Shown: positions 1 to 47,732 of the stretch, piece after piece | Layout: every line of letters begins with the position of its first letter | Numbering within the stretch: the stretch's first letter is position 1 | Virus record (IMG/VR): IMGVR_UViG_2562617057_000003 | Reading direction: 5' to 3' (one strand) | Source: a virus | Taxonomy: Duplodnaviria > Heunggongvirae > Uroviricota > Caudoviricetes | Length of the DNA stretch: 47,732 nt | The notes under the pieces: model-generated | What the model saw: the letters and a program-made list of their open reading frames with translations, nothing else | Told to the model about the DNA's origin: nothing | Databases searched by the model: none | Program-made: the position numbers and the translations under genes

Positions 1-10739: not shown

Positions 10740-11380
10740 TTGTCGGTGTACCTCTCTCGTTTGCTCAGTTGTTCAGGAATATGGTGCAGCAGCCCGCCGT
10801 CACCGCAGTAAATGGCGGCATGATTCGGCACCGATGAACCAAAACAGCACAGCAGCACATCGCCCGGCTGTGCCTCTGTCAGTGCGACACGGTAAAAACC
10901 CGTCACCTCCATATTGTCAAGATAGAGATTCTGACCGTGACGCCACCAGTCATCCCCGCGATGAAAATCCGGCATCTCAATCCCCGCCAGATGATAAGCA
11001 TCCCGGAACAGCGTGTAACAGTCCGTCACCCCGTGCTCAAAGCGCCGCCCGGTAAGATGCGGCACACAGCGGAATTTATGAATCTCACCCCGGCAGACCA
11101 GCCACCACGGCAAATCGCTCTGCACCTGCAGCCGCCTGTCAGCCTCACTCAGCCAGGGCAGACCACCGGGGTGGCTGTGGACCAGCGCCACAATCTCACC
11201 CTGCATCTCTGCCCGCAGCCAGTCCTCCGGCGACATCCGGAAATACGCCTCCGGCTCACCGGAGATATTCACGCAGGGAAAATATCTTTCCCCCTCCGGC
11301 GTTCTCACCACGAAGCCGCACAACTCCGCTGGCGCACATCGCCGGGCGTGCGCCAGAATCGCTGATTCTGTCTGTGTCAT
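10637..11380 (-). CDS. K: Tail assembly protein K (NlpC/P60 plus MPN-like)
   Basis: Starts MTQTESAILAHARRCAPAELCGFV at ATG 11380; the longer ORF-track start is an upstream extension overlapping L; 3' end overlaps I. Confidence 0.88.
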   Translation of the reverse strand: MTQTESAILAHARRCAPAELCGFVVRTPEGERYFPCVNISGEPEAYFRMSPEDWLRAEMQGEIVALVHSHPGGLPWLSEADRRLQVQSDLPWWLVCRGEIHKFRCVPHLTGRRFEHGVTDCYTLFRDAYHLAGIEMPDFHRGDDWWRHGQNLYLDNMEVTGFYRVALTEAQPGDVLLCCFGSSVPNHAAIYCGDGGLLHHIPEQLSKRERYTDKWQRRTHSLWRHRAWRASAFTGIYNDLVAASTFV

Positions 11381-11384
11381 GGAT

Positions 11385-12083
11385 TTACTGAGAAAGTTTA
11401 TTGATGGAAAGGAAACCGCCGAAATTACCGGTATTGTTGCGCAACTCACACCCGCGCATACACTTGCTGCATTTGTCCTTCCGGATATCCGTCGTTGGTT
11501 TGTCGAACTCGTCAGCCACTGCCCTGCCCGTGTAACCACACTCATCAGAACGGTAAGTCCACATACAGGTATTCGCCAGCATGATACGCCCCGGGAAAAC
11601 CGCGCCATCCGTCTCCGTTGGTGTGGCCAGCACAAAAGAGGCACTGACCGCGCTCAGTTCGCTGCACTGCTCGATGCGCCAGCGGCTGATCACCTCCTGT
11701 TCCGGATCGGCGTCGCTGTTTCCGTTGACGAAGTTCACCGCATCCAGAAAACGGGCGTAAACCTTACGCCGGACCACCGTTCCGCCGACCAGACTCTGCA
11801 GATCTTCCGCCATACCGGTGACCATGCCGTGCAGGTTAGAGACCGTCAGTGTCGGACGGGCAGCACAGCCCCTGCCGTTCAGTTCAAACCCCGACCCCTG
11901 AATGGGGTATGCCTGATACTGCCGCCCCTGCCAGGTGACCGGCTCACCTTTTTCGTTCTGCTCATTACAGAAAAAATAACGTTCTCCACCGACCACTGTC
12001 AGATCGATTTCCCAGAGCACCACCTGGGCTGACTGAGTGAGGCGTGTCGTCTCATGATGTGTTTCCTGTGGAATATCCTGCAT
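11385..12083 (-). CDS. L: Minor tail protein L
   Basis: 232 aa, lambda L-like (CxxC motifs CSKCMRGC). Confidence 0.92.
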   Translation of the reverse strand: MQDIPQETHHETTRLTQSAQVVLWEIDLTVVGGERYFFCNEQNEKGEPVTWQGRQYQAYPIQGSGFELNGRGCAARPTLTVSNLHGMVTGMAEDLQSLVGGTVVRRKVYARFLDAVNFVNGNSDADPEQEVISRWRIEQCSELSAVSASFVLATPTETDGAVFPGRIMLANTCMWTYRSDECGYTGRAVADEFDKPTTDIRKDKCSKCMRGCELRNNTGNFGGFLSINKLSQ

Positions 12084-12092
12084 CAGAGACTC

Positions 12093-12422
12093 CTATGCCA
12101 CGACCTGTTCAAAATCTGCCGTTATGGTTACCCACAACGCCCCCACGCTTGCCGACCATTTACGACAAACCACCCTGATCGGCTTCCAGTCATAAGGTGG
12201 CGTCCACTGAAATGCGCGGACGCCACCGTGCCGTTCCAGAAAGGCTTTTAAAGGTGGGTGTTCACCTTTACGAACACGTATCGTCACGCTGTAAGTCGAC
12301 AACTGGTTATTCAGTCCCGCCGCACGACGCTGTTCATAACCATCGCCCAGCTTCACTGTCACCACTTTCGGCTCTGATACCACATTCATATCCGGGCGCA
12401 CTTTCCAGTGAAACGTCTCCAT
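12093..12422 (-). CDS. M: Minor tail protein M
   Basis: 109 aa, lambda M-like; ATG overlaps the H stop (TAATG). Confidence 0.92.
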   Translation of the reverse strand: METFHWKVRPDMNVVSEPKVVTVKLGDGYEQRRAAGLNNQLSTYSVTIRVRKGEHPPLKAFLERHGGVRAFQWTPPYDWKPIRVVCRKWSASVGALWVTITADFEQVVA

Positions 12423-15400
12423 TACCGGTATGCTCCACTTAACCGGCCACCATCACGGGCCTGCTGTTGCATAAAGTCCGCGGCCGCTTTTTTCCCGAGG
12501 TCATAAACCACCTTCAGGGCAGCCGGACCTATCTGCCCGTTCGTGCCATCGTTATTGATCTCAATGTTGTACTGCGGGGCAAACATCACCATGCCTGAAC
12601 CACCAGTATCCGCCACAACCCCCAGCTTACCATCAGCACCGCGACGCAGTGGCAGAATGGCTTCAGGTCCCGCTTCCCCCATCACACCCGCGCCTTTTGC
12701 AAAAGCAAAAAACGTCGGACGGTTAACCACCGTGCCACTGTAGCGACTCAAATCAGCAGACTGGTAAACACCGCCATCAGCATTAGTCGTGAAGCCGAAT
12801 AAAGAACCGACGCCCTTTACCGCCTGCATCATGGCCATCTGTGCCATAATTCTGGCCATATCTGACAACAGGGAAGAGGTGAAGGATTTAAAATTCAGCT
12901 TACCGGTGGTACAGAATGTCGCCAGTGCATTACCGGCACTGCTGAATGCCACTGTAAACATCTGTTCTGCCGTTCCCGCCGCATTATCCGCATCCGCCGT
13001 AAAATTCTGAAACGCCCGCATGGCACCGTTTTTCCAGTCGCCCTGCGCCACTTCCAGTTCCTGCCAGTAGCGTTTGTTTTCATTCAGTTGTCGCTTCAGG
13101 CTCCCCTTCAGCACCTCCTCAGCCCTCCGGTAGTCCTCCGTCCCGTAAGTGCCTTTCTGGCGACTGTCATTCTCAAGCTGTTGCAACTGTTGCCGGTATT
13201 CCTGCCGGATGCGCAACTGTGCCTGGTAGCGCTGCCGCTGCTTATCCCCCATACCTGCAGTGGCAATATCCAGATTGTGCTGCTCACGCAGTGCACGTTC
13301 TTTGTCTGCCAGCTGGCTGGTCAGCTGAACCGTTTTTTTTCTCAGGTCGTTAAGCGCTGTCTGTTTCTGCAGCTCCTGCTGTTTCACATCCAGCAGCGTC
13401 AGCGCCTGAATCAGCTCATTCTTACGGGCCAGCACACTCTTTTCATCTGCCGTCAGCTTTTTCCCGTCCAGGTCGCTGATGCGCTGCTGCAGGGCCAGAA
13501 GCTGTTTATGCGCTTCAGTCATCCTTTCAGTGGCAATGCCTGCTGACTGTCTGGCAGCAGCAATCTGCCCTTCCACCTGTGCCTGCTGCTGACTGTACTG
13601 CAGCAATAACCGGGTGGCCTCATCATTACGGGTTGCCCGTGTATTTTTCTTAATGGCTTTTTCGTAACGTTCATTTTCACGCTGTATCGCCGCATCCCTG
13701 ACAGCCTGGTCGGCGTACTGCATGGCATTAATACGCGCAATTTCCCGCTGATGTCGTGCAGCTTCCGTTTCATTCATCCGGTTCAGCGCGGCATTTTCAG
13801 CATTCCGGCGTTTCTGTTGCTCCTGGTAATTCCGTTCTGCCTGCGCTTTTGCATCCTGCAAATCCTTCCGGCGTTTTTTCTCCTGAAGATCGTTAAGACG
13901 CTGCTGATCGTACTCCACCTGTGTGGAGGCGTTTGTCCACGGATATTTTTTCGCGCGCTGAATTTTTTCCTGTAACGCATCAATCTGCGCATCCAGCGAG
14001 TCTTCACGACCAATATTCATGGCCGCATCCCAGAACTGCTTCCACCAGTCAGACAAGGTTTGCAGCGTACTACCCAGCGCATTGAGATTATTATCAATAT
14101 CAGATGTGCGTTTACCGGTTTCCTCTGCCAGCGCAGACATGGCGATCCGGGCCGCATCACTGGACCGCCCCTGCTCCCCAAGGACGCGTATCTGCTCAAG
14201 CTGAGTGGCAGTCAAAAAATGCAGCGCATTGTCCAGCGCCTTCGCGGCATTTACAGGATCATCCTTCAGCCGCTTAAACTGATTTATGGTATCGCTGACC
14301 GACTGGCCAACCGATCGCTCCATCTGTGCGGCAGCTTTCGCCACCATACCAATATCGTTTCCATGAAATGCCCCACTGCCCACCACCTGTGCCAGCGCAC
14401 CGGCTGCCGCATGTTGCGTGATACCATTCCCGGATATGGCCCGGCTGAGTTTCCACAACTGCCCGACAGTGACACCGGCATAATGTCCCGTCAGCGCCAG
14501 CTGACGGTTAAATTCCTCGCCCTCCTTCCGGCCGTCATGCCAGGCTTTACCCAGACCCAGGACCGCCGCGACAAGTCCGCCAATAACGCCGCCAGTCATC
14601 ATGCCTTTCGGCGACATCAGTGCGCCTGTCCATCCGGCACGGTTAGCCAGCGTTATCCCGGATCCCCTCAGCGCACCAAAATTGCCGCGCGCCATCTGAC
14701 TGATTAACACCCCCAGCTCCCGCCGGGCTGCCGCACTTTTCAGCCCCAGCGAATGTGTGGCTTTTCCTGCCCGCTCCATTTTGCGGATATACACTTCTGC
14801 AGCACTGCTTACCCCCAGCTGAGCCGCCCTGGCGCGAAGCAACTCAGAAGACGACAGATTCTGGCGGGTTGCCTGCTCTTTAAGCTGGCGGATAAACGCC
14901 GCTTTCTGCCGGGTGGCCTGTTCCTCTGCCTGCGTCAGGGCACGGGTTTTCGCCGTGATCTCCGAAATCAGCGCCAGATAATCCTGCTGACCAACCCCGC
15001 CACTGTTTCTGGCCTGTCGGATCTGCTGCTGAATACGCTGTAATTCCTGAAGCCCCGCACCGGCCTGTTTCACACTGTCAATCTGGCGATAAAAGGCGGC
15101 AGCCGCTTTATCCTGCGCCTCCGCCAGTGCCCTGGCCTGCGCCTGTTCCTCGAGCATTTTCTGATTCAGGGCATCCACGCGCAGACGGGTTTGTTCCACC
15201 TCACGGGCCATGCGTTCATGAGCCCGTGCGTTCTTTTCCACCGTCTGCGCATGGGCTGATGCTGCTGTTGCAGCCGAAGAAGCCGCCTGCATTGTCTGCC
15301 GGGCCGCCTGAGTCTGACGCTCCATAAAACGCTGCATACGGGCAGAAGACCGTTCTGCATCGCTGGCTGCACCATTCAGAAGGTTTTTGATACGGGGAAT

Positions 15401-15463
15401 TTCATTTTTAAACTCTGCCGCATCAATCCCCAAATCAATGACCAGGTTGGCTATCTGGTCCAT
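12422..15463 (-). CDS. H: Tail tape measure protein H
   Basis: About 1013 aa, coiled-coil rich; C-terminus INNDGTNGQIGPAALKVVYDLGKK...RDGG matches lambda H; ATG at 15463 with RBS GGAGG 8 nt upstream (ORF track starts at an upstream TTG). Confidence 0.88.
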   Translation of the reverse strand: MDQIANLVIDLGIDAAEFKNEIPRIKNLLNGAASDAERSSARMQRFMERQTQAARQTMQAASSAATAASAHAQTVEKNARAHERMAREVEQTRLRVDALNQKMLEEQAQARALAEAQDKAAAAFYRQIDSVKQAGAGLQELQRIQQQIRQARNSGGVGQQDYLALISEITAKTRALTQAEEQATRQKAAFIRQLKEQATRQNLSSSELLRARAAQLGVSSAAEVYIRKMERAGKATHSLGLKSAAARRELGVLISQMARGNFGALRGSGITLANRAGWTGALMSPKGMMTGGVIGGLVAAVLGLGKAWHDGRKEGEEFNRQLALTGHYAGVTVGQLWKLSRAISGNGITQHAAAGALAQVVGSGAFHGNDIGMVAKAAAQMERSVGQSVSDTINQFKRLKDDPVNAAKALDNALHFLTATQLEQIRVLGEQGRSSDAARIAMSALAEETGKRTSDIDNNLNALGSTLQTLSDWWKQFWDAAMNIGREDSLDAQIDALQEKIQRAKKYPWTNASTQVEYDQQRLNDLQEKKRRKDLQDAKAQAERNYQEQQKRRNAENAALNRMNETEAARHQREIARINAMQYADQAVRDAAIQRENERYEKAIKKNTRATRNDEATRLLLQYSQQQAQVEGQIAAARQSAGIATERMTEAHKQLLALQQRISDLDGKKLTADEKSVLARKNELIQALTLLDVKQQELQKQTALNDLRKKTVQLTSQLADKERALREQHNLDIATAGMGDKQRQRYQAQLRIRQEYRQQLQQLENDSRQKGTYGTEDYRRAEEVLKGSLKRQLNENKRYWQELEVAQGDWKNGAMRAFQNFTADADNAAGTAEQMFTVAFSSAGNALATFCTTGKLNFKSFTSSLLSDMARIMAQMAMMQAVKGVGSLFGFTTNADGGVYQSADLSRYSGTVVNRPTFFAFAKGAGVMGEAGPEAILPLRRGADGKLGVVADTGGSGMVMFAPQYNIEINNDGTNGQIGPAALKVVYDLGKKAAADFMQQQARDGGRLSGAYR

Positions 15464-16159
15464 AACGCACACCTCCGGAAATACCTTCCCCAAGATGCAT
15501 CAGTTCTTCGTCCGTTCGCTCCGGTATCCCGTTCTCTTCCGGTAAAAGGCTGAAATCAGCCACCGCAGCATCGCTGCTGCCGGACACCATTCTCACGATC
15601 AATGCCTTCAGCGAGGCAAACTGCGCATCCATCCACACATCACTGAAGCTCTGCATCCGGAAATAATCGCCCCACTCACCAAGCTCAGTGGCCGACATTT
15701 CCGACAGCATCCGCCGCCAGTCTGCCCGCCGGAACTCCCGGGCAAGCCGCATGACAAACTGCATTTCCCGCGTCAGGACTTTTCCGGCGTCAGCGCCTCA
15801 TGATCATCATCCCCGGCATTCTCAATGGTCCCCATACCGCTCAGCGACAGAACCCTCTCCGCCCCCGCGCCCAGCGCATCATACGACCATGTTGTCATAA
15901 TGGATGCGCAAAGCGTCTCAACATCCTGAGACTGCTCAGCATTCCACAGTGAGCGGGAAACCAGCCAGGCATTGATATCCATTCCCATACGCAGAAAAGC
16001 AATCTGTCGTTCAGCCTCCGGCAGTTCTCCCTCCTGTGCATCAAACTTTGCCGTTCGCTGCTGAACAAACGTCAGATATTCAATTCTCTGCAGCCCGGAC
16101 AGCTCACTGAGCACCACGGACTGTTTTTCATAATTAAACGTATCCTGTTTCAGAAACAT
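15435..16159 (-). CDS. T: G-T tail assembly chaperone made by programmed -1 frameshift (T frame 15435-15785)
   Basis: -1 frame ORF GKVLTREMQFVMRLAREF...GGVRYGPDSQPGH overlaps the 3' end of G; shifty site GGAAAAG at 15779-15785 (lambda uses GGGAAAG). Confidence 0.7.
15773..16159 (-). CDS. G: Tail assembly chaperone G
   Basis: MFLKQDTFNYEKQSVVLSELSGLQRIEYLTFVQ... resembles lambda G; second ATG of ATGATG chosen for RBS GGAG spacing. Confidence 0.85.
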   Translation of the reverse strand: MFLKQDTFNYEKQSVVLSELSGLQRIEYLTFVQQRTAKFDAQEGELPEAERQIAFLRMGMDINAWLVSRSLWNAEQSQDVETLCASIMTTWSYDALGAGAERVLSLSGMGTIENAGDDDHEALTPEKS

Positions 16160-16217
16160 CATGTTCTCCGGATGCAAAAAGCCCCGGATAACCGGGGCAA
16201 TGATGAGTATCGTCCTG

Positions 16218-16958
16218 TTATGGTGCGCTGACGGTCACCGCAGCCACTGCCACAAACTCTCCGTCAGAGGTCATGCCCACGATGCTGACACTGCCCTGCT
16301 TCACGCCTTTCACCGTGGCCACAAGCCCGCTCAGGGTCACCGAAGCAGTCTGAGGATCTGACGAATGCACACTGATCGCTTTGTCACTGGCCCCGTCAGG
16401 TTTTACTGTAAAGGTCAGCGTGGTGGTTGCTCCCGCTTTGACACTGGCAGATGCCGGTGCCACCGTCAGCCCGGTAACGCCCACGGTTTCAGTGCCTTCC
16501 TCTGCCAGATACGGACGCCCCACACCGCTGATTTTCACAGTGCGGGTCATCACGTCTTTTGAGGCAATGGTTTTACCCAGTGAGCTCAGCCAGCCGCGGA
16601 AAACATCAACAGTGCCGTTGGGATATTTGATACGAAACGCGCAGACTTCACCGGAGTCGAACAACTGAACCAGTTTTTTCTGCCCGCTGTCACCCGGACG
16701 CCAGGCCAGCGTCGCCGAAGTATCACCAACGGATTTCTGCCCCTGGGTTGTCGTTTTCCAGTCTGCATCTTCATCATCGAGATAAGTGTCATCTTCTGCA
16801 TCAGCGGTCATTTCGCCAGGTTGCAGATCCTTCACCATCGCAAGACGCAGCCAGTCAGTGTCCGACAAAGGGTTCGCAAACGCATCGCCCTTGCCGGTGT
16901 ACATCCAGAACGTCGTTCCCGCACCTTTCGTTTTTGCCAGTGGATTTGGTGTGGTCAT
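16218..16958 (-). CDS. V: Major tail protein V
   Basis: Starts MTTPNPLAKTKGAGTTFWMY at ATG 16958 with strong RBS AAGGAGGTG; lambda V-like with C-terminal Ig-like domain. Confidence 0.9.
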   Translation of the reverse strand: MTTPNPLAKTKGAGTTFWMYTGKGDAFANPLSDTDWLRLAMVKDLQPGEMTADAEDDTYLDDEDADWKTTTQGQKSVGDTSATLAWRPGDSGQKKLVQLFDSGEVCAFRIKYPNGTVDVFRGWLSSLGKTIASKDVMTRTVKISGVGRPYLAEEGTETVGVTGLTVAPASASVKAGATTTLTFTVKPDGASDKAISVHSSDPQTASVTLSGLVATVKGVKQGSVSIVGMTSDGEFVAVAAVTVSAP

Positions 16959-16968
16959 TGCCACCTCC

Positions 16969-17370
16969 TTAATTCGTGTACGTGATCTGGTACGTGATTT
17001 CCGCCATCGCCCAGGTGGCCATCTCATTATCACGTTGATAGTTAAAACCGAGTGGGATCAGGGTGTCGATGAGTCCGGAAAATGCAGGTACATCATTCAG
17101 GGCCGGGAAAATGGTGCTCTCCATCCACATATCCAGCTCTGAATCCGGTGCCTGTGCCCGGATGAAGACGGCAATATGCAGAACAGCCTGCCAGTCATCT
17201 TCATCCGTCATTTTTCCGGTGTACTGAGCATCACTCAGCCACACCGCCACGGCAGGCAGTTCCTGCGCATCAATAAATGCCGGAAGCCCGTCAAAAAACG
17301 TGGCGCTGTCTCCACACTGTTCCCGAAGGCGTGCCAGTACGACCTGGCGGATCTGTGTATGTCGGTTCAT
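16969..17370 (-). CDS. U: Tail terminator protein U
   Basis: MNRHTQIRQVVLARL...ATFFDG...PAVAVWL...DMWMES lambda U-like; ATG 17370 overlaps the Z stop (ATGA). Confidence 0.88.
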   Translation of the reverse strand: MNRHTQIRQVVLARLREQCGDSATFFDGLPAFIDAQELPAVAVWLSDAQYTGKMTDEDDWQAVLHIAVFIRAQAPDSELDMWMESTIFPALNDVPAFSGLIDTLIPLGFNYQRDNEMATWAMAEITYQITYTN

Positions 17371-17954
17371 CGGGTCAGCCATAACCTCAGTTGTTGTTTC
17401 AGGGCATACTCCAGCTGTTTCGGCATTTCCGCAGCAATGATGCGGTCGCGGGCATCTTCAAATGCCTGTGTCAGCGGTCCGGACATCGGGATTTTCACCA
17501 CATCAATGGGGTAACGATTTTTGCCGTCAATACGCCGCATCACATGCCAGCGACCATTCGCCAGTTGCTGAATAAACGCATCCCGGAAAAGGTATTTCCC
17601 CACTTTCAGTACGCTGCCACGATGACGTGAGTTGCTGCCATGCCGGGAGCGGGCCAGTCTGACCTGTGCGGTACCCAGCTTAATGGCGGGCAGGTTACCC
17701 CGGTTAACACGCATGCGGGCATACATTTTTCCTGAGGGGCTGGCTTTAAGCAGCCTGACACGCTCCCTGACCGTTTTCAGGGGAATACCTTTCACCTGGT
17801 TATCCCCGGCAACGGTATTCTGCGCAACCTGCCGTGTGGCGACAGAAATAATCTTTGCCGCCACACGGTTTACCGCCCATGCGCTGGCCTGTGGCACCAT
17901 GCGGGTATCGAGGCTGTTCAGATTGCGGATGGCATTCTCAAGTCCCTTCATCAT
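17367..17954 (-). CDS. Z: Tail completion protein Z
   Basis: 195 aa, MMKGLENAIRNLN... lambda Z-like. Confidence 0.88.
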   Translation of the reverse strand: MMKGLENAIRNLNSLDTRMVPQASAWAVNRVAAKIISVATRQVAQNTVAGDNQVKGIPLKTVRERVRLLKASPSGKMYARMRVNRGNLPAIKLGTAQVRLARSRHGSNSRHRGSVLKVGKYLFRDAFIQQLANGRWHVMRRIDGKNRYPIDVVKIPMSGPLTQAFEDARDRIIAAEMPKQLEYALKQQLRLWLTR

Positions 17955-18315
17955 ATCGCCTCATTCTGGCATTATTCTGTGGGGCAGGACTGCCCCGCCT
18001 TAACCGGATATAACAGCATCCCCCGTCATCCGGAGTAATACGATCCACAAAGAAAGAATCATCCCCGATAGTTAACGTATCCTGACGGCGTAACTGCGAT
18101 ATATCTGCCGTTTTCACAAACAGGCACGGTGAGGAATCCTCAAGCCGGATCCCCCCGGCAACAAAAGAAATACTTTCGGGATCATCAAAAACCCCTGTCA
18201 GGTGTGTCCCCTCAAGTTCTCCGGACGTAATGACGGCGCTGATCCCCATATCACGGAGAATGACTTCATTGACACCGGCAAGCGCAGCATCAAACAGATT
18301 ATCGAAACCGTCCAC
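17938..18315 (-). CDS. FII: Head-tail joining protein FII
   Basis: (GTG start) DGFDNLFDAALAGVNEVILRDMG...VFDDPESIS...DTLTIGDDSFFVDRITPDDGG lambda FII-like; RBS AGGAG 5 nt upstream. Confidence 0.85.
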   Translation of the reverse strand: MDGFDNLFDAALAGVNEVILRDMGISAVITSGELEGTHLTGVFDDPESISFVAGGIRLEDSSPCLFVKTADISQLRRQDTLTIGDDSFFVDRITPDDGGCCYIRLRRGSPAPQNNARMRRYDEGT

Positions 18316-18326
18316 GACATCTCCTG

Positions 18327-18713
18327 TTACTGCCTTTTTGCCAGACCACCTGCCGCCATGCTGGCCGCCACCTCAGCAGAAACACGAAACGACGTTCCCG
18401 GTGAAACAAATATCACTGAACCATTACATTTTGTATGCAGTGTCGCCAGTGCCACCACCGTAACCTGCCCCGTTTCGTCTCCGGTAACAATGCCTGGCTG
18501 TTCAGGAACTGACTCGCCTTTATGCGCGGTCGGATCATCTTTCGATGGTGAGTACGTATCCGGCTCTGCGACCTCCCCCGCATCTCCAAGCTCTTCCTCC
18601 AGTTCCGCCACTCGCTGCGCAATATCTGCCGCACTACCGGAGACATCCGGTTCACGCCCCAGCCTCTCAGCCAGCTCACAAAGACGTTTCAGGTTTTCTT
18701 CTTTCGTAGCCAT
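18327..18713 (-). CDS. FI-like DNA-packaging / head accessory protein
   Basis: MATKEENLKRLCELAERLGREPDVSGSAADIAQRVAELEEELGD resembles the lambda FI N-terminus; ATG 18713 with RBS AGGAG. Confidence 0.7.
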   Translation of the reverse strand: MATKEENLKRLCELAERLGREPDVSGSAADIAQRVAELEEELGDAGEVAEPDTYSPSKDDPTAHKGESVPEQPGIVTGDETGQVTVVALATLHTKCNGSVIFVSPGTSFRVSAEVAASMAAGGLAKRQ

Positions 18714-18764
18714 ACCCGCTCCTGATTGAATGAAAAACGGGAGCATTTAGCTCCCGCTCACGGA

Positions 18765-19793
18765 TTATTTCACCTGCACCACCACAAACTCATCCGGATC
18801 CGGCAGCACCATCAGCGGCGCGGACTGCGTCATGGTGAATTCACGCGCCGGATCACCCACGGTCAGCCAGTGTTTCGGATAACGGGAAGACGCCACCACG
18901 CCTTCAGACAATGCCTGCGCATCCTGAATGGCACCGTAGCAACGAATACCCTCTGCGGCCGTATTTCCCAGTACCAGTGTGCCGTCCGGCAGATAACGTT
19001 TTTCGGTACCGTCCTCTGCCACATAGGACGTTTTTGCCACCACGATTGCCAGATCACCATAATACCCTTTGAAGGACACCACCGCCCCCAGGTCTTTCAC
19101 TGCCGTTTCCAGCTGTGAATTTGAGCCACGACGGGTATCCAGTTTTTCGCGGAACAGCTTAAAGCCATTCAGCAGACGCCAGACCTTACCATCCATAATG
19201 GCAATATTGATGGTGCCGGAAGCAAAATCACAGTACGCATCCAGATCATGCGTCGGATCAAAGGTATCGCGGTCCTGAGCGCTCCACTCCGTCCCTCCTG
19301 CCTGCGTAATGTTATTTTCCACCGACCGGCCAAAATCGACCTCAACAGTTTCAAACTGCTCTCCTTCCATGGTGTATTTGCCATACAGCACGGCATTCAC
19401 CGCCTGCATCTCTTCCACCTGGACAATGGCGTGCTCTTCCTGTTTGAGGTTATCGGTGATGATACGCAGGCGACGGTAAGCCGGGTCGTTCAGCTGGGCC
19501 GGATCTTCACCGGGAAGACGCTCCACCGCCTGCTGGTAATTAAATTCGTGTTTCGGCTTAACGTAGCCCGGGCGCAGTACACGAGTTTCACCGCCACGGT
19601 GACGCAACACCTTTCCTTCAACAACCGGGGAGACATAGGCCGCCACCGGCGTTTTTCCGGTAATTTTGTCCAGCATTACCTCTTCGGTATGGAAATTCAC
19701 CGTACGGCGGAAAAACAGCTCCAGAAACAGCGCACGAAATTTAACTTTTTGTTCGGTATAACCGAGTAACTGGCGGGTCGTAAACAATCCCAT
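18765..19793 (-). CDS. E: Major capsid protein E
   Basis: 342 aa, lambda E-like over full length (…SPVVEGKVLRHRGGETRVLRPGYVKPKHE…DPAREFTMTQSAPLMVLPDPDEFVVVQVK). Confidence 0.93.
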   Translation of the reverse strand: MGLFTTRQLLGYTEQKVKFRALFLELFFRRTVNFHTEEVMLDKITGKTPVAAYVSPVVEGKVLRHRGGETRVLRPGYVKPKHEFNYQQAVERLPGEDPAQLNDPAYRRLRIITDNLKQEEHAIVQVEEMQAVNAVLYGKYTMEGEQFETVEVDFGRSVENNITQAGGTEWSAQDRDTFDPTHDLDAYCDFASGTINIAIMDGKVWRLLNGFKLFREKLDTRRGSNSQLETAVKDLGAVVSFKGYYGDLAIVVAKTSYVAEDGTEKRYLPDGTLVLGNTAAEGIRCYGAIQDAQALSEGVVASSRYPKHWLTVGDPAREFTMTQSAPLMVLPDPDEFVVVQVK

Positions 19794-19850
19794 AAATCAG
19801 TTCCTTTCATTCAGAAATCAGTCAGGCCACCGCAGTGACCTGATAACGTG

Positions 19851-20198
19851 TTACGGCAGCGCCGCGTGACTCAGGGCGCTGCCGGCAAAGGCATTCGCCT
19901 TTTTGTGTGTATCCACTCTCTCAGGCCAGTGGATGGCCTCCGTCGCAAAGGTCCCCGACTTGTAATACGTCAGCACCGTCTCTGTACCTTCAAGCGGCAG
20001 TACCAGTATGCCAACCGCATGGCCTGCCTTCTGTCCGTCCCAGACCACCAGTTTCCCGGTATCCTCATCCAGCATCAGGGGCGTCAGAGCCGGTGTTGCC
20101 GAGGAAATCCCGCTGCTGCCTGTAGCGGTATGGGCCGGATCATTACCGGCAAAAATACGTACTTCCGCACGCTGTTCAGTGATGGTTTTCGTTACCAT
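19851..20198 (-). CDS. D: Head decoration protein D
   Basis: 115 aa, ...NDPAHTATGSSGISSATPALTPLMLDEDTGKLVVWDG...AVGILV lambda D-like. Confidence 0.88.
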   Translation of the reverse strand: MVTKTITEQRAEVRIFAGNDPAHTATGSSGISSATPALTPLMLDEDTGKLVVWDGQKAGHAVGILVLPLEGTETVLTYYKSGTFATEAIHWPERVDTHKKANAFAGSALSHAALP

Positions 20199-20234
20199 AT
20201 TGTAAAAACCTCATATTGATGGTCAGCACTGACT

Positions 20235-21740
20235 TCATGGCATGGCCATGAGCATTTTCACGTCCGCATCACCGTCTGCTGACGTCTGTGGCACGCCACC
20301 CTGTACCGCTGCCGGTGAATGGTTCGCCATGAAATGTTCAAACATGGCGGTTGTGGATGCAGAAACCGGTTCTGCCCTGCCTGAGGCTGCCGCCAGTACA
20401 GCCCGGGCATTCTCCACGGTCATCCCCGGACAGGCCGCCAGTTTTTCAGCCTGCGCCTCTGCCCCTTTTGCCTCATCCAGGGCCATAATCTGATCACGAA
20501 GTGAGGGTCCGGCATTCGCCTGCGGTGAAGCAGCCAGAATCGGACGGGCTTTTTCCACCGTCATCTCCGGCATCGCCGCCAGCGTTGCCGCCAGTTGTTC
20601 ACGTCCTTTCGCCTCTTCACATGCCATAATGCGATCGGCTTCACTCTGCGCAGATACACCAGATTGTTGCGGTGCCGCCACGGCCAGAATCGCCCGGGCC
20701 TGCTCAACGCTCATACCCTGTTGCCCTGCCAGCATCGTGGCCAGTTGTTCACGTCCTTTCGCTTCCTGACACGTCAGGATCCCCATCACTCGCTGGTTCT
20801 CCTGCGCGGCAGCCTCCGTTGCAGTTAATTGCGGCATAGTGCCTCCTGTATCGTGTGTGTTCAGCGCCGTGGCCATCACGCTGATGGCATCCGACGCATT
20901 GATTAATTCATCCGCCAGCCCGGCCTCAATACCGGTCTGACCTTCAAAAACGGCGGCCTCTGTCCCCATAACCGCATCCACAGTTAAACCGGTATACATC
21001 GCCACTTTTTCGGCAAACATCCGGCGCGCCGCATCAATCCGCTGCTGCATGTCCTGGCGCACCTCTGCAGGCAACGCTTCAAAGTGATTGCCATCCACCT
21101 TGTGCGATCCGGCGTAAATCAGCGTGATATCCACACCGGCCTGCGCCAGATGATCTGCATAGCTGACATGGCTCATCATCACGCCAATGGAGCCGATACG
21201 GGATGTCTGGGTAACCAGCCGTCGGGAGCAGGCCGACGCCAGCAGCATGGCTGCAGAACAGGCCGTGTCATTGCACAGTGCCCAGACCGGCTTCTGCTGA
21301 CGGAGGCGGTAAATCATGTCAGCGCAGTCAAACGCGCCGGCAGCCTGCCCGCCCGGACTGTCAATGTCCAGCAGTACGCCCCGCACCTGGCTATCCGCCA
21401 TTGCCTGCTGAAGACAGGCGACAATGCCGTCATAGCCTGTCATTCCGGAAAATGGCCGCATACCACCCAGCCGGTGCACCAGCGTGCCGGTCACCGGCAG
21501 TACAGCAATACCGTTCACCACCCGGTAAACACGGGCCGGTCGTTTTCCTCCGGCCATGTACTCGTCCGTTTCAGCCAGCATTCCGGGAGCATCAAGCTGT
21601 ACCTGCTGCTGTGGTACCGAAAGACTTGCTGCTCCCATCTCGCGCCCGAGCGCGCAAAAGAAAACCCGCGCATAGGCGGGCTCCAGAAGCAGCGGTTCAT
21701 TGAATGCTGCGGCAATAATGTGTGAAAGATTACGTCTCAC
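20235..21740 (-). CDS. C: Capsid maturation protease C with in-frame scaffold (Nu3-like) C-terminal region
   Basis: 501 aa; ...RRNLSHIIAAAFNEPLLLEPAYARVFF...GIAVLPVTGTL... ClpP/S49-like as in lambda C; C-terminal part contains three tandem ~40-50 aa repeats. Confidence 0.88.
   Translation of the reverse strand: MRRNLSHIIAAAFNEPLLLEPAYARVFFCALGREMGAASLSVPQQQVQLDAPGMLAETDEYMAGGKRPARVYRVVNGIAVLPVTGTLVHRLGGMRPFSGMTGYDGIVACLQQAMADSQVRGVLLDIDSPGGQAAGAFDCADMIYRLRQQKPVWALCNDTACSAAMLLASACSRRLVTQTSRIGSIGVMMSHVSYADHLAQAGVDITLIYAGSHKVDGNHFEALPAEVRQDMQQRIDAARRMFAEKVAMYTGLTVDAVMGTEAAVFEGQTGIEAGLADELINASDAISVMATALNTHDTGGTMPQLTATEAAAQENQRVMGILTCQEAKGREQLATMLAGQQGMSVEQARAILAVAAPQQSGVSAQSEADRIMACEEAKGREQLAATLAAMPEMTVEKARPILAASPQANAGPSLRDQIMALDEAKGAEAQAEKLAACPGMTVENARAVLAAASGRAEPVSASTTAMFEHFMANHSPAAVQGGVPQTSADGDADVKMLMAMP
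20366..20790 (-). repeat. Three tandem ~150-bp repeat units inside the C/Nu3 coding region
   Basis: DNA string CCAGTTGTTCACGTCCTTTCGC recurs at 20591 and 20741 (150-bp period); protein repeats QEAKGREQLATMLA... / EEAKGREQLAATLA... / DEAKGAEAQAEKLA... Confidence 0.65.
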
Positions 21741-23322
21741 GTGGTGTTGTCTCCTCTTCCGGCCTGCGGCTCTCCGCTATCTGCTGCTGATACGCCTGCG
21801 CTATCCACACCGGACGTGAGAGTCCGGCTTTTTCCCGCTCTGCGGATTCCCTGACCTGCTGGCGGAAAATGTCCTGATAATCCTCACCCATCAGCGCCAG
21901 CTCTTTCTCATACGTGCTCAGTCCGGCCTCAATGCGCATCACCGATTCCTGGACCTCCTTGAGCCCGTCAATGGCCATCCTTCCGGCACCAACCCACTCT
22001 GCCCGTGACCAGGCTGAACGCGCCTGATAAAAATCAAAACGCGCCCGTGGCGGACGAATAATCCCCCGGAGAAGTGCCTCTTCCAGCCAGCAGGAAAACA
22101 TCTGCGTGGCCAGCCGGGCCGCGATAAATTTTCGTCGCCCCATAAAATAGCGCCACGACTCATTGGCGGAGGCGCGGGCACTTGAGTAACTGACCTTCGA
22201 GTAATCACGGGACAACTGTTCGTAGGAAACCCCCAGACCAGCGGCGATATACCGCAGCAGCGCCTGTTCAAGCGCCGAAAATCCATTGTCTGAATCCTGC
22301 GCTGTCTGCAGGTTCAGCGCATCACCCGGGAAAAGGTGCGGAATTTTGACACCGCCCAGCGTCACGTTATTCGTGTCATACCAGCGGATGAACTTCTGCA
22401 GCATATTGTTAAGCGGATTATCCTGCTGACCCTGCGGCGCACCGGCGATATATTCAAAGGCCTTTTCGGTATCGAGTTCGCTTTCGATTGTGGCTGCATA
22501 CATCGCCTTCACAATGGCCGACTGAAGCTGCGTGGCCTGCAGGGAATCCAGCATCTTCATCCGCTCCATTACGCTGTAAAACTGATTAGCCCCACGGGTC
22601 TGCCCGTCCTCCACCGGCTCAAAAATATGCAGCATGGCCGGACGCCCGGTGGGAAGCTCACGCGGGATCCGCTCCCAGCGTCCGGCACCAGAGAACGGAA
22701 AATCATCCTCACAGATATGGTACGCAATCGCCCGCCCATACCGATCGACCTCAACCCCGGCCCGCAGAAAGTGGTTCCCCATACCGTGTCCTGGCGTGTC
22801 CACCCGTTTCGGACTCACGGCTTTAAAACGCGTACGGAATAACTGCGTGGTTTCCGTATCCCAGACCGGCTGCACAAAGATTTCGCCGTTAAAGGCATGC
22901 ACGCCCACCCCTTCACGGATAAATTCCGTAAACGTGCGTTTCCCTTCCACGTCGATCTCGCCAAACATTCCTTCTGCGTATTCCGACCAGGCTGCTTCCA
23001 CCTCCCCGACAAAACTTTTTGCCGTGGTCTCCCGCATCCCCAGCCAACGCCAGTTCAGACGGTAGCTGATAAGAAACATGTGCCCGACGATATGATCCTT
23101 ATGCAGGGCCACCGCATTAGCCGCGATACCGTTATTGCGCACCAGATCATCTGCCCGGGCATTCCCCAGACGCAATGCAGGCAACAGGGCCGCATCGGCA
23201 CTCTGCGCCGGTGGTAACCACTCTGCCATTTGCCCGCCAAATCCTGCGCCGCCTCCGTTGTAGCTGAGACTCTCACGAAGCGGAACGCCGTTCACATCAA
23301 TCAGGACAGGCGTTCGTTTCAT
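21730..23322 (-). CDS. B: Portal protein B
   Basis: 530 aa, lambda B-like; ATG overlaps the W stop. Confidence 0.93.
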   Translation of the reverse strand: MKRTPVLIDVNGVPLRESLSYNGGGAGFGGQMAEWLPPAQSADAALLPALRLGNARADDLVRNNGIAANAVALHKDHIVGHMFLISYRLNWRWLGMRETTAKSFVGEVEAAWSEYAEGMFGEIDVEGKRTFTEFIREGVGVHAFNGEIFVQPVWDTETTQLFRTRFKAVSPKRVDTPGHGMGNHFLRAGVEVDRYGRAIAYHICEDDFPFSGAGRWERIPRELPTGRPAMLHIFEPVEDGQTRGANQFYSVMERMKMLDSLQATQLQSAIVKAMYAATIESELDTEKAFEYIAGAPQGQQDNPLNNMLQKFIRWYDTNNVTLGGVKIPHLFPGDALNLQTAQDSDNGFSALEQALLRYIAAGLGVSYEQLSRDYSKVSYSSARASANESWRYFMGRRKFIAARLATQMFSCWLEEALLRGIIRPPRARFDFYQARSAWSRAEWVGAGRMAIDGLKEVQESVMRIEAGLSTYEKELALMGEDYQDIFRQQVRESAEREKAGLSRPVWIAQAYQQQIAESRRPEEETTPRET

Positions 23323-23522
23323 AACCTCACTCCCAGCGGTCGGCGGCGTCGGGTCGTACCCAGAACCGACTCCGCATCGTTGATCGCACGGTTAAGCTCA
23401 TTCAGGGACGCTGCCGTATATTCGATCCTGCGACCGTCTTTCTGTACCGACACAACCCGTTTACCGGTTAATAAATCAAGGCGCGCCTGACGCAGCGCCT
23501 GCAGTTCAGCGACTGTAACCAT
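23319..23522 (-). CDS. W: Head-tail joining protein W
   Basis: 67 aa, MVTVAELQALRQARLDLLTGKRVVSVQKDGRRIEYTAASLNEL lambda W-like. Confidence 0.85.
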   Translation of the reverse strand: MVTVAELQALRQARLDLLTGKRVVSVQKDGRRIEYTAASLNELNRAINDAESVLGTTRRRRPLGVRL

Positions 23523-25434
23523 TCACTCCTCCGGACAGCTTCGCTGCCAGTTCTTCAAGGGTCGGTTGTGCAGTTGCATCCTTGCGGGATGCCGCCAGCA
23601 CAGCCAGATCAAGTTGCCAGCGTTGCACGGACACACGTAATGCCGCATAGGCATACACCAGGCAGTCCAGCGCTTCGTTACGCCGCTTTTTGTTATCCCA
23701 CAACAGACGCATCTTTCCTTTTTCCCACTTTTCCACCAGTTCCTCCGCCACCAGTTGTTGTGCCTCTGTCTGCGAAAAAATCTCCGGATTATCAGGAAAG
23801 CGGATGGCATACGATGTGGCCTCATTCACAGGGGTGGGATCGGCCTTCATTCGGGCATAGAGAATTTCTTTTGCGGTATCCGTCCCCACCTCACACAGAT
23901 ACACACCCCGCTGATTGCGGGTTTTCGGCATGGTGATCACCGGCTTGCCATAGACAGAGGCACCTTTTACCGGCAGTACCCGGAAAACACCGTGTTTTTT
24001 TGACCTCTGATACACGATTTCGCCATCGATCCCCCCGATATCCCAGCAGACACGGGAAATGGTCATTTCGGTACCGTCTGCATGGCGGTATTTTTTATTG
24101 ATCGCCGCATCCACACGTAACAGCGTCTCTTCCTCATCAGGACGTCCCATGATGATGATTTTATCCACCAGAAAGGCTTCCTCTCCCGGAGCCCACCCCC
24201 AGACATACATCTCAAAACGGTTTCGCTGCGAGTCAATGCCCGCCGTCAGATAAACCACCCGGACAGGCACCGTTGCCGTGTAAGGCACAACCTTATCCAT
24301 CAGTACCTGGTGATCGAGTTTTTCGCCCACGGCCTCTTCCCAGGTCTCGCCCAGCGTGGTGTTCACAAAAGTTTTCACGCCGTTGGGATCTTTCAGTGCA
24401 TCCAGCCAGTCACAGACTATCTGTACCCAGGTGGTGAACGGACTGTACGCCGTCCATATATGGAAAGTGATGGAGCGCGGCGGCGGAATTTCATTACCCG
24501 AAGCACTGAAAAACGTCAGACCGTCACGCGTCCACATCCCGGTATTGTCACAAATCCAGCGCCCCCCGGTCTGATCAAGTTCAGACTGACGGATCACGCA
24601 GCCATTATGTTCACACAGGTAATACACCGTTTCCGGTTTACCCTTCTCCCATTTCAGGCCAAACGACGTCGCATCATCGCCAAACTTCAGATACTGCTCC
24701 TCCCCGCAATGAGGGCAAGGGACATAAAACCGCATGAAATGTGCAGATTCATTCGCGGCTTTTTCAATCTGGCAGGAGCCTTTGATTTTTGGCGTTGAAC
24801 CGCGTATGGATTTTGGCCATACCGAACCTTCAATACGTTTATCGCCAAGCAGTGTTGGCGAACCTTCTTTTTCCACATCCGGTTCAAACGAGGAGAGTTC
24901 GTCATAGCAGACCACATCGACAGATTTTTCACGGTAGTTTTTGGCAGCAGCACCACCCAAACACCAGAACCCCACACCAGAGGAAAAACGCTTCAGTGTG
25001 AGCGTATTATCCCGGTGTTTCCGGCCCAGCCAGGGAGAAAGTTTTTTCAGGCAAGGAACATCACGAATTGTTGCTTCCACGTGAGACTTCATAAAATCTT
25101 CAGCAGCTGAGTCCGTCGGCTGAAAAAGAAGAGTGTTGCGGGATTTGTGCTCAATAAAATACCCGATCACACCAAGCACCATTTTTGTATAACCAACACG
25201 GGCAGATTTAATCAGGTTAACTGTACGAATCTCGTCATTGCCCATGCAGTTCATGATGGCGACCTGAAACGGCAGCGTTTTCCATTCCCCCTCACCGTAT
25301 GACGATTCTTTAGGCAGGTAATAATTTTGATCGGCCCATTCTACAGCCGTCACCGGCAATACCCTGACCAGTGGCTGCAGTGCGATAGTGACTGCCACCA
25401 TCATATTACTCAGTTGTTGTTCTGATATATTCAT
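23506..25434 (-). CDS. A: Terminase large subunit A
   Basis: Starts MNISEQQLSNMM...TAVEWADQNYYLPKESSYGEGEWKTLPFQ (lambda A-like) at ATG 25434; overlaps the 3' end of Nu1 as in lambda; ORF-track start is an upstream extension. Confidence 0.93.
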   Translation of the reverse strand: MNISEQQLSNMMVAVTIALQPLVRVLPVTAVEWADQNYYLPKESSYGEGEWKTLPFQVAIMNCMGNDEIRTVNLIKSARVGYTKMVLGVIGYFIEHKSRNTLLFQPTDSAAEDFMKSHVEATIRDVPCLKKLSPWLGRKHRDNTLTLKRFSSGVGFWCLGGAAAKNYREKSVDVVCYDELSSFEPDVEKEGSPTLLGDKRIEGSVWPKSIRGSTPKIKGSCQIEKAANESAHFMRFYVPCPHCGEEQYLKFGDDATSFGLKWEKGKPETVYYLCEHNGCVIRQSELDQTGGRWICDNTGMWTRDGLTFFSASGNEIPPPRSITFHIWTAYSPFTTWVQIVCDWLDALKDPNGVKTFVNTTLGETWEEAVGEKLDHQVLMDKVVPYTATVPVRVVYLTAGIDSQRNRFEMYVWGWAPGEEAFLVDKIIIMGRPDEEETLLRVDAAINKKYRHADGTEMTISRVCWDIGGIDGEIVYQRSKKHGVFRVLPVKGASVYGKPVITMPKTRNQRGVYLCEVGTDTAKEILYARMKADPTPVNEATSYAIRFPDNPEIFSQTEAQQLVAEELVEKWEKGKMRLLWDNKKRRNEALDCLVYAYAALRVSVQRWQLDLAVLAASRKDATAQPTLEELAAKLSGGVNGYSR

Positions 25435-25915
25435 CGAGTAAATCCGGTAATTTATCCCCCGCACGCGCGCACTGATTCGCTCCCTTAGCAATAAGGATTT
25501 TCAGATGATCAATATGACGCGGCGTTAAATCCGGGAACTGTCGTTGCATGGACAAAGGAATGGAGTCAAGCGTACTGGATAAAGCCATCGCCAGCTTACT
25601 AAGGGCAAAAATACAAAATCCGCTATCAATAAGATTTCCTTTTGACACCTGATTTTTTAACTGCTGTGCGACAGCCTGTTCTGCGGTCAGTTCCCATCTC
25701 GCAATGAGTAGTTTCTCTTCATAATCCTCTTCCGGATCACCATCAGGCACATCGTTTTTACTTCTTCTCAGATACGATATGTAAAAATCACGCCAGGCAT
25801 CCAGATCCAGTTGTCCTCGCTTGTTCGAAACCGGGGCACCCGGCAGTTTCTGTAATCTGCGAAGCTGGCGATCGGTCAGACTCAAATGCCTGGCAACTTC
25901 AGTCTGAGTAGCCAC
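25406..25915 (-). CDS. Nu1: Terminase small subunit Nu1
   Basis: 169 aa with N-terminal HTH; C-terminal part resembles lambda Nu1; GTG start with RBS GAGGTG; immediately upstream of A. Confidence 0.82.
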   Translation of the reverse strand: MATQTEVARHLSLTDRQLRRLQKLPGAPVSNKRGQLDLDAWRDFYISYLRRSKNDVPDGDPEEDYEEKLLIARWELTAEQAVAQQLKNQVSKGNLIDSGFCIFALSKLAMALSSTLDSIPLSMQRQFPDLTPRHIDHLKILIAKGANQCARAGDKLPDLLDEYIRTTTE

Positions 25916-26039
25916 TGTTCACCTCGCCAAAAAATCTCCCCTCATGCGTTTTAAACATGCATCTTGCGAACAACTTTATGAAACGCGGCATATATGTCCG
26001 GTTTGAGTGTTCAATTTTTGCGCATGTCCGGTTCACAGA

Positions 26040-26165
26040 AAGCGCATTTCTATATTTTTCAAATGGTTAACCTTCAGAGAAACCGGACATGGTTTCCGAA
26101 AAATTTTCATAAATAGTGAAATTCTGCGCCGCTCCCGCCCCGTGGCAGGCCACCCCACCGGGAGG
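26040..26165 (-). other. cos site region (cosN-like GGGCGGGAGCGG, cosB toward Nu1)
   Basis: Reverse complement of 26100-26140 reads GGGCGGGAGCGGCGCAGAATTTCACTATTTATGAAAATTTT, close to the lambda left-end sequence; about 200 bp upstream of Nu1. Confidence 0.6.
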
Positions 26166-26564
26166 ACCCGTCAGCCTGACAGCCATGACGAACGTCTGAT
26201 ACAGCGCCCTGCATGAATGACATCGGGATAATCCAGAAAGGAATAGCATCGTACCCACAAGAATCAGTGTAAGTGTCCTGTTTCTTCCACCCCCGCACAG
26301 GACTGGCGAGCATGAGGGACAAACCCGCGAACCATAAACGCGGTAAAAACCCGGTGTGCATCGTTTTTGATTATTCCCGCACACTCGCGCAGAAGGAGTT
26401 CCCCGTCGGGCTACGGTCATGGTTAATGCGGGAATACAGCGACGATACAGCGCATGATGTGTCAGGCCTGAATACCTTTATCCGTTAAAAGGGATATCAG
26501 TTAAGTTATCCCGTGTAGGGTATAAGCCATTATCAAGCCCACCAGTAGATGGGCTTTGTAATGG

Positions 26565-26822
26565 CTACTTCGCTTTTGCTTCCGCTCGCTTACGCCGGCG
26601 CTCTTCTTTCCTCTCGGCTTTTGCCATGTCCATGAATGCCTGCATGATCGAGTTCCGCATCATGTAGCTAACAAAGTGATGATTGACACAGCCGTTGAGG
26701 CGCAGCTGCTCGCCAAACTCATCCACCGAGGCCAATGCTTCCATCATGCCCTTCTCGCCTTTCATGAACTCTGAGAAGTCGCGCCCCGCTCTGGAGGCGC
26801 ATTCAATGACACGATCACTCAT
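26565..26822 (-). CDS. Hypothetical 85-aa protein translationally coupled to the KilA-N gene
   Basis: ATG overlaps the stop of the upstream gene (ATGA); Lys/Arg/Glu-rich C-terminal tail; no family recognised. Confidence 0.55.
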   Translation of the reverse strand: MSDRVIECASRAGRDFSEFMKGEKGMMEALASVDEFGEQLRLNGCVNHHFVSYMMRNSIMQAFMDMAKAERKEERRRKRAEAKAK

Positions 26823-27316
26823 CCCGGAAGCCCGGGGATCGTTATCTGCAGCTGGTTAGCCAGGGAGTTAATCTCAGCGACCAACACTGGCTTCGTATAG
26901 CGCCATGCCGCCAGCCCTTGTCCACAGAAGCTCGCCATATCTTTTTTCTGATCAAACTCATGACACTTCATATTGAGCTGCGCACTTAAGCTGTTGCGAT
27001 GCTGAAGTTCTCCGGTGAAGTAGTCATCCAGGACTTTATAGGCTGCATATTTAAATCCGGGGTTTAGCCATGCTGCATAATCATAAGCAACAAACTTCCC
27101 GCCATATGTTCCACCGTGTACACCGCGCTCAGTAAAAACCACAGATTCGTGGTTTTTCTCCAGCTCGGCTAAGAACTCTTTGGTCTGCTTGTTTCGCAGG
27201 TAGTGGTACGGAGATTCAGATTCACTTTTACCACTGGCTTTCCACATATCAGTGAGGCAGATCATTCCTGATTCATCAACACGGATCGGTGTATTAAAAA
27301 GCGTGATTGCTTTCAT
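26819..27316 (-). CDS. KilA-N domain protein
   Basis: 165 aa; N-terminal MKAITLFNTPIRVDESGMICLTDMWKASGKS...YHYLRNKQTKEFLAEL resembles the KilA-N DNA-binding domain. Confidence 0.7.
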   Translation of the reverse strand: MKAITLFNTPIRVDESGMICLTDMWKASGKSESESPYHYLRNKQTKEFLAELEKNHESVVFTERGVHGGTYGGKFVAYDYAAWLNPGFKYAAYKVLDDYFTGELQHRNSLSAQLNMKCHEFDQKKDMASFCGQGLAAWRYTKPVLVAEINSLANQLQITIPGLPG

Positions 27317-27462
27317 GGCGTCTTTACCTTTTAGAAAGATGAGCCTGTTCGCACAGAAAAGCCGTCCCCGAGATGGTCGCCACCATATACGGCAATTCTC
27401 AGGCTCAGCTTTCTGAAAGACTCGGGGTTTATATGCGCTGCGATGCGCGGTTTACTGCGGAC

Positions 27463-27488
27463 ATATAAAAGCCCCGCAAGTGCGAGGC
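27463..27488 (-). terminator. Putative intrinsic terminator after Rz
   Basis: Minus-strand hairpin GCCTCGCACTTGCGGGGC followed by TTTTATAT, 33 nt after the Rz stop. Confidence 0.5.
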
Positions 27489-27520
27489 TCATTAAATGGA
27501 CTTTGTGATTTGCAAAAAAA

Positions 27521-27958
27521 TTATTTCAGGCATTGCGTCCTGATGTATTCCTGCAGGTAGTTAACCTGCGCGGTTATCCTGTCGATTCCACTTCGGAGAC
27601 GGTAATAATTGAGTTCAGCATCTGCTGTAAGTCTTGGGCTTTCTCCATAGCCCATGCTGCTGGCTCCGGTCGTTGACTTTGCACAGGTGGCGGCGACTTG
27701 CAGGCGCTTACGACCAGCAGAAACATCAGCACGGAGACTTTCGATAGTCGCGTTAGCATCAGCAAGCTCCTTTGTGTATCTGGCGTCGAGTTCTGCTACA
27801 TCACGTTGACGCTTCTGCATATCAGAGATGATGGATGTGGCCTTATCGCGCTGCTCTTTGTAGGTAATGGCGTTACTACGGTAATGGCTGGTGGCCTGCC
27901 ACAACGCACCGCAGGCCACCAGCAACGCAATAATCACGCCATGAAGAACACGATTCAT
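27521..27958 (-). CDS. Rz: Rz inner-membrane spanin
   Basis: [40 protein letters not shown]... lambda Rz-like with N-terminal TM segment; ATG at 27958. Confidence 0.88.
27574..27765 (-). CDS. Rz1: Rz1 outer-membrane lipoprotein spanin, embedded in Rz in the +1 frame
   Basis: 63 aa with lipoprotein signal and lipobox (LLVVSAC), Pro-rich mature part; nested inside Rz. Confidence 0.8.
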
Positions 27959-28172
27959 ATCACCACCAGCGGATTGCCCAGACCAGAACAGCAATGGACA
28001 CAATACGAATAGCAAAGGCCGCTGCTCTTGTTAAATCCAGACTGGCTGGAGTCTCCACTTCAATGCCTTTCATAATGGACAACCTCAGAAAAAATTTTTT
28101 ATACTTTCTCACAGGGAAAACACCTCCCTACCCATAATTTCTCCCTTGCCTTACTCAAGGTCAGAAAACACA

Positions 28173-28210
28173 AAACCCCGACTGTTGGTGCAATCGGGGT
28201 TTTTACTTTT
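28173..28210 (-). terminator. Strong hairpin with flanking T tracts between endolysin and Rz
   Basis: 8-bp stem AAACCCCG/CGGGGTTT with a 14-nt loop, followed by TTTTACTTTT on plus and TGTGTTTTC on minus. Confidence 0.45.
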
Positions 28211-28293
28211 ATTCACTTACGTTTTGCCGGTTAGCAGGATTTCGTGTTATCCGCCCGCGTTGACCAACCTCATTTTTCAGCGAAATATTCTGC

Positions 28294-28827
28294 TTATCTG
28301 TCGATACCCCAGCATGTCAGCGCCGCTTCCTGATCCCGACGAATAACCTGACCGTAACAGTTATTTGAACGAATACGGCAGTCTCTGCCACCATCCTTAA
28401 TCCACCAGCGAATCGCCTCGCATGCGCCCTTACGATCACCGGCATTCAGCCGCTTATAAAACGTCGACGGGAAACACTTACCGGGGCCAATGTTATAGGG
28501 GCAAAATGACGCTATACCCGCTTTTTGTGGTTCGGTCAGTGGTACTTTAATATTGCGCTCCACCCATGCCAGCGCCTTATCACGTTCAATGGCGTTAACC
28601 TGGTCGCATTTTTCCTTCGACAGTTTCATACCGGGAAAAACGGGTTTACCATCCACCGTCGTGGCACCCCGACAGATGGTCCAGATGCCGGAACCATCGC
28701 GGTATGCCGTAGTGTGGTTACCTTCTTTTTCATCCAGAAACTGGTCGAGAATATCAGGCGCAGGCGCACCGATAGCAATCAGTGCCAGAACGGCAGCCGA
28801 CAGGCCATATCTGATTTTTACGTTCAT
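28294..28827 (-). CDS. R: Phage lysozyme (endolysin) with N-terminal signal-anchor/SAR-like segment
   Basis: 177 aa; MNVKIRYGLSAAVLALIAIGAPAPD hydrophobic N-terminus, then ...EGNHTTAYRDGSGIWTICRGATTVDGK... lysozyme motifs; resembles K-12 prophage lysozymes. Confidence 0.92.
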   Translation of the reverse strand: MNVKIRYGLSAAVLALIAIGAPAPDILDQFLDEKEGNHTTAYRDGSGIWTICRGATTVDGKPVFPGMKLSKEKCDQVNAIERDKALAWVERNIKVPLTEPQKAGIASFCPYNIGPGKCFPSTFYKRLNAGDRKGACEAIRWWIKDGGRDCRIRSNNCYGQVIRRDQEAALTCWGIDR

Positions 28828-28940
28828 GGATATTTATCAGGATTTATCGGCTTCAAATCCCCGGATATGTTAAATCTTACCTCGCCAGTGATGGGCACTG
28901 GCGGGAGGAGGATGTCAATCTGATAAACACAGAGGTGACT

Positions 28941-29201
28941 ATGGATTACACAAATCTACCAAAACAAACTTTTGCTGATTTAATCGCACTCAGGCAAGCA
29001 GTCGTAGCTCTAATCAACTTGTTGCCGGAGAAGGAAAAGGAATTAGTTAAAGCGCTTCTTAACAGAACTGCCGCCGATTTTTCATCATATCCACTGACAG
29101 ATGACCTTGCGGACCTTCCTGAATTAATTGCAGCGTCCACCATTAAGCTTACTGAAGAGATTTACCCTCCTCAAAAATCTTCACAAAATTCCTGCGAGTA
29201 A
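28941..29201 (+). CDS. Hypothetical 86-aa acidic protein, convergent to and overlapping the 176-aa ORF
   Basis: ATG at 28941 with RBS AGAGG 5 nt upstream; plus strand inside a minus-strand late operon; no family recognised. Confidence 0.4.
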   Translation: MDYTNLPKQTFADLIALRQAVVALINLLPEKEKELVKALLNRTAADFSSYPLTDDLADLPELIAASTIKLTEEIYPPQKSSQNSCE

Positions 29202-29679
29202 CTTCAATGCAATAATCGTAAAACGCCGCAAACTGCTCATCGCGGCGTTTTTTTTCATCTTCAGAAGGAATCAGCACCGACAATTTTTTCTCCAGTTTTT
29301 CAATGGGCGATTCAATATCATCTTTTTCTGACCGCAATGCCGTCGGTGGCGTCTTCAGAGAACCAGTAATTCTTCCCGGTAGCTTTCCTTTGTAGGTTAT
29401 CCACACATTCTGCGCCTCTAAAATTATGGGGCGCTTTTCCGGCGACTGCTCATCCCCTTCACATAACCCGGCAGCAACATCCAGGAATACCTGTCTGATT
29501 CTCATTCTGGCCGCTGCCTCATAAAACTCCAGCGCGGCACCTTCAACACGGTCCAGCGAGATGTCCAGGTCAAAAATTTCACCGTCAAAGCGTTTTTTGT
29601 CCCGTAACGCTAAAGTTACCGCAACTTTATTCTCAAAATTGCGGATCCCTTTCACAATCAGTTCATAGTTTTGTGTCAT
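29149..29679 (-). CDS. Hypothetical 176-aa protein inserted between holin and endolysin
   Basis: Stop 4 nt before the holin ORF ends; no TM segment, charged C-terminal half; same position as ydfR in K-12 Qin (homology not established). Confidence 0.65.
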   Translation of the reverse strand: MTQNYELIVKGIRNFENKVAVTLALRDKKRFDGEIFDLDISLDRVEGAALEFYEAAARMRIRQVFLDVAAGLCEGDEQSPEKRPIILEAQNVWITYKGKLPGRITGSLKTPPTALRSEKDDIESPIEKLEKKLSVLIPSEDEKKRRDEQFAAFYDYCIEVTRRNFVKIFEEGKSLQ

Positions 29680-29683
29680 TGAA

Positions 29684-29899
29684 TTACTCTCCCCGCGCAG
29701 CCTTACGCTTGTCTTCTCTTATTTTGAAATACAGATTTGTCAGATAAGTCAGAAGCCCCAGAAGCAGACTTCCCAGCACACCAATCGCAGCCCACTGTGA
29801 CGGACTGACCTGATCCAACCACTGCAAAAACCAGTAGCCGGCACTACCTGCTGAGGTGCCATAGGCGACACCCGTTGTTAACTTATCCATGGATTTCAT
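29684..29899 (-). CDS. S: Class II holin / pinholin (phage 21 S-like) with dual-start motif
   Basis: 71 aa [71 protein letters not shown]; two TM segments; M1/M4 dual start. Confidence 0.9.
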
Positions 29900-29966
29900 A
29901 ACCCCACCTCGCAGATGCGGGTGCTGTGTAATGGAAATAAAAAGACCACCTGACGTGGCCACCAGA

Positions 29967-31019
29967 TTATTTCCCCACCAGCTCGTTTATCTCTTTCACT
30001 GTCTGGTTAAACCGCTCTGACTCAAGCTCAACACCTAAGGCCCGACGCCCCAGCGCCATTGCTGCTTTTATTGTGGAACCGGATCCCATAAAAAAATCAG
30101 CAACCAGATCACCAGGTCGACTACTGGCATTGATTATTTGCCTGAGCATATCCGCCGGTTTCTCGCACGGATGTTTACCCGGGTAGAACTGAACGGGCTT
30201 ATGCATCCAGACATCGGTATAAGGCACGGATACTGATACGGAGAAATAGCGCCGGAGAGATTTAAACTCATCCAGCAATTCAGAATATTTGCGATTCAGT
30301 GAATCATAAGATGCCACCAGCTGGTGGTGTGGTTGTTCCAGTTGTTGTTCCTGAAACTTCTCTGCCGCTATATGGGAAAACAGTGCCTGTAACTTCCGAT
30401 AGTCAGCCTCATTCGGCAACTGCCACTGACTGGCACCAAACCAGTGGGAAACCATATTTTTCTTACCTGTGGCTTCGGCAATTTGTTTTGCCGTTATACC
30501 CAGTTCGGCACGAGCATCCCTGAAATACGATATCAGCGGTGCCATTATGTGCTGTTTGAGTTCCCTTTCTTTTGCCGCATAGCCGTCACTTTTGCCGCGA
30601 TATGGCCCCTGGTAATGTTCAGCAAACAGAACGCGCTCTGTGGCAGGAAAATATGCGCGCAGACTTTCTTTATTACACCCATTCCAACGTCCGGACGGCT
30701 TCGCCCAGATGATATGGTTAAGCACGTTGAAACGTTCACGCATCATGATCTCAATATCAGATGCCAGGCGATGCCCACAGAACAGGTAAAGGCTTCCGGC
30801 AGGCTTCAGCACCCGCCAGAACTGCGTCAGACACTGGTCCAGCCATTTCAGGTAATCATCATCGCCCTTCCACTGGTTATCCCAGCCTTCGGGTTTCACT
30901 TTGAAGTATGGCGGGTCTGTGACTATCAGATCGACAGAGTTTTCCGGTAAGGTCTGGATAAATTCCAGGCAATCAGCGTTGATTAACTCACAACTGGATA
31001 TTTTTACAGTATTAATCAT
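29967..31019 (-). CDS. Orphan DNA N6-adenine methyltransferase
   Basis: 350 aa; motif IV DPPY early ([10 protein letters not shown]), AdoMet motif FFMGSGST near the C-terminus; no adjacent restriction endonuclease ORF. Confidence 0.88.
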
Positions 31020-31169
31020 AGATCAATAAGCACTTCTCTGATAGGCTCATACCGCTTTTGCGCAAAGCAGATGGGCCTGAGGTTTGCTTGTGACCCCAAC
31101 GCATGAGCAGATGGCTGGCAGGTGCCGCTAACACCCACCAGCCGCCCATTACCACAAATTAAAAAGCCT

Positions 31170-31367
31170 TCACTGCGGAAGGCGTCTGTAACAACCGAAC
31201 TGATAATCTGCCAGACCCGCCATAACAAGCTGGGTCAGTATTAACTGGCAGCGTTCGCGTGAAAGGTAAGTATTCTGCGCAATTTCCCCGACGGTCGCCG
31301 GTTCGGTGACGCTTAATTCATTAAACACCACTCTGGCGGTTTCGGTCATATCCTGCTGTTTTAGCAT
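31170..31367 (-). CDS. Small winged-helix-like hypothetical protein (65 aa)
   Basis: ATG 31367 preceded by AAGGG; MLKQQDMTETARVVFNELSVTEPATVGEIAQNTYLSRERCQLILTQLVMAGLADYQ; the longer ORF-track start lies inside the terminator. Confidence 0.5.
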   Translation of the reverse strand: MLKQQDMTETARVVFNELSVTEPATVGEIAQNTYLSRERCQLILTQLVMAGLADYQFGCYRRLPQ

Positions 31368-31490
31368 GCCTTTTTCCCTTTTCCGATTAACGTGACACAC
31401 CAATACCTCTTGTCGAAAAAGCCAGCAAGTTGAAAGACCGGTATTCGCAACCACCAGCGCGTTTAATGTTCTGTACCGCTTTTCGGGCAC

Positions 31491-31517
31491 AAAAAAACCC
31501 GCTCATCGGCGGGTTTA
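31491..31517 (-). terminator. Intrinsic terminator downstream of the Q-proximal antirepressor-like gene
   Basis: Minus strand AAACCCGCCGATGAGCGGGTTTTTTTGTG: GC stem plus 7 T. Confidence 0.65.
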
Positions 31518-31591
31518 AGCTGTGTGGCGTAGTAACCACTCTTAACAGGATATTCAACTTTTTACGATCGTAAAGCGTTCGGGGGAAATTT

Positions 31592-32152
31592 TTAAAGCCG
31601 CATCAACCGCTCCACCAGTTGCTCTTTACGGGCAACGATCCACCCGTGTTGCTCCAGATAAAATTTAAACCGTTCCAGAGTGCATACCATCACATCGGCA
31701 GGTACTTTTTCCGTGAAGTCGACCTGACCGTGTTTATCGAAGTGGATCAGTAATGCGCATCCATCATTTTCGATAGATGTGTTTTGTGCCGCTGGTGGTT
31801 GTTTTTGGTTGAAATAACAGTCTTCCAGTTTTTCGAATACTTCCCACGCCTGATCGGTTTCGAGCATTTTGGCGTGACGGGCTGCTCCGCGTTCTGTCCA
31901 GAGTATGAGCTTTCGGACATTTGGGGCGATCGTTTGAAAATCCCTTAAAGAGATTTTCAAATTTTGGAGGTCTGCGCCTTTCGCAATTATGTAGTGCTTC
32001 CCTTCTGCAAATCGCTCTTTATTACGGTGGTGATTTCTATGAATACACTCGACGCTACAGCCATATAGTTTGGCCAGTAACTCTGTAGTGACAACTGGGA
32101 GCTGGTTGTGTGTGATCGGGGAAAGAGTTTCGACAGAAACTTGAGTCGTCAT
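31592..32152 (-). CDS. Antirepressor-like protein (ORF6N-type N-terminal domain, Ant-type C-terminal domain)
   Basis: 186 aa; C-terminal ...ALLIHFDKHGQVDFTEKVPADVMVCTLERFKFYLEQHGW is paralogous to the C-terminus of the antirepressor at 42835-43392. Confidence 0.7.
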   Translation of the reverse strand: MTTQVSVETLSPITHNQLPVVTTELLAKLYGCSVECIHRNHHRNKERFAEGKHYIIAKGADLQNLKISLRDFQTIAPNVRKLILWTERGAARHAKMLETDQAWEVFEKLEDCYFNQKQPPAAQNTSIENDGCALLIHFDKHGQVDFTEKVPADVMVCTLERFKFYLEQHGWIVARKEQLVERLMRL

Positions 32153-32311
32153 GATAACGCCCTCTGGTTGATGGATTTAACTATCACCACCGTCAGGTTC
32201 CAATCATTGGGTGGTGAGACGTACAGGGTTGGAACTACCGGATCAACCAACCGGCGAGCCTTTCAGCTCCCCCATACGCCCCACCATTATTCAGATGTGC
32301 GTGTGCTTACG

Positions 32312-32338
32312 ACAATAAAAAACACGCTCGCGGCGTGT
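32312..32338 (-). terminator. tR'-like intrinsic terminator about 80 nt downstream of the late promoter
   Basis: Minus strand ACACGCCGCGAGCGTGT (6-bp stem) followed by TTTTTTATT. Confidence 0.6.
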
Positions 32339-32400
32339 GTCTGTCGCGGTTGAATATCCGGGGTTCCAATCCCGACGCCAGATTTTGCTGACGCGCGAGG

Positions 32401-32430
32401 AATATAGCCCCGGACAATGTATATGGTCAA
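32401..32430 (-). promoter_or_regulatory. Candidate late promoter pR' just downstream of Q
   Basis: Minus strand TTGACC - 18 nt - TATATT, starting 5 nt after the Q stop. Confidence 0.5.
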
Positions 32431-32434
32431 GCAC

Positions 32435-32821
32435 CTACATAATTCGTTCTACATATCTGTCCATCTCCAGCCGGATATCAAGCATCATCAACATGCCATC
32501 GATAACCCCTTCCGCCTTCTGCAGGCGCTTACCAACACAGGTATCCGAACATCCAAGTTTCCGTGCCAGACTCATAAAAGTCATTCCATATACGTAATAA
32601 TCCACCAGCAAATCGTGCAAATCCTGATTTTTCTTGTTTAACCGGGCCATACAGCCACAAATTATCATTGCATCATCATCAGAACACTGAGGACGTGATT
32701 TCACTTTCGACGGAATTAACCCTTTAAAACCAGCAGCGATCGACGCCCAGGATACATCTTCATGAGTGTTTGCAGCCCAAGCCCCCCACCGTTCCATAAC
32801 CTGCTGAATATCACGCGCCAT
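32435..32821 (-). CDS. Q: Late antiterminator Q (phage 82 / 21 type)
   Basis: [61 protein letters not shown]... zinc-binding Q82-like; ATG 32821 with RBS AGGTG. Confidence 0.88.
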
Positions 32822-32826
32822 CGTTA

Positions 32827-33189
32827 TCACCTGTGATTTCGTAAATCTTCACGCCCAGCCGCCCCCCCAGGAACGCGCTGACCGCGCACAATATTGATTT
32901 CATCAAACTGCTCGTCGTCTATGAGAAGTCCGGCATGCGTCAGCGCATCCAGTGGTGCTTTCAGGATATTGTCCAGGTCACGACGACGTTTATCCGGTGG
33001 CTCTGCAATAATCTTTATCGCCAGCCTTCCGGACAGGTTTAATTTCAGCCGCTGCTGGCGAACAATAAGCGCCACATCACGGCGATAACGCTCACCGGCT
33101 TTTGATACAAAATATGTGCTGCCACGACGTCGCCAGTAAGTGTTCACCGTTGGCGGGTAAGGCAAAACAAATTCTATGCGTTCAGTCAT
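32827..33189 (-). CDS. rusA: RusA Holliday-junction resolvase
   Basis: 120 aa, ...[13 protein letters not shown]...[30 protein letters not shown] RusA motifs. Confidence 0.9.
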
Positions 33190-34254
33190 TCATGCTTTCC
33201 ACTTCAGGACACCCGAATTTCTCGCGTGCATTAAAAAACGAATCAGCAACAACAGCTGGCTGCTGTGTTTTTCTTCAAAATCTTTTACCCCGGCGTGCAG
33301 TTCGTTATGACATTTACGGCACAACGGAATAACAAACAAATCGTCAGCCTTTGTTCCCATCCCTCCCAGTCCATGACCAATGATGTGATGCGGATCATCT
33401 GCCTGATTGCCACACGTCATGCATTTCTGCGTTTTTACCCAACGCGTGTATACAGGCATCTCTTCCCGTTGTGGTTTCTGGCGCTGGAGATACTGAGCCG
33501 GAGATTCCGGATCAACGGCAATGCTGACCACCGTCTTTTCCTGTGGTGGGTTCTGTTGCTGGTGCTGGTGGACGTGAGGCGGTAGCGCAATATTTTTTGT
33601 GCGCTGCTTCAGTATGCTGGTGGCTGTCTGTTCTCCCGGTATGATGTCGCTCTCGCGGTATATTGAGCGGATTTTTTCTGCTCGTACCCCCAGAGAGCGA
33701 CGTAATACTGCCTCCGGCAGTGCGTCCGCTACCTGATTGCAGACTGCCCACCAGGATAATTCAGCCAGCGATAACTCCCGCTCCTGCGTGCCATTCACTG
33801 CATGGCGTATGACGTCAATCATCCATGCTGACAGGTTTTGATGAGCAAGTTGCCCGAGTGATTCGGAGGTCTGGTCACGCAGCTGGTTGTCGCAGTGCCA
33901 GCACAACACCATCGCGCCGGTACCATAACGATGTATGACGATTTCACTGTGATGATAGTCACCATGAGGCCACTGGCAGGATTTGACATGACGCAACAGC
34001 CAGTCAGACAGTGCCCCAGCGCCGCCAGCAGCACGAATCACCCGATCATCGCTGAAAAATGGCAGTAATGATTTATCCTCCGCCAGCGGCTGGCGAACGG
34101 CAGGGACGACTCCGGATGGCAGGCCGCACATGCTTTTCGGTTCCGGCTCCACGAGCACTCGAAGATTGTGAAATACCTGCATGGATTCACGACCTGGCTT
34201 AAGGACCACCAGCCCGAGTTCCGGCACCAGAACAGGTCTAAGTAATACCCGCAC
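33190..34254 (-). CDS. DUF968-type protein with C-terminal HNH/zinc-finger motif (YdfU-like)
   Basis: 354 aa; C-terminus CMTCGNQADDPHHIIGHGLGG...PLCRKCHNELH; start uncertain (GTG 34254 or ATG 34182). Confidence 0.78.
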   Translation of the reverse strand: MRVLLRPVLVPELGLVVLKPGRESMQVFHNLRVLVEPEPKSMCGLPSGVVPAVRQPLAEDKSLLPFFSDDRVIRAAGGAGALSDWLLRHVKSCQWPHGDYHHSEIVIHRYGTGAMVLCWHCDNQLRDQTSESLGQLAHQNLSAWMIDVIRHAVNGTQERELSLAELSWWAVCNQVADALPEAVLRRSLGVRAEKIRSIYRESDIIPGEQTATSILKQRTKNIALPPHVHQHQQQNPPQEKTVVSIAVDPESPAQYLQRQKPQREEMPVYTRWVKTQKCMTCGNQADDPHHIIGHGLGGMGTKADDLFVIPLCRKCHNELHAGVKDFEEKHSSQLLLLIRFLMHARNSGVLKWKA

Positions 34255-34255
34255 G

Positions 34256-34534
34256 TTACCTCCAGATTCGTTGCTGGTATGTGCGGGATGAACGCGGTGG
34301 GCGTTCGGAGTAAGGGAGTCTGACTGAGATTATCCAGTGACGGTAGTCGAGGCTAAGAGCTTTCTTAACCTCGTATCCGCGCCTGCGGTAACACTGAATT
34401 ATCCATTCCGCCTGCTCTTCAGTGCATGGAGGATGCTGGAACCAGTCTGATTTGAATGCGTGAAAACGCCGTCCGCACCTACTGGCAAAGACGGCAGAAT
34501 CATTAGAATTGTGTAATTTGGTATCGTGCGCCAT
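34256..34534 (-). CDS. Hypothetical protein (about 92 aa); start uncertain
   Basis: ORF-track ORF extends to 34663, but 34600-34701 carries two terminator-like hairpins, so the ATG at 34534 is preferred. Confidence 0.45.
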   Translation of the reverse strand: MAHDTKLHNSNDSAVFASRCGRRFHAFKSDWFQHPPCTEEQAEWIIQCYRRRGYEVKKALSLDYRHWIISVRLPYSERPPRSSRTYQQRIWR

Positions 34535-34599
34535 CGGTTGTCTCTGCTGGCGCAGCAGGTGCCAGTTGTTCAGGCTGGCGTGCGAATTGTAAACCAGAA

Positions 34600-34633
34600 T
34601 GCCAGGAAAAAACAAAACCCGCCGAAGCGGGTT
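34600..34633 (-). terminator. Intrinsic terminator downstream of hok
   Basis: Minus strand stem CCCGC/GCGGG with a 4-nt loop followed by TTTTGTTTTTTCC; a second perfect 9-bp hairpin GGCGAGGGA-TTTC-TCCCTCGCC at 34680-34701 abuts the hok stop. Confidence 0.6.
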
Positions 34634-34701
34634 ACGTGCGGGTGCGTTGAGGATGCCTGACACATCAGAGGTGGCGAGGGATTTCTCCCTCGCCTGGTCT
34701 C

Positions 34702-34857
34702 TTACTCCTCAGGTTCGTAAGCTGTGAAGACAGCGACCTCCGTCTGGCCGGTTCGGATTCGTACCTCGCAGAGGTCTTTCCTCGTTACCAGTGCCGTCAC
34801 AATGACGGTAATACAGATGACGATCAGGGCGACTAACATCGCCTTTTGCTGCTTCAT
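34702..34857 (-). CDS. hok: Hok/Gef-family type I toxin
   Basis: 51 aa MKQQKAMLVALIVICITVIVTALVTRKDLCEVRIRTGQTEVAVFTAYEPEE, near-identical to E. coli HokD/RelF-type toxins. Confidence 0.9.
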   Translation of the reverse strand: MKQQKAMLVALIVICITVIVTALVTRKDLCEVRIRTGQTEVAVFTAYEPEE

Positions 34858-35068
34858 AGCCTGCTTCTCCTTGCCTTTCGGCACGTAAGAGGCTAACCTA
34901 GATTTGCCGTTCATAGATTGAGCCTCAGATTAATGTTAAGCGTCTTGCCGGACGCGTAATGTTAACTGGGGCTTTTCTCTATCTGCCTTTTGGTGTTCAT
35001 GCCTGAGACAGATAGCCTCAAGCACCCGCTGCAATTCTACTTAACTCTCCTTTTCCCGCAAACCGTTT
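34858..35068 (-). promoter_or_regulatory. hok mRNA leader (mok-like upstream ATG; expected site of antisense Sok RNA)
   Basis: About 210-nt leader with an in-frame upstream ATG at 34914 and several hairpins, as in hok/sok loci; Sok promoter not pinpointed. Confidence 0.45.
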
Positions 35069-35152
35069 TTATCCCCAGCGGCAAATCGAATACACCACCA
35101 GCGCCACCGCCAGTGCGATTCCTACCGTTGTGAATGCTTCAGACCAGGTCAT
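35069..35152 (-). CDS. Putative 27-aa hydrophobic peptide coupled to the upstream 171-aa gene
   Basis: ATG overlaps the upstream stop (ATGA); MTWSEAFTTVGIALAVALVVYSICRWG, a single TM-like helix; not in ORF track (under 60 aa). Confidence 0.35.
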   Translation of the reverse strand: MTWSEAFTTVGIALAVALVVYSICRWG

Positions 35153-35664
35153 CGTAAAACATCCTCCACGCTTATCAGTCCATTTCGTTTCAGGTAATCC
35201 ATCGCCTTCTCCGGTAATTTGCAGTCCGGCTGAGCTTTTTTCAGTTGACTGACCAGTCGTTTAACCCACATTGTTAATTCGCTAACCTGATTACTGGATG
35301 CTAGTGGATTGTCAGCTTTACCCAGAATGGCAGCACAGCAGGCCTCTTTGAGTACCCAATCAACAGCATCTTTCCATGCTCCTGTTTCAGCTGGCGGATT
35401 TTCACGCTTTACCTGTTCATAAAAGCGCACGGCTTTAACCAGTCCTTCTGATGTCACCGGGACTGGCGGGGCAGTGAATAAGGCCTGAATCTCATAGCTC
35501 GGCCTGTCGTTGCAATCCTCTTTTGTCGGTACATATTTCCAGTCACCAACCCACATCTTCTCCTGAAAGTCCGTAACGCTTTTTTTCACATAGCGATATC
35601 GCCATGCAACTGGTTTTGCCTGCCCTACCGTTTCATGCCCTTCCTGATAATTAATCTCGCTCAT
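35149..35664 (-). CDS. Hypothetical 171-aa nin-region protein
   Basis: Long ORF with ATG start coupled to the upstream small ORF (ATGA overlap); no family recognised. Confidence 0.65.
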   Translation of the reverse strand: MSEINYQEGHETVGQAKPVAWRYRYVKKSVTDFQEKMWVGDWKYVPTKEDCNDRPSYEIQALFTAPPVPVTSEGLVKAVRFYEQVKRENPPAETGAWKDAVDWVLKEACCAAILGKADNPLASSNQVSELTMWVKRLVSQLKKAQPDCKLPEKAMDYLKRNGLISVEDVLR

Positions 35665-35837
35665 TCATCGCCCCACTCATCACAATATGCTTCGACCGGT
35701 GTTTTTCCTGCTTCATAATCATCACGCCATGCATCGGCATCAGCAGCACTTCCACCGCGTAACTCTGCATAGGCCATTAACAGTTCATGCCATTCTTTAA
35801 AACTGACGTTGTATTTAGTTGAACCAAAATCAGCCAT
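35661..35837 (-). CDS. Putative 58-aa protein (not in ORF track)
   Basis: MADFGSTKYNVSFKEWHELLMAYAELRGGSAADADAWRDDYEAGKTPVEAYCDEWGDE; fills the gap between flanking ORFs and its stop overlaps the next ATG (ATGA). Confidence 0.45.
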   Translation of the reverse strand: MADFGSTKYNVSFKEWHELLMAYAELRGGSAADADAWRDDYEAGKTPVEAYCDEWGDE

Positions 35838-36012
35838 TTTGTTCTTCCTCTTCGTCTTTTATTTCGTGATATGAATAATTGCAGTAGTTAAAGAAAATTT
35901 CTTTTGCTTCGTCATGAATTTCATCAGGTGTTGCGTCATCGTCCACTTCGAATACATCCTCAAAATCTCCACCAGCTATTCCAGTTTCAATAATTATTTT
36001 GAACTTTCGCAT
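35830..36012 (-). CDS. Hypothetical 60-aa acidic protein
   Basis: ATG start; very acidic C-terminus (DEEEEQNG). Confidence 0.45.
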   Translation of the reverse strand: MRKFKIIIETGIAGGDFEDVFEVDDDATPDEIHDEAKEIFFNYCNYSYHEIKDEEEEQNG

Positions 36013-36107
36013 TTCACTACCGCCCTTTCAGGCGGCCTCCTGATGTTCTGAGGGTGCAGAAATCCCTCCGGTTAAGGATTAAATTTTATTTGCTGTGCTA
36101 AATTTAA

Positions 36108-36563
36108 TTATTCAGTTTTTATTCCTGCTCTCAAAACAGCCTCTGCCATTCTGATATCCGGATTTTCTGAAATCATCTTTTCCGGCGAGTCGCAATCACC
36201 ACCACATTCAGTTATGCGTTCATGACCAAAACGAATTGTGGTTTTGTGCGCATTAATCATTTGTGTAAGCGCATCTGTCAATTCTGCAATGCGTTTGTCT
36301 TTAACTTCCAGCTCTTTCAGTAAAGCCAGTACGTCAGGATCGCTAACATCAACGACGGTTACGCGCGATTTCAGGTAATGCTCATCCGCAAAAGTTCGAC
36401 CAGTTTTAAAATATCCATCATCCCCCTCACCTGTGCAGGCATACACAATATGCGTTCTGGAAAATATGCGCTGTATCGACATTTCATCGCCACAAACAGG
36501 ACATTCCGGCACCTGAATTGGTGAATAACGTTCACGTAATGCCTGGTAATTAGTCTTGCACAC
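36108..36563 (-). CDS. Hypothetical 151-aa protein with Cys-rich zinc-finger-like motifs
   Basis: GTG start with RBS AGGAG 7 nt upstream; CPVCG near the N-terminus and CGGDCD near the C-terminus. Confidence 0.6.
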   Translation of the reverse strand: MCKTNYQALRERYSPIQVPECPVCGDEMSIQRIFSRTHIVYACTGEGDDGYFKTGRTFADEHYLKSRVTVVDVSDPDVLALLKELEVKDKRIAELTDALTQMINAHKTTIRFGHERITECGGDCDSPEKMISENPDIRMAEAVLRAGIKTE

Positions 36564-36849
36564 TGGCTGTCTCCTGAAAAATCACCGCATGCCCCAGTTT
36601 CTCCGCCAGCGCCAGTTCTGCCTTAGCGCCTGCCGACCGATGCCAGCCTTTCAGCATGTAAATCGTATCCACACAGCGGAGCATCGCCGTACAAATATCC
36701 ATGTACTGCGCCTGTGTCAGCCCACCAGGAAGCACTGCCGGATTCAACACCGTGCACCCTTTCTGTTTCAGCTTCTCTTCCGCCTCGTGAAATGCCTCAC
36801 GGTTGAAATTTTTATACCCGGTCATCGGCCCTGCGATATAAACCCTCAT
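36550..36849 (-). CDS. DUF4406-like protein (nucleoside deoxyribosyltransferase-like fold)
   Basis: 99 aa MRVYIAGPMTGYKNFNREAFHEAEEKLKQKGCTVLNPA...; ATGA coupling to the upstream gene. Confidence 0.7.
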   Translation of the reverse strand: MRVYIAGPMTGYKNFNREAFHEAEEKLKQKGCTVLNPAVLPGGLTQAQYMDICTAMLRCVDTIYMLKGWHRSAGAKAELALAEKLGHAVIFQETASVQD

Positions 36850-37265
36850 ATCGTTGCTCCGTTATTACCCCTGTAAAACATCAAAACTCGCTGCATAACT
36901 TCACTTCTCCGGCACTCGCGACAGATTATGTTCTGTCGTCTGTTGTAACGACGTATTTCTCCGTCTGGTAATGACCAGATAAGGTCAGGATCAACCACAA
37001 CCGGTTTCCTCACCTTTACTCTCGAGAGTTTTTTGCGGGCGCTTTGCCAGTCCTTGCGAGCCTGTTCAGACGGGAATAAGCCGTAGCCAGAATTATATAC
37101 ATCACCACTTGCGACCAGTTCCATGCATAAGCGACCGACAGACGCACGACTGATACCTGTTTCATCTGACAACTGCCGAATCGTGACCCGACCGTCCTGA
37201 TGCACGAGTTCCACAATTCGCGTCTTCAGTTCTTCCCGCTGTTCGGGAGTAAAAGGTTTCGCCAT
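36846..37265 (-). CDS. Hypothetical 139-aa HTH-containing protein
   Basis: Strong RBS AGGAGG 4 nt upstream; HTH-like segment VTIRQLSDETGISRASVGRL. Confidence 0.65.
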   Translation of the reverse strand: MAKPFTPEQREELKTRIVELVHQDGRVTIRQLSDETGISRASVGRLCMELVASGDVYNSGYGLFPSEQARKDWQSARKKLSRVKVRKPVVVDPDLIWSLPDGEIRRYNRRQNIICRECRRSEVMQRVLMFYRGNNGATI

Positions 37266-37279
37266 AAATCCTCCTGAAA

Positions 37280-38026
37280 CTACTTAACAACCCTCGAATG
37301 GCTAACATTCGGACGCCAGCTCTCCCAGTTAAAATTCACCCAGCGCCCGCCGTTCATGACCATGCGATCCATCACCCGCTCGCCGAGAAGTGTATTCATC
37401 GCTGCATGGTTAATATTTGTCAGCATCCCCACACCGCGTAACGATGCCGTCCGGCGATCAACAATCTGGTTCAGTACCACCTGCTCGTTTTTCGTATCCC
37501 GCTGCATGCCAATTTCATCCAGGACCAGCAGGTCAACACCACAAAGCTCCTGTAAAAATTTTTCACCGGATTTGCCGTTGTCGTAGCTCTCATGCAACAC
37601 GCTCATGACATCGGACACGGTGACGATAATCACGCTACGCCCCTTCGCCATCAGCCGGTTGCCAATCGCGGCTGCAAGATGATTTTTTCCGGTGCCGGGC
37701 TTACCGCTGAACACAAAATTCGTGCACCCGGTCATCAGTTCGTCAGCGATGGATTTTGCCTGGCTCAGCGCGTGTTTTTGCCCGTCGTTCTGCACCTGAT
37801 AATTCGCAAACGAGCATTTGCTGTGCAGAGGCTGGATGCCCGAACGATTCAGGATTTTTTCCACCCGCAACTGGCGATTCTGGCGGTTGATCTCCTCGCT
37901 ACGTTTTCGCCCTTCTGCTAGTTGCCACTCGCGCCACTCGTCCACTGTCCGGTACGGCGCGATTACATGCCGCGGGGCCAGCTTACGGATACGCTCAAGA
38001 ACACCACCTGCCGCGATATTTTTCAT
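37280..38026 (-). CDS. DnaC-like helicase loader (IstB-type AAA+ ATPase)
   Basis: 248 aa; Walker A GKPGTGKNHLAAAIG and Walker B LLVLDEIG. Confidence 0.88.
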   Translation of the reverse strand: MKNIAAGGVLERIRKLAPRHVIAPYRTVDEWREWQLAEGRKRSEEINRQNRQLRVEKILNRSGIQPLHSKCSFANYQVQNDGQKHALSQAKSIADELMTGCTNFVFSGKPGTGKNHLAAAIGNRLMAKGRSVIIVTVSDVMSVLHESYDNGKSGEKFLQELCGVDLLVLDEIGMQRDTKNEQVVLNQIVDRRTASLRGVGMLTNINHAAMNTLLGERVMDRMVMNGGRWVNFNWESWRPNVSHSRVVK

Positions 38027-38032
38027 GGCCCG

Positions 38033-38998
38033 TTACCCCCTGAACCCCGGCGGTATTTCAGTATCCGGTTCAGAAATGTGATTCACGCAACGCTGTACAG
38101 GCGAACGCCCCAGACGAATAACCAGCTCATCCCATTTTTCGCGAAGCTTTGACGGGCTCATGACGTTTTTTACCCAGAATGGATCCCGCTGTACCCGACC
38201 AAACATTTCGCAAATTTGTCTGTGAGTTCTGCCATCCAGCATCCGCATTGTGCGCACGTCGTTGGCCCATGCGGTCCAGTTGGGTTCTTTCGGTCGCGAA
38301 ATCTCGCCATCATCGCTGGCGGCCTGCTCGTAAAGACTCACGATTCGCCCCCAGAACCACTGCGCACACGCCAAATCTTCCTGGCTGCCCCACTGGCGTT
38401 TTTTCGCACTGAACACAACCGCGCCAGGGTGTCGGGTTAAAAAATCCTGTTCAACCGTCTGCGGGTCCGGTTGCGAAGCTTCCGGACGAGAAGTCTTTTT
38501 ATTCTCTGTAGTAATCTCTGTTGTATTCTCTGTAAGATCATCAGGCCATTTTGACCCGATGACATTGGGTCGTTTTGAACCAATGGAGCGTGCCATTTTG
38601 GCCTCTTCCATCGTGTCATTTTGACCTGATGGAGCAGCGCATTTTGACCTGATGGATTCGCTCACTTTGCCACCATCTAAAAGCTCGCTCTCGTAATTAA
38701 TCGTGTAAAAATTAGTCATATCACGCTTTGATTTGTTGAGCTTTTCGCAACGCAAAAGCCCCAGCGTTTTCAGACTTGCAAATGCGCGTTTTAACGTTGA
38801 CTCTGACCAGAACGGGAACTGCTCCAGCCATTGTTCTGTTGTGTTATAAATCCAGCGAACACCATCACATTCCATGCCGGAACCGGTATCTCTCAACCAG
38901 TAATGCAACTGCTGCAACACGATGGCTTCATTCAGACCAATTTTCATCGCCAGCTGCGTGTTTATAACCAGCGGGCGTTCAGCAAAAAGGAGCTTCAT
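38033..38998 (-). CDS. Replication initiation protein (O-like / YdaU-like), contains the origin iterons
   Basis: 321 aa; N-terminal HTH-like domain; immediately upstream of the DnaC-like gene; iterons inside the coding sequence. Confidence 0.8.
   Translation of the reverse strand: MKLLFAERPLVINTQLAMKIGLNEAIVLQQLHYWLRDTGSGMECDGVRWIYNTTEQWLEQFPFWSESTLKRAFASLKTLGLLRCEKLNKSKRDMTNFYTINYESELLDGGKVSESIRSKCAAPSGQNDTMEEAKMARSIGSKRPNVIGSKWPDDLTENTTEITTENKKTSRPEASQPDPQTVEQDFLTRHPGAVVFSAKKRQWGSQEDLACAQWFWGRIVSLYEQAASDDGEISRPKEPNWTAWANDVRTMRMLDGRTHRQICEMFGRVQRDPFWVKNVMSPSKLREKWDELVIRLGRSPVQRCVNHISEPDTEIPPGFRG
38500..38700. repeat. Putative origin of replication: three ATTCTCTGT repeats (38501-38535) plus at least five CATTTTGACCTGATGGA-type iterons (38547-38680) and an AT-rich segment
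   Basis: CATTTTGACC at 38547 and CATTTTGACCTGATGGA at 38617 and 38640, with variants at 38572, 38594 and 38662. Confidence 0.65.
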
Positions 38999-39019
38999 CC
39001 CCTCCCCCAGAACACGTTA

Positions 39020-39445
39020 TCAATGCACCACCACGGCATTTCCCGCCGGACCACCACGATTCATCTGATTGAAACCAGCAATTACCACCGCGACAAGTTC
39101 ATCAGCGTCTCTCACCAATCGTTCATGCGTCTCCACCAGTTCCCGAAAATAAGCGGAACTGTGGCTGCGCATCCAGGCCACCAGCGGAGGTGGCATAGCC
39201 TTTTCGATCGCAGGTAACAACGCCTGAATTTTTTCAACCGCATCAGGAGTGTCTTTCTCCACCCAGCGGAATATTTTCTGTGTATTACGGGCCAGGGCTT
39301 CCGGATGGCTGTCGTCGTACAGTTCAGGGAACGTCATCCCCAGTTCGAAATAAGTCCGGGCTATTTCAGCTGCAGGAACTTTCTCACCATCAGGGTATGC
39401 CCAGGCATTCATCGCCATGCGGATGTGTTCATGCTTGATTTTCAT
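39020..39445 (-). CDS. YdaT-like protein (cII-position regulator)
   Basis: 141 aa starting MKIKHEHI...; RBS GGAGG 7 nt upstream; follows the cro-like gene. Confidence 0.6.
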   Translation of the reverse strand: MKIKHEHIRMAMNAWAYPDGEKVPAAEIARTYFELGMTFPELYDDSHPEALARNTQKIFRWVEKDTPDAVEKIQALLPAIEKAMPPPLVAWMRSHSSAYFRELVETHERLVRDADELVAVVIAGFNQMNRGGPAGNAVVVH

Positions 39446-39448
39446 GAA

Positions 39449-39730
39449 TCAACCTCCATCAGCCTTTTTGGTGTTAAGTTCATATTTGTGACGTGAAGGA
39501 GACGTGATTCCAGTGTATTCGGGCCATATAAGATCCCAGTCATTAGGTCTCAATTCTCGTCTTGTAACATGTCCTCCAGTTTCTGCTTCTATCATCAACG
39601 CACGAACAGGAGACACAGGTGAAGTTCCAGATGCCATTTGGGACAAGAAAGACGGAGACACACCAAGATTGGTCGCAAATTTTTTTGCTTCTCCAGTTTT
39701 TAATGATTTGATGAATTCCTTTAGCGTCAT
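39449..39730 (-). CDS. Cro-like / YdaS-like HTH regulator
   Basis: 93 aa, HTH KFATNLGVSPSFLSQMASGT; first gene of the rightward operon, divergent from the repressor. Confidence 0.72.
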   Translation of the reverse strand: MTLKEFIKSLKTGEAKKFATNLGVSPSFLSQMASGTSPVSPVRALMIEAETGGHVTRRELRPNDWDLIWPEYTGITSPSRHKYELNTKKADGG

Positions 39731-39765
39731 AATTTTTATCTCAGCACATTTAGAACAAGTAAAAG

Positions 39766-39826
39766 TTTATACGCAACTAAATAAACCAGTCAAGTATTTG
39801 CTTGTTTTGCGATTACTAAAGATAAT
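39766..39826. promoter_or_regulatory. Back-to-back divergent promoters: cro-type (minus) and repressor-type (plus, leaderless)
   Basis: Minus: TTGACT (39793-39788) - 16 nt - TATAAA (39771-39766). Plus: TTGCTT (39798-39803) - 17 nt - GATAAT (39821-39826), predicted start about 39833 = A of the repressor ATG. Confidence 0.55.
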
Positions 39827-39832
39827 GCATGT

Positions 39833-40204
39833 ATGGAAACAAAAGAGATTCGGCGTTTACGCCTCAAAGAGTGGTTCAAAGACAGGACTTTGCCGCCTAA
39901 AGAGAAAAGTTACTTATCTCAGTTAATGAGTGGTAAAGCTACGTTTGGCGAAAAGGCAGCTAGACGTATTGAGCAAACATATGGGATGCCTGGGGGGTAT
40001 CTTGATATGGAACCTGAAGATACAACAGAATCTCCGTCATCAAGATCTATGGCATTAACTCCTAACCAATTGGAATTGTTGCAAATATTTAGTGCTTTTC
40101 CTGACGCTGAGCAGCAGGAAATCATAAAAGAGCTAAGAAACAAAAAAGAGGCAATGGAAGATCTTGTTGCACGTTGGTTGGCGCGGCAAGGTCGCCGAGC
40201 CTGA
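39833..40204 (+). CDS. DicA-like prophage repressor (HTH_XRE)
   Basis: 123 aa; METKEIRRLRLKEW... HTH, and C-terminal TPNQLELLQIFSAFPDAEQQ as in E. coli DicA. Confidence 0.72.
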   Translation: METKEIRRLRLKEWFKDRTLPPKEKSYLSQLMSGKATFGEKAARRIEQTYGMPGGYLDMEPEDTTESPSSRSMALTPNQLELLQIFSAFPDAEQQEIIKELRNKKEAMEDLVARWLARQGRRA

Positions 40205-40234
40205 CGTGATACTTACTAAAACAAGAGATATCAG

Positions 40235-40696
40235 ATGGGCGTACTCGAAATCAGTGCTCTTAGAATTAAGATGCTTCTATTGGCAAAAGGCTGGAGCCAA
40301 GCAGAACTTGCGCGCAGAATTGGTATTGCTCAACAATCCGTCCAAAGGTGGGTTTGTGGCATCTCAAGCCCTACAGCAGCCAACCTAGATAAACTATCTG
40401 ATGTGACTGGATTTCCTCAGTATTGGTTTTTCTTACCATTAAATGAAGAAAATAAGGACAGGGCACAGGATATATTAAAAATAACCCCTACGCAAAAGGA
40501 ACTACTTCAAACATTTGAGGCATTTCCAGAGGAAGAGCAACAGCAAATGCTTAAAGATATGAAGGAGAAAAAAGAGACAATGGATCGTATAGTTGCAAAG
40601 TGGCTAGCAGCACAACAAAAAGTTCCTAGGCAGGATTACCAGTACTTACAAGACGAGGTTCACCATGAACACGGCCCTTTCACCAATGGTTTCTGA
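40235..40696 (+). CDS. paaR: Second DicA-like HTH regulator (PaaR-like regulator of the adjacent toxin-antitoxin pair)
   Basis: 153 aa; HTH IKMLLLAKGWSQAELARRIGIAQQSVQRW; C-terminal domain paralogous to the upstream repressor; 3' end overlaps the antitoxin gene. Confidence 0.65.
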   Translation: MGVLEISALRIKMLLLAKGWSQAELARRIGIAQQSVQRWVCGISSPTAANLDKLSDVTGFPQYWFFLPLNEENKDRAQDILKITPTQKELLQTFEAFPEEEQQQMLKDMKEKKETMDRIVAKWLAAQQKVPRQDYQYLQDEVHHEHGPFTNGF

Positions 40697-40856
40697 ATTT
40701 GAAACCGTCGAGCAAGAAAATAGTTATAACGAATGGCTGCGTGCAAAAGTGGCCGCAAGCCTTGCTGATCCACGTCCAGCCATTCCCCATGACGAAGTTG
40801 AACGCAGAATGGCTGAACGCTTTGCTAACATGCGCAAGGAACGGAGCAAACAGTAA
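40665..40856 (+). CDS. paaA: PaaA-type antitoxin (ParE-associated antitoxin)
   Basis: 63 aa MNTALSPMVSEFETVEQENSYNEWLRAKVAASLADPRPAIPHDEVERRMAERFANMRKERSKQ; stop abuts the toxin ATG (TAAATG). Confidence 0.72.
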   Translation: MNTALSPMVSEFETVEQENSYNEWLRAKVAASLADPRPAIPHDEVERRMAERFANMRKERSKQ

Positions 40857-41144
40857 ATGTTACCGGTTTTATGGCTCGAAAGCGCAGATGCCGACCTAGA
40901 TAATATAACCAGCTATATTGCACGTTTTGACATAGATGCGGCAGAACGTTTGTGGAAACGCTTAAGGACTTGCGTCCTGCCATTATCTGAACATCCGTAT
41001 TTATACCCGCCAAGCGACAGAGTGCCTGGTTTGCGTGAAATTGTAGCTCACCCCAATTACATCATTCTGTACCGCGTGACAATTTCAGGCATTGAAATTG
41101 TTAACGTAGTTCACGCCCGCCGACAGTTCCCTGTAACACCTTAA
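40857..41144 (+). CDS. parE: ParE/RelE-family toxin
   Basis: 95 aa MLPVLWLESADADLDNITSYIARFDIDAAERLWKRL...IEIVNVVHARRQFP, ParE-like. Confidence 0.82.
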   Translation: MLPVLWLESADADLDNITSYIARFDIDAAERLWKRLRTCVLPLSEHPYLYPPSDRVPGLREIVAHPNYIILYRVTISGIEIVNVVHARRQFPVTP

Positions 41145-41151
41145 TCCCCCT

Positions 41152-41177
41152 AAGCCCCTCTCAAGAGGGGTTATTCC
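41152..41177 (+). terminator. Hairpin terminator after parE
   Basis: CCCCTC-TCAA-GAGGGG hairpin followed by TTATT. Confidence 0.45.
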
Positions 41178-41407
41178 TGCCAAAGAGTTAAGTTAAATAT
41201 TGACTGTTTAGTTTATTTTTGCATAAACTAGTTTTACCAACCCACTCCGCCCCACAGAACGCAGGGCAATACTTCGAGTTACCAGGCAGTGGTCAGGGGT
41301 TAAGTAGCCAGCCCGAGGCGTAAGAACATGACGGCAGGGTTCAATCTTTAACTATGCAGCAGGTTTTTTGTTCCGCCACCCCGGCGTTAAGGGGAAATGA
41401 GGTCAGC

Positions 41408-41560
41408 ATGGATACTATCGATCTTGGCAACAACGAATCTCTGGTGTGCGGCGTGTTCCCTAACCAGGATGGAACGTTTACCGCCATGACGTATACCAAA
41501 AGCAAAACGTTTAAAACCGAATCTGGCGCGCGTTGCTGGTTAGCCAGAAACACTGACTGA
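41408..41560 (+). CDS. Hypothetical 50-aa early-left protein
   Basis: ATG 41408 with RBS GAGG 5 nt upstream; promoter-like TTGACT-18-TAAACT at about 41210-41240. Confidence 0.4.
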   Translation: MDTIDLGNNESLVCGVFPNQDGTFTAMTYTKSKTFKTESGARCWLARNTD

Positions 41561-41571
41561 TGAGGCTGACG

Positions 41572-41937
41572 ATGGAATTTAAAGATTTACCGTCTGATGT
41601 ACAGAAAACAGCAGCTCATACATTGCATTCTGTGCTGCGAGAAATCGGGAAAGATATTGCAAGCGAGCCAGCAAAAGATCTGGCCCGGAAAATCAAGACC
41701 GCTTTCGTTGAGCTTTATAATGTTGGCACTGACTCTGAAACTGTCGAGACCAAGACCGTAAGTTCACCAATATTCTCACTTGAGCCAAGCGTATTATCAG
41801 GTGAAATATGCACCGAGATTTCCAGCGAACTGCTTCCGGTAATACGAGAAGCAATTCGCCGTCGCGGTTTGGATGGAAGTTATGATCATGACGTTCTGCA
41901 AGTTCTCAGGACAATGGTGACTTCACTGGGGATTTGA
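41572..41937 (+). CDS. Hypothetical 121-aa early-left protein
   Basis: ATG 41572 with RBS GAGG; alternative ATG 41560 overlaps the upstream stop. Confidence 0.5.
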   Translation: MEFKDLPSDVQKTAAHTLHSVLREIGKDIASEPAKDLARKIKTAFVELYNVGTDSETVETKTVSSPIFSLEPSVLSGEICTEISSELLPVIREAIRRRGLDGSYDHDVLQVLRTMVTSLGI

Positions 41938-42106
41938 TCCCTGCGTCCTCTAAGCTTTTGATATAGCGGTCCTCCAAGAAGCGGTAAATTTTGTCGAAAT
42001 CATCTTTTCCCTCTGGTTTATTCAGAGGATTACAGGACCCGTAAGTAGCGGCATACATTTCAACCGTTTTATCAAAAATATAAGAGACAAATTCTTCTTT
42101 AGTCAT
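41906..42106 (-). CDS. Hypothetical 66-aa protein, convergent with and overlapping the preceding gene
   Basis: ATG 42106 with RBS AAGGA 7 nt upstream; MTKEEFVSYIFDKTVEMYAATYGSCNPLNKPEGKDDFDKIYRFLEDRYIKSLEDAGIK. Confidence 0.35.
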   Translation of the reverse strand: MTKEEFVSYIFDKTVEMYAATYGSCNPLNKPEGKDDFDKIYRFLEDRYIKSLEDAGIKSPVKSPLS

Positions 42107-42306
42107 ATAGATTTCCTTCTTGGTTATTCGGGATAAGAAGGATACCACCTCGCCTGACGTGGTTAAAAGCAGGCACACAACGCGAAATGACGCGGCGGTA
42201 AGTATGGCGGAGTTATTCCTTCCCCGTTGAGGACACCGGGTTGTCAGGTTGACCATACGCTTAAGTGACAACCACGCCACAACACTCCATGTTGATTGGT
42301 ACCTTT

Positions 42307-42348
42307 GGCGGCATCAGTTTCATTGCTGGCTGATGTCCGCCCTTTTTA
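42307..42348 (+). terminator. Strong intrinsic terminator (tL-like)
   Basis: GGCGGCATCAG - 12-nt loop - CTGATGtCCGCC followed by CTTTTTAAA. Confidence 0.65.
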
Positions 42349-42834
42349 AAGTGAATTTTGTGATGCGGTGAATGCGGCTCAGCGCACGCGGCACAGTTAA
42401 AAAGCGATTAGTTCCCCCGTATCGGGTGGTTATGGGTTTCCCTGTATCCGGCGTTAATTGTTAACTGGTTAACGTCACCTGGAGGCACCAGGCACCGCAT
42501 CAACAAAGTTCACTTCGGTGATGAAAGGAAAGAGAAAATGTTGAATGTAGCTATTGAAAACCAGAACGGGTGGAATTATAGTGCACCTGCACCTTATAAA
42601 ACGGGTGCCGGGCGTGGAAACCCGAACGTTACTCGAGCGCATAGCCGCGCTGAAGCGGTTTTTTTATGCGTAATGCACAGCTCCATTCAAATTATGGTGG
42701 GATGTGCAGGGCAGTCGCAAGACTGGCCGGGTTCTCGAGTGACCGGTATTTCCACCCCTGTACGTCTCACCACCCTTATGGTCGTGGAAAACCTCGGTGG
42801 TGAGTTAATTAACTTATCACTCGAGGATGCCATC

Positions 42835-43392
42835 ATGGCTACTATCCCTGCCCTTTCTCACCCTGACGTAACCATCGAAAATGGTCGCGCTGTCACTACG
42901 TCTATTGCGATCGCAGAGTTCTTTGGCAAGCGTCACGACAATGTGTTACGTGCCATCGCAAATACTGAATGCTCACCTGAATTTAACGCCCTCAATTTTG
43001 AGGACGTCACCTACACTGACGCCAAAGGCGAAAAACGCCCGATGTACCAAATCACCAAAAACGGCTTCGTTTTCCTGGTGATGGGATTCACTGGCAAAAA
43101 AGCCGCTGCATTTAAAGAAGCCTACATTGCTGAGTTCGATCGCATGGAGGCCGAACTGCGCCAGAATAACACCCCACCTGCTGACAAGATGATTCCGGGT
43201 GATGGTCGCACTCTGGTTGTTCACTTCGACAAATTCGGCAATGTCGAATTCACCGAAACCGTTCCTGATGGCGCACTGGTCTGTACCCTGGAGACTTTCC
43301 GGTTTTATCTGGAAAAACAGGGATGGACTCTTGTTAACCGGGGCGCAATTAAAAATATGACTGTGGAACAATTACTCAAAATTCATTGTTGA
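42835..43392 (+). CDS. Rha-family antirepressor (Ant)
   Basis: 185 aa from ATG 42835 (RBS GAGGA); N-terminal Rha-type ...AVTTSIAIAEFFGKRHDNVLRAIA...; C-terminal Ant-type domain shared with 31592-32152; the ORF-track upstream extension is probably non-coding leader. Confidence 0.8.
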   Translation: MATIPALSHPDVTIENGRAVTTSIAIAEFFGKRHDNVLRAIANTECSPEFNALNFEDVTYTDAKGEKRPMYQITKNGFVFLVMGFTGKKAAAFKEAYIAEFDRMEAELRQNNTPPADKMIPGDGRTLVVHFDKFGNVEFTETVPDGALVCTLETFRFYLEKQGWTLVNRGAIKNMTVEQLLKIHC

Positions 43393-43402
43393 GGACGCAA
43401 TA

Positions 43403-43591
43403 ATGGAGACGTTATTACCAAACGTTAATACGTCTGAAGGTTGTTTTGAAATTGGTGTCACTATCAGTAACCCTGTATTTACTGAAGATGCCATTAACAA
43501 GAGAAAACACGAACGGGAGCTATTAAATAAAATATGCATTGTTTCAATGCTGGCTCGTTTACGTCTGATGCCAAAAGGATGTGCACAATGA
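43403..43591 (+). CDS. Hypothetical 62-aa protein
   Basis: ATG with RBS GAGGA 7 nt upstream; stop overlaps the next ATG (ATGA). Confidence 0.45.
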   Translation: METLLPNVNTSEGCFEIGVTISNPVFTEDAINKRKHERELLNKICIVSMLARLRLMPKGCAQ

Positions 43592-43779
43592 ATACAGTAT
43601 TTGCACTCGTTCTGACGGTTTTTCTTGTTTCCGGTGAACCGGTTGACATGGTTACTGGCGTATACAGCTCAATGAAAGAATGTAGGACTGCCGCAGCGAA
43701 ACAGAAAATTCCCGGTGACTGTTATCCGGTCGATAAAGTTATTCACCAGGATAATATCGAAATCCCGGCAGGTCTTTAA
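43588..43779 (+). CDS. Small predicted secreted protein (63 aa with N-terminal signal peptide)
   Basis: ATG 43588 with RBS AAGGA 8 nt upstream; MNTVFALVLTVFLVSGEPVDM... signal-like N-terminus, two Cys. Confidence 0.45.
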   Translation: MNTVFALVLTVFLVSGEPVDMVTGVYSSMKECRTAAAKQKIPGDCYPVDKVIHQDNIEIPAGL

Positions 43780-43872
43780 AACAGTTCCGTAATAAATATC
43801 CGGTTTCATTCTTATATGCCAGCAATGGCAGGGATTTGTTCACCCTTAAATCTGTGATGAGGTTTATCAATA

Positions 43873-46314
43873 ATGAGCACTGATAAAGAAGAATTTGCAC
43901 TATATTGCGAAGCAAAAAATGACAAAGTAAGAAAACGCCTGGGAATTAAAGGTGGTTTTTACTGGACTACAGCAAAAAAATTATCTGTTGCAATCTCCCG
44001 CTGCATTACCGCAATGGATGACAACGATTATGATGAAGACGACTTTAAAAAACCCGTCCGCGTCAATTTGCCCGTTGTTGACGACCTTCCGCCAGAAGGC
44101 GTGTTTGATACTGAATTCTGCAACCGCTATGAAAAAGGCGGGAAAGATGGCATCACAATGACATTTATCGGCCCTTCCCCCTCTGTTCAGGACAAACCAG
44201 CCAGCACTGACAATACCAACATCAACGGCGAAGACATGACTGAGATTGAGGAGAGCATGCTTCTGCCTGTCTCCGGTCAGGAACTGCCCATTCGTTGGCT
44301 TGCTCAACACGGCAGCGAAAAACCAGTAACGCACGTTTCACGCGACGAACTCCAGGCATTACACATTGCATGGGCTGAAGAACTACCGGCTGTTACTGCC
44401 CTGGCTATTTCGCATAAAACCAGTCTGCTCGACTCGCTGGAGATTCGCGACCTCCACAAACTGGTTCGTGACACTGACAAAATTTTCCCTAATCCTGGTA
44501 ATTCAGACCTGGGACTAATAACTGCTTTTTTCGAAGCATACCTGGACGCTGACTACACTGATCGGGGTCTGCTGACAAAAGAGTGGATGAAAGGAAATCG
44601 TGTTTCACGCATCACCCGCACGGCTTCCGGTGCTAATGCTGGCGGTGGGAACAAAACCGATCGCAATCCGAATTTAGTACACACCCTCGACACACTGGAT
44701 GTGGAGATTGCAGCAGCCACACTTCCGATGGATTTTAATATTTATGAAATTCCGGGCAGCGTTTATCGTCGCGCAAAAGAAGTAGTTCTGAACAAAGAAA
44801 GTCCGTTCAAAGAATGGTCCGCAGCACTTCGTGCAACCCCGGGTATTCTGGACTATTCCCGCGCCGCTATTTTTGCACTTATCCGAAGCGCACACCCTGA
44901 ATTTTATCACTACCCGGGACGCCTTCAGGGGTATATCAACGCCTATTTGACGGAAACTGATCACGAGAACCCCAGCAAGGAAACTCTCACAGCTGCCCGG
45001 CATACGCCGGAAAAAGATATCCTGGAAGAAATTAACCGCGAGGTGGTTACTGAGCGTGAAACAGAAGAAGAAAAACCACAACCATCTGACGCAATGGCAG
45101 GTGAACAGGCAACAACTGAAACAATGGAACCGGATACAACTGAACATGGCCAGAACGCGCAGTCGCTGGATGCTCAGTCGCAGGTGAGTTCCGCTAACCA
45201 AGTAAAAGTCACCGCTGACGAAGTAAACAAAATTATGCAGGCAGCCAATATCAGCCAGCCTGACGCCGATAAGTTACTTGCTGTATCGCGTGGTGAATTT
45301 GTTGAGGGGATTAGCGACCCGAATGATCCGAAATGGGTCAAAGGGATCCAGACTCGCGATTCTGTGAACCAGAACCAGCATGAATCGGAACGGAACGACC
45401 AAAAAGCGGAACAAAACAGCCCAAATGCGTTACAAAACGAGCCAGAAACGAAACAATCCGAACCAGTGGCGCAACAGGAAGTGGAAAAAGTCTGCACCGC
45501 CTGCGGTCAGAGCGGTGGCGGCAACTGCCCTGATTGTGGTGCGGTGATGGGTGACGCAACATGCCTGGAAATATTCGATGGAGAGAATCAGCCTGAAGTT
45601 CAGGAAGATGATCCGGAGGAAATGGAAGGCGCTGAACATCCACACAAGGAGAACACTGGCGGCAATCAGCATCACGATAGCGATAATGAAACTGGCGAGA
45701 CGGCAGATCACTCAATTAAGGTGAACGGTCATCAAGAAATCACATCCACCAGCAGGACGTGTGACCATCTAATGATCGACCTTGAAACCATGGGAAAAAA
45801 TCCTGATGCCCCGATCATCTCAATAGGTGCAATATTTTTCGATCCGCAAACCGGAGATATGGGACCGGAATTTAGTAAGACTATCGATCTGGAAACTGCT
45901 GGCGGAGTCATTGATCGGGACACCATTAAATGGTGGCTTAAGCAATCACGCGAAGCGCAATCTGCCATTATGACCGATGAAATCCCGTTAGATGATGCAC
46001 TGTTACAATTGCAGGAATTTATCGACGAAAACTCCGGTGAATTTTTTGTTCAGGTCTGGGGAAATGGAGCCAACTTCGACAACACGATTTTGCGCCGTTC
46101 ATACGAACGGCAGGGGATCCCCTGCCCGTGGCGTTACTACAACGATCGCGATGTACGCACAATCGTTGAGCTGGGGAAAGCCATAGACTTCGATGCCAGA
46201 ACGGCTATTCCATTCGAAGGTGAGCGCCATAATGCACTTGATGACGCCCGTTACCAGGCAAAATACGTTTCAGTTATCTGGCAAAAACTGATCCCGAGTC
46301 AGGCTGATTTTTAA
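43873..46314 (+). CDS. Large exonuclease: RecE-like N-terminal region, acidic linker with zinc ribbon, C-terminal DnaQ-like (DEDDh) 3'-5' exonuclease domain
   Basis: 813 aa; C-terminal motifs LMIDLETMG (Exo I), WGNGANFD (Exo II), [11 protein letters not shown] (Exo III); [16 protein letters not shown] zinc ribbon; N-terminal segment resembles what I recall of RecE. Confidence 0.75.
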
Positions 46315-46375
46315 TGTTCAACCGTCGCCAGTTGTCGTTGATATTCTGCAACTGGCGCGTTCCGGAGTGATAGCC

Positions 46376-46645
46376 ATGAGCGAACAGTACCTGATAACGC
46401 TCGACGAGTGGAAACCAAAACGGTTCAGTCTCCCAATAACAAACACTACCCTGGTGAAATACGGAAAACTAGGATACATCGTTCCAAGGCCACAAAAAAT
46501 TCGTGGGCGTTGGCTGATAGATCGCCGGGCAGTATTTGTTGGGCCTGGTGAAACGGGAATTGCGCCGGAAATTCATACTGGCGATGATGATGCACTGAAG
46601 GAGATTTTAACTCATGTCACCGAGGCCACGAAAAAACAGCACTGA
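46376..46645 (+). CDS. xis: Excisionase-like protein
   Basis: About 89 aa MSEQYLITLDEWKPKRFSLPITNTTLVKYGKLGYIVPRPQKIRGRWLIDRRAV...; immediately upstream of and overlapping int; RBS GGAG. Confidence 0.65.
   Translation: MSEQYLITLDEWKPKRFSLPITNTTLVKYGKLGYIVPRPQKIRGRWLIDRRAVFVGPGETGIAPEIHTGDDDALKEILTHVTEATKKQH

Positions 46646-47732: not shown

What the first reader, a model, noticed from the sequence alone, without database searches (positions are those of the whole stretch)
25916..26564. cos region retains lambda-like core sequence; a 71-aa plus-strand ORF of uncertain reality lies beside it
The cosN-proximal sequence is strongly lambda-like although Nu1 is diverged at its N-terminus. An ORF at 26273-26488 on the plus strand has no clear RBS.
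Basis: partly seen in the sequence, partly recalled or inferred. Interest (0 to 1): 0.2.

Follow-up and report, generated by a model that had tools for sequence, protein, structure and literature searches.

The report
Lambda-like cos beside conserved RNA element
This is an ordinary lambda-type DNA-packaging (cos) site of an E. coli prophage, and the small ORF beside it is probably not a gene: it lies on the strand opposite a ~180-base conserved, apparently folded RNA element that phage lambda and most E. coli genomes carry unannotated.

Summary
The window is a lambdoid prophage with its late genes on the minus strand. 25916-26170 is a genuine lambda-type cos. It has a cosQ heptamer, a 12-nt cosN-like core (7/12 identical to lambda) and a 27/32-identical cosN-R3 spacer. 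Its cosB has its own repeats (ATGTCCGGTT x3) and an IHF-like site, next to a Nu1 whose N-terminal 72 aa do not match lambda's. This is a known kind and unremarkable.

The 71-aa ORF exists, and PGAP calls a 58-aa version. It shows no coding signature: 16 synonymous versus 38 non-synonymous variants plus 1 stop, no third-position excess, and no family hit. The ATG is absent in 29/65 independent contexts and the C-termini vary.

What is conserved is a sharply bounded ~180-nt module (26275-26456). It is present in lambda (about 46866-47035), DLP12, 933W-like Stx phages and 85% of complete E. coli genomes, always between the lysis genes and the packaging genes. It is nearly always unannotated and absent from Rfam.

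A multi-helix fold is kept in 98% of cells on the late (minus) strand versus 88% on the ORF strand (102 versus 5 G.U cells), with a few compensatory changes.

Best reading: a structured RNA embedded in the late transcript, function unknown. Caveats: no expression data, shallow covariation, non-significant folding z-scores.

The parts
25406..25915 (-). Terminase small subunit (Nu1 homologue). The C-terminal half is lambda-like; the N-terminal DNA-binding part is not.
   Evidence: Pfam Phage_Nu1 hits residues 71-150. BLASTP against lambda Nu1 gives 44% identity over residues 73-167 only. PGAP names it 'terminase small subunit' in the near-identical genome.
25994..26090 (-). cosB-like region. It holds three R-like repeats ATGTCCGGTT (25994-26003 and 26024-26033 on +, 26081-26090 inverted) and an IHF-consensus-like site at 26057-26069 between the inverted copy and the next one.
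   Evidence: the repeat finder D1, I3 and I4. The IHF-like site TTTCAAATGGTTA has 1 mismatch to WATCAANNNNTTR and is the only such site in 25916-26150. The order matches lambda R3-I1-R2-R1 (established knowledge). The repeat sequences are unrelated to lambda's R sites.
26097..26128 (-). cosN-to-R3 spacer, 27/32 identical to lambda bases 13-44.
   Evidence: Register alignment with the lambda left end. The same stretch matches the cos sites of K-12 DLP12 and Qin at 79% over 48 nt.
26129..26140 (-). Inferred cosN cohesive-end core, rc GGGCGGGAGCGG (lambda: GGGCGGCGACCT, 7/12 identical).
   Evidence: Alignment to the lambda ends. The deposited linear record of phage mEp460_4F5 is cut 5 nt to the left of this position...GGCCTG | CCACGGGGCGGGAGCG.... 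The actual nick positions are not shown.
26163..26169 (-). cosQ-like heptamer GGGTCCT.
   Evidence: Identical to lambda 48473-48479, and 29 nt versus 30 nt from the inferred nick.
26122..26275 (.). cos-left flank ('module A'). It is shared at ~94% with mEp460-type phages that have a different cosB, and shows no coding signature.
   Evidence: Homology breakpoints at 26122 and 26275. The late-strand ORF that underlies PHROG 17397 shows 16 synonymous versus 32 non-synonymous variants, flat across codon positions.
26275..26456 (-). Conserved ~180-nt module with a predicted multi-helix fold on the late strand.
- P1: 26448-26442 / 26364-26358
- P2: 26436-26426 / 26382-26372
- P3: 26415-26411 / 26392-26388
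- P4: 26410-26408 / 26403-26401
- Exposed loop AACUCCUU: 26400-26393
- GGG 26352-26350 / CCC 26318-26316, enclosing a variable hairpin
- H3: 26303-26297 / 26281-26275, with loop GGAAGAAAC
   Evidence: Sharp homology boundaries with at least 5 different flanks on each side. RNAalifold consensus. 98.0% of cells paired, 0/500 shuffles reach this, and slid controls give 35-61%. The opposite strand pairs at 87.9%, with 102 versus 5 G.U cells. The covariance model finds one full-length copy in the window (223 bits) plus copies in lambda, DLP12 and Sakai Sp9. No Rfam match at E<=5.
26273..26488 (+). 71-aa ORF (58 aa from the ATG at 26312). Probably not a functional protein gene.
   Evidence: No Pfam, NCBIfam or PHROG hit. 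Homologues occur only in Escherichia/Shigella, with lengths of 39-91 aa. The ATG is missing in 29/65 contexts and the C-termini vary. 16 synonymous / 38 non-synonymous / 1 stop variants, at codon positions 24/13/18. A stop lies in frame in the lambda/DLP12 version.
26491..26559 (.). Two hairpins between the element and the convergent 85-aa gene. GGGATA/TATCCC (26491-26512) is followed by T4 on the late strand. AGCCCA/TGGGCT (26536-26555) is followed by TTTGT on the + strand. Together they look like a bidirectional terminator.
   Evidence: Sequence. The second stem shows compensatory replacement among relatives, AAGCCCA/TGGGCTT versus AAGCCACT/AGTGGCTT. Ayreon's record annotates a terminator here. 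Neither hairpin was called by the simple scan.
26565..26822 (-). 85-aa late-strand gene (PHROG 875, function unknown), the last gene before the element.
   Evidence: PHROG hit at 3e-54. PGAP CDS in the near-identical genome.

Best explanation
25916-26170 is the cos site of a lambda-family prophage.

**The cos site.** It carries cosQ, a cosN-like core and the cosN-R3 spacer in lambda's register. These are followed by a cosB with its own repeat sequence (ATGTCCGGTT x3, one inverted) and an IHF-like site. The repeats are presumably read by the divergent N-terminal domain of this phage's Nu1. This gives the same mechanism as lambda with a different cosB/Nu1 specificity, as in phage 21.

**The ORF and the module under it.** The ORF at 26273-26488 is most likely a chance open frame. 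It lies on the antisense strand of a discrete, sharply bounded ~180-nt module (26275-26456). The functional form of that module is most likely a folded RNA on the late-gene (minus) strand. It would be transcribed only as part of the Q-antiterminated late transcript, at the junction between the lysis genes and the packaging genes.

**Proposed fold.** A long irregular hairpin (P1-P2-P3-P4) exposes a pyrimidine-rich, anti-Shine-Dalgarno-like loop (CUCCUU, CUUCU or CCUUA). It is followed by a variable hairpin and then a hairpin with the conserved loop GGAAGAAAC.

**Proposed role (inferred, not shown).** It may be a processing or stability element that separates lysis and packaging mRNAs, for example an RNase III or RNase E substrate. 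Alternatively, or in addition, it may be a processed riboregulator that pairs through the exposed loop.

**Shown:** conservation, module boundaries, position, strand-asymmetric pairing, and lack of coding signature.
**Inferred:** that it is RNA rather than single-stranded DNA, that it is expressed, and what it does.

**Confidence by component.** cos assignment about 0.85; ORF not a functional gene about 0.75; structured late-strand RNA about 0.5. The overall figure given is for the whole statement.
For: **cos**
- Alignment to the lambda ends and subsite spacing.
- Repeats and the IHF-like site.
- Nu1 and gpA homology.
- The same cosN and cosQ occur in mEp460-type phages with a different cosB, and a deposited linear record is cut within 5 nt of the inferred nick.

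**Module distribution and position**
- The core is 84% identical to lambda 46868-46974 and to DLP12.
- Full-length covariance-model hits occur in lambda, DLP12, Sakai Sp9 and others.
- It is found in 432 phage records.
- It is found in 4635/5426 complete E. coli genomes, up to 11 copies each, mostly unannotated.
- In the seven annotated or sequenced contexts examined it lies on the late strand after the last lysis-region gene and before terminase or cos, across Nu1/A-type and 933W-type packaging modules.

**Structure**
- RNAalifold consensus.
- 98.0% of cells paired, 0/500 shuffles reach this, slid controls 35-61%.
- Compensatory changes: C-G<->G-C in P2 (lambda type), and U-A<->G-C in H3 (12 versus 12 sequences, with 3 G.U intermediates).
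- L215 reads CCAG/CTGG where the other copies read CCC/GGG in P4 (seen by eye in the alignment; in the fixed columns these cells count as unpaired).
- Late strand 98.0% paired versus 87.9% on the opposite strand; 102 versus 5 G.U cells.
- One-sided transitions at Watson-Crick pairs: 13 keep the pair and 3 break it, p=0.011.
- Unpaired columns show no transition strand bias, 12 versus 12.

**Not coding**
-.
- The late-strand frames are broken by stops, by indels that are not multiples of three, and by loss of the start codon.
Against: - There are no expression data for either strand.
- Single-sequence folding energies are no better than shuffles (z = -0.18 on the late strand, -0.73 on the + strand). 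The window's own MFE is a different fold.
- The middle domain is thermodynamically unremarkable in every variant.
- Covariation is shallow. Only 3 pairs change on both sides, the model's effective sequence number is 1.53, and sequences are 83% identical per column.
- 12 of 25 one-sided variant types at Watson-Crick pairs break the pair.
- No conserved promoter or terminator flanks the module.
- It is not among the Hfq-bound EcOnc RNAs of uninduced Sakai.
- It is not mentioned in the lambda RIL-seq preprint.
- It is restricted to Escherichia, Shigella and a few Salmonella phages.
- For cos, the cohesive-end core is only 7/12 identical, and the nick positions are inferred rather than measured.
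Confidence: 0.5

Rival explanations
1. The 58/71-aa ORF is a real, lineage-restricted small protein gene on the + strand, and the DNA is conserved because of it.
For: PGAP annotates it. The identical protein WP_001205133.1 appears in two different contexts. The frame stays open through the 30-codon core in most variants. A + strand terminator-like hairpin follows it. Small moron genes on this strand are common at this position, for example bor and ynfO/ylcI.
Against: Variants split 16 synonymous / 38 non-synonymous / 1 stop, against a random synonymous expectation of 23%, with no third-position excess. The ATG and the first 13 codons are absent or replaced in 29/65 contexts, and there are at least 4 different C-termini. 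There are in-frame stops in the lambda/DLP12, L013b and CFT073 versions. There is no SD and no promoter. No Pfam, NCBIfam or PHROG family matches, and no DUF3950 hit was found. Substitutions respect base pairing on the other strand.
Confidence: 0.12
2. The module acts at the level of double-stranded DNA. It could be an upstream regulatory or promoter region for leftward (anti-late) morons such as bor and the DUF1398 genes. Alternatively it could be a conserved 'linker' kept because it mediates homologous recombination between lambdoid modules.
For: In lambda, DLP12 and Stx2 phage I it sits directly upstream of bor and directly after the DUF1398 gene on the anti-late strand. In Qin only the H3 part survives, abutting ydfO. 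Mosaic breakpoints fall exactly at its edges and also inside it. L211 is a lambda-type/933W-type hybrid.
Against: Many copies, including the one in this window, have neither bor nor a DUF1398 gene beside them. A double-stranded DNA site gives no reason for strand-asymmetric G.U tolerance or for compensatory stem changes. A mere recombination linker would not need conserved loops.
Confidence: 0.17
3. The fold forms in single-stranded DNA of the late-sense strand, not in RNA. An example would be a priming or single-strand initiation signal used during rolling-circle replication.
For: The strand asymmetry and stems are equally compatible with G.T-tolerant DNA hairpins. The module lacks its own promoter and terminator.
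Against: No lambdoid function of this kind is known. Lambda replication and packaging are well reconstituted without such a site (established knowledge, not tested here). The position is tied to transcription-unit structure (after the lysis genes, before the packaging genes) in phages with different replication modules.
Confidence: 0.05
4. The module has no function. It is recently spread, slowly diverging DNA that hitch-hikes between lysis and packaging modules, and the apparent structure is an over-reading of a shallow alignment.
For: The taxonomic range is narrow. Identity is high. Folding z-scores are non-significant. Only three double-change pairs were found. The tool's own caveat says related sequences can beat all shuffles without any structure.
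Against: The module is retained with sharp boundaries next to at least 5 unrelated left flanks and at least 5 unrelated right flanks, and across three packaging-module types. It is present in 85% of complete E. coli genomes, often in several prophages each. Transitions in stems are biased toward keeping pairs whereas those in loops are not. 98% pairing compares with 35-61% for slid controls.
Confidence: 0.11

Closest known systems
Bacteriophage lambda cos (cosQ-cosN-cosB) with terminase gpNu1/gpA
   Same: The order of subsites is the same and lies immediately upstream of Nu1 and A homologues. The cosQ heptamer is identical. The cosN-R3 spacer is 27/32 identical. cosB has three R-type repeats, one of them inverted, and an IHF-like site. 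gpA is 66% identical.
   Different: The cohesive-end core is only 7/12 identical. The R repeats (ATGTCCGGTT) are unrelated to lambda's, and both distal copies share one orientation. The N-terminal 72 aa of Nu1 are unrelated to lambda's.
Phage 21-type altered cosB/small-subunit specificity (established knowledge, not tested here)
   Same: The packaging machinery is lambda-like, but cosB repeats and the small-subunit DNA-binding domain have co-diverged. mEp460-type phages share this window's cosN and cosQ but carry yet another cosB.
   Different: Sequence comparison with phage 21 itself was not run. Specificity is inferred from co-variation of Nu1 and cosB only.
RNase III-processed intercistronic hairpins of phage mRNAs (T7 R sites, lambda sib and N-leader) (established knowledge)
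   Same: A long irregular hairpin with internal loops sits between functional gene blocks of a long phage transcript. It has no promoter or terminator of its own.
   Different: No cleavage data exist and there is no sequence relationship. This module has two further domains and conserved loop motifs.
Prophage sRNAs of EHEC (HnrS/EcOnc10-12; AgvB/AsxR; StxS)
   Same: They are lambdoid-prophage non-coding RNAs in the late region. In Sakai Sp9, HnrS lies immediately next to the module.
   Different: Those are 50-75-nt Hfq-bound RNAs with their own ends and intrinsic terminators, on the anti-late strand or at pR'. This module is ~180 nt, on the late strand, absent from the EcOnc list, and has no Rfam hit.
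Small + strand 'moron' proteins at the same map position (bor; YlcI/YnfO, DUF3950)
   Same: They are short genes on the anti-late strand between the lysis genes and cos.
   Different: The ORF here has no DUF3950 or any other family hit. By eye its sequence is unrelated to YnfO (no direct comparison was run). It has no coding signature.

Membership tests
lambda-type cos site | The site lies immediately upstream of adjacent Nu1 and A terminase homologues, downstream of the lysis genes. | tested here: met
   Gene order. Nu1 is 44% identical to lambda's over its C-terminal half and gpA is 66% identical.
lambda-type cos site | cosN: a 12-nt G+C-rich nicking core at the homologous position. | tested here: inconclusive
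   GGGCGGGAGCGG versus GGGCGGCGACCT, 7/12 identical, with conserved flanks. A related phage record is cut 5 nt away. Nicking was not measured.
lambda-type cos site | cosQ heptamer about 30 nt upstream of the nick. | tested here: met
   GGGTCCT is identical and lies 29 nt versus 30 nt from the nick.
lambda-type cos site | cosB: three small-subunit binding repeats with an IHF site between the first two. | tested here: met
   ATGTCCGGTT occurs three times, once inverted. An IHF-like site with 1 mismatch lies at 26057-26069. The sequences differ from lambda's R sites, which implies a different specificity.
lambda-type cos site | Packaged DNA ends with 12-nt 5' cohesive termini at this site. | not testable with these tools
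   This needs end sequencing of virion DNA.
protein-coding gene (58/71-aa ORF) | Purifying selection on the encoded protein: an excess of synonymous, third-position changes. | tested here: not met
   16 synonymous / 38 non-synonymous / 1 stop, at codon positions 24/13/18, against a random synonymous fraction of 0.23.
protein-coding gene (58/71-aa ORF) | Conserved start, stop and length among homologues. | tested here: not met
   The ATG is absent in 29/65 contexts, there are at least 4 C-terminal variants, and some versions are truncated to 22-23 codons. Database 'homologues' are 39-91 aa long.
protein-coding gene (58/71-aa ORF) | Translation and transcription signals. | tested here: not met
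   No SD precedes either start. No promoter-like site lies upstream on the + strand.
protein-coding gene (58/71-aa ORF) | Membership of a described protein family, including YlcI/YnfO (DUF3950), which occupies this map position elsewhere. | tested here: not met
   No Pfam, NCBIfam or PHROG hit at E<=0.1. The YnfO translation shows no evident similarity by eye.
structured non-coding RNA (late strand) | A secondary structure conserved across diverged copies, with compensatory changes. | tested here: met
   98.0% of cells paired, 0/500 shuffles reach this, slid controls 35-61%. 3 pairs change on both sides and 14 change on one side only and stay paired. The depth is modest.
structured non-coding RNA (late strand) | Strand specificity, shown by G.U tolerance on one strand only. 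| tested here: met
   102 versus 5 G.U cells; 98.0% versus 87.9% paired. 13 versus 3 transitions, p=0.011. No bias in loops.
structured non-coding RNA (late strand) | Thermodynamic stability beyond shuffled sequence. | tested here: not met
   z = -0.18 on the late strand and -0.73 on the + strand. Domain 2 gives z between -1.3 and +0.4.
structured non-coding RNA (late strand) | A detectable transcript with defined ends. | not testable with these tools
   No expression data are available. It is not in the Sakai Hfq-CRAC list from uninduced cells.
any Rfam family | A covariance-model match. | tested here: not met
   No hit at E<=5 in 25800-26900. None at gathering score in the window or in Sakai Sp9 at this place.

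The most novel reading that the evidence does not exclude
Lambdoid phages, including lambda itself (about 46866-47035, r-strand), carry a previously undescribed ~180-nt structured RNA. It is embedded in the late transcript at the boundary between the lysis genes and the packaging genes. It has an exposed anti-Shine-Dalgarno-like loop and a conserved GGAAGAAAC loop. It would act as a processing or stability signal, or as a processed riboregulator, during lytic growth. It is present, unannotated, in about 85% of complete E. coli genomes.
Probability: 0.4. Interest if true: 0.65.

Novelty: new variant of a known kind. Interest (0 to 1): 0.42.

Why it matters
The cos site itself adds only another cosB/Nu1 specificity variant to a well-understood system.

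The module under the doubtful ORF matters more. It is one of the most widespread unannotated conserved sequences in E. coli prophages, with up to 11 copies per genome. It also sits in lambda, the best-studied phage, in a stretch with no assigned function.

If it is a functional late-transcript RNA, it would add a new element to the classic picture of lambda late gene expression, and it is directly testable in lambda. It would also correct a recurrent mis-annotation: three mutually incompatible 'hypothetical protein' calls on both strands in public records.

Tried and rejected
**Searches that found nothing or did not fit**
- Rfam gave nothing at this locus.
- Known prophage and lambda sRNAs do not correspond:
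  - Tree 2014 anti-sRNAs lie at the pR' moron site.
  - PreS/LPR1, LPR2 and 6S lie elsewhere in lambda.
  - Pas sRNAs lie near Q and the holin.
- EcOnc04/05 (~222 nt by Northern) looked promising by size, but they map upstream of the 1.85-kb ORF near pR'.
- HnrS/EcOnc12 seemed to overlap the module in Sakai Sp9. Calibrating the old coordinates with the AgvB Rfam hit (a shift of about +128) puts it just downstream, on the other strand.

**Protein-coding alternatives**
- YlcI/YnfO homology for the ORF was rejected.
- Late-strand ORFs (the 84-aa and 117-aa frames, PHROG 17397, Ayreon's 'putative late gene regulator', Stx2-I ORF-84) were rejected. Their starts are lost, indels are not multiples of three, they run through cosN, and substitutions are flat across codon positions.

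**Other negative checks**
- A pseudoknot between GTGTGC and GCACAC was dropped, because the lambda-type change is compensated in P2 instead.
- A conserved promoter 5' of the module was not found; the flanks are unrelated among variants.
- A terminator or attenuator reading of GUGUGC/GCACAC+U5 is not conserved in lambda.
- Thermodynamic support is absent.
- There is no second copy in the window.
- Literature searches for a mapped bor promoter and for lambda ribosome-profiling data on this interval returned nothing usable.

Full report
**Setting.** The window is a lambdoid prophage of E. coli. Bases 25400-26900 are 99.9% identical to the chromosome of strain VL46. Late genes run on the minus strand: lysozyme 28294-28827, Rz 27521-28015, a KilA-N protein 26819-27316 and an 85-aa PHROG-875 protein 26565-26822. 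The finding region follows, and then come Nu1 (25406-25915) and the large terminase subunit. The finding therefore lies where lambda has cos.

**The cos site.** Read in lambda's orientation, the region aligns with the joined lambda ends.
- The cosQ heptamer GGGTCCT (26163-26169) is identical to lambda's and lies 29 nt from the inferred nick, against 30 nt in lambda.
- The 12-nt core (26129-26140) reads GGGCGGGAGCGG against lambda's GGGCGGCGACCT, 7/12 identical.
- The following 32 nt are 27/32 identical, including CTATTTATGAAAATTTT.
- Beyond that, similarity to lambda stops, but the architecture does not. ATGTCCGGTT occurs at 25994-26003 and 26024-26033, and inverted at 26081-26090.
- The only IHF-consensus-like site in the interval (TTTCAAATGGTTA, one mismatch) lies between the inverted copy and the next one. 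This is the lambda order R3-I1-R2-R1.

Nu1 matches lambda only over residues 73-167 (44% identity). The N-terminal 72 residues, which in lambda form the DNA-binding domain (established knowledge), give no alignment. gpA is 66% identical.

mEp460-type phages carry the same cosQ and cosN next to a different cosB. The deposited linear record of mEp460_4F5 is cut 5 nt to the left of the lambda-aligned nick. The same 48 nt match the cos sites of DLP12 and Qin at 79%.

This is a lambda-type cos with its own cosB/Nu1 specificity. It is a known kind, and only the nick positions remain inferred.

**The ORF.** The frame 26273-26488 is open, and PGAP annotates the 58-aa version from the ATG at 26312. Other annotators called incompatible ORFs on the other strand over the same DNA, or the same small + strand ORF.

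The evidence against a real gene is as follows.
- No Pfam, NCBIfam or PHROG family matches.
- The only database relatives are 65 Escherichia/Shigella clusters of 39-91 aa.
- In 65 distinct contexts collected by a DNA pattern, independent of the ORF, the ATG and the first 13 codons are missing or replaced in 29. There are at least four different C-termini, and the lambda/DLP12 version stops after 22-23 codons.
- Distinct variants in the conserved core split 16 synonymous, 38 non-synonymous and 1 stop. The random synonymous expectation is 23%. They fall 24/13/18 on codon positions 1/2/3.
- There is no SD and no promoter-like site.

I conclude the ORF is probably not a functional gene.

**What is conserved instead.** Homology among relatives breaks sharply at 26122, at 26275/6 and near 26456-26482. 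Between 26275 and 26456 lies a module that keeps its sequence while both flanks are replaced by at least five unrelated alternatives each.

Its distribution is wide.
- Its core is 84% identical to lambda 46868-46974 and to DLP12, between borD and ybcV.
- A covariance model built here finds full-length copies in lambda (46866-47035), DLP12, CFT073, Sakai Sp9 and others, and exactly one in the window.
- BLAST finds it in 432 phage records.
- It occurs in 4635 of 5426 complete E. coli genomes, with a median of 2 and up to 11 copies. All but one of the 12 sampled rows are unannotated.
- A species-level genome scan found it only in Escherichia, plus a few tiny contigs that look like contamination.

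In every context examined it has the orientation of the late genes. It lies after the last lysis-region gene and before the packaging genes, whether these are Nu1/A-type or 933W-type.

**Evidence for a fold on the late strand.** I aligned 27 diverse copies (A1). RNAalifold predicts a long hairpin, a middle domain and a 3' hairpin.

I added two apical helices seen by eye and counted 36 pairs.
- 98.0% of 959 cells form standard pairs. No shuffle of 500 reaches this, and partners slid by 1-3 columns give 35-61%.
- Both-sided changes occur in P2 (C-G to G-C in the lambda type) and in H3 (U-A versus G-C, 12 sequences each, with three G.U intermediates; and G-C to U-A).
- By eye, L215 replaces CCC/GGG with CCAG/CTGG in P4. 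The fixed columns count these cells as unpaired.
- The middle hairpin is replaced wholesale by different hairpins in several lineages.

The pattern is strand-specific.
- The same pairs read on the ORF strand are only 87.9% paired, with 102 G.U cells on the late strand against 5 on the other.
- Among one-sided transitions at Watson-Crick pairs, 13 keep the pair on the late strand and 3 break it (p=0.011).
- Unpaired columns show no such bias (12 versus 12).

The exposed internal loop is always pyrimidine-rich and anti-SD-like: AACUCCUU, ACUUCU, CCUCC or CCUUAU. The H3 loop always contains GGAAGAAAC.

**Weaknesses.**
- The sequences are close relatives. Mean column identity is 83% and the effective sequence number is 1.53.
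- Only three pairs change on both sides.
- 12 of 25 one-sided variant types break a pair.
- The window's own sequence does not fold better than shuffles on either strand, and its MFE is a different fold.
- The middle domain is thermodynamically unremarkable.
- No conserved promoter or terminator flanks the module, so it would be transcribed only as part of the Q-antiterminated late transcript. That would also explain its absence from the Hfq-bound sRNA list of uninduced Sakai.
- I found no paper that describes it, but the library searched is incomplete.

**Mechanism.** My best reading, at roughly even odds, is a structured RNA of the late transcript at the junction of the lysis and packaging genes. 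The extended, interrupted P1-P2 helix resembles the RNase III sites that punctuate other phage transcripts. The conserved exposed loops would suit pairing with Shine-Dalgarno regions or a loop-loop contact. Neither is shown.

The rivals are:
- a real small protein (about 0.12);
- a double-stranded DNA role, either as upstream region of the leftward morons bor and DUF1398 or as a recombination linker (about 0.17);
- a single-stranded DNA signal (about 0.05);
- functionless hitch-hiking DNA (about 0.11).

**Verdict.** The cos site is ordinary. The ORF is best removed from consideration as a gene. The interesting object is the unannotated module beneath it, which lambda shares and where the hypothesis can be tested directly.

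Noticed in passing
window 34852-35027 (-); 32207-32407 (-); 42589-42777 (+): Rfam gathering-score hits elsewhere in the window: a sok antitoxin RNA, and two isrK + C4-antisense pairs in opposite orientations about 10 kb apart. This suggests duplicated, inverted P1/P7-type immunity (ant-control) modules and a hok/sok locus inside the prophage.
   Followed up: no
L220 (Sakai Sp9), record 1779650-1779715, minus strand: The Hfq-bound sRNA HnrS (EcOnc12) appears to lie immediately downstream of the conserved module, on the opposite strand. It has a CUUCU seed and a strong terminator (CTGCTGTG...CACGGCAG+T7). The published coordinates (NC_002695.1) are about 128 nt lower than in NC_002695.2, as calibrated with the AgvB hit.
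   Followed up: partly
L087 (K-12 Qin) 5467-5497: Qin keeps only the 3' hairpin (H3) of the module, abutting the stop of ydfO (DUF1398). In lambda, DLP12 and CFT073 the full module also directly follows the DUF1398 gene on the anti-late strand. The association is unexplained.
   Followed up: partly
L211 (Stx2 converting phage I) 1495-1680: This copy is a hybrid: the 5' half is lambda-type and the 3' half is 933W-type. It carries a G.G mismatch in helix P2, at the position where lambda has the compensated G-C pair. A recombination junction therefore lies inside the module.
   Followed up: no
L224, L225, L229 (genome contigs): The module turns up on tiny contigs (351-4030 bp) of assemblies labelled Pseudomonas yangonensis, Thiomicrorhabdus heinhorstiae and a Nanosynbacter MAG. 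These are most likely E. coli phage or lambda contamination of those assemblies.
   Followed up: no
window 27989-28293, compared with L004 5116-5650: The window has a ~305-nt gap between Rz and the lysozyme gene. The otherwise near-identical VL46 prophage instead carries a RelE/ParD toxin-antitoxin pair between KilA-N and Rz. The lysis-region accessory content differs between close relatives.
   Followed up: no
window 26491-26559: Two hairpins lie between the module and the convergent 85-aa gene. One has a T-run on the late strand and one has a T-run on the + strand. The second shows compensatory stem replacement among relatives. This is a likely bidirectional terminator that would keep the module silent unless RNA polymerase is Q-modified.
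   Followed up: partly
E. coli genomes plasmids: 696 of the 12,212 places that match the module lie on plasmids. These may be phage-plasmids; they were not examined.
   Followed up: no

What the first reader, a model, noticed from the sequence alone, without database searches (positions are those of the whole stretch)
26565..27505. KilA-N domain gene plus coupled 85-aa gene in the post-Rz (bor) moron position
Between the lysis cassette and cos, lambda carries the bor moron. Here that slot holds a 165-aa KilA-N protein and an ATGA-coupled 85-aa basic-tailed protein, preceded by a terminator-like hairpin after Rz. KilA-N domains occur in antirepressors and some abortive-infection proteins, so this pair could be a regulatory or exclusion module expressed from the lysogen.
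Basis: partly seen in the sequence, partly recalled or inferred. Interest (0 to 1): 0.45.

Follow-up and report, generated by a model that had tools for sequence, protein, structure and literature searches.

The report
Rha-slot KilA-N gene pair with leader
The two genes are real but ordinary: a common, uncharacterised accessory pair of lambda-like and P22-like phages that sits in the late operon where P22 carries rha, and the more interesting feature is a conserved folded RNA leader in front of it that is predicted to hide the ribosome-binding site.

Summary
On the minus strand, after Rz/Rz1 and a terminator hairpin, lie a 165-aa KilA-N + ORF11CD3 protein (27316-26819) and an ATGA-overlapped 85-aa helical protein with a basic tail (26822-26565).

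Both proteins are 100% identical to HK620 hkbK/hkbL and occur in Stx phages and many prophages, always as a pair and with mosaic flanks.

The "bor-like moron expressed from the lysogen" reading is not supported:
- The genes are co-oriented with the late operon, between pR' and the terminase genes.
- No sigma-70-like promoter is found upstream.
- The slot is the one that holds rha in P22. P22 Rha shares the ORF11CD3 C-domain and the same upstream leader.

That roughly 115-nt leader is a long hairpin plus a pseudoknot-type pairing, and it shows strong covariation. It precedes Rha, KilA-N, Ant or T5orf172 genes in 118 of 120 sampled viral contigs. It is predicted to bury the Shine-Dalgarno sequence and matches no Rfam family.

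The 85-aa partner belongs to a very narrow family. Its fold also occurs as the N-domain of T5orf172 proteins in the same slot.

Function remains unproven. The best guess is a late-expressed, translationally throttled DNA-binding regulator with a cofactor, analogous to Rha.

The parts
27465..27490 (-). Intrinsic-terminator-like hairpin after Rz: GAGCCTCGC-ACTT-GCGGGGCTT, followed by TTATAT.
   Evidence: Found by the scan. The position is conserved, with at least 4 different stem sequences, in related loci. The equivalent element is annotated as a terminator in HK639, epsilon34 and mEpX1.
27435..27458 (-). Conserved spacer motif GCAGTAAAC plus a small G+C-rich inverted repeat (GCGCA-N5-6-(U)GCGC). 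Its role is unknown.
   Evidence: Present in all leader variants aligned. Symmetric changes occur on both arms: TGTGCA...TGCACA in L105 and L106, TGCGT...ACGCA in the majority variant.
27317..27430 (-). Structured 5' leader of the KilA-N mRNA.
- P1 5' strand: CCCCGAG, 27427-27421.
- Long interrupted hairpin: 27420-27333.
- P1 3' strand: CUCGGGG, 27372-27366, inside the apical loop.
- Shine-Dalgarno sequence: AAAAGG, 27332-27327.
   Evidence: - Covariance model R1 scores the window at 118 bits.
- 95.8% of cells are paired and 19 of 22 pairs show compensatory changes, against 31-55% paired when the partners are slid.
- P1 complementarity is kept by at least 10 different sequence pairs at a fixed position.
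- The minimum free energy is -40.1 kcal/mol, and the base of the stem engages the ribosome-binding region.
- No Rfam match.
26819..27316 (-). 165-aa protein: a KilA-N N-domain (DNA-binding-type fold) plus an ORF11CD3 C-domain modelled as one roughly 70-residue helix. Identical to HK620 hkbK.
   Evidence: - Pfam domains.
- 100% identity to HK620 hkbK.
- AlphaFold2 model: pLDDT 84.9, helix 86-156.
- Weak fold matches to Mbp1/APSES and to the DdrC N-domain.
- pN/pS 0.078.
26565..26822 (-). 85-aa partner (HK620 hkbL type, phrog_875): a three-helix protein with a basic C-terminal tail, start codon overlapping the upstream stop (ATGA).
   Evidence: - Family assignment and conservation.
- AlphaFold2 model: pLDDT 92.4, helices 3-20, 26-42 and 48-84.
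- No Pfam, NCBIfam or PDB relative.
- Only 20 cluster representatives among 1.84 billion proteins.
- The N-domain is homologous to the N-domain of T5orf172 proteins.
26535..26556 (.). Hairpin (AAGCCCA-N8-TGGGCTT) 9 nt after the partner's stop codon, lying between it and a convergent plus-strand ORF. It may be a weak two-way terminator.
   Evidence: Read from the sequence. It does not pass the T-run criterion of the terminator scan on either strand.

Best explanation
This is the accessory cassette that occupies the "rha slot" of lambdoid and P22-like late operons.

Gene 1 is a Bro-network protein. It has a KilA-N DNA-binding-type N-domain and the ORF11CD3 C-domain that P22 Rha and the Stx-phage Ant/Rha proteins also carry. 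Gene 2 is a small helical protein with a basic tail. It is translationally coupled to gene 1 and is never found without it in the loci examined.

Proposed mechanism:
1. Q-modified RNA polymerase from pR' reads through the post-Rz terminator. This is inferred from the architecture.
2. The roughly 115-nt leader folds into a long hairpin, clamped or alternated by a 6-8-bp pairing between its 5' flank and its apical loop. The base of this hairpin sequesters the Shine-Dalgarno region. Little protein is therefore made unless the fold is opened or cleaved. The structure is shown by covariation; the effect on translation is predicted.
3. Ribosomes that finish gene 1 restart at the ATGA junction, so the two proteins are made together (inferred).
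4. The KilA-N domain binds DNA. The long ORF11CD3 helix oligomerises or binds the partner's long helix, and the partner's basic tail adds nucleic-acid contacts (inferred).

The product is a dispensable late-phase regulator aimed at the host or at competing elements, functionally analogous to Rha. Rha is reported to harm phage growth when its control by IHF is lost.
For: Shown here:
- Domains and coupling.
- The partner always follows the KilA-N-ORF11CD3 gene, with overlap, in 83 of 83 loci retrieved with the partner as query. Flanks are mosaic: Rz identity ranges from 44 to 97%, and there are three or more terminase types.
- The pair occurs in both cos and pac phages: HK620, Stx phages 1717 and 2851, PhiR49_1 and Dewey.
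- No minus-strand promoter was found.
- The leader structure has compensatory changes.
- The Shine-Dalgarno sequence has a mean unpaired probability of 0.16 across 22 leader variants.
- The same leader precedes P22 rha (111 bits), HK639 rha, the Stx-phage P22_AR_N Ant and Rha genes, and epsilon34 gp68.
- In 118 of 120 sampled viral contigs carrying the leader core, an ORF starts 21-23 nt after the stem. These ORFs are Rha (81), KilA-N (18), partner-like + T5orf172 (12), ANT (3) or without a Pfam match (4).
- P22 Rha is Phage_pRha + ORF11CD3, and its C-domain aligns with the window protein at E = 1e-8.
- The KilA-N model resembles APSES and winged DNA-binding domains, though weakly.

From the literature:
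- P22 rha (orf201) is a late-operon gene that is detrimental to lytic growth without IHF (statement in PMC4936722, citing Henthorn & Friedman 1995; I could not read the original).
Against: - No expression, binding or phenotype data exist for this pair. I found no paper on hkbK/hkbL or on ORF11CD3 function.
- Absence of a consensus sigma-70 promoter does not exclude a weak or activator-dependent one. The conserved GCAGTAAAC motif and inverted repeat upstream of the leader remain unexplained and could be an operator or promoter.
- Occlusion of the Shine-Dalgarno sequence is a thermodynamic prediction only.
- The covariation statistics come from an alignment fitted to the model. A plain MAFFT alignment of the 19 most diverse leaders gave RNAalifold no consensus at all.
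- Interaction between the partner and ORF11CD3 is untested. KilA-N-ORF11CD3 relatives exist without the partner: Silvania, Cronobacter and phiEt88.
Confidence: 0.55

Rival explanations
1. One reading: a moron-like module expressed from the prophage that excludes or aborts infection by other phages. KilA-N would act as the DNA sensor, as in BstA, and the partner as modulator or effector.
For: - KilA-N domains occur in the BstA abortive-infection proteins (PMC8585504, listed).
- The PADLOC candidate family PDC-S22 gives a partial hit: E = 6.8e-9, residues 60-90 only.
- The cassette is bracketed by hairpins and moves between unrelated phage backbones at 93-100% identity.
- The partner-like fold is fused to a GIY-YIG-type T5orf172 domain in related slots.
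Against: - No promoter was detected, and the orientation is the same as the late operon.
- The ribosome-binding site is predicted to be buried.
- The architecture is 165 aa with ORF11CD3, not the longer BstA type, and the location is not beside the repressor.
- The slot and leader are shared with Rha and Ant regulators.
- The PADLOC match covers only about 30 residues of the shared domain.
Confidence: 0.15
2. A kil/antidote-type pair. The KilA-N protein would be toxic to the host, like P1 KilA, or to phage development, like Rha. The coupled 85-aa protein would neutralise or tune it, and the leader would keep expression minimal.
For: - Strict downstream coupling of the partner, which is never found alone.
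- A strongly structured, repressive leader.
- Rha is reported to be detrimental to phage growth when deregulated.
- The name KilA derives from host killing by P1 KilA (own knowledge).
Against: - Close KilA-N-ORF11CD3 homologues persist without the partner: Silvania at 88% identity, Cronobacter and phiEt88.
- The same leader controls many different proteins, so it is not specific to a toxin.
- There are no toxicity data.
Confidence: 0.12
3. A DNA-packaging or lysis helper specific to the neighbouring terminase or spanin genes.
For: - The location is immediately between Rz and the small terminase gene, close to the expected packaging site.
- HNH packaging helpers are known to occupy this region in some phages (own knowledge), and Dewey carries an HNH gene here.
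Against: - The nearly identical pair (93-100%) sits next to Nu1-type, P22 gp3-type and other terminases, and next to Rz proteins of 44-97% identity.
- The slot is interchangeable with Rha, Ant and T5orf172 genes.
- One homologue sits in a tail-gene region.
Confidence: 0.05

Closest known systems
P22 / phi80 Rha (P22 orf201), the late-operon 'rha' gene
   Same: - Same position: after Rz/Rz1 and before the small terminase gene.
- Same orientation.
- Same upstream terminator and structured leader (R1 scores 111 bits in P22).
- Same ORF11CD3 C-terminal domain.
   Different: - The N-domain is KilA-N instead of Phage_pRha.
- P22 has no 85-aa partner downstream.
- The Rha phenotype (inhibition of growth in IHF-deficient hosts) has not been tested for this protein.
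HK620 hkbK / hkbL, and the 'kilA' gene plus neighbour of Stx2c phages 2851 and 1717
   Same: The HK620 proteins are identical in sequence (100% over 165 aa and 85 aa), with the same coupling and the same slot.
   Different: Nothing at the protein level. In those records the genes are annotated only as unknown or KilA-like. The backbone here is a cos phage with a Nu1-type terminase, whereas HK620 is P22-like.
Bro/KilA-N domain-shuffling network (Bro-N, KilA-N, Rha, P22_AR_N, ANT, ORF11CD3, T5orf172)
   Same: - Two-module architecture with swappable N- and C-domains.
- Relatives keep one half and exchange the other. Proteins in the same slot combine these modules.
- The list of network domains is given in PMC10111431.
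   Different: The 85-aa partner fold (phrog_875) is not a named member of that network. Here it is shown to be the N-module of T5orf172 proteins (phrog_4284, epsilon34 gp68) and also to exist as a stand-alone gene.
Lambda bor-type morons
   Same: The region between Rz and the packaging genes tolerates inserted DNA.
   Different: bor is separately promoted and expressed in lysogens (own knowledge). This pair is co-oriented with the late operon and no promoter was detected. The convergent plus-strand ORF at 26273-26488 fits the bor-like geometry better.
BstA abortive-infection proteins
   Same: They have an N-terminal KilA-N domain.
   Different: The length, the C-terminal domain and the genomic position all differ. 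The only link found is a roughly 30-residue hit to a PADLOC candidate family.

Membership tests
Pfam KilA-N (PF04383) | Profile match above the gathering score | tested here: met
   58.5 bits against a cutoff of 23.8, residues 7-101.
Pfam ORF11CD3 (PF10549) | Profile match above the gathering score | tested here: met
   50.5 bits against a cutoff of 25, residues 109-161.
Rha-slot late-operon gene (P22 rha type) | Lies between Rz/Rz1 and the small terminase gene, on the late strand | tested here: met
   Gene order.
Rha-slot late-operon gene (P22 rha type) | Shares the upstream terminator and the structured leader | tested here: met
   Model R1 scores 118 bits in the window and 111 bits in P22.
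Rha-slot late-operon gene (P22 rha type) | Phage_pRha N-terminal domain | tested here: not met
   The window protein has KilA-N instead. P22 Rha has Phage_pRha.
Rha-slot late-operon gene (P22 rha type) | Product inhibits phage growth in IHF-deficient hosts | not testable with these tools
   Phenotype is reported only for phi80 and P22 Rha (cited in PMC4936722).
Moron (independently expressed insert) | Own promoter upstream of the gene | tested here: not met
   No minus-strand sigma-70-like site in 25300-28300. This is a consensus scan only, so weak or activated promoters are not excluded.
Moron (independently expressed insert) | Own terminator downstream | tested here: inconclusive
   There is a hairpin at 26535-26556, but it has no T-run that passes the scan.
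Moron (independently expressed insert) | Expressed from the repressed prophage | not testable with these tools
   Needs RNA-seq or reporter data.
BstA-type abortive infection | KilA-N domain plus the BstA C-terminal region, encoded next to the immunity region | tested here: not met
   The C-domain is ORF11CD3 and the gene is in the late operon. The PADLOC hit is limited to residues 60-90.
ANT/KilAC antirepressor | ANT (PF03374) C-terminal domain | tested here: not met
   The window protein has no ANT hit. ANT proteins do occur in the same slot in other phages.
Any Rfam RNA family (for the leader) | Covariance-model match | tested here: not met
   No hit at E <= 1 over the leader in the window, or at E <= 5 in P22. 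None either in an Stx phage, epsilon34, phiEt88 or the Salmonella contig.

The most novel reading that the evidence does not exclude
The leader in front of this gene is an undescribed, widespread cis-regulatory RNA of enterobacterial temperate phages. It combines a long hairpin with a pseudoknot or alternative pairing and gates translation of whichever Bro-network gene (Rha, KilA-N, Ant, T5orf172) sits behind it in the late operon. It could be the physical basis of the old observation that rha expression depends on a host factor. The 85-aa protein would then be a new stand-alone module of the same network that works with ORF11CD3-type proteins.
Probability: 0.4. Interest if true: 0.6.

Novelty: new member of a known kind. 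Interest (0 to 1): 0.35.

Why it matters
The gene pair itself adds little. Identical copies have been in GenBank since HK620 was sequenced, and it belongs to the well-known, poorly understood Bro/KilA-N family of phage accessory regulators.

Three things are useful:
1. It should not be counted as a lysogenic-conversion or defence moron without expression data.
2. The 85-aa orphan can now be tied to the Bro network through its fusion to T5orf172 domains.
3. A conserved, covarying RNA leader marks a whole class of late-operon accessory genes, including P22 rha and the Ant/Rha genes of Shiga-toxin phages. This gives a concrete, testable handle on how these potentially harmful proteins are kept in check, and it suggests that the annotated start codons of P22 and HK639 rha are wrong.

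Tried and rejected
- **Sigma-70 promoter between Rz and the KilA-N gene:** none found on the coding strand.
- **Rfam:** nothing matches the leader in five different variants.
- **Hammerhead or other self-cleaving ribozyme:** considered after PMC3088659. There is no Rfam ribozyme hit, and the core CUGAGAA / UUGAGGA does not fit CUGANGA with a C3-G8 pair.
- **Known prophage sRNAs AgvB/AsxR:** these lie 3' of pR', not here.
- **Solved structures:** no sequence relative for either protein. Foldseek gives only generic helical bundles for the partner and weak APSES/DdrC matches for KilA-N.
- **Defence families:** only a partial, domain-level hit.
- **NCBIfam:** nothing.
- **Lambda cosN sequence:** not present.
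- **The 53-aa ORF 27492-27331 running through the leader:** found in only 3 of 83 loci, so it is not a gene.
- **RNAalifold on a plain MAFFT alignment of 19 diverse leaders:** returned no structure, because the variants were misaligned. Structure-guided alignment was needed.
- **Universal linkage of the partner with KilA-N-ORF11CD3:** rejected. Distant and some close homologues lack it.
- **IHF and LexA sites in the leader:** looked for by eye only. No convincing consensus was seen, and this was not tested systematically.
- **Henthorn & Friedman 1995:** could not be read.
- **Literature on hkbK, PhiR49 or ORF11CD3 function:** nothing found.

Full report
**What is there**

The window is a lambdoid prophage with its late genes on the minus strand. 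Reading that strand, the order is as follows:
- Q (32830-32435)
- a DNA methyltransferase
- an S21-type holin
- a DUF1327 gene
- a lysozyme
- Rz (28015-27521), with an embedded Rz1-like ORF
- a terminator-like hairpin (27490-27465)
- the 165-aa gene (27316-26819)
- the 85-aa gene (26822-26565)
- about 650 bp holding a convergent small ORF
- a Nu1-type small terminase (25915-25406) and the large terminase

The 165-aa protein has a KilA-N domain (residues 7-101) and an ORF11CD3 domain (residues 109-161), both well above Pfam's cutoffs. The two genes overlap by ATGA. The 85-aa protein ends in KAERKEERRRKRAEAKAK.

**How common it is**

Both proteins are 100% identical to HK620 hkbK and hkbL. The 1.2-kb region matches 290 phage records, 25 of them over at least 80% of its length. 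These include Stx2 phages 1717 and 2851, PhiR49_1 (where the gene is annotated "KilA-N-ORF11CD3"), ECP1 and Dewey. It also matches 362 complete E. coli genomes over at least 80% of its length.

I retrieved 83 loci using the 85-aa protein as query. In every one, the KilA-N-ORF11CD3 gene sits immediately upstream and overlaps it. The flanking Rz, lysozyme and terminase genes are mosaic: Rz identity ranges from 44 to 97%, and both Nu1-type and unrelated terminases occur. The ATGA junction is invariant in all 27 distinct DNA versions, and pN/pS for the KilA-N gene is 0.078. These are real genes that move as one unit.

**The partner**

The partner has no Pfam, NCBIfam or PDB relative. It belongs to PHROG 875, function unknown. 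A profile search of 1.84 billion cluster representatives found only 20 relatives, nearly all of them enterobacterial. AlphaFold2 gives a confident three-helix model (pLDDT 92.4) with a long C-terminal helix. Foldseek finds only generic helical bundles.

The informative result comes from the distant relatives:
- P0189 and P0191 carry the same fold at their N-terminus, fused to a T5orf172/MUG113 (GIY-YIG-like) domain. P0189 hits both phrog_4284 and phrog_875.
- Epsilon34 gp68 has the same architecture (28% identity over 67 residues, E = 3e-11) and sits in the same post-Rz slot.
- P0189 lies next to a KilA-N + P63C gene in an Oceanisphaera prophage.

The orphan is therefore a stand-alone copy of a module from the Bro/KilA-N domain-shuffling network.

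The linkage runs one way only. The partner is never seen without the KilA-N-ORF11CD3 gene. KilA-N-ORF11CD3 homologues, however, do exist without it: Silvania (88% identical, in a tail region), Cronobacter and phiEt88. KilA-N proteins with a different C-domain also lack it. A Salmonella Kottbus contig keeps only the first 14 codons of the partner, behind a protein with the same ORF11CD3 domain.

**The KilA-N protein**

The model (pLDDT 84.9) has a mixed alpha/beta N-domain. Its best, though weak, fold matches are the Mbp1 APSES DNA-binding domain and the DdrC and Bqt4 N-domains. This fits the published KilA-N/APSES relationship (own knowledge). Residues 86-156 form a single long helix in the model, which is the shape expected for an oligomerisation or partner-binding element.

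Relatives swap halves. Some keep the ORF11CD3 half almost unchanged behind a divergent KilA-N domain. Others keep the KilA-N half with a different C-terminus.

**Which slot this is**

Aligning the roughly 200 nt between Rz and the start codon across loci showed several diverged versions with one layout:
- a terminator hairpin
- a short motif plus a small G+C-rich inverted repeat
- a roughly 115-nt element

A BLAST search with this spacer found it in 219 phage records. Many of these have a different gene behind it: rha in HK639, a Rha-like regulator in an Stx phage, a Phage_pRha gene in Hafnia phage yong1, and gp68 in epsilon34. P22 has it in front of rha.

P22 Rha, read from the ATG at 39644, is Phage_pRha + ORF11CD3. 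Its C-domain aligns with the window protein at E = 1e-8. The window gene is therefore a domain-swapped occupant of the rha slot.

According to PMC4936722, which cites Henthorn & Friedman 1995, P22 rha (orf201) is a late-operon gene that is detrimental to lytic growth when IHF is absent. I could not read the original paper.

**The leader RNA**

RNAalifold on eight leaders predicted a long interrupted hairpin, with 8 of 22 pairs changed on both sides. 96.6% of cells were paired, against 36-64% when the partners were slid.

A covariance model built from these eight sequences found the element in more than 30 loci. It occurs twice in an Stx phage, before Ant and before Rha. It occurs four times in one Salmonella contig, each time before a Bro-network gene.

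On the resulting alignment, 95.8% of cells pair and 19 of 22 pairs show compensatory changes, against 31-55% and 2-7 pairs in the slid controls. That alignment is fitted to the model, so it leans towards the structure. A plain MAFFT alignment of the 19 most diverse leaders was too misaligned for RNAalifold to find anything. G-U pairs favour the sense strand, that is, the mRNA.

A second interaction (P1) joins 6-8 nt just 5' of the hairpin to the 3' end of its apical loop. At least ten different sequence pairs keep this complementarity at the same position, for example CCCGAG/CUCGGG, CACCGA/UCGGUG, CAUCGA/UCGAUG, CACAGA/UCUGUG and CCAAGA/UCUUGG. Cognate pairs average 6.8 nt of complementarity and non-cognate pairs 4.8 nt. 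I could not decide whether P1 coexists with the hairpin as a pseudoknot or alternates with it. Forcing P1 in a nested fold gives -30 kcal/mol, against -40 kcal/mol for the hairpin.

In all 22 variants the minimum-energy fold extends to the ribosome-binding region, and the Shine-Dalgarno sequence has a mean unpaired probability of 0.16.

In 118 of them an ORF of at least 60 codons starts 21-23 nt after the stem. By class these ORFs are:
- Rha + ORF11CD3: 40
- Rha: 35
- long Rha: 6
- KilA-N: 15
- KilA-N + ORF11CD3: 3
- partner-like + T5orf172: 12
- ANT: 3
- no Pfam match: 4

No Rfam family matches the element in any variant tested.

**Expression**

No minus-strand sigma-70-like promoter was found anywhere in 25300-28300. 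The three plus-strand hits equal the chance expectation. The pair lies between pR'/Q and the head genes and is co-oriented with them, so the late transcript has to cross it. This is an inference from the architecture.

The terminator after Rz would stop unmodified polymerase but not Q-modified polymerase (established for lambdoid late operons; own knowledge). The sequence evidence therefore points to late expression with translational throttling, not to independent expression in the lysogen. The conserved motif and inverted repeat at 27458-27435 remain unexplained, so a non-consensus promoter or an operator there cannot be excluded.

**Function**

Nothing experimental is known for this pair. 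My best-supported model has two parts. First, the gene 1 product is a DNA-binding regulator of the Rha/Ant kind, made late and in small amounts. Second, its long ORF11CD3 helix pairs or oligomerises, and the coupled 85-aa helical, basic-tailed protein serves as its cofactor.

The rivals are a lysogen-expressed exclusion module, a kil/antidote pair and a packaging helper. Each has some support but less:
- The defence link is a roughly 30-residue domain hit.
- The antidote idea conflicts with close homologues that lack the partner.
- The packaging idea conflicts with the identical pair sitting beside unrelated terminases.

**Verdict**

The gene pair is a catalogued, uncharacterised member of a known family. 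The finding of greater interest is the covarying leader RNA shared with P22 rha and the Stx-phage Ant/Rha genes, which appears not to be described in Rfam.

Noticed in passing
window 32207-32407 (-) and 31592-32152 (-): Rfam isrK (75.6 bits), C4 antisense RNA (71.8 bits) and c4-a1b1 (49.3 bits) lie directly downstream of Q. They are followed by an ORF6N antirepressor-like gene (phrog_2379). This is a separate antisense-RNA-controlled antirepressor module of the P1/P7 immI or Gifsy isrK type, so the prophage already has a conventional antirepressor unit.
   Followed up: partly
window 26273-26488 (+): A small ORF (71 aa from a GTG start, 58 aa from the first ATG) converges on the 85-aa gene. It is conserved at 58-100% identity at the same relative place in about 50 of 83 loci, and it has no family hit. 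Its opposite-strand geometry fits the bor-like moron position better than the KilA-N pair does.
   Followed up: partly
L114 (P22, NC_002371) 39575-39646; L110 (HK639) 1621-1659: The annotated GTG starts of P22 rha and HK639 rha lie inside the leader hairpin. The ATG 21-23 nt after the stem (39644 in P22), which has a Shine-Dalgarno sequence, is the likely true start. Read from that ATG, the P22 protein still contains complete Phage_pRha and ORF11CD3 domains.
   Followed up: partly
L003 (phage Dewey) 2082-2756: An HNH endonuclease gene sits between the full leader and the KilA-N gene. Only a remnant of the leader's 3' end remains in front of KilA-N, so the space behind the leader is itself an insertion point.
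   Followed up: no
L099 (Salmonella Kottbus contig) 450-3756: There are four copies of the leader in 3.3 kb. Each precedes a different Bro-network gene: KilA-N+ORF11CD3, P22_AR_N+ORF11CD3, KilA-N+ORF11CD3 and KilA-N. An STnc100 sRNA match lies just upstream, at 126-345.
   Followed up: no
window 27435-27458 (-): The motif GCAGTAAAC and a small inverted repeat (GCGCA..GCGC) lie between the terminator and the leader. Both are conserved across variants, and the repeat changes symmetrically on its two arms. It could be an RNA hairpin, an operator or part of a non-consensus promoter.
   Followed up: partly
window 27331-27492 (-): A 53-aa ORF starts inside the terminator hairpin and runs through the leader. 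It is found in only 3 of 83 related loci and has no family hit, so it is very probably not a gene.
   Followed up: yes
E. coli genomes H31-H39 (for example NZ_CP075640.1): In several STEC genomes the matched region is split by an insertion of about 600 bp annotated as a Gp49 family protein. This is another sign that the region is an insertion hot spot.
   Followed up: no

Follow-up and report, generated by a model that had tools for sequence, protein, structure and literature searches.

What lies between the endolysin gene and the Rz gene in the lysis cassette of this tailed phage, and is it a gene at all? An earlier note on the window (the whole stretch of DNA analysed, 47,732 nucleotides) took the two genes to be normally contiguous and described between them a 336-bp spacer that might hold a lysis regulator, a remnant of a displaced gene, or an sRNA locus. 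The spacer lies where the note placed it, but its length, read from the sequence, is 335 nt (27959-28293). Contiguity holds for the K-12 prophages DLP12 and Qin, in which R and Rz overlap and which offer no homologue among the K-12 small proteins; the interval is nevertheless common (670 of the 5,426 complete E. coli genomes). The R-Rz junction is, moreover, a known variable site, where Stx phages carry an antirepressor gene and other tiny TM ORFs. The interval is neither a spacer, nor junk, nor what is left of a gene; it is a plug-in cassette of phage lysis modules, in which a conserved gene, encoding a small single-pass membrane protein, is preceded by an intrinsic-terminator hairpin and a structured leader (Table 1).

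Table 1. Features of the lysis region of the window, ordered along the minus strand.
Feature	Position	Strand	Remarks
SAR-type endolysin	28294..28827	-	PF00959 E = 1.4e-24; phrog_7 endolysin; stop TAA, 28296-28294
Conserved post-endolysin segment	28204..28293	-	core GGATAACACGAAATCC at 28237-28252
T1, predicted bidirectional intrinsic terminator	28162..28213	.	terminator scan; stem 28172-28203; minus-strand flanks: 5' A-tract 28200-28213, 3' UUUUGUGUUUU, U-tract 28162-28175
Hairpin H2	28144..28160	-	CCUUG-N7-CAAGG; 3' arm overlaps SD1
SD1	28140-28145	-	GGGAGA
uORF	28109..28135	-	ATG GGT AGG GAG GTG TTT TCC CTG TGA; 8 codons
Hairpin H3	28113..28129	-	AGGGAGG-loop-UUCCCU; RNAalifold and RNAfold predictions
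Small ORF, long form	27960..28112	-	50 aa; GTG 28112; phrog_4493 E = 7e-24
Promoter-like site	28076..28105	+	TGGACA-18-TATACT; 10/12 match; status uncertain
SD2	28083-28086	-	GAGG, ahead of ATG 28073
Small ORF, short form	27960..28073	-	37 aa; ATG 28073; form annotated by PGAP; stop TGA, 27962-27960
Rz Shine-Dalgarno	27959..27967	-	GGUGGUGAU; small-ORF end TGG TGG TGA
Rz (i-spanin)	27521..27958	-	PF03245 E = 7e-36; phrog_13; ATG 27958-27956
Rz1 lipoprotein frame	~27574-27765	-	embedded in Rz
Terminator after Rz	27469-27490		terminator scan

A Conserved Gene for a Small Membrane Protein

On the minus strand of the interval, the earlier note had read an ORF of 37 aa, beginning at ATG 28073 and ending 2 nt before Rz; its start and length are as described, but the gap to the Rz ATG is a single base (T, 27959). 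Such an ORF could be a product of chance, or a decayed gene fragment in a non-functional spacer, since ORFs of such lengths arise by chance in 335 nt and no Pfam family matches it or any other of the tiny ORFs. The codon substitution pattern and the conservation across relatives establish, however, that the gene is real and conserved and that it encodes a single-TM peptide. Compared with a divergent group of relatives (reference at 75% nucleotide identity), the short form has 16.5-20 synonymous against 5-5.5 (conservative) non-synonymous changes, with pS at 0.60-0.72, pN at 0.062-0.068, and pN/pS at ~0.1, a pattern which indicates that the small ORF is under strong purifying selection. It is conserved in records from Escherichia, Salmonella, Citrobacter, and Yersinia, hundreds of contigs carry it intact (the rare frameshifted variants being singletons), and its Shine-Dalgarno sequence and its junction with Rz are conserved as well. 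Residues 1-50 of the 50-aa form align to positions 1-54 of the 56 in the PHROG 4493 profile (E = 7e-24). The substitution pattern refutes a chance origin, the probability of which is close to nil, and, with the full-length PHROG match, it also does away with the suggestion of a displaced gene's remnant. As to length alone, an ORF of 37-50 codons in 335 nt is uninformative; substitutions and conservation lie far beyond chance. Scans of species-representative genomes by peptide pattern and by leader DNA returned nothing.

PHROG 4493, which matches a 28-aa variant as well, is related to PHROG 1115 and PHROG 3246. The small ORF had already been catalogued, as ECs_1094 in prophage Sp4 of O157:H7 Sakai and as WP_000675931.1 in RefSeq; the ORF is a direct member by sequence, and these entries share with it the endolysin-Rz position, the leader, and the hairpin and differ from it in nothing. 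Because PHROG 4493 and the other entries carry no function, membership leaves the action of the protein unexplained, and literature searches, by locus tag and for small ORFs lying between the endolysin and Rz genes, yielded no paper on the gene.

An important question is where the protein begins. There are two in-frame starts, GTG 28112 and ATG 28073, each with a Shine-Dalgarno sequence, and the use of both is putative. The database entries of PHROG 4493 kin mostly give the 37-aa form, and ATG 28073 with its GAGG is kept in all relatives, including L100, in which the extension is frameshifted. The PHROG 4493 profile, however, takes in the long form from its first residue; the GTG start has been replaced by ATG independently in L017 and L069; the 13-codon extension shows two synonymous and two non-synonymous changes over 12 codons, which fits coding in what is a small sample; and the basic N-terminal extension is conserved at the protein level in distant members. 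Comparison of these sequences indicates that the product is probably of 50 aa from GTG 28112, possibly with the 37-aa form too. This suggests that the annotated start, which gives 37 aa instead of 50 aa, is wrong, and also that some Rz annotations run too far into the small ORF. Since there are just four substitutions in the extension, and since L100 is frameshifted there while its ATG and SD2 are kept, the short form could be the sole product in some lineages.

The single TM helix proposed earlier is borne out by a 19-residue Kyte-Doolittle mean of 1.96 (residues 29-48 of the 50-aa form), and AlphaFold2 places a helix at residues 23-49 with a pLDDT >90. In the 4493-type, the hydrophobic stretch is short, with an Arg in it. 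From N- to C-terminus, the layout is a +6 helix, an acidic linker, and the TM helix, right after which the protein ends in RWW; the net charge is +6 for the 50-aa form versus +1 for the 37-aa form, the extension adding +5. The protein is predicted to lie N-in in the inner membrane.

The Terminator Hairpin, the Structured Leader, and the Junction with Rz

The earlier note had also seen a GC hairpin with T tracts in the interval. The hairpin, T1, is present in that place, but the 8 bp attributed to it are too few: its stem has 13 pairs when the A/U extension is counted, with a core (CCCCGAUUG/CAGUCGGGG) of six G-C pairs and a loop of 6 nt. It has the G+C-rich stem-loop and the U-tract directly 3' that make an intrinsic terminator. 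T1 occurs in every relative, where its pairs change in a compensatory manner (UG:8/AU:6 and UA:12/CG:3, plus G-C in the divergent group). Its U-tract is good on the plus strand too, and the hairpin folds about equally on both strands. An assignment to one strand on the basis of G-U asymmetry was tried and gave a mixed result, the sense fold being more stable in 9 of the 13 variants.

Between endolysin and T1, the post-endolysin segment is shared by E. coli and Salmonella cassettes whose endolysins are non-homologous, and it is also found in Stx phages in which an antirepressor gene replaces the small ORF and in which a different terminator then follows. No convincing promoter or structure was found in this segment, its consensus structure being weak (-4.4 kcal/mol); the candidate promoters there were only weak ATGAC(N16)GATAAC-type matches without the critical final T, and they were rejected. 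Nor does the minus strand contain a sigma-70-like site anywhere in 27400-29000.

Two hairpins and an uORF make up the leader that follows T1. The H2 motif occurs once in the window as against 0 occurrences expected by chance. Across 15 E. coli and Salmonella leaders, its stem is invariant and its loop variable, and an equivalent (CCUAU-N7-AUAGG, 5 bp with a 7-nt loop), which is doubly compensatory, abuts a Shine-Dalgarno sequence in two units of L111 and L112. H3, whose stem is likewise invariant and whose loop varies, is predicted to sequester an SD-like GGGAGG that precedes GTG 28112 by 10 nt. As the stems are invariant in most sequences, the support for H2 and H3 comes mainly from loop-only variation, together with the one compensatory variant of H2. 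The uORF stop and the GTG of the 50-aa frame share bases (GTGA). The SD-AAATT-[AG]TG layout of the uORF is kept in all three types of leader (window-type, Salmonella, and divergent), while its length (8 or 13 codons) and its peptide vary among them, and in L006 deletion of the uORF has left the Shine-Dalgarno sequence fused directly to an ATG that opens the long frame. The E. coli and Salmonella leaders are nearly identical, although the downstream ORFs share only ~40% identity. The sense-strand fold of the leader has a z of -2.7 and the consensus fold an energy of -32.5 kcal/mol; in L111-L113, T1 is only 30-50 nt from the start codon.

At the other end of the gene, the last codons of the small ORF form the Shine-Dalgarno sequence of Rz, and this junction recurs in relatives, which upholds the proposal that the ORF is positioned for coupling to Rz. 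The junction, in the form TGGTGGTRR(N1-4)ATG, is found ahead of other genes in L081, L111, and L112.

The Company the Gene Keeps

The lysis cassettes that house relatives of the small ORF are of at least five kinds without homology to one another, and the gene usually lies immediately 5' of Rz. The cassette of the window combines an S21 pinholin, a SAR GH24 endolysin (with the SAR-like hydrophobic segment GLSAAVLALIAIGA at its N-terminus), and Rz. Other settings consist of holin_2_3 with a GH24 endolysin (L096), a lambda-S-like holin with a GH19 endolysin (L103), holin_8/holin_3_7 with an M15 peptidase (phage phiSTEC1575-Stx2k, L081), and a phrog_920 holin with a GH24 endolysin (L112), while in L102 the gene comes after a P22-type antirepressor, still adjoining Rz. 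The small peptide gene precedes a 60-aa lipoprotein gene in phiSTEC1575-Stx2k and lies upstream of both holin and endolysin in L112. Because three relatives (L100, L101, and L113) follow tail-fibre genes and have no recognisable lysis gene adjoining, the link to lysis, though strong, is not without exception. The idea of a spanin partner was rejected: the small peptide does not co-vary with the type of Rz, even though it is 5' of Rz in most loci.

Comparison with Known Lysis Proteins

The dual-start holins/antiholins (lambda S105/S107 and phage 21 S68/S71) are likewise small membrane proteins encoded in lysis cassettes with two in-frame starts, of which the longer form likewise adds a positive N-terminus, and their expression is late and Q-dependent, as that of the small ORF would be. 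There is, however, no homology, their starts are 2-3 codons apart versus 13 in the small ORF, and the small protein has one TM helix and a gene that comes after the endolysin; it lacks a charged hydrophilic C-terminal domain and has no holin match in Pfam or PHROG. It does not look like a spanin either, with a C-terminal TM helix and only 50 aa, and a genuine Rz/Rz1 follows it. Another likeness is to the L protein of MS2, which has a basic N-terminal and a hydrophobic C-terminal part and whose start is hidden by a hairpin and reached by ribosomes that terminate an upstream frame, as is proposed for the small ORF; MS2, however, is an RNA phage, there is no homology, and, unlike L, a single-gene lysis protein, the small ORF is accompanied by a full set of holin, endolysin, and spanin.

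Mu gp25 releasin, P1 LydB, P2 LysA, and phiKT gp28 disruptin are small, non-essential-looking proteins of lysis cassettes that tune or complete lysis, as the small protein may do, and gp28 is, as is the small protein, a short cationic peptide. No sequence similarity to these four accessory proteins was found: Pfam gave no match, and the profile search gave the protein's own family only. Since the family occurs with both SAR and non-SAR endolysins and with full spanins, the small protein is neither a releasin-specific partner nor, in the window, a spanin substitute.

Alternative Explanations

Could the cassette be a type I toxin-antitoxin-like unit, with a membrane toxin peptide and a plus-strand antisense RNA that blocks its uORF-coupled translation? 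Such an RNA would be ~100 nt long, would end at T1, and would be complementary to SD1, the uORF, and the GTG start. The plus-strand promoter-like site matches at 10 of 12 positions, and the E. coli, Salmonella, and L100 relatives retain its -10 TATACT. The fold of the predicted antisense RNA, of 105 nt, has a z of -4.3, and T1 offers a good plus-strand U-tract. The peptide is small and hydrophobic, as in type I toxins, and both uORF-coupled translation and the tandem duplication of small hydrophobic ORFs (L005, L007, L111, and L112) are typical of type I loci. The hok/mok/sok system, in which Sok blocks mok/hok, likewise has a ~50-aa hydrophobic peptide, an overlapping upstream frame, and a structured leader, to which the cassette may add an antisense RNA; the small protein, however, has no homology to Hok, and its mRNA has no promoter of its own, the cassette being inside a late operon. 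A precedent for a type I toxin that aids the release of Stx phages is hokW-sokW (PMC8621323), which lies outside the lysis cassette and is thus a precedent and not a match. Against an antitoxin promoter, each shuffled version of the region is expected to contain 2.1 promoter-like sites; the hexamers are inside conserved codons and beside SD2, so that their conservation has another explanation; and the candidate is not conserved in distant relatives, as in L111, where the spacing between -35 and -10 is 23 nt and the geometry is lost. The G-U pairs, too, favour the sense strand in 9 of the 13 T1 variants. The toxin-antitoxin unit is unlikely, its antisense RNA being putative. An RNA product made from the sense strand, in which the ~85 conserved nucleotides after the endolysin stop and T1 would constitute a 3'UTR-derived or terminated sRNA and the ORF would be secondary, has in its favour that the segment with the GGATAACACRAAATCC core is conserved after non-homologous endolysins, even in Stx phages without the small ORF, and that T1 is predicted to be a good sense-strand terminator; the minus strand, however, has no promoter-like site, the consensus structure of the segment is weak, and the purifying selection on the ORF is left unexplained, which makes this product very unlikely and an additional function at best. 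No Hfq-CRAC peak (the EcOnc set of Tree et al. 2014, Table S2) falls in the homologous R-Rz interval of Sakai Sp4 (1184728-1184947): in Sakai, the esterase gene has EcOnc04, 05, 08, and 21 upstream of it and the holin has EcOnc35, and the EHEC prophage sRNAs PasA/PasC map outside the R-Rz junction, to the stretch from the esterase gene to the holin gene. A permissive Rfam scan of 26500-30500, with families including AgvB, AsxR, STnc100, sar, and Sok and with the gathering threshold as criterion, yielded only sub-threshold terminator look-alikes (sar, the rimP leader, and isrL), of which the best, sar RNA, scored 25.1 bits against a threshold of 43 and was a terminator-only match. The case for the sRNA locus of the earlier note is weak.

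Another possibility is that the small ORF is a moron-type prophage gene whose peptide protects the lysogen, for example by a superinfection exclusion like that of HK97 gp15, and for which the Rz side is a convenient site of insertion. The morons of the HK97 gp15 type are likewise tiny prophage inner-membrane proteins encoded between late genes, and the relatives in L100, L101, and L113 are bracketed by hairpins at the classic moron positions after tail-fibre genes. In addition, the R-Rz junction is a mosaic hot spot occupied by one to four different tiny TM ORFs or by an antirepressor gene, and one of the neighbouring tiny ORFs in L111 matches a PHROG of the "moron" category described as a membrane protein. 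These morons have their own promoter and a downstream terminator, however, whereas in the cassette the terminator is 5' and not 3' of the gene and no promoter lies between T1 and the ORF in any context, which makes expression in the prophage state unlikely. The small ORF is also positioned for tight translational coupling to Rz, across a 1-nt gap, and most of its occurrences are within lysis cassettes; a moron is an improbable identity for it.

A Model for the Cassette

The reading that best fits is that the small protein is a late-expressed, terminator-insulated, inner-membrane accessory lysis protein, because its relatives are found in at least five non-homologous lysis cassettes and usually just 5' of Rz; it has a somewhat better than even chance of being right, with function read from genomic association. 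By the same association, the lysis regulator of the earlier note is plausible. The cassette, having no promoter of its own, would be transcribed only as part of a Q-antiterminated late transcript that reads through T1, while in the lysogen T1 would halt stray upstream transcription ahead of the small gene and the spanin genes. Ribosomes would load at SD1, partly shut by H2, and translate the 8-codon uORF; this translation would open H3, which masks the Shine-Dalgarno sequence of the GTG start, and reinitiation at the overlapping GTGA would give the 50-aa form. The internal SD2 and ATG may give an extra 37-aa form, in a dual-start arrangement as in holins. Ribosomes leaving the small ORF would then be passed to Rz, 1 nt downstream, and the small protein may act late in infection as an accessory or a modulator of the membrane steps of lysis.

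A bolder and rather doubtful extension is that the cassette exemplifies a class, so far undescribed, of self-contained plug-in units that serve antiterminated late operons. Each unit would have a terminator hairpin at its 5' end, then a hairpin that occludes a Shine-Dalgarno sequence (a uORF being optional), a tiny TM gene, and a 3' RWW-stop end (GGUGGU) that provides the RBS of whichever gene comes next. Such units would multiply in tandem arrays of 1-5 copies, comprise at least three peptide families, and shuffle among non-homologous lysis cassettes; the peptides would add a new level of lysis control, by isoform-based timing or spanin gating for instance, that is independent of the type of holin or endolysin.

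Biological Significance

Were the peptide to modulate lysis, the classical set of holin, endolysin, and spanin would gain a fourth member that has gone unrecognised; were it to have no lysis phenotype, the small ORF would simply join the other conserved hypothetical small genes of phages. The cassette is carried by about 1 in 8 sequenced E. coli genomes, including O157:H7 Sakai, and by inducible Stx phages, in which the timing of lysis governs the release of toxin and phage. Gating by a terminator, a uORF, and hairpins would be a compact and transferable way to hold back a membrane-active peptide until Q-dependent late transcription sets in.

The Small ORF between Endolysin and Rz

A lambdoid prophage lysis cassette is encoded on the minus strand of the window (Table), and the 6,073 bp surrounding the endolysin-Rz interval are 100% identical to contig AAKB02000001.1 of the public assembly GCA_000167915.2. 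The spacer, hairpin, and 37-codon ORF described in an earlier note lie where it placed them, with only small corrections: the spacer measures 335 nt, not 336, and the extent of the hairpin, recovered by a terminator scan, has been amended.

Table. Features of the lysis cassette and of the endolysin-Rz interval
Feature	Position	Strand	Remarks
N6/N4 DNA methyltransferase gene	29967-31019	-	PF01555 (gene table of L013)
Phage-21-type class II holin	29684-29962	-	PF04971
DUF1327/YdfR-like gene	29149-29679	-	
88-aa ORF, conserved	28935-29201	+	phrog_2572, E = 4e-53
SAR-type GH24 endolysin	28294-28827	-	
Endolysin-Rz interval	27959-28293	-	335 nt
Post-endolysin segment	28204-28293		~85 nt directly after endolysin stop; invariant core GGATAACACRAAATCC at 28237-28252
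Terminator hairpin T1	28172-28203		13 pairs including A/U extension; 9-pair G+C-rich core
Leader hairpin H2	28144-28160	-	CCUUG-N7-CAAGG; 3' arm overlaps SD1 (GGGAGA)
uORF	28135-28109	-	8 codons; TGA overlaps GTG start (GTGA)
Leader hairpin H3	28113-28129	-	pairs SD-like GGGAGG, 10 nt upstream of GTG
Small ORF, long form	open from GTG 28112	-	50 aa, same frame
Promoter-like site	28076-28105	+	TGGACA-18-TATACT; faces T1
Small ORF, short form	ATG 28073 to TGA 27962-27960	-	37 codons
Rz with embedded Rz1 frame	27521-27958	-	PF03245
Terminator downstream of Rz	27469-27490		
KilA-N gene	next after terminator		

The small ORF is a real gene, as its substitutions indicate. In the viral-contig relatives L069-L095, the module is only ~75% identical in nucleotides, and the ORF is kept at 88% amino-acid identity. 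By Nei-Gojobori counts over the 37-codon core, the window differs from this group by 16.5-20 synonymous changes on 27.5 sites (pS 0.60-0.72) and by 5-5.5 non-synonymous, conservative changes on 80.5 sites (pN 0.062-0.068); closer E. coli relatives show 6-9 synonymous changes versus 1 non-synonymous. This bias excludes a chance ORF and the decayed gene fragment that the note had also proposed.

Databases already list the gene product as a hypothetical protein: RefSeq has it as WP_000675931.1, and it is also annotated in phage GER2 and in prophage Sp4 of O157:H7 Sakai (ECs_1094, between endolysin ECs_1096 and Rz ECs_1092). Its 50-aa translation matches PHROG 4493, a family without assigned function, end to end (E = 7e-24), with weaker matches to PHROGs 1115 and 3246, which are related; a Pfam search gave no match. 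Among complete E. coli genomes, 670 of 5,426 carry the whole interval (coverage at least 80%). When 1.84 billion representative proteins were searched with a profile, only 35 matched: 34 small proteins of the same family and, as the weakest hit, one of 3,722 aa. On this basis, the family is narrow and specific to enterobacterial phages. One protein variant, P0028, is a natural chimera of a 1115-type N-terminus (MKNDLELKAPVTDDISR) and a 4493-type C-terminus, which demonstrates recombination within this tiny ORF, at the conserved AFAI motif.

Start Site and Topology

The probable start is GTG 28112. The 13-residue extension falls inside the PHROG 4493 match, and its basic motif, (R/K)xY(K/R)xxF/L(R/L)LRxSM, is kept at the protein level in Salmonella paralogues and distant members. 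Independent changes have turned the GTG into ATG in L017 and in L069, and in L006 the upstream SD is joined directly to an ATG at this position. Substitutions in the extension are a thin sample (2 synonymous, 2 non-synonymous). All relatives retain the internal ATG with its GAGG, L100 included despite a frameshifted extension, which suggests that both starts are possibly in use and that the gene may have a dual-start arrangement, with 50-aa and 37-aa forms.

In the 50-aa form, the net charge is +6 over residues 1-15 and -3 over the linker, and the hydrophobic helix spans residues 29-48; AlphaFold2 places helices at residues 3-16 (low confidence) and 23-49 (pLDDT above 90). By the positive-inside rule, the predicted topology is N-in and tail-anchored-like.

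Terminator, Leader, and Junction with Rz

T1 is flanked by an A-tract upstream and UUUUGUGUUUU downstream, and it accompanies the small ORF: for the divergent relatives, homology to the window starts at T1, with three different genes upstream. Its stem shows compensatory changes (U-G/A-U/G-C at one pair, U-A/C-G at another). Since U-tracts occur on both strands and 9 of 13 variants fold more stably in the sense orientation, T1 is best called bidirectional. No promoter-like site was found on the minus strand of 27400-29000, and in relatives T1 is only 30-50 nt from the start codon, which points to expression of the small ORF from the late transcript. In lambdoid phages this transcript is Q-antiterminated; it would read through T1 into the small ORF.

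E. coli and Salmonella have nearly the same leader between T1 and the ORF, although their downstream ORFs share only ~40% identity. Variation in H2 and H3 is confined to the loops, and metagenomic relatives have CCUAU-N7-AUAGG, the same 5-bp/7-nt-loop hairpin abutting an SD, with a double compensatory change relative to H2. The divergent group has a different leader sequence, yet it retains SD-AAATT-GTG, and its 13-codon uORF ends just beyond the long-form start. Sense RNA folding gives z = -2.7, and the window contains one copy of the H2+SD motif versus 0 expected. Such a pattern would be expected where translation of a potentially harmful membrane peptide is tightly gated and depends on coupling. 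In this respect the leader would resemble mok/hok and the MS2 L gene.

Between the ORF stop and the Rz ATG at 27958 lies a single T. Together with it, the codons that end the ORF, TGG TGG TGA, form GGUGGUGAU, immediately before the ATG, and agree with the extended SD consensus GGAGGUGAU at 8/9 positions. The earlier note was partly right, in its small membrane ORF positioned for coupling to Rz. The junction TGGTGGTRR(N1-4)ATG also precedes a lipoprotein gene (L081), a portal-like gene (L111), and an endolysin gene (L112), which suggests that the conserved 'RWW-stop' may reflect constraint from the downstream ribosome-binding site as much as protein function. In some annotations (window 27521-28015; L109, Sakai ECs_1092; L011), Rz starts from an upstream TTG, so that it measures 164-174 aa and extends ~55 nt into the small ORF; the true start is likely ATG 27958, with its strong SD.

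A Family Present in Diverse Lysis Cassettes

Family members occur in lysis cassettes assembled from unrelated parts: S21 pinholin, SAR endolysin, and Rz (the window and more than 60 loci); Holin_2_3, lysozyme, and Rz (L096-L099); lambda-S-like holin, GH19 endolysin, and Rz (L103); after a P22-type antirepressor, still directly before Rz (L102); Holin_8/holin_3_7 and M15 peptidase, then a 60-aa lipoprotein (L070-L095 and the inducible phage phiSTEC1575-Stx2k); and flanking a phrog_920 holin, ahead of a GH24 endolysin (L112). The exceptions, L100, L101, and L113, lie after tail-fibre genes. Other tiny TM ORFs (PHROGs 4906 and 6632), single or in arrays of up to four, also occur at the junction between the endolysin gene R and Rz, as does, in Stx phages, an antirepressor gene.

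In Stx-type cassettes with this antirepressor, a phrog_4906 TM ORF (48 aa, MISDKLITL...) lies just upstream of Rz (Sakai Sp11, L108 1650-1796, ECs_5730; L003, about 3360-3510), so that having a gene for a small membrane protein immediately ahead of Rz seems to be common to these cassettes in general. In L005 (1990-2561), L007 (2590-3158), L112 (2430-3403), and L111 (250-737), 2-5 genes for tiny TM proteins (PHROGs 6632, 4906, 3246, 4493) stand in tandem. Near-identical repeated G+C hairpins punctuate the arrays of L111 and L112, before 3/5 genes in L112 and both units in L111, which looks like cassette multiplication through recombination at these hairpins. In L081 (1474-1831) and L110 (phiSTEC1575-Stx2k, OQ243220; 2974-3331), the small TM ORF is coupled via the same TGATATG junction to the 60-aa lipoprotein (phrog_7528, lipobox LVGC). 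These lysis cassettes (two holins, M15 endolysin) have no recognisable Rz-type i-spanin; the lipoprotein could be a partnerless o-spanin or half of an unrecognised outer-membrane-disruption pair.

Elsewhere in the cassette, the plus-strand phrog_2572 ORF, between holin and endolysin, converges on and overlaps the 3' end of the DUF1327/YdfR-like gene; annotations of other E. coli prophages (L005, phiSTEC1575-Stx2k) show this opposed pair too. The slot directly upstream of the holin, filled here by the methyltransferase, holds toxin or esterase cargo in Stx and related phages.

Other Readings of the Interval

The earlier note's suggestion of an sRNA locus keeps some footing in the plus-strand promoter-like site oriented toward T1, from which an antisense RNA of ~100 nt could cover SD1 and the uORF. 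However, 2.1 such sites are expected by chance per shuffle here, its hexamers share positions with conserved codons and SD2, L111 does not keep the spacing, no Rfam family fits, and the Sakai homologue of the interval has no Hfq-CRAC peak (Tree et al. 2014). A sense, 3'UTR-type RNA would instead use the post-endolysin segment, which both E. coli and Salmonella retain downstream of endolysins that are not homologous (GH24, GH19); it yielded neither a convincing promoter nor a convincing structure. This segment is also kept in Stx phages that carry the antirepressor gene in place of the small ORF. A role of the small ORF as a moron or exclusion gene fits in part: the tail-fibre contexts of relatives agree with it, but a promoter is absent.

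The small ORF as a genuine gene is a real finding, and its function is read from genomic context. What is added to the catalogue entries is a probable 50-aa start, a predicted gating by terminator, uORF, and hairpin, and a cassette-like modularity.

What the first reader, a model, noticed from the sequence alone, without database searches (positions are those of the whole stretch)
28828..29683. Holin and endolysin are split by an 850-bp insert carrying two convergent, overlapping ORFs of unknown function
In lambdoid lysis cassettes the holin and endolysin genes normally abut. Here a 176-aa ORF on the late strand (29149-29679) and an oppositely oriented 86-aa acidic ORF (28941-29201, good RBS) sit between them, with 53 nt of 3' overlap. 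I cannot assign either to a family from sequence. A convergent pair inside a Q-dependent late operon is unusual and could be a moron such as a lysis-timing modulator, superinfection exclusion function or toxin/antidote pair.
Basis: partly seen in the sequence, partly recalled or inferred. Interest (0 to 1): 0.6.

Follow-up and report, generated by a model that had tools for sequence, protein, structure and literature searches.

The report
Convergent gene pair in lysis cassette
Between the holin and endolysin genes of this E. coli prophage lies a long form of the very common YdfR (DUF1327) protein, and its extra tail overlaps, end to end, a real but uncharacterised 86-residue gene on the opposite strand; the pair recurs as a unit in other Escherichia and Salmonella phages, so it is a small mobile two-gene cassette of unknown function.

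Summary
ORFs at 29149-29679(-) and 28941-29201(+) converge and overlap by 53 nt between an S21-type holin and a SAR endolysin.

The framing needs correction. The 176-aa ORF is a YdfR/DUF1327 protein (Pfam E 4e-40). A ydfR gene in this slot is normal: its core matches 4045 of 5426 complete E. coli genomes. Only about 440 nt (28904-29343) are extra. They encode a C-terminal helical tail ("module A") plus the 86-aa ORF, and occur in 364 genomes.

The 86-aa ORF is a real gene (PHROG 2572). Three lineages 41-57% identical show pN/pS 0.43-0.57 in the only open frame. All have a Shine-Dalgarno site. AlphaFold predicts a three-helix bundle. A GC hairpin follows the stop codon, and in this window it carries a run of eight T.

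The tail-plus-ORF pair keeps the same 53-59 nt overlap in all three lineages. In Salmonella phages module A is a stand-alone 73-aa gene after the spanin. A second, unrelated tail/ORF pair (module B/orf6) occupies the same slot in Stx phages.

Function is unassigned: Pfam, PADLOC, PDB and fold searches gave nothing. My best guess is a moron-like gene whose product partners module A, with the two expressed reciprocally. Interest is moderate.

The parts
29684..29899 (-). Class II (phage 21 S-type) holin, 71 aa, with MKSM dual-start motif. It forms the upstream boundary of the slot, and its 3' end carries the SD (GGAGAG) for the ydfR-like gene.
   Evidence: PF04971 E 4.7e-35; PHROG 20/9876 holin; sequence
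29344..29679 (-). YdfR/DUF1327 core, residues 1-112 of the 176-aa protein. Residues 1-73 are predicted with confidence as three beta strands plus a long helix.
   Evidence: PF07041 E 4.4e-40, 136 bits against a cut-off of 25. AF2 pLDDT is 71-89 for residues 1-70. The core matches 4045 of 5426 E. coli genomes. The first 72 residues of Qin YdfR bind the RNase E N-terminal half (PMC13232886).
29149..29343 (-). C-terminal extension of the YdfR-like protein, residues 113-176: a heptad-like linker plus 'module A' (...EKKRRDEQFAAFYDYCIEVTRRNFVKIFEEGKSLQ). Its last 53 nt overlap the 3' end of the small ORF.
   Evidence: The extension is absent from the common 114-116-aa forms. It is homologous to a stand-alone 73-aa gene in Salmonella phages and to the C-termini of lineage C proteins. 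The 176-aa and 183-aa forms differ by exactly 7 residues. AF2 predicts helices 127-136 and 140-174, but at low pLDDT.
28941..29201 (+). 86-aa gene (PHROG 2572). The product is acidic (pI 4.6) and is predicted to be a three-helix bundle. It runs convergent to the late operon.
   Evidence: PHROG 2572 E 4e-53, full length. Remote homologues are 41-57% identical. pN/pS is 0.43-0.57 and this is the only open frame. AF2 mean pLDDT is 73.7 with helices 8-25, 30-48 and 59-74.
28931..28935 (+). Shine-Dalgarno sequence (AGAGG) 5 nt upstream of ATG 28941.
   Evidence: Sequence. Lineages B and C have TAAGGA at equivalent spacing.
29220..29255 (+). Terminator-like hairpin, AAAACGCCGC-N12-GCGGCGTTTT followed by TTTT, starting 19 nt after the small ORF's stop. 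It is embedded in the codons for KKRRDEQFAAF of module A. It is potentially bidirectional but weaker on the - strand (UUUUAC).
   Evidence: Fold energy -14.6 kcal/mol on the + strand. The 8-bp core pairs in all 6 alignment rows that represent loci with the small ORF; there is one G-C to A-U double change and one G-U. The two recombinants that lack the small ORF each have a mismatch.
28830..28876 (.). Conserved leader block, ATATTTATCAGGATTTATC...GGATATGTT. It is also the 5' leader of the endolysin gene on the - strand. It contains the only positionally conserved sigma-70-like site for the small ORF: -35 TTTATC at 28843-28848, a 17-nt spacer, and -10 TATGTT at 28866-28871.
   Evidence: Identity between lineages A and B is 72-79%, although in B no endolysin gene follows; neighbouring synonymous sites differ at 57-66%. 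The PWM score of 7.3 is no better than the best site in shuffled sequence, so this is a candidate only.
28883..28903 (+). Hairpin in the 5' untranslated region of the small ORF: CGCCAGTG-ATGGG-CACTGGCG.
   Evidence: Sequence. A hairpin of different sequence sits at the same place in lineages B and C and before orf6. The majority allele of lineage A has one mismatch.
28294..28827 (-). Endolysin (lysozyme family) with an N-terminal SAR-like Gly/Ala-rich hydrophobic segment. It forms the downstream boundary of the slot.
   Evidence: PF00959 E 1.4e-24; PHROG 7 endolysin; translation
28946..29143 (-). 65-aa antisense ORF inside the small gene, judged an artefact. Its third codon positions coincide with those of the + ORF.
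   Evidence: It has no SD. In other lineages this frame has 2-3 stops and different start codons, and its BLOSUM scores are lower than for the + frame (143, 90 and 182 against 169, 145 and 222).

Best explanation
The locus is the ordinary S-ydfR-R lysis cassette of E. coli lambdoid prophages, carrying a roughly 440-nt accessory cassette between the YdfR core and the endolysin leader. The cassette holds two genes that face each other.

On the late strand is 'module A', a helical tail of about 65 residues, probably coiled-coil. Here it is fused in frame to the RNase E-binding YdfR core, so it is made only from the Q-dependent late transcript.

On the other strand is an 86-residue acidic three-helix-bundle protein. 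It has its own ribosome-binding site and a hairpin plus eight T that ends its transcript inside module A.

Shown: both are coding. The pair and its 53-59-nt tail-to-tail overlap are kept in three lineages that have diverged to saturation at synonymous sites. The pair moves as a unit: it is fused to YdfR twice, and it stands alone after the spanin in Salmonella phages.

Inferred: the small gene is transcribed on its own, moron-like, from a weak promoter in the shared 115-nt leader while the late operon is silent. On induction, the strong late transcription runs antisense across it and shuts it off. Its protein binds or antagonises module A. Together the two would form a cognate effector/partner pair with reciprocal expression. 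The geometry resembles that of pore-forming colicin operons, where the immunity gene lies on the opposite strand between the induced gene and the lysis gene.
For: Family assignments: PF07041 and PHROG 2091/2572.

The core is common and the module is rare: 4045 against 364 of 5426 genomes. S-R interval classes are 418 nt against 856/877 nt.

The small ORF is coding:
- It is the only open frame and has the highest BLOSUM score.
- Between lineages dN/dS is 0.27-0.35, and differences by codon position run 3>1>2.
- pN/pS is 0.43-0.57 with bootstrap P<0.001.
- An SD is present in all lineages.
- AF2 gives a three-helix bundle at pLDDT 73.7.

Module A is coding: the two lineage B alleles differ at 12, 3 and 10 sites by codon position. 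In lineage B it is a separate 73-aa gene whose start overlaps the spanin stop.

The pair is conserved in three contexts with 53, 59 and 59 nt of overlap. All 125 loci with the small ORF also have module A.

A hairpin follows the stop in all lineages. It forms a U8 terminator here and is degraded in the two recombinants that lost the small ORF.

A second, unrelated cargo (module B + orf6) has the same layout in the same slot, and the two co-occur in 42 of 42 loci.

The leader block is conserved in lineage B without an adjacent endolysin gene.

Qin YdfR residues 1-72 bind the RNase E N-terminal half and co-purify with RNA (PMC13232886). Opposite-strand immunity genes in pore-forming colicin operons are described in PMC4436062.
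Against: No expression data exist. The promoter candidate scores no better than shuffled sequence.

Support for the hairpin rests on one compensatory change and is not statistically significant. Lineages B and C lack a good U tract.

Co-occurrence of module A with the small ORF is partly trivial, because they physically overlap.

Module A evolves under weaker constraint (dN/dS 0.4-0.9) and its AF2 confidence is low.

About 14 of 103 IMG/VR loci carry a start-codon loss, a nonsense mutation or a frameshift in the small ORF, so it is dispensable in many prophages.

No homology or fold match supports any particular biochemical role.
Confidence: 0.4

Rival explanations
1. Independent moron. The 86-aa gene is a self-contained, lysogen-expressed accessory gene whose target is a host or foreign-phage component and has nothing to do with module A. 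The late-strand tail stays linked only because the small gene's terminator and 3' end lie inside it.
For: The small ORF is under tighter constraint than module A (dN/dS about 0.3 against 0.4-0.9). The most conserved stretch of module A (KRRDE..AAF) is the hairpin itself. The gene is present or absent between otherwise homologous phages. Its orientation and position next to lysis genes recall lambda bor (my own knowledge).
Against: Module A exists as a separately initiated 73-aa gene in lineage B and shows a coding-type substitution pattern. Its similarity extends about 30 residues upstream of the hairpin. The module B/orf6 cargo has the same paired layout.
Confidence: 0.3
2. RNA-level device. 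The convergent transcript acts mainly as a cis-antisense RNA to the untranslated 321-nt stretch of the late mRNA between ydfR and R. It would create a duplex for RNase III or RNase E processing, uncoupling holin and endolysin mRNA levels and so tuning lysis timing. The peptide would be secondary.
For: The + transcript would be fully complementary to the late mRNA between ydfR and R. Hairpins are conserved at both ends of the unit. The neighbouring YdfR core binds RNase E and co-purifies with RNA. An antisense RNA over an endolysin gene has been reported for phage PAK_P4 (PMC12197685).
Against: A pure RNA function does not explain the protein-level purifying selection, the conserved SD and stop, or the confident fold of the 86-aa product. 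No Rfam family reaches threshold.
Confidence: 0.12
3. Toxin-antitoxin or abortive-infection pair. Module A, or the YdfR-long protein, is toxic and the 86-aa acidic protein is its antidote.
Confidence: 0.08
4. The 86-aa ORF is a non-functional antisense or intergenic ORF that gene callers pick up.
For: The family is tiny and confined to Escherichia and Salmonella. PGAP leaves it unannotated in some genomes. Some alleles are broken. Within lineage A, dN/dS is 0.4-0.7 on only 13-16 substitutions.
Against: The between-lineage coding signature, the conserved SD, start and stop, the absence of stops only in this frame, and the AF2 fold all argue against it.
Confidence: 0.05

Closest known systems
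YdfR of the E. coli K-12 Qin prophage (Pfam DUF1327, PF07041)
   Same: The N-terminal 112 residues are homologous. The position is the same, between a class II holin (essQ/essD type) and the endolysin. The confidently folded region (1-73) coincides with the 72 residues of Qin YdfR that bind the RNase E N-terminal half.
   Different: K-12 YdfR is 103 aa and the common form is 114-116 aa. This one is 176 aa, with a C-terminal helical module that overlaps a convergent gene. NCBI's PGAP pipeline marks such long forms as 'incomplete' pseudogenes.
Lambda-type morons, for example bor (opposite-strand gene next to Rz); moron concept of Hendrix and colleagues, from my own knowledge
   Same: An extra gene is inserted between conserved late genes. 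It is present or absent among relatives. It has its own translation signals and a terminator, and it is oriented so that it can be expressed while the late operon is silent.
   Different: Bor is a lipoprotein and has no partner gene. Here the product is a cytoplasmic acidic helical bundle. Its 3' end overlaps a co-inherited late-strand coding module. The promoter is unproven.
Pore-forming colicin operons (cxa, opposite-strand cxi, cxl) (PMC4436062)
   Same: A modular induced protein carries an exchangeable C-terminal module. It is followed by a small gene on the opposite strand and then by the lysis function. Module type and small-gene type go together: A with the 86-aa ORF, B with orf6.
   Different: There is no sequence or fold relationship. 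Colicin immunity proteins are integral membrane proteins, whereas this protein has no hydrophobic segment. No toxicity or export of the YdfR-long protein is known. This is an analogy of layout only.
orf5/orf6 of Stx2-converting phage 86 and relatives (PHROG 1853 plus 'module B')
   Same: It occupies the same slot between the YdfR core and R, with the same R-leader block and 5' hairpin. The design is the same: a late-strand C-terminal module plus a convergent small ORF, followed by a hairpin.
   Different: Both components are unrelated in sequence to those here (104-aa ORF; module of about 150 residues). The two coding regions do not overlap (a 10-nt gap).
Convergent type I toxin-antitoxin loci of prophages (3'-overlapping sense/antisense pairs; from my own knowledge)
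   Same: Convergent transcription with tens of nucleotides of 3' overlap, located in a prophage.
   Different: Both partners here encode conserved soluble proteins. There is no small hydrophobic toxin and no evidence of a non-coding antitoxin RNA.

Membership tests
YdfR / DUF1327 (PF07041) | Match to the Pfam model above its gathering score | tested here: met
   136.2 bits against a cut-off of 25, E 4.4e-40, residues 1-112
YdfR / DUF1327 (PF07041) | Gene located between the class II holin and the endolysin of a lambdoid lysis cassette | tested here: met
   Holin at 29684-29899 and endolysin at 28294-28827. The arrangement is the same in K-12-type and phage records.
YdfR / DUF1327 (PF07041) | Single-domain protein of about 100-116 residues | tested here: not met
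   176 aa. Residues 113-176 lie outside the Pfam domain and are absent from the common 114-116-aa forms.
YdfR / DUF1327 (PF07041) | Binding to the catalytic N-terminal half of RNase E, reported for Qin YdfR | not testable with these tools
   Only literature on the K-12 homologue is available (PMC13232886).
PHROG 2572 (unknown function) | Full-length match to the family profile | tested here: met
   E 4.1e-53, residues 3-88 of the 88-aa reading aligned to profile positions 1-86 of 86. Lineages B and C also match.
DUF1823 (label used for this ORF in GenBank records of the PhiR phages) | Match to PF08853 above its gathering score | tested here: not met
   13.6 bits against a cut-off of 25, E 0.08. 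Lineage B and C homologues give no hit.
Moron (autonomous accessory gene in a late operon) | Present or absent between otherwise homologous neighbours | tested here: met
   418-nt against 856/877-nt S-R intervals. The core matches 4045 genomes and the module 364.
Moron (autonomous accessory gene in a late operon) | Own intrinsic terminator | tested here: met
   A 10-bp stem plus U8 at 29220-29255(+), -14.6 kcal/mol. The U tract is weaker in lineages B and C.
Moron (autonomous accessory gene in a late operon) | Own promoter | tested here: inconclusive
   TTTATC-17-TATGTT is positionally conserved in three lineages. The consensus scan does not detect it, and its PWM score equals the median best score in shuffles.
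Moron (autonomous accessory gene in a late operon) | Expression from the repressed prophage | not testable with these tools
   No transcriptome data are accessible. No paper mentions the protein accessions or the PHROG identifiers.
Known toxin-antitoxin or anti-phage defence systems | Match of either protein to a known toxin, antitoxin or defence model | tested here: not met
   PADLOC gives 0 families. Pfam and NCBIfam give none beyond DUF1327.
Pore-forming-colicin-type effector/immunity layout | Small gene on the opposite strand between the induced modular gene and the lysis gene | tested here: met
   Gene order S, ydfR-module A (-), 86-aa ORF (+), R (-). The comparison is with PMC4436062.
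Pore-forming-colicin-type effector/immunity layout | The immunity protein is an integral membrane protein, and the effector is a pore-forming or otherwise toxic domain | tested here: not met
   The 86-aa protein is acidic and predicted as a soluble three-helix bundle. Module A matches no toxin.

The most novel reading that the evidence does not exclude
The slot between the YdfR core and the endolysin would be a swap site for cognate two-component cargo. An exchangeable C-terminal effector module (A, B, ...) would be displayed on the RNase E-binding YdfR scaffold and made only late in infection. Each module would be matched by a counter-transcribed small protein made in the lysogen that neutralises it. 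This would be a polymorphic effector/immunity system built into phage lysis cassettes. It could act on RNA metabolism, or on the lysis of related superinfecting phages.
Probability: 0.12. Interest if true: 0.75.

Novelty: new variant of a known kind. Interest (0 to 1): 0.4.

Why it matters
YdfR is one of the most widespread uncharacterised prophage genes of E. coli; its core matches three quarters of complete genomes. It has only just been linked to RNase E.

This analysis shows that the family is modular. Its long forms carry exchangeable tails, each tied to a counter-transcribed small gene. That gives a concrete handle on its function.

It also flags an annotation problem. PGAP calls the long forms truncated pseudogenes and often omits the small gene.

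The cassette is present in viable temperate phages (2H10, PhiR63_1, PhiR12, PhiR5_1) and in an E. coli B laboratory derivative. Expression, interaction and lysis-timing experiments are therefore straightforward.

If the pair proves to be a cognate effector/partner system, it would add a new kind of accessory module to phage lysis cassettes. If not, it is one more moron of unknown role.

Tried and rejected
- DUF1823 label for the small ORF: below threshold and not reproduced in the other lineages.
- PADLOC and NCBIfam: no hits for either protein or for the alternative cargo.
- Rfam: only a sub-threshold GcvB match (16.9 bits against 42, E 0.76) over the terminator.
- PDB sequence profiles: nothing.
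- afdb50 library: unavailable.
- Within-lineage dN/dS: too few substitutions to decide.
- Formal covariation test of the terminator hairpin: one compensatory pair, not significant.
- Consensus promoter scan and my own PWM scan: no significant promoter.
- Scans of species-representative genomes with module A and with the small protein: only E. coli plus one spurious hit.
- The TPR/CHAT protein P0140, which matched the small protein in 8 repeats: judged a compositional, helix-hairpin resemblance and not homology.
- The 65-aa antisense ORF at 28946-29143(-): rejected as an artefact.
Full report
**The observation.** The window is an E. coli lambdoid prophage whose late genes run on the - strand. 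Its closest match is strain CFSAN029787, 99.8% identical over the region. One is a 176-aa ORF at 29149-29679(-). The other lies on the + strand from ATG 28941 (86 aa; an alternative GTG at 28935 gives 88 aa) to the stop at 29199-29201. They overlap by 53 nt at their 3' ends. AGAGG lies 5 nt before the ATG. The flanking genes are a phage-21-type class II holin (PF04971, 29684-29899, MKSM dual start) and a lysozyme-family endolysin with a SAR-like N-terminus (PF00959, 28294-28827). A DNA methyltransferase gene lies immediately upstream of the holin, and Rz/Rz1 spanin genes lie downstream of R.

**Identity of the 176-aa ORF.** It is a YdfR/DUF1327 protein: PF07041, E 4.4e-40, residues 1-112. It matches PHROG 2091 over its full length, E 1.6e-103. 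The ydfR core of the query matches 4045 of 5426 complete E. coli genomes. In a sample of IMG/VR loci the commonest short S-R interval is 418 nt, which holds a 114-116-aa ydfR and about 70 nt of R leader. What is unusual here is the length. The family comes in size classes of 103, 114-116, 176, 183, 211, 268 and 296 aa, which share the core and differ in what follows the motif ...KLPGxITGSLKxPP. Relative to the short form, the window has about 440 extra nucleotides (28904-29343). These are found in 364 of 5426 genomes (281 with at least 80% coverage) and in 8 of 50,697 phage records, all of them E. coli temperate phages. The extra DNA encodes residues 113-176 of the protein, which I call module A, and the whole of the small ORF. 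AlphaFold2 is confident only for residues 1-73, three strands plus a long helix. It draws residues 127-174 as helices at low confidence. The 176-aa and 183-aa variants differ by exactly one heptad, which fits a coiled-coil-like tail. The only functional data on the family come from a 2026 study. In it, Qin YdfR bound the N-terminal catalytic half of RNase E in two-hybrid and pull-down assays through its first 72 residues, and it co-purified with RNA (PMC13232886). Those 72 residues correspond to the confidently folded domain here.

**Is the 86-aa ORF a gene?** It matches PHROG 2572 over its full length, E 4e-53. It has no Pfam, NCBIfam or PADLOC match. The 'DUF1823' label in some GenBank records rests on a sub-threshold hit (13.6 bits against 25) that the more distant homologues do not reproduce. 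Word-based searches found only near-identical E. coli proteins, and within that group there are too few substitutions to judge selection. An exhaustive HMMER scan of 1.84 billion representatives added two true remote homologues, of 93 aa (57% identity over the matched stretch) and 89 aa (41%). A profile search showed that the whole family is confined to Escherichia and Salmonella. With these three lineages the coding test is clear:
- The annotated frame is the only one open from end to end, and it has the highest BLOSUM score in every comparison (169, 145 and 222, against 143, 90 and 182 for the next-best frame).
- Differences by codon position run 3>1>2, and dN/dS is 0.27-0.35.
- pN/pS is 0.43-0.57, and none of 1000 bootstraps reaches pN>=pS.

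The runner-up is the antisense frame whose third positions coincide with those of the + frame. It contains stops, has no SD and starts at different places, so the 65-aa ORF at 28946-29143(-) is an artefact. All three lineages keep an SD (AGAGG or TAAGGA) at proper spacing. All products are acidic (pI 4.5-4.6). AlphaFold2 gives a three-helix bundle at mean pLDDT 73.7. The gene is dispensable in some prophages: among 103 IMG/VR loci, 11 have ATG changed to ACG, 2 have a nonsense codon and 1 has a frameshift.

**The pair is a unit.** The contigs that carry the remote homologues are the most informative result.
- Lineage B is from Salmonella prophages. There the 93-aa ORF converges on, and overlaps by 59 nt, a stand-alone 73-aa gene (...EQKRRDENEAALYG...RNFQKLKSTQQG). 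That gene is homologous to module A, and its start overlaps the stop of a DUF2514 spanin gene. The pair lies between the spanin and the small terminase subunit, and no YdfR core is present.
- Lineage C is from E. coli. There a YdfR core of about 65 residues is joined to a different middle segment and to a module-A-like end (174 or 243 aa). This again overlaps a 93-aa ORF by 59 nt, between S and R.

So the tail-to-tail pair, with its overlap, has been kept while synonymous sites have saturated (dS above 1). It has been fused to YdfR at two different junctions, and it also exists free-standing in another slot of the lysis region. In my sample every one of 125 loci with the small ORF also has module A. 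The two loci with module A but no small ORF are recombinants in which other cargo has replaced it. Because the two genes overlap physically, the co-occurrence on its own is weak evidence. The conserved geometry across three contexts is the stronger point. Module A is itself coding, since the two lineage B alleles differ at 12, 3 and 10 sites by codon position, but it is less constrained than the small ORF (dN/dS 0.4-0.9).

**Signals around the small gene.** Nineteen nucleotides after its stop there is a hairpin, AAAACGCCGC-N12-GCGGCGTTTT, followed by TTTT (29220-29255, -14.6 kcal/mol). On the + strand this is a canonical intrinsic terminator. The scan tool missed it because its loop exceeds 8 nt. 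The hairpin lies inside the codons for KKRRDEQFAAF. Its 8-bp core pairs in all six alignment rows that represent loci with the small ORF. Lineage C has one G-C to A-U double change, which also alters the encoded residues. One allele has a G-U pair, which is tolerated only in the + strand RNA. The two recombinants that lost the small ORF each have a mismatch. Formally the covariation is not significant, and lineages B and C have poor U tracts.

Upstream, lineages A, B and C share only about 115 nt. The first 47 nt (ATATTTATCAGGxTTTATC...GGxTATxGT) are 72-79% identical between A and B, although no endolysin gene follows in B; adjacent synonymous sites differ at 57-66%. This block contains the only positionally conserved sigma-70-like site (TTTATC-17-TATGTT, 28843-28871). 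Its score is no better than the best site in shuffled sequence, so the promoter remains a candidate. Each lineage also has a hairpin in the 5' untranslated region, of different sequence.

**A second cargo in the same slot.** In Stx2 phage 86 and its relatives, the same R leader and 5' hairpin are followed by a different convergent ORF (orf6, 104 aa, PHROG 1853). This ORF faces a different late-strand C-terminal module (module B, about 150 residues), which is attached either to the YdfR core or to a module A remnant. orf6 and module B co-occur in 42 of 42 loci. A long hairpin follows the orf6 stop and shows an A-T to C-G compensatory change. A third phage has yet another convergent ORF of up to 233 aa in the slot. 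The slot between the YdfR core and R is therefore a swap site for convergent cargo. In both well-sampled cases the cargo is a late-strand tail plus a counter-oriented small gene.

**Function.** Homology and fold searches gave nothing usable.
- PADLOC, Pfam and NCBIfam: no informative hits.
- PDB sequence profiles: nothing.

I therefore commit, at modest confidence, to the reading that best fits the anatomy. The small gene is transcribed on its own while the late operon is off. Q-driven late transcription then runs antisense across it. Its product acts on module A or on the YdfR-long protein. This yields a partner pair with reciprocal expression. The layout parallels pore-forming colicin operons, where the immunity gene lies on the opposite strand between the induced modular gene and the lysis gene (PMC4436062). 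This is an analogy of arrangement only: the small protein is soluble and no toxicity is known. The main rival is an independent moron whose linkage to module A is only physical. Less likely are an RNA-level role in processing of the S-R late mRNA, a toxin-antitoxin pair, or a non-functional ORF.

**Verdict.** The finding is real but largely ordinary in its headline. The holin and endolysin are 'split' by the standard ydfR gene. The new part is the recognition of a conserved, mobile, convergent two-gene cassette (module A plus PHROG 2572), fused here to YdfR, and of a cargo-swap slot in this lysis cassette. I found no paper that describes it. Interest is moderate (0.4). It is a new variant of known kinds: the YdfR family and morons in late operons.

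Noticed in passing
window 27960-28112 (-): A 50-aa ORF with a hydrophobic C-terminus (PHROG 4493, unknown function, E 7e-24) sits in a 278-nt gap between the endolysin and Rz. In the closest genome, CFSAN029787, R and the spanin gene abut. This is a second accessory ORF inside the same lysis cassette.
   Followed up: partly
L004 1501-1628 and L005 1501-1627 (Stx phages); homologous to window 28828-28940: Before orf6, the shared 5' hairpin (CGCCAGyGGT..CACTGGCG) is followed by TTTTT on the + strand, so it looks like a terminator or attenuator just upstream of the SD. In the window the same hairpin is followed by GGAGGAGG instead.
   Followed up: partly
L183 9517-9852; L006 2114-2455; L184 2962-3297: NCBI's PGAP pipeline annotates the long YdfR forms as 'incomplete; missing C-terminus' pseudogenes, and in CFSAN029787 it does not call the 86-aa gene. 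This is probably an artefact of a family model built on the short form.
   Followed up: yes
L184 (E. coli AS19, a B-strain derivative), 2538-2798 (+): The cassette lies in the Qin-like prophage of an E. coli B laboratory derivative, in the order essD, ydfR-long, 86-aa gene (WP_001557934.1), rrrQ, rzpQ. Common B strains may therefore be natural carriers and a ready test bed.
   Followed up: partly
window 29079-29256 (+): A sub-threshold Rfam match to GcvB (16.9 bits, gathering score 42, E 0.76) covers the 3' part of the small ORF and its terminator. It is probably driven by the terminator hairpin.
   Followed up: no
L003 1562-2263 (+) (Stx1a phage Stx1_14040): A different convergent ORF of up to 233 aa, with no Pfam, PHROG or PADLOC match, occupies the same slot. 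It overlaps a 263-aa YdfR-module A read-through ORF. This is a third cargo type.
   Followed up: partly
window 28941 (ATG); loci L087-L092 and others: In 11-12 IMG/VR loci, including those whose YdfR core is identical to the window's, the start codon is ACG. That leaves only the poorly spaced GTG at 28935. Two loci have Q19stop and one has a frameshift. The small gene is decaying in part of the population.
   Followed up: yes
window 29967-31019 (-), 31592-32152 (-), 32435-32830 (-), 26819-27316 (-): The late-region context is as follows. An N6/N4 DNA methyltransferase gene lies directly upstream of the holin, where the closest genome has four tRNA genes between them. There are also an anti-repressor-like gene, a Q-like antiterminator, and a Rha/anti-repressor-like gene downstream of Rz.
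   Followed up: no
protein P0140 (975 aa, TPR/CHAT-like) against the 86-aa protein: HMMER aligned residues 14-67 of the small protein to eight consecutive TPR-like repeats (E 1e-9). This suggests that helices 1-2 form a TPR-like helical hairpin. I judged it a resemblance and not homology.
   Followed up: no

Follow-up and report, generated by a model that had tools for sequence, protein, structure and literature searches.

The region 3′ of the antiterminator gene Q and of the promoter pR′ is an insertion site of lambdoid phages (Tree et al., 2014; PMC4104026). In the prophage Gifsy-1 the isrK-orf45-anrP locus lies directly after Q, and its long transcript has a length of about 910 nt (Hershko-Shalev et al., 2016; PMC4825925). 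[quoted passage not shown] The Gifsy-1 open reading frame orf45 overlaps the start of anrP and couples translation. In the immunity region immI of the phages P1 and P7 the c4 antisense RNA acts on the antirepressor gene ant. In such C4 systems a second set of target sites, a2/b2, is located further 3′ and overlaps the ribosome-binding site of the regulated gene. The adenine methyltransferase M.EcoGII, which stems from a prophage of E. coli O104:H4 C227-11, acts on adenine irrespective of the sequence context. It is silent during lysogeny, its constitutive expression is harmful, and the protection of progeny DNA has been proposed as its role (Murray et al., 2018; PMC5778455). RNA and single-stranded DNA are methylated by M.EcoGII as well (PMC5778455; PMC7544214).

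The window analyzed here is a stretch of 47,732 nucleotides of viral DNA (Caudoviricetes) from a prophage of the Shigella/E. coli type. It contains a Q gene (32435..32830; Pfam Phage_antitermQ PF06530, E 2.8e-52) and a gene for a P21-type class II holin with a dual start (MKSMDK; 29684..29899; Pfam Phage_holin_2_1, E 4.7e-35), which form the upstream and the downstream boundary of the segment under study. Both boundary genes and the two phage modules between them are encoded on the minus strand, and all features below are on this strand unless stated otherwise. All features named in the initial annotation were present. It had placed the segment in the slot from Q/pR′ to the holin, and Q, a sigma-70-like promoter, and the P21-type holin indeed bracket the segment, in agreement with the lambdoid insertion site (PMC4104026). 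The tRNA genes that are found in the corresponding slots of Stx phages were not found anywhere in the window. Judged from sequence, the first module is a Gifsy-1-type isrK locus and the second is a methyltransferase cassette. As cargo, the segment adds little: each of its components, be it the methyltransferase, the companion ORF, or the isrK/antirepressor locus, is known and occurs very widely. We consider it probable that the segment as a whole is explained by these two known modules, together with Q-dependent late expression, broad adenine methylation, and control by a structured leader RNA.

A promoter scan of the coding strand revealed only two promoter-like sites, both of them 5′ of the antirepressor-like gene. 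One of them, TTGACC-18-TATATT (32401..32430, 10/12 matches), is situated directly 3′ of the Q stop codon, where it corresponds to pR′ and to the isrK promoter of Gifsy-1. Its −10 region with the flank, CCGGGGCTATATTCC, is identical to the Gifsy-1 sequence 5′ of isrK. An isrK-type short RNA begins 41 nt 3′ of the stop codon of Q and was matched over its full length (32317..32394; Rfam RF01394, 75.6 bits at a gathering score of 50, E 1.1e-15). It ends in a terminator-like hairpin at the "tR′" position (32338-32322, ΔG −7.7 kcal/mol). The isrK RNA region is about 90% identical to its Gifsy-1 counterpart, and the Gifsy-1 promoter, isrK, and the terminator are all included in this region. By these matches, the RNA that would extend from "pR′" to its terminator is isrK. 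It is overlapped by a c4-a1b1 element, which contains target sites for a C4-type antisense RNA (32355..32407; Rfam RF03163, 49.3 bits at a gathering score of 46.7, E 9.8e-11). A C4-type antisense RNA element follows (32207..32291; Rfam RF01695, 71.8 bits at a gathering score of 45, E 2.6e-13), at the same position as orf45/STnc1160 of Gifsy-1. C4 and a1b1 elements are likewise located 5′ of an antirepressor-type gene in immI of P1 and P7. However, immI is an immunity region, whereas the C4 locus of the window lies in the lambdoid late region after Q, and its protein is of the ORF6N type.

The transcript length also resembles that of Gifsy-1, with about 905 nt separating the strong terminator from the isrK start. 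In contrast, translation of the aligned regions revealed that orf45 is reduced to a remnant (32243..32287). It has the start ATGGTGGGGCGTATG as in Gifsy-1, but it comprises only 14 codons, and its stop lies 90 nt upstream of the protein start, compared with lengths of 45 codons in Gifsy-1 and 27 codons in an E. coli relative. The overlap of orf45 with the following gene is lost here, and due to the truncation the Gifsy-1 mechanism may not carry over. Two further differences were observed: Q has 131 aa in the window and 225 aa in Gifsy-1, and, unlike in Gifsy-1, isrJ was not detected 3′ of the isrK module by an Rfam search.

The gene at 31592..32152 encodes a protein of 186 aa and had been described as antirepressor-like. 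This was confirmed by the Pfam domain ORF6N (PF10543, E 2.8e-16, residues 12-96, 60 bits at a cut-off of 27.8) and by a full-length match to phrog_2379 "anti-repressor" (E 2.8e-83). The protein is 50% identical to STM2616/AnrP of Gifsy-1 over 185 aa (E 3e-60), and 47–57% identical to Ant of Stx phages over residues 1-152. By this relationship, the gene is the protein component of a putatively isrK/C4 RNA-controlled locus. It had also been proposed that the protein is a second antirepressor paralog. The C-terminal approximately 80 aa are 44% identical to the C-terminus of an Ash + Rha regulatory protein (42538..43392, plus strand; Pfam Phage_pRha, Phage_ASH; BLASTP, E 3e-21), and phrog_25059 is matched by both proteins, so that the proposed paralogy holds for this common domain and does not extend beyond it. 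The KilA-N protein encoded at 27316-26819 was rejected as a paralogue, as no similarity was detectable by BLASTP (E 0.81).

Four terminator-like hairpins were found in the segment with a terminator scan. The predicted intrinsic terminator was recovered as the strongest of them (31488..31516, hairpin 31516-31495): it has a GC-rich stem of 8 bp followed by a U-run, a ΔG of −16.4 kcal/mol and a z of −3.8, none of 200 shuffled sequences was as stable, and it aligns with an annotated terminator of phage SfV. It would end the isrK-anrP-type transcript and insulate the methyltransferase cassette. The other three hairpins are weak (−7.7 to −9.5 kcal/mol), including the one between the methyltransferase and the holin genes (29944..29960, ΔG −9.5), at the equivalent position of which SfV again has an annotated terminator. 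The SfV genes orf47-orf48 exhibit the same order and spacing, i.e., a terminator, an ORF of 64–65 aa, a spacer of about 150 nt, a methyltransferase of 350 aa, a terminator, and the holin. In SfV the cassette follows directly after Q, whereas in the window the two are separated by the isrK/ORF6N module. The order of terminator, small ORF, and methyltransferase is also present in phiP27, mEp460, cdtI, 1720a-02, and many Stx phages, and in the latter tRNA and toxin genes are located 3′ of the cassette. Among Enterobacterales the cassette was found in 80 species-level loci, mostly 3′ of a DUF968 gene, a Q gene, or both, and frequently 5′ of lysis genes. Of 5426 complete E. coli genomes, 2585 had a cassette coverage of at least 80%. 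This widespread and fixed occurrence rules out a lineage-specific cargo.

The methyltransferase gene (29967..31019) encodes a beta-class N6-adenine DNA methyltransferase of 350 aa (Pfam N6_N4_Mtase PF01555, E 1.2e-42, residues 29-341). The motifs DPPY (residues 35-38) and FFMGSG (residues 309-314) are invariant in the family alignment and have the beta-class order, i.e., DPPY, central region, FxGxG. No nuclease gene flanks the gene, the neighbors of which are the winged-helix ORF and the holin gene, and PADLOC returned MTase_II models only. The enzyme is an orphan DPPY-type methyltransferase, as the initial annotation had stated. A reading of the locus as a defense system was rejected, as apart from methyltransferase models PADLOC gave only weak chance matches. 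The protein is 83% identical to M.EcoGII over 349 aa (the M.EcoGII sequence was machine-read from the supplement of PMC11551740 and contains a few reading errors). The identity is likewise 83% to the enzyme of phage 1720a-02, a close relative of M.EcoGII according to Murray et al. (2018; PMC5778455), and amounts to 94% for SfV orf48. With M.EcoGII and M.EcoGI it shares the length class of 349–350 aa, the motif order, the location in a prophage, and the lack of a partner nuclease. By all these similarities the window enzyme is a member of the M.EcoGII family. Homologues in O111 lysogens had no detectable activity (PMC6602927). A PDB sequence search yielded distant beta-class methyltransferases only, and no structure of M.EcoGII.

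By analogy with M.EcoGII and with reconstructed ancestors, which retain non-specific activity across the M.EcoGII clade, the window copy would methylate adenines non-specifically. As the characterized member and the reconstructed ancestors are sequence-non-specific, "any A" is the most likely outcome if a recognition motif were sought. It seems very unlikely that the enzyme is instead sequence-specific or inactive, and that it protects against particular restriction systems or against none. The 17% of residues that differ from M.EcoGII are concentrated in the central part, at residues 140–265 or so, between the catalytic and the SAM-binding motifs, where specificity would reside. In addition, the sequence of a family member does not reveal its specificity (PMC7544214). 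However, all conserved motifs are intact, the gene itself is intact and conserved across many genera, and a REBASE-based annotation calls homologues of about 93% similarity non-specific. Furthermore, ancestors that are farther from M.EcoGII than the window protein remain non-specific; the identity of the latter to the reconstructed ancestor Anc284 is 70%. As the cassette belongs to the M.EcoGII family, roughly half of the complete E. coli genomes, and many other Enterobacterales, would hold a probable "methylate-any-adenine" enzyme that is kept silent behind terminators. This bears on the evasion of restriction by temperate phages and on the question why N6-methyladenine-dependent defenses exist.

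The following course of expression is proposed for the two modules. The constitutive-type promoter right after Q would give rise to an isrK RNA of about 78 nt, which would be stopped at its own terminator. Read-through transcripts would include the C4-like RNA element and the gene of the ORF6N protein, the AnrP homologue, and would stop at the hairpin 31516-31495. In the lysogen, a polymerase that is not modified by Q would be halted at two successive sites, the isrK terminator and the strong terminator, and thus the toxic promiscuous methyltransferase would be silent. After induction, the Q-modified polymerase would pass all hairpins, and the enzyme would be made alongside the proteins for lysis and morphogenesis. 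The methyltransferase gene has no promoter of its own and lies among terminator-like hairpins, which fits Q-dependent late expression. The enzyme would then methylate adenines of the phage DNA during replication, with little preference for sequence or none. Type I, II, and III restriction of the methylated progeny would be blunted when the next host is infected, but the progeny would become sensitive to N6-methyladenine-dependent nucleases. Translation of the enzyme would be limited or timed by the structured leader, in which no Shine-Dalgarno sequence is present, and the winged-helix protein would be an optional accessory.

The reading of the cassette with the best support is that it is expressed late and in dependence on Q, and that adenines of progeny DNA are broadly methylated. 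It is quite improbable that the methyltransferase mainly serves another role, i.e., the marking of DNA for packaging or replication, late gene expression, RNA methylation, or the countering of a non-restriction defense. Such a role would be in line with the action of M.EcoGII on RNA and single-stranded DNA, and also with the finding that about half of the E. coli genomes retain the cassette whatever their restriction repertoire. Moreover, a search of the literature did not yield a phage infection experiment that demonstrates an anti-restriction benefit for the M.EcoGII family. Nevertheless, a blanket methylation of adenines is the simplest way past many restriction systems at once, the position among the late genes fits a modification of the DNA just before packaging, and an escape from restriction was proposed by those who characterized M.EcoGII (PMC5778455).

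Upstream of the methyltransferase gene a protein of 65 aa is encoded (31170..31367), which belongs to the SfV orf47 family (phrog_331, E 1.4e-37; 94% identity to SfV orf47). The ORF is conserved. It had been regarded as winged helix-turn-helix-like, and its predicted fold supports this. With an alignment as input, AlphaFold2 predicted the winged-helix fold H1-b-H2-H3-wing with a pLDDT of 90.8, while the prediction from the single sequence was uninformative (pLDDT 53). A Foldseek search with the model retrieved winged helices of IclR, MarR, and SelB as well as the N-terminal winged helices of O-methyltransferases (TM 0.69–0.84), with a TM of 0.82–0.84 for those of the IclR type. Databases name the ORF a TrmB-family regulator, but the generic winged-helix fold alone is supported: the Pfam TrmB match is below the gathering score (18.0 bits versus 25.6, E 0.0026), and an NCBIfam match was not found. 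The methyltransferase gene is located 3′ of the small ORF in 73 of 74 loci, and by this linkage the ORF is an accessory of the cassette. It is not essential, as it is missing from about one third of the species-level loci.

The position directly upstream, the near absence of the ORF from loci without the methyltransferase, the predicted fold, and the TrmB-family label might suggest a function of the protein as a transcriptional controller dedicated to the methyltransferase, like the C proteins of restriction-modification systems. This is unlikely for several reasons. There is no promoter-like site between the two genes, and acidic residues slightly outnumber basic ones in the protein (7 versus 6), an unusual composition for a DNA-binding protein. 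C proteins are of the Xre-type helix-turn-helix and occur with a nuclease, whereas the cassette has a winged helix and no nuclease gene. In addition to the TrmB match under the cut-off, the loci that lack the ORF nevertheless have the leader RNA.

This leader, a conserved structured RNA of about 150 nt (about 31020..31165), was recognized by alignment and with a covariance model. It had not been among the features of the initial annotation. It consists of the stem P1 (31148-31144/31076-31072), the hairpin P2 (31143-31113), the stem P3 (31112-31106/31088-31083) with the loop GGUCACA (31095-31089), P4 (31073-31048), and the motif UGAUC (31024-31020) immediately 5′ of the AUG. In an alignment of 53 leaders 92.5% of the cells were paired, compared with 30–44% in slid controls, and 15 double-sided pair changes were found, compared with 6–9 in the controls. 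The minimum free energy is −61.4 with a z of −3.5, and two alternative folds have similar scores. The covariance model yielded 127.8 bits in the window and 157 bits in SfV, and elsewhere one hit per methyltransferase locus; the methyltransferase gene was located 3′ of the leader in 119 of 120 occurrences in IMG/VR. A short form in Photorhabdus and Xenorhabdus retains only P2 with its flanks, and it was not detected by the model (19 bits, E 0.12). G-U pairs are frequent in the leader and are workable on the sense strand only. A structure of the opposite strand or of DNA only is unlikely because the G-U pairs would turn into A-C mismatches.

Several other causes of the conservation were rejected. 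A hidden protein-coding ORF does not explain it, since the spurious frames differ between loci through indels. The mini-ORF MGGWWVL is not conserved, and not all loci have an in-frame or overlapping stop codon close to the AUG. An Rfam search, in which a divergent leader was included, gave no match at E ≤ 10 beyond chance-level ones far under the gathering scores. Accordingly, Rfam gave no support for an identity with AgvB, AsxR, isrJ, a StxS-like small RNA, or a described riboswitch or ribozyme. AgvB and AsxR are short convergent RNAs that are located elsewhere (PMC4104026). The available text of the M.EcoGII paper (PMC5778455) mentions neither a winged-helix ORF nor a structured leader 5′ of the gene. 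The leader appears to be undescribed and, by all loci compared, strictly linked to the M.EcoGII-type methyltransferase family across Enterobacterales. Two known cases likewise combine a conserved folded 5′ leader with an adenine methyltransferase gene: the Rfam D12-methyl motif is located 5′ of phage genes for D12-class methyltransferases, and ErmC binds its own mRNA and represses its own translation. However, the D12-methyl model reached only 13 bits on a related leader, compared with a gathering score of 57, and the methyltransferase class differs, as the enzyme here is of the beta-class (PF01555). A search for usable literature on the D12-methyl motif yielded none.

Most likely, the leader limits or times the translation of the methyltransferase, and it may pair with bases just 5′ of the AUG. 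In all loci examined it adjoins the start codon with a constant spacing, and this codon has no Shine-Dalgarno sequence, which points to a control of initiation. We tentatively propose, with less than even confidence, that the leader represents an undescribed class of cis-regulatory RNAs for the M.EcoGII family with the fold P1–P4, in which a pairing of the P3 loop with the bases before the AUG, a pairing that has no double-sided changes in its support, gates translation. Possible signals would be the enzyme itself, the winged-helix protein, or a small molecule (SAM/SAH), and a feedback by the enzyme is conceivable because it also binds and methylates RNA. The length of P2, which is a well-supported hairpin with an internal loop, and its retention together with the flanks in the short form of Photorhabdus and Xenorhabdus would also be compatible with an element for RNA processing or stability, e.g., an RNase III site at P2, and two similarly scoring folds are typical of switching RNAs. 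That the leader is such an element, a trans-acting sRNA, or a riboswitch, and not a translational regulator, is possible but rather unlikely: the fixed distance to a start codon without a Shine-Dalgarno sequence argues against it, and no known riboswitch family suggests a ligand.

If the leader indeed gates translation, it would control an enzyme that is toxic because every adenine is methylated, and together with the tightly linked winged-helix protein it suggests a means of restraining a dangerous enzyme. As M.EcoGII and its derivatives are laboratory tools, the native control element may be of practical use. Directly upstream of the leader, a hairpin P0 with a U-rich tract (31166..31183, ΔG about −9) spans the stop codon of the 65-aa ORF and resembles a weak terminator. 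A hairpin at this position is present in most related loci, including loci without the 65-aa ORF, and the sequences of its arms differ between them.

The segment between the Q gene and the P21-type holin had been described in the initial annotation as moron cargo. All elements listed there for the segment were found in place, and the interpretation was right in outline. It was incomplete, however, and speaking of cargo overstated the rarity of the arrangement, because the segment probably consists of two known, widespread modules lying side by side, namely an isrK module and a cassette of a small winged-helix gene and an adenine methyltransferase gene. Within the literature searched, the structured leader of the methyltransferase gene appears to be the only undescribed element of the segment.

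The window is a lambdoid, Rac-like prophage from a genome of the Shigella or enteroinvasive E. coli type. At its left end it carries a gene for an IpaH-type type III secretion effector with LRR and NEL E3 ligase (1887-3638, plus strand), which points to Shigella or enteroinvasive E. coli as the host, and this region matches the DNA of E. coli strains with ipaHd and yecD at 99.7% identity. The integrase gene is located at 46614-47732. The early region contains YdaS/YdaT-like, DUF977 and RecE-like genes. An 813-aa protein (43873-46314, plus strand) has an exonuclease VIII (RecE) domain and, at its C-terminus, an Rv2179c-like 3'-5' exoribonuclease domain. On the minus strand, a Hok/Gef family toxin gene (34702-34914; Pfam E 1.5e-23) lies upstream of the DUF968/HNH gene (34254-33190), with which the late-gene order begins. 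It is followed by the genes for RusA (33189-32827) and Q (32830-32435), the isrK/methyltransferase segment, the holin gene (29899-29684), a DUF1327/YdfR-family gene between holin and endolysin (29679-29149), and the genes for the lysozyme (28827-28294), Rz (28015-27521) and a KilA-N protein (27316-26819). A 63-aa ORF (27765-27574, minus strand) overlaps Rz at the usual position of Rz1. In the gap before the lysozyme gene, an 88-aa ORF without a Pfam match (28935-29201, plus strand) is antisense to the late genes.

The region from Q to the ORF6N gene is the isrK locus. Three RNA elements on the minus strand scored above the Rfam gathering score, i.e., a c4-a1b1 element (32407-32355), the isrK RNA including its terminator hairpin at 32338-32322 (32394-32317), and a C4 antisense RNA (32291-32207). 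The antQ-anrP region of phage Gifsy-1 is 90% identical to the whole 300-nt region of the window, and AnrP (STM2616) is 50% identical to the ORF6N protein. In Gifsy-1, a promoter after Q yields the short IsrK, and read-through yields an RNA of about 910 nt; the short IsrK activates translation of orf45 and, via coupling, of anrP, and AnrP in turn increases the expression of Q and triggers induction of the prophage (PMC4825925). In the window, about 905 nt separate the isrK start from the strong terminator, in agreement with the same transcript. In contrast, the upstream ORF orf45, which in Gifsy-1 comprises 45 codons and overlaps the anrP start, is shortened to 14 codons here (27 codons in an E. 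coli relative), and an orf45 overlapping the start of the protein gene, one of the defining features of the Gifsy-1 locus, was not found in the window.

The gene at 32152-31592 encodes a 186-aa protein with an ORF6N domain (E 2.8e-16) and a full-length match to a phage 'anti-repressor' family. Its N-terminal part is 47-57% identical to Ant proteins of Stx phages. The proposal that it is a second antirepressor paralog was borne out in part. A relationship to the KilA-N protein (27316-26819) was rejected because no similarity was detected. However, the C-terminal 80 or so residues (31592-31840, minus strand) are 44% identical (E 3e-21) to those of the Ash+Rha protein (43135-43392 within the gene 42538-43392, plus strand). 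The two proteins thus have a C-terminal domain in common, phrog_25059, which belongs to no Pfam family, while their N-terminal DNA-binding domains differ. This pattern suggests that domains have been shuffled among regulators of the antirepressor-like type.

The 350-aa methyltransferase (31019-29967, PF01555) has the expected DPPY motif at residues 35-38 and FxGxG at 309-314, and, as had been reported, no cognate nuclease is adjacent among the neighboring genes. Judged from its sequence, it belongs to the M.EcoGII family. Full-length identity to M.EcoGII, whose sequence was machine-read from the supplement of PMC11551740 with a few errors, is 83%; SfV orf48 is 94% identical, and the phage 1720a-02 enzyme, listed among close relatives by Murray et al. 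(PMC5778455), is 83% identical. M.EcoGII itself methylates adenine irrespective of the sequence context (PMC5778455). Non-specific activity is kept in reconstructed ancestors of the M.EcoGII clade, one of which is just 70% identical to the window protein. Thus, there are good grounds to expect that the window copy would methylate adenine non-specifically. Homologues without detectable methylation have been described in O111 lysogens (PMC6602927).

A scan of the coding strand yielded only two promoter-like sites (32430-32401 and 32315-32286). Both lie ahead of the ORF6N gene; there is no such site before the small ORF or the methyltransferase gene. Four terminator-like hairpins are present between promoter and holin, of which the intrinsic terminator noted before (31516-31495) is the only strong one, with a dG of -16.4 kcal/mol and 0 of 200 shuffles folding equally well. 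In lambdoid phages, such terminators are read through by the Q-modified polymerase. With this layout, the methyltransferase should be silent in the lysogen, even with isrK read-through, and would be made late, after induction. The silence recorded for M.EcoGI/II (PMC5778455) agrees with this expectation. M.EcoGII is described as unexpressed in the lysogen, and its constitutive expression as harmful to cells (PMC5778455, PMC7544214).

The cassette order of terminator, small ORF, spacer of about 150 nt, methyltransferase and terminator recurs in SfV, phiP27, mEp460, cdtI, 1720a-02 and many Stx phages. Of 5426 complete E. coli genomes, 2585 contain the 1.4-kb unit, which begins with the small ORF and ends with the methyltransferase gene, at a coverage of at least 80%, and a single genome can have up to seven copies. 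The longer arrangement, which also takes in Q and the ORF6N gene, is rare (31 genomes). A scan with one genome per species revealed 80 methyltransferase loci with 63-92% protein identity across Enterobacterales, in Enterobacter, Salmonella, Citrobacter, Klebsiella, Kluyvera, Erwinia, Pantoea, Yersinia, Serratia, Hafnia, Photorhabdus and Xenorhabdus. Most have a DUF968 and/or Q gene upstream, and many have lysis genes downstream. In the locus of Erwinia tracheiphila (L130, 4001-5039), the match is broken into two pieces, 4001-4156 and 4155-5039, which overlap and lie in different frames; this suggests a frameshifted pseudogene.

The small ORF was found directly upstream of the methyltransferase gene in about 52 of 78 species-level loci, with identities down to 39%. 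Conversely, among 74 small-ORF loci in viral contigs that extended far enough, 73 had the methyltransferase gene next, after a gap of 154-155 nt. Therefore, the small ORF depends on the methyltransferase and not the reverse, and the winged-helix gene is a dependent accessory. The only small ORF found without the methyltransferase (locus L295, 2690-3000) has a leader that is cut just after hairpin P2, the remainder and the methyltransferase gene being swapped for unrelated genes.

The 150-nt stretch between the two genes shows nucleotide-level conservation across most of the 80 species-level loci, even where the methyltransferase is only 64% identical or the small ORF is absent. A hidden ORF as the cause was rejected, since the spurious ORFs are thrown out of frame by indels. 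Hairpin P0, which covers the small-ORF stop codon, and helices P1-P4 form a conserved and covarying leader (31183-31020, minus strand) before the methyltransferase start codon. When 53 leaders were aligned with MAFFT, with no use of structural information, a P1-P2-P3 junction followed by hairpin P4 was supported: 92.5% of the cells were paired, compared to 30-44% with partners slid by 1-3 columns, and 15 pairs were changed on both sides (6-9 in controls). In P2, 8 of 11 pairs were compensatory. An alternative fold, in which P2 is extended and GGUCA...AAGCG pairs with CGCUU...UGAUC beside the start codon, had a similar overall score, but there was little double-change support for its long-range helix. 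One P3 pair (C-G 28, A-U 10, U-A 8, U-G 6, zero mismatches) argues for the P3 fold, while the GGUCA/UGAUC pairing is compatible with both. G-U pairs are frequent, placing the structure on the sense strand. The window leader folds with -61.4 kcal/mol (z -3.5).

Across Enterobacterales, the leader occurs in strict association with genes of the M.EcoGII family. Its core was present in 120 viral contigs, 119 of which have the methyltransferase gene downstream at fixed spacing; the remaining contig stops 111 nt past the match. In 58 sources, among them SfV, 1720a-02 and the window (127.8 bits), a covariance model built from 41 leaders gave one strong match (64-172 bits) directly upstream of the methyltransferase gene; there was no further match in the window and none in Gifsy-1. 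The model did not detect a shorter form in Photorhabdus and Xenorhabdus, about 100 nt upstream of the methyltransferase gene, which keeps the core GUGAAAUGG...P2 hairpin...CAUUCGCC and lacks P3 and P4. No Rfam family matched the leader.

The methyltransferase start codon has no Shine-Dalgarno sequence and lies in the nearly invariant context GAUC(U/C)AUG. From this anatomy, the leader is probably a cis-acting RNA by which the translation of a toxic enzyme is held back or timed; alternatively, it could be a processing element, a ligand sensor or a feedback target of the enzyme. Although the leader is clearly conserved and its covariation is well supported, that it represents a new kind of regulatory RNA is a tentative and rather doubtful reading. 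Neither a small ORF nor a recognizable leader was found upstream of the methyltransferase gene in Erwinia endophytica (L108) and Pantoea sp. (L122), whose enzymes are 75-77% identical; these two loci are possible natural controls for the role of the leader.

The 65-aa ORF (31367-31170), which had been called winged-helix-like, is conserved, and its product was confidently predicted with an alignment to be a minimal winged helix (pLDDT 90.8). The sub-threshold match to Pfam TrmB does not establish the database label 'TrmB family regulator'. The structural neighbors of the model are generic, comprising IclR and MarR DNA-binding domains, RNA-binding SelB winged helices, and N-terminal dimerization winged helices of small-molecule O-methyltransferases. 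With 6 basic against 7 acidic residues, the small protein is slightly acidic, and candidate partners are DNA, the leader RNA or the methyltransferase.

What the first reader, a model, noticed from the sequence alone, without database searches (positions are those of the whole stretch)
34600..35152. hok-type type I toxin locus with an additional coupled 27-aa hydrophobic peptide upstream
A full-length Hok (51 aa) with a long structured leader and two 3' hairpins is present. Just upstream, a 27-aa single-TM peptide ORF is coupled by ATGA overlap to the 171-aa gene. It could be a second small membrane toxin-like peptide or just a coupled terminal ORF.
Basis: partly seen in the sequence, partly recalled or inferred. 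Interest (0 to 1): 0.5.

Follow-up and report, generated by a model that had tools for sequence, protein, structure and literature searches.

The report
Known hok/sok toxin plus unannotated microprotein
The region holds an ordinary, already characterised hok/sok toxin-antitoxin cassette of a lambda-like prophage, and just upstream a real but almost never annotated 27-codon gene for a tiny membrane peptide that is conserved in many E. coli phages and is not itself part of the toxin system.

Summary
Everything lies on the minus strand. The hok part is confirmed and known. It has a 51-aa Hok (Pfam HOK_GEF, E 6e-24), an in-frame 70-codon mok, and a 170-nt leader (Rfam RF01794, 112 bits). The 5'/3' tac-fbi pairing is intact (fold z = -7.6). 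[quoted passage not shown]

The 27-aa ORF (35069..35152) is also real, and more than a chance ORF. It belongs to a fixed-length family, here called F1 (M-x-W-P-E/D-A-F ... Y-S-I-C-R-W-G). F1 is found in 92 phage records, in 128 IMG/VR loci (57 distinct DNAs) and in about a quarter of complete E. coli genomes. Its variability by codon position is 0.58/0.24/0.97. It has a conserved Shine-Dalgarno sequence and an ATGA (or similar) overlap with whatever Ea22-like/DUF551 gene precedes it.

F1 is not tied to hok: about half of F1 copies have no hok downstream, and about half of close hok relatives have no F1. It has no promoter, leader or antisense RNA of its own, so a second type I toxin is not supported. 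Its function is unknown; the most likely reading is a single-pass inner-membrane microprotein. Other phage hok loci carry unrelated small membrane ORFs at the same position.

The parts
35149..35664 (-). 171-aa upstream gene: a mosaic accessory protein of unknown function (PHROG 660). Its stop overlaps the start of the 27-aa ORF.
   Evidence: ORF. phrog_660 E 2e-74; its C-terminal 25-70 aa are shared with four other PHROGs. Annotated WP_001290002.1 'hypothetical protein' in E. coli O121. No Pfam hit.
35162..35167 (-). Shine-Dalgarno sequence GGAGGA for the 27-aa ORF, inside the 3' end of the upstream gene, 9 nt before the ATG.
   Evidence: Read from the sequence. A GGAGG-type motif (GGAGGTG or GGAGGA) precedes the ATG in nearly all of the 128 homologous junctions.
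35069..35152 (-). 27-codon gene (family called F1 here): MTWSEAFTTVGIALAVALVVYSICRWG. Predicted single-pass membrane microprotein, coupled to the upstream gene by ATGA.
   Evidence: Conserved 27-codon length. 34 peptide and 57 DNA variants. Entropy by codon position 0.58/0.24/0.97. pN/pS 0.2-0.8 for most pairs of divergent variants (highest about 1.0). No Pfam, PHROG or NCBIfam family.
35034..35062 (-). hok promoter: -35-like TTTGCG/TTGCGG (35062..35056) and -10 TAGAAT (35039..35034). It starts 7 nt after the stop of the 27-aa ORF.
   Evidence: Read from the sequence. Invariant apart from one base in the 4-way alignment with 933W. Not picked up by the strict consensus scan. Inferred by position relative to the Rfam-defined 5' end.
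34858..35027 (-). hok mRNA leader, with the 5' tac element GGGUGCUUGAGG.
   Evidence: Rfam RF01794, 112.4 bits, model positions 1-157 of 157. In the 418-nt fold the 5' end pairs with the 3' fbi element.
34702..34914 (-). mok reading frame: 70 codons, in frame with hok and ending at the same stop.
   Evidence: ORF. Same layout as the annotated mokW of 933W.
34702..34857 (-). hok toxin CDS, 51 aa.
   Evidence: Pfam HOK_GEF E 5.8e-24. phrog_251 'MokW-like host killing' E 7e-33. PGAP names the gene at the matching position hokD in strains whose DNA is 99-100% identical here.
34871..34899 (+). Sok promoter: TTGCCT, 17 nt, TAACCT.
   Evidence: Read from the sequence. Invariant in the alignment with 933W, whose sokW promoter was inactivated by mutation in PMC8621323.
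34906..34976 (+). Sok antisense RNA. Coordinates are transferred from the 933W sokW annotation. It ends in a long hairpin plus TTTTCTC.
   Evidence: sokW misc_RNA in 933W, mapped through the alignment. Expression was not tested here.
34673..34694 (-). First 3' UTR hairpin: GGCGAGGGAGAAAUCCCUCGCC.
   Evidence: Fold. 933W carries changes on both arms of the stem.
34638..34652 (-). fbi element: CCUCAACGCACCCGC, complementary to the mRNA 5' end.
   Evidence: Fold (MFE -177.1 kcal/mol, z -7.63). Invariant.
34606..34633 (-). Intrinsic terminator of hok mRNA: AACCCGCUUCGGCGGGUU plus a U-run.
   Evidence: The only terminator-like site found in 34500..35300.

Best explanation
Two separate things sit side by side in the early-right (pR, nin-like) operon of a lambdoid prophage, between the replication genes and RusA/Q.

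(1) An intact hok/mok/sok type I toxin-antitoxin cassette of the hokW/hokD type. A stable, folded-shut hok mRNA is kept silent by 5'-3' (tac-fbi) pairing and by the short-lived antisense Sok RNA, which blocks mok/hok translation. When Sok disappears, Hok inserts into the inner membrane. These steps are inferred from sequence identity with hokW-sokW, for which toxicity, antitoxin activity and production on prophage induction have been shown.

(2) A genuine 27-codon gene, family F1. It is translated by ribosomes that terminate on or arrive from the preceding Ea22-like/DUF551-type accessory gene, through a conserved Shine-Dalgarno sequence and the ATGA overlap. It gives a single-pass inner-membrane microprotein: Trp/Tyr belts at residues 3 and 21/26, an acidic N-terminus probably facing outwards, and Arg25 facing inwards.

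F1 belongs to the Ea22/DUF551 accessory gene array, not to the toxin system. Its most likely role is as a small modulator of a membrane protein or process during early phage development. That last step is inference; the function itself is unknown.
For: hok/sok:
- Pfam HOK_GEF; Rfam leader at 112 bits.
- tac-fbi closure, z = -7.6; terminator.
- 91-92% DNA identity to 933W hokW over 34630..35152, with the Sok promoter invariant.
- Experimental proof for hokW-sokW (PMC8621323).

F1 is a real gene:
- tblastn finds full-length 55-93% identical copies in 92 phage records.
- A protein-level DNA pattern that leaves codons 7-20 free found 128 IMG/VR copies, all open and hydrophobic.
- A second pattern that did not fix codon 27 or the stop still gave 27-codon ORFs in every true hit.
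- Variability at codon positions 1/2/3 is 0.58/0.24/0.97, permutation p < 1e-5. pN/pS is 0.2-0.8 for most pairs, with conservative replacements.
- An SD plus ATGA (103 of 128) or a nearby stop-start overlap occurs behind unrelated upstream C-termini.
- Mosaic homology breaks fall exactly at its ATG (933W and others) or at its stop (phage 640R1).

F1 is independent of hok:
- Roughly half of the 128 F1 copies have no hok within 900 nt, once copies too close to a contig end are set aside.
- F1 also lies before xis/int, before other genes, or before a terminator, and in the lytic phage Av-05.
- Of 80 close hok relatives, 38 have F1 DNA; 34 of these are intact.
Against: There is no direct evidence that F1 is translated or membrane-inserted. 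No Ribo-seq or proteomic record was found: the peptide strings are absent from the searchable literature and from two small-ORF supplements.

Between close relatives, such as the window and 933W, most changes in F1 are non-synonymous (about 7 amino-acid changes against 2-3 silent ones). Constraint is therefore mainly on hydrophobicity and the two ends.

About 10% of copies next to hok are damaged: two W3-to-stop, one 4-codon deletion, one with start and stop lost.

The antisense frame is also open in 55 of 57 variants.

Many sampled loci are closely related, so the counts are not independent events.

The enrichment of small membrane ORFs directly upstream of hok (53 of 76 against 6.5% background) hints at a link that this explanation treats as incidental.
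Confidence: 0.7

Rival explanations
1. F1, and the other small membrane ORFs found at the same place in other phages, are functionally linked to hok. One version: a membrane partner or modulator of Hok. Another version: their translation carries ribosomes on read-through early-operon transcripts right up to the hok promoter, so that induced early transcription runs into the cassette, collides with the convergent sok promoter and releases Hok.
For: F1's stop is 7 nt from the hok -35 element, and no terminator lies between the upstream operon and hok. 933W shares the block from the F1 ATG to fbi as one module.

In hok-anchored loci, a membrane-like small ORF ends within 160 nt of the hok leader in 53 of 76 cases, against 6.5% of background windows. 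These ORFs belong to at least three unrelated families, F1, F2 and F3.

PMC8621323 reports that SokW disappears and HokW appears only on RecA-dependent induction, and leaves the cause open. In 933W the F1-hokW block lies downstream of int across attP, so it joins the pL operon only after excision.
Against: About half of F1 copies have no hok, and about half of hok copies have no F1. F1 occurs in a lytic phage that has no hok next to it. Conservation at the amino-acid level in hok-free contexts shows that the peptide has a role of its own. The loci are phylogenetically non-independent, and phage accessory regions are generally rich in small membrane ORFs.
Confidence: 0.15
2. F1 is not a functional peptide. 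It is an open frame that hitch-hikes in a recombination-prone junction, conserved because of DNA or RNA functions (upstream part of the hok promoter, a recombination joint, the end of the upstream gene) or because the copies diverged recently.
For: It is never annotated by PGAP in the RefSeq records inspected. Close variants differ mostly by non-synonymous changes. Some copies carry stops or deletions. Its taxonomic range is narrow: Escherichia and Shigella, with a few Salmonella and E. albertii.
Against: The second codon position is the least variable and the third the most (p < 1e-5). Silent variation occurs at the conserved R25 and G27 codons. The fixed 27-codon length, the start and an SD are kept behind unrelated upstream genes and in front of unrelated downstream sequence. 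The two other sense-strand frames contain stops in 56-57 of 57 variants. PGAP's silence is adequately explained by the short length: an 84-nt gene falls below the minimum gene length I recall for common gene callers (my own knowledge, not tested here).
Confidence: 0.1
3. F1 is itself a small membrane toxin, either a second type I-like toxin or a holin-like helper that depolarises the membrane together with Hok.
For: It has the size and hydrophobicity typical of type I toxins, it is adjacent to hok, and it is expressed only from an operon that is repressed in the lysogen.
Against: It has no promoter, long leader or antisense RNA of its own. No promoter-like site was found on either strand in 34500..35300 and no Rfam hit falls over the ORF. 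It is translationally coupled inside an operon. It has no similarity to any Pfam, NCBIfam, PHROG or type I toxin family.
Confidence: 0.05

Closest known systems
hokW-mokW-sokW of Stx2 phage 933W / Sakai prophage Sp5 (and the PGAP 'HokD' class of lambdoid prophages)
   Same: 91-92% DNA identity from the F1 ATG to the fbi element. Same Hok length, in-frame mok, leader, tac/fbi pairing and Sok promoter. The 27-codon ORF upstream is also present in 933W, unannotated.
   Different: Here the cassette lies in the pR/nin-like region between the replication genes and Q, not at the attR end behind int. The terminator after fbi is different, and the first mok codons and the Sok 5' region differ. The Hok protein differs at a few residues.
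hok/sok of plasmid R1 (prototype type I toxin-antitoxin)
   Same: The same architecture of toxin, overlapping mok, antisense Sok in the leader, and long-range 5'-3' pairing. The Sok promoter layout is TTGC.. then 17 nt then TA.CCT; the comparison with R1 is from my own recollection of its sequence.
   Different: The Hok proteins are only about 44% identical (figure from PMC8621323 for HokW against R1 Hok). The context is a prophage, not a plasmid. No small membrane ORF upstream of R1 hok is known to me (my own knowledge, not tested).
Small single-pass inner-membrane proteins of E. coli of 25-50 aa, such as YohP, KdpF, CydX, AcrZ and MgtS (named from my own knowledge)
   Same: Size, one hydrophobic helix with aromatic residues at the interfaces, frequent omission from annotation, and often the last, translationally coupled ORF of an operon.
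   Different: No sequence similarity to any of them. Pfam and NCBIfam gave nothing for the window peptide, and only sub-threshold chance matches for two variants. F1 is phage-borne and always follows Ea22-like/DUF551 mosaic genes. No partner protein is known.
Ead/Ea22-like and DUF551 mosaic accessory genes of the lambdoid exo-xis/nin regions
   Same: F1 is consistently the next ORF after a member of this mosaic family (C-termini ..HWMPLPEPPQEVNQ or ..RNGLISVEDVLR). The window has an Ead_Ea22 gene at 36108..36563.
   Different: F1 is a separate reading frame, not a domain of these proteins. The protein-database clusters that mix it with DUF551 proteins contain no fusion sequence among the members read. 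The papers on Ea22 and the exo-xis region that I searched do not mention it.

Membership tests
hok/sok type I toxin-antitoxin (Hok/Gef family) | Toxin ORF of about 50 aa matching the Hok/Gef profile (N-terminal membrane helix, conserved Cys-containing periplasmic tail). | tested here: met
   Pfam PF01848, 83.9 bits against a cut-off of 22, profile positions 1-42 of 42. phrog_251 E 7e-33. The NCBIfam Hok subfamily models are below their cut-offs (48.6 against 73).
hok/sok type I toxin-antitoxin (Hok/Gef family) | Overlapping mok reading frame that starts in the leader. | tested here: met
   A 70-codon ORF at 34702..34914 that shares the hok stop, laid out like the annotated mokW.
hok/sok type I toxin-antitoxin (Hok/Gef family) | Conserved structured leader, and long-range pairing of the mRNA 5' end (tac) with a 3' element (fbi). 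| tested here: met
   Rfam RF01794, 112.4 bits against 59, full length. In the MFE fold, nt 1-14 pair with the 3' element; z = -7.63 and 0 of 100 shuffles fold as well.
hok/sok type I toxin-antitoxin (Hok/Gef family) | Antisense Sok RNA with its own promoter and terminator inside the leader. | tested here: met
   TTGCCT-17-TAACCT at 34871..34899 (+), followed by a hairpin and T-run ending near 34976. The sequence is invariant against 933W sokW. This is sequence-level only; the strict consensus scan did not call the promoter.
hok/sok type I toxin-antitoxin (Hok/Gef family) | Toxicity of Hok and neutralisation by Sok. | not testable with these tools
   Shown for the roughly 92% identical hokW-sokW (PMC8621323).
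Type I toxin (as a class), for the 27-aa ORF | Small hydrophobic membrane peptide. | tested here: met
   27 aa. The best 17-residue Kyte-Doolittle mean is 2.2.
Type I toxin (as a class), for the 27-aa ORF | Own promoter and mRNA, with translation controlled by a cis or trans antisense RNA. | tested here: not met
   The start codon overlaps the stop of the upstream gene and the SD lies inside that gene. No promoter-like site was found on either strand in 34500..35300. No Rfam match covers 35069..35152.
Type I toxin (as a class), for the 27-aa ORF | Growth arrest or membrane damage on expression. | not testable with these tools
   Needs inducible expression.
Genuine small protein-coding gene (conserved small ORF) | Reading frame, length, start and stop conserved across divergent homologues. 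| tested here: met
   All true homologues have 27 codons, including those found with a pattern that left the last codon and the stop free. 34 of the 38 copies next to hok are intact.
Genuine small protein-coding gene (conserved small ORF) | Substitution pattern of a coding sequence. | tested here: met
   Entropy by codon position 0.58/0.24/0.97 in codons not fixed by the search pattern; permutation p < 1e-5. pN/pS is 0.2-0.8 for most pairs of divergent variants (highest about 1.0). Caveats: the sequences are related, and close pairs show mostly replacement changes.
Genuine small protein-coding gene (conserved small ORF) | Ribosome-binding site. | tested here: met
   GGAGGTG or GGAGGA lies 5-9 nt before the ATG in nearly all junction types.
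Genuine small protein-coding gene (conserved small ORF) | Direct evidence of translation. | not testable with these tools
   No record was found in the searchable literature or in two small-ORF supplements.

The most novel reading that the evidence does not exclude
Small single-pass membrane ORFs of at least three unrelated families (F1 of 27 aa, F2 of 34 aa, F3 of 59 aa) are a regular upstream companion of phage-borne hok cassettes. They end a few tens of bases (about 45-90 nt) before the start of the hok leader, at the end of an early operon that has no terminator before hok.

This arrangement could be the missing trigger of prophage Hok. On induction, early transcription is translated right up to the cassette and runs into it head-on against the sok promoter. 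Sok is shut off and Hok is released. In 933W this can only happen after excision joins the block to pL-int across attP. The small membrane peptide might in addition act with or against Hok in the membrane.
Probability: 0.15. Interest if true: 0.6.

Novelty: new member of a known kind. Interest (0 to 1): 0.33.

Why it matters
The hok/sok cassette itself adds nothing new.

The 27-codon gene matters modestly. It is present in about a quarter of complete E. coli genomes and in the Shiga-toxin phages 933W, Sp5 and VT1-Sakai. RefSeq annotation omits it in every record inspected here, probably because it is so short, and it has no family, name or function. It is a clean candidate for the small-protein field.

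Its position, together with the absence of a terminator before hok, also gives a concrete and testable idea for a question that the hokW-sokW paper left open: what makes SokW vanish and HokW appear when the prophage is induced.

Tried and rejected
I used tblastn against phage records and degenerate DNA patterns, plus a 45-aa in-frame extension as a query. That last search returned only 'hypothetical', 'bacteriophage protein' or 'DUF551, partial' entries.

2. Pfam, PHROGs and NCBIfam found no family for the peptide. The weak DUF883_C and PTR2 matches (E 0.04-0.25) are chance matches of hydrophobic sequence.

3. The species-representative genome scan gave 53 hits. About 46 are chance matches in unrelated phyla: their frames are not open, or they lie inside long proteins. 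Only the Escherichia and Shigella hits are real, plus two tiny contigs that are probably contaminants.

4. The protein-database clusters that place the peptide with 121-aa and 185-aa DUF551 proteins suggested a fusion or a frameshift product. None of the members read contains the peptide, and no slippery heptamer precedes the stop, so I dropped the fusion/frameshift idea.

5. The peptide strings were searched for in all held papers, and in the supplements of the Sakai small-gene paper and the Enterobacteriaceae microproteome preprint. Nothing was found.

6. The antisense ORF (34990..35133, + strand) was considered as the true frame. It was rejected because its second codon positions would be more variable than its first, it has no conserved start, and it begins inside the hok leader.

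7. The weak Rfam isrK and rsmX hits at 34612..34698 are below threshold. They merely reflect the hok 3' hairpin plus terminator.
Full report
**1. The observation**

All features lie on the minus strand of the window.

- The 51-aa ORF at 34702..34857 is MKQQKAMLVALIVICITVIVTALVTRKDLCEVRIRTGQTEVAVFTAYEPEE. It matches Pfam HOK_GEF over the whole profile (83.9 bits, cut-off 22) and PHROG 251, 'MokW-like host killing'.
- A 70-codon ORF (34702..34914) extends it in frame. This is how mokW is annotated in phage 933W.
- Rfam family RF01794 ('sok') matches 34852..35027 on the minus strand at 112.4 bits (gathering score 59). The match covers all 157 model positions and ends at the hok AUG. On this evidence the model describes the sense-strand hok leader.
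- Folding the presumed 418-nt transcript (35029..34612) gives -177.1 kcal/mol and z = -7.63 against shuffles. The first 14 nt (GCGGGUGCUUGAGG) pair with CCUCAACGCACCCGC at 34638..34652. This is the tac/fbi closure typical of hok mRNAs.
- Two 3' hairpins exist. One is at 34673..34694. The other is the only terminator-like site found in 34500..35300, at 34616..34633 plus a T-run.
- The 27-aa ORF MTWSEAFTTVGIALAVALVVYSICRWG occupies 35069..35152. Its ATG overlaps the TGA of the 171-aa gene (35149..35664) as ATGA.

**2. The hok part is known**

The stretch 34630..35152 is 91.4% identical to 933W. In 933W, mokW, hokW and the antisense sokW RNA are annotated.

Transferred through the alignment, Sok maps to about 34906..34976 (+). 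Its promoter, TTGCCT-17-TAACCT (34871..34899), is invariant between the window, 933W and two E. coli prophages. So are the hok -10 element TAGAAT (35039..35034), tac and fbi. Differences in the first leader stem and in the 3' hairpin fall on both arms of the stems.

Takada et al. (PMC8621323) showed the following for hokW-sokW:

- HokW is toxic.
- sokW, expressed from its own promoter, neutralises it.
- After mitomycin C, sokW RNA disappears and HokW is made in a RecA-dependent way.
- The locus doubles phage release.

PGAP names the gene at the matching position hokD in strains whose DNA is 99-100% identical here.

**3. Context in the window**

On the minus strand the order is:

| Feature | Coordinates |
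|---|---|
| cro-like gene | 39449..39730 |
| putative replication gene (no Pfam hit) | 38033..38998 |
| DnaC-like gene | 37280..38026 |
| DUF977 | 36846..37265 |
| Ead/Ea22-like gene | 36108..36563 |
| small ORFs | between 36108 and 35664 |
| 171-aa gene | 35149..35664 |
| 27-aa ORF | 35069..35152 |
| hok/sok | 34606..35062 |
| 92-aa phrog_1212 gene | 34256..34534 |
| DUF968 | 33190..34254 |
| RusA | 32827..33189 |
| Q | 32435..32830 |

The integrase lies at 46614..47732 on the plus strand. The cassette therefore lies in the nin-like part of the early-right operon.

No terminator separates the upstream genes from hok. The stop of the 27-aa ORF (35069) is 7 nt from the -35-like hexamer of the hok promoter.

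**4. The 27-aa ORF is a conserved gene family (called F1 here)**

RefSeq annotation never lists it in the records I inspected. However, the homology between the window and other prophages breaks exactly at its boundaries:

- 933W and many E. coli prophages match up to 35152, the A of its ATG. Beyond that they carry unrelated upstream genes that all end in the same ATGA: DUF551 proteins, a gene named 'methyltransferase', and the 171-aa protein.
- Phage 640R1 matches only up to 35074, next to the ORF's stop.

tblastn finds full-length copies at 55-93% identity in 92 phage records. These include:

- Stx2 phages: MTWPEAFANVGTVMAVVLVVYSICRWR.
- VT1-Sakai: MNWPEAFTAVGVAIAVAFILYSLFRWG, followed by xis and int.
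- PhiR12: MSWPDAIVTLGMVFAAAFVVYSICRWG.
- Shigella phage POCJ13, where W3 is a stop.
- The lytic Vequintavirinae phage Av-05.

They comprise 57 distinct DNAs and 34 peptides. All have an open, hydrophobic middle.

A looser pattern, without codon 27 or the stop, was run over one genome per species. It gave true hits only in Escherichia and Shigella, plus two probable contaminant contigs. Every true hit again had 27 codons. Protein databases add E. albertii and Salmonella.

DNA similar to the window's copy is present in 1329 of 5426 complete E. coli genomes.

**5. Coding signature**

- In the 16 codons not constrained by the search pattern, mean column entropy is 0.58, 0.24 and 0.97 at codon positions 1, 2 and 3. 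A permutation test of the position 3 minus position 2 difference gives p < 1e-5.
- The fully conserved R25 and G27 vary freely at their third positions.
- Uncorrected pN/pS between the seven most divergent variants is 0.2-0.8 for most pairs (highest about 1.0), and replacements stay hydrophobic.
- The other two sense-strand frames contain stops in 56-57 of 57 variants.
- The antisense frame that shares the wobble positions is open in 55 of 57 variants. It would have its second positions more variable than its first, and it has no conserved start.
- The junction upstream always carries GGAGGTG or GGAGGA 5-9 nt before the ATG. This holds inside two unrelated C-terminal coding contexts..PLPEPPQEVNQ and ..RNGLISVEDVLR. 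The upstream stop overlaps as ATGA in 103 of 128 cases and lies a few bases upstream in the rest.

Caveats:

- The loci are related, so the counts are not independent.
- Between close relatives most changes are replacements (window against 933W).
- 4 of the 38 copies next to hok are damaged.

The pattern fits a peptide selected for a hydrophobic span flanked by conserved ends. Trp3-Pro4-Glu5 and Tyr21...Arg25-Trp26 are spaced about one bilayer apart.

**6. Relation to hok**

Roughly half of the 128 pattern-derived F1 copies are followed by hok at 188-464 nt and roughly half are not, once copies too close to a contig end are set aside. F1 can instead be followed by another gene, by a terminator, or by a second small membrane ORF.

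Conversely, of the 80 IMG/VR loci encoding the closest Hok relatives, 38 contain F1 DNA, 34 of them intact, and 42 contain none. The tie is therefore frequent but facultative.

F1 has none of the attributes of a type I toxin gene other than being small and hydrophobic. It has no promoter, no leader, no antisense RNA, and no similarity to any toxin family.

What F1 always follows is a member of the mosaic Ead/Ea22-like, EaA or DUF551 accessory proteins. The mosaic nature of these proteins is described in PMC10834534. Neither that paper nor the exo-xis review PMC8614690 mentions such an ORF.

**7. Best explanation, and what remains open**

The cassette is an intact hokW-type toxin-antitoxin system.

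The 27-aa ORF is a real, translationally coupled gene for a single-pass inner-membrane microprotein. It belongs to the Ea22/DUF551 accessory array. Its function is unknown. I consider a modulator of a membrane protein or process during early development the most likely role; that is inference only.

A second toxin is unlikely, and a meaningless ORF is unlikely.

**8. An observation that keeps a more interesting reading alive**

In hok loci that lack F1, other small membrane ORFs sit at the same spot:

- F2, 34 aa: MSDDISLAMEGALAVIAVVGVYCLVVFLMDRLGN or MWEVIVLVLKCALAIAAVMAIYCLVIVLMDHLSD.
- F3, 59 aa: MKNALQFLF...MCIEYWR.
- A possible F1 relative in phage 640R1.

Tandem F1-F2-hok arrangements also occur.

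A membrane-like small ORF ends within 160 nt of the hok leader in 53 of 76 loci, against 6.5% of control windows (the loci are not independent). F2 and F3 appear in databases only as 'hypothetical protein' or 'membrane protein'.

There is no terminator before hok. In 933W the block L0142..L0139-F1-hokW lies at the attR end on the same strand as int, so it lies downstream of pL-int only after excision.

Together these suggest that induced early transcription reads into the cassette against the sok promoter. This would explain the loss of SokW on induction, a point the hokW paper leaves open. It is a hypothesis, and I give it about 15%.

**9. Verdict**

- hok/sok: already known.
- The 27-aa ORF: a new, essentially unannotated member of the class of small phage membrane proteins, of moderate interest.
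- Overall interest: about 0.33.

Noticed in passing
IMG/VR loci L185-L264 (hok-anchored), 45-92 nt upstream of the hok leader: hok loci without the 27-aa ORF carry other small membrane ORFs at the same position. F2 is 34 aa (MSDDISLAMEGALAVIAVVGVYCLVVFLMDRLGN or MWEVIVLVLKCALAIAAVMAIYCLVIVLMDHLSD). F3 is 59 aa (MKNALQFLF...MCIEYWR). Tandem F1-F2-hok also occurs. A membrane-like small ORF is present in 53 of 76 loci against 6.5% of background windows. F2 and F3 are known only as 'hypothetical protein' or 'membrane protein'.
   Followed up: partly
L002 and L265 (phage 933W, AF125520: 1-9000 and 55896-61409): The 933W record is in prophage orientation, with the attL core at 1-7. L0142..L0139, the unannotated 27-codon ORF and hokW lie at the attR end on the same strand as int and xis. 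They lie downstream of the pL-int transcript only after excision, which recalls lambda sib logic. This may bear on why HokW appears only on induction.
   Followed up: partly
window 34852..35027 (-): The Rfam family named 'sok antitoxin' (RF01794) matches the strand of the hok mRNA and ends at the hok AUG. In this locus the model therefore describes the sense-strand leader, not the antisense Sok RNA. An automatic annotation would put 'sok' on the wrong strand.
   Followed up: partly
window 34614..34632, compared with L001 2633..3211 (E. coli strain G5): The closest E. coli prophages have an extra segment of about 580-660 bp between the hok terminator and the next gene. It encodes a 130-aa hypothetical protein (WP_000737635.1). 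The window lacks it, so this is a mosaic indel right after the hok terminator.
   Followed up: no
window 35149..35664 (-): PGAP calls the same 171-aa gene an intact hypothetical protein in E. coli O121 (WP_001290002.1). In strain G5, which is about 98% identical at the DNA level here, it is called a pseudogene 'missing C-terminus'. The last 25-70 residues are shared with four other PHROG families, so this is a recombination joint inside the gene.
   Followed up: partly
window 34256..34663 (-): The mechanical 135-aa ORF overlaps the hok terminator and 3' UTR. Annotated relatives start at the internal ATG (92 aa, 34256..34534; phrog_1212; called 'toxin to Rem' in one phage record). The long form is probably not real.
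   Followed up: no
L144 (Xanthomonas pisi, 431-bp contig) and L169 (Acinetobacter idrijaensis, 369-bp contig): Two tiny contigs in non-enterobacterial assemblies carry E. coli-phage copies of the 27-codon ORF. One is identical to the 933W type. They look like assembly contamination rather than true occurrence.
   Followed up: no
L011 (Shigella phage POCJ13) and two IMG/VR hok loci: In these copies the conserved Trp3 codon of the 27-codon ORF is a stop. Another copy has a 4-codon in-frame deletion, and one has lost both start and stop. These show occasional decay of the gene.
   Followed up: partly
window 34612..34693 (-): A sub-threshold Rfam match to the Salmonella Hfq-binding sRNA isrK (27.8 bits against a gathering score of 50) covers the hok 3' hairpin and terminator. 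It is probably only a hairpin-plus-terminator resemblance.
   Followed up: no
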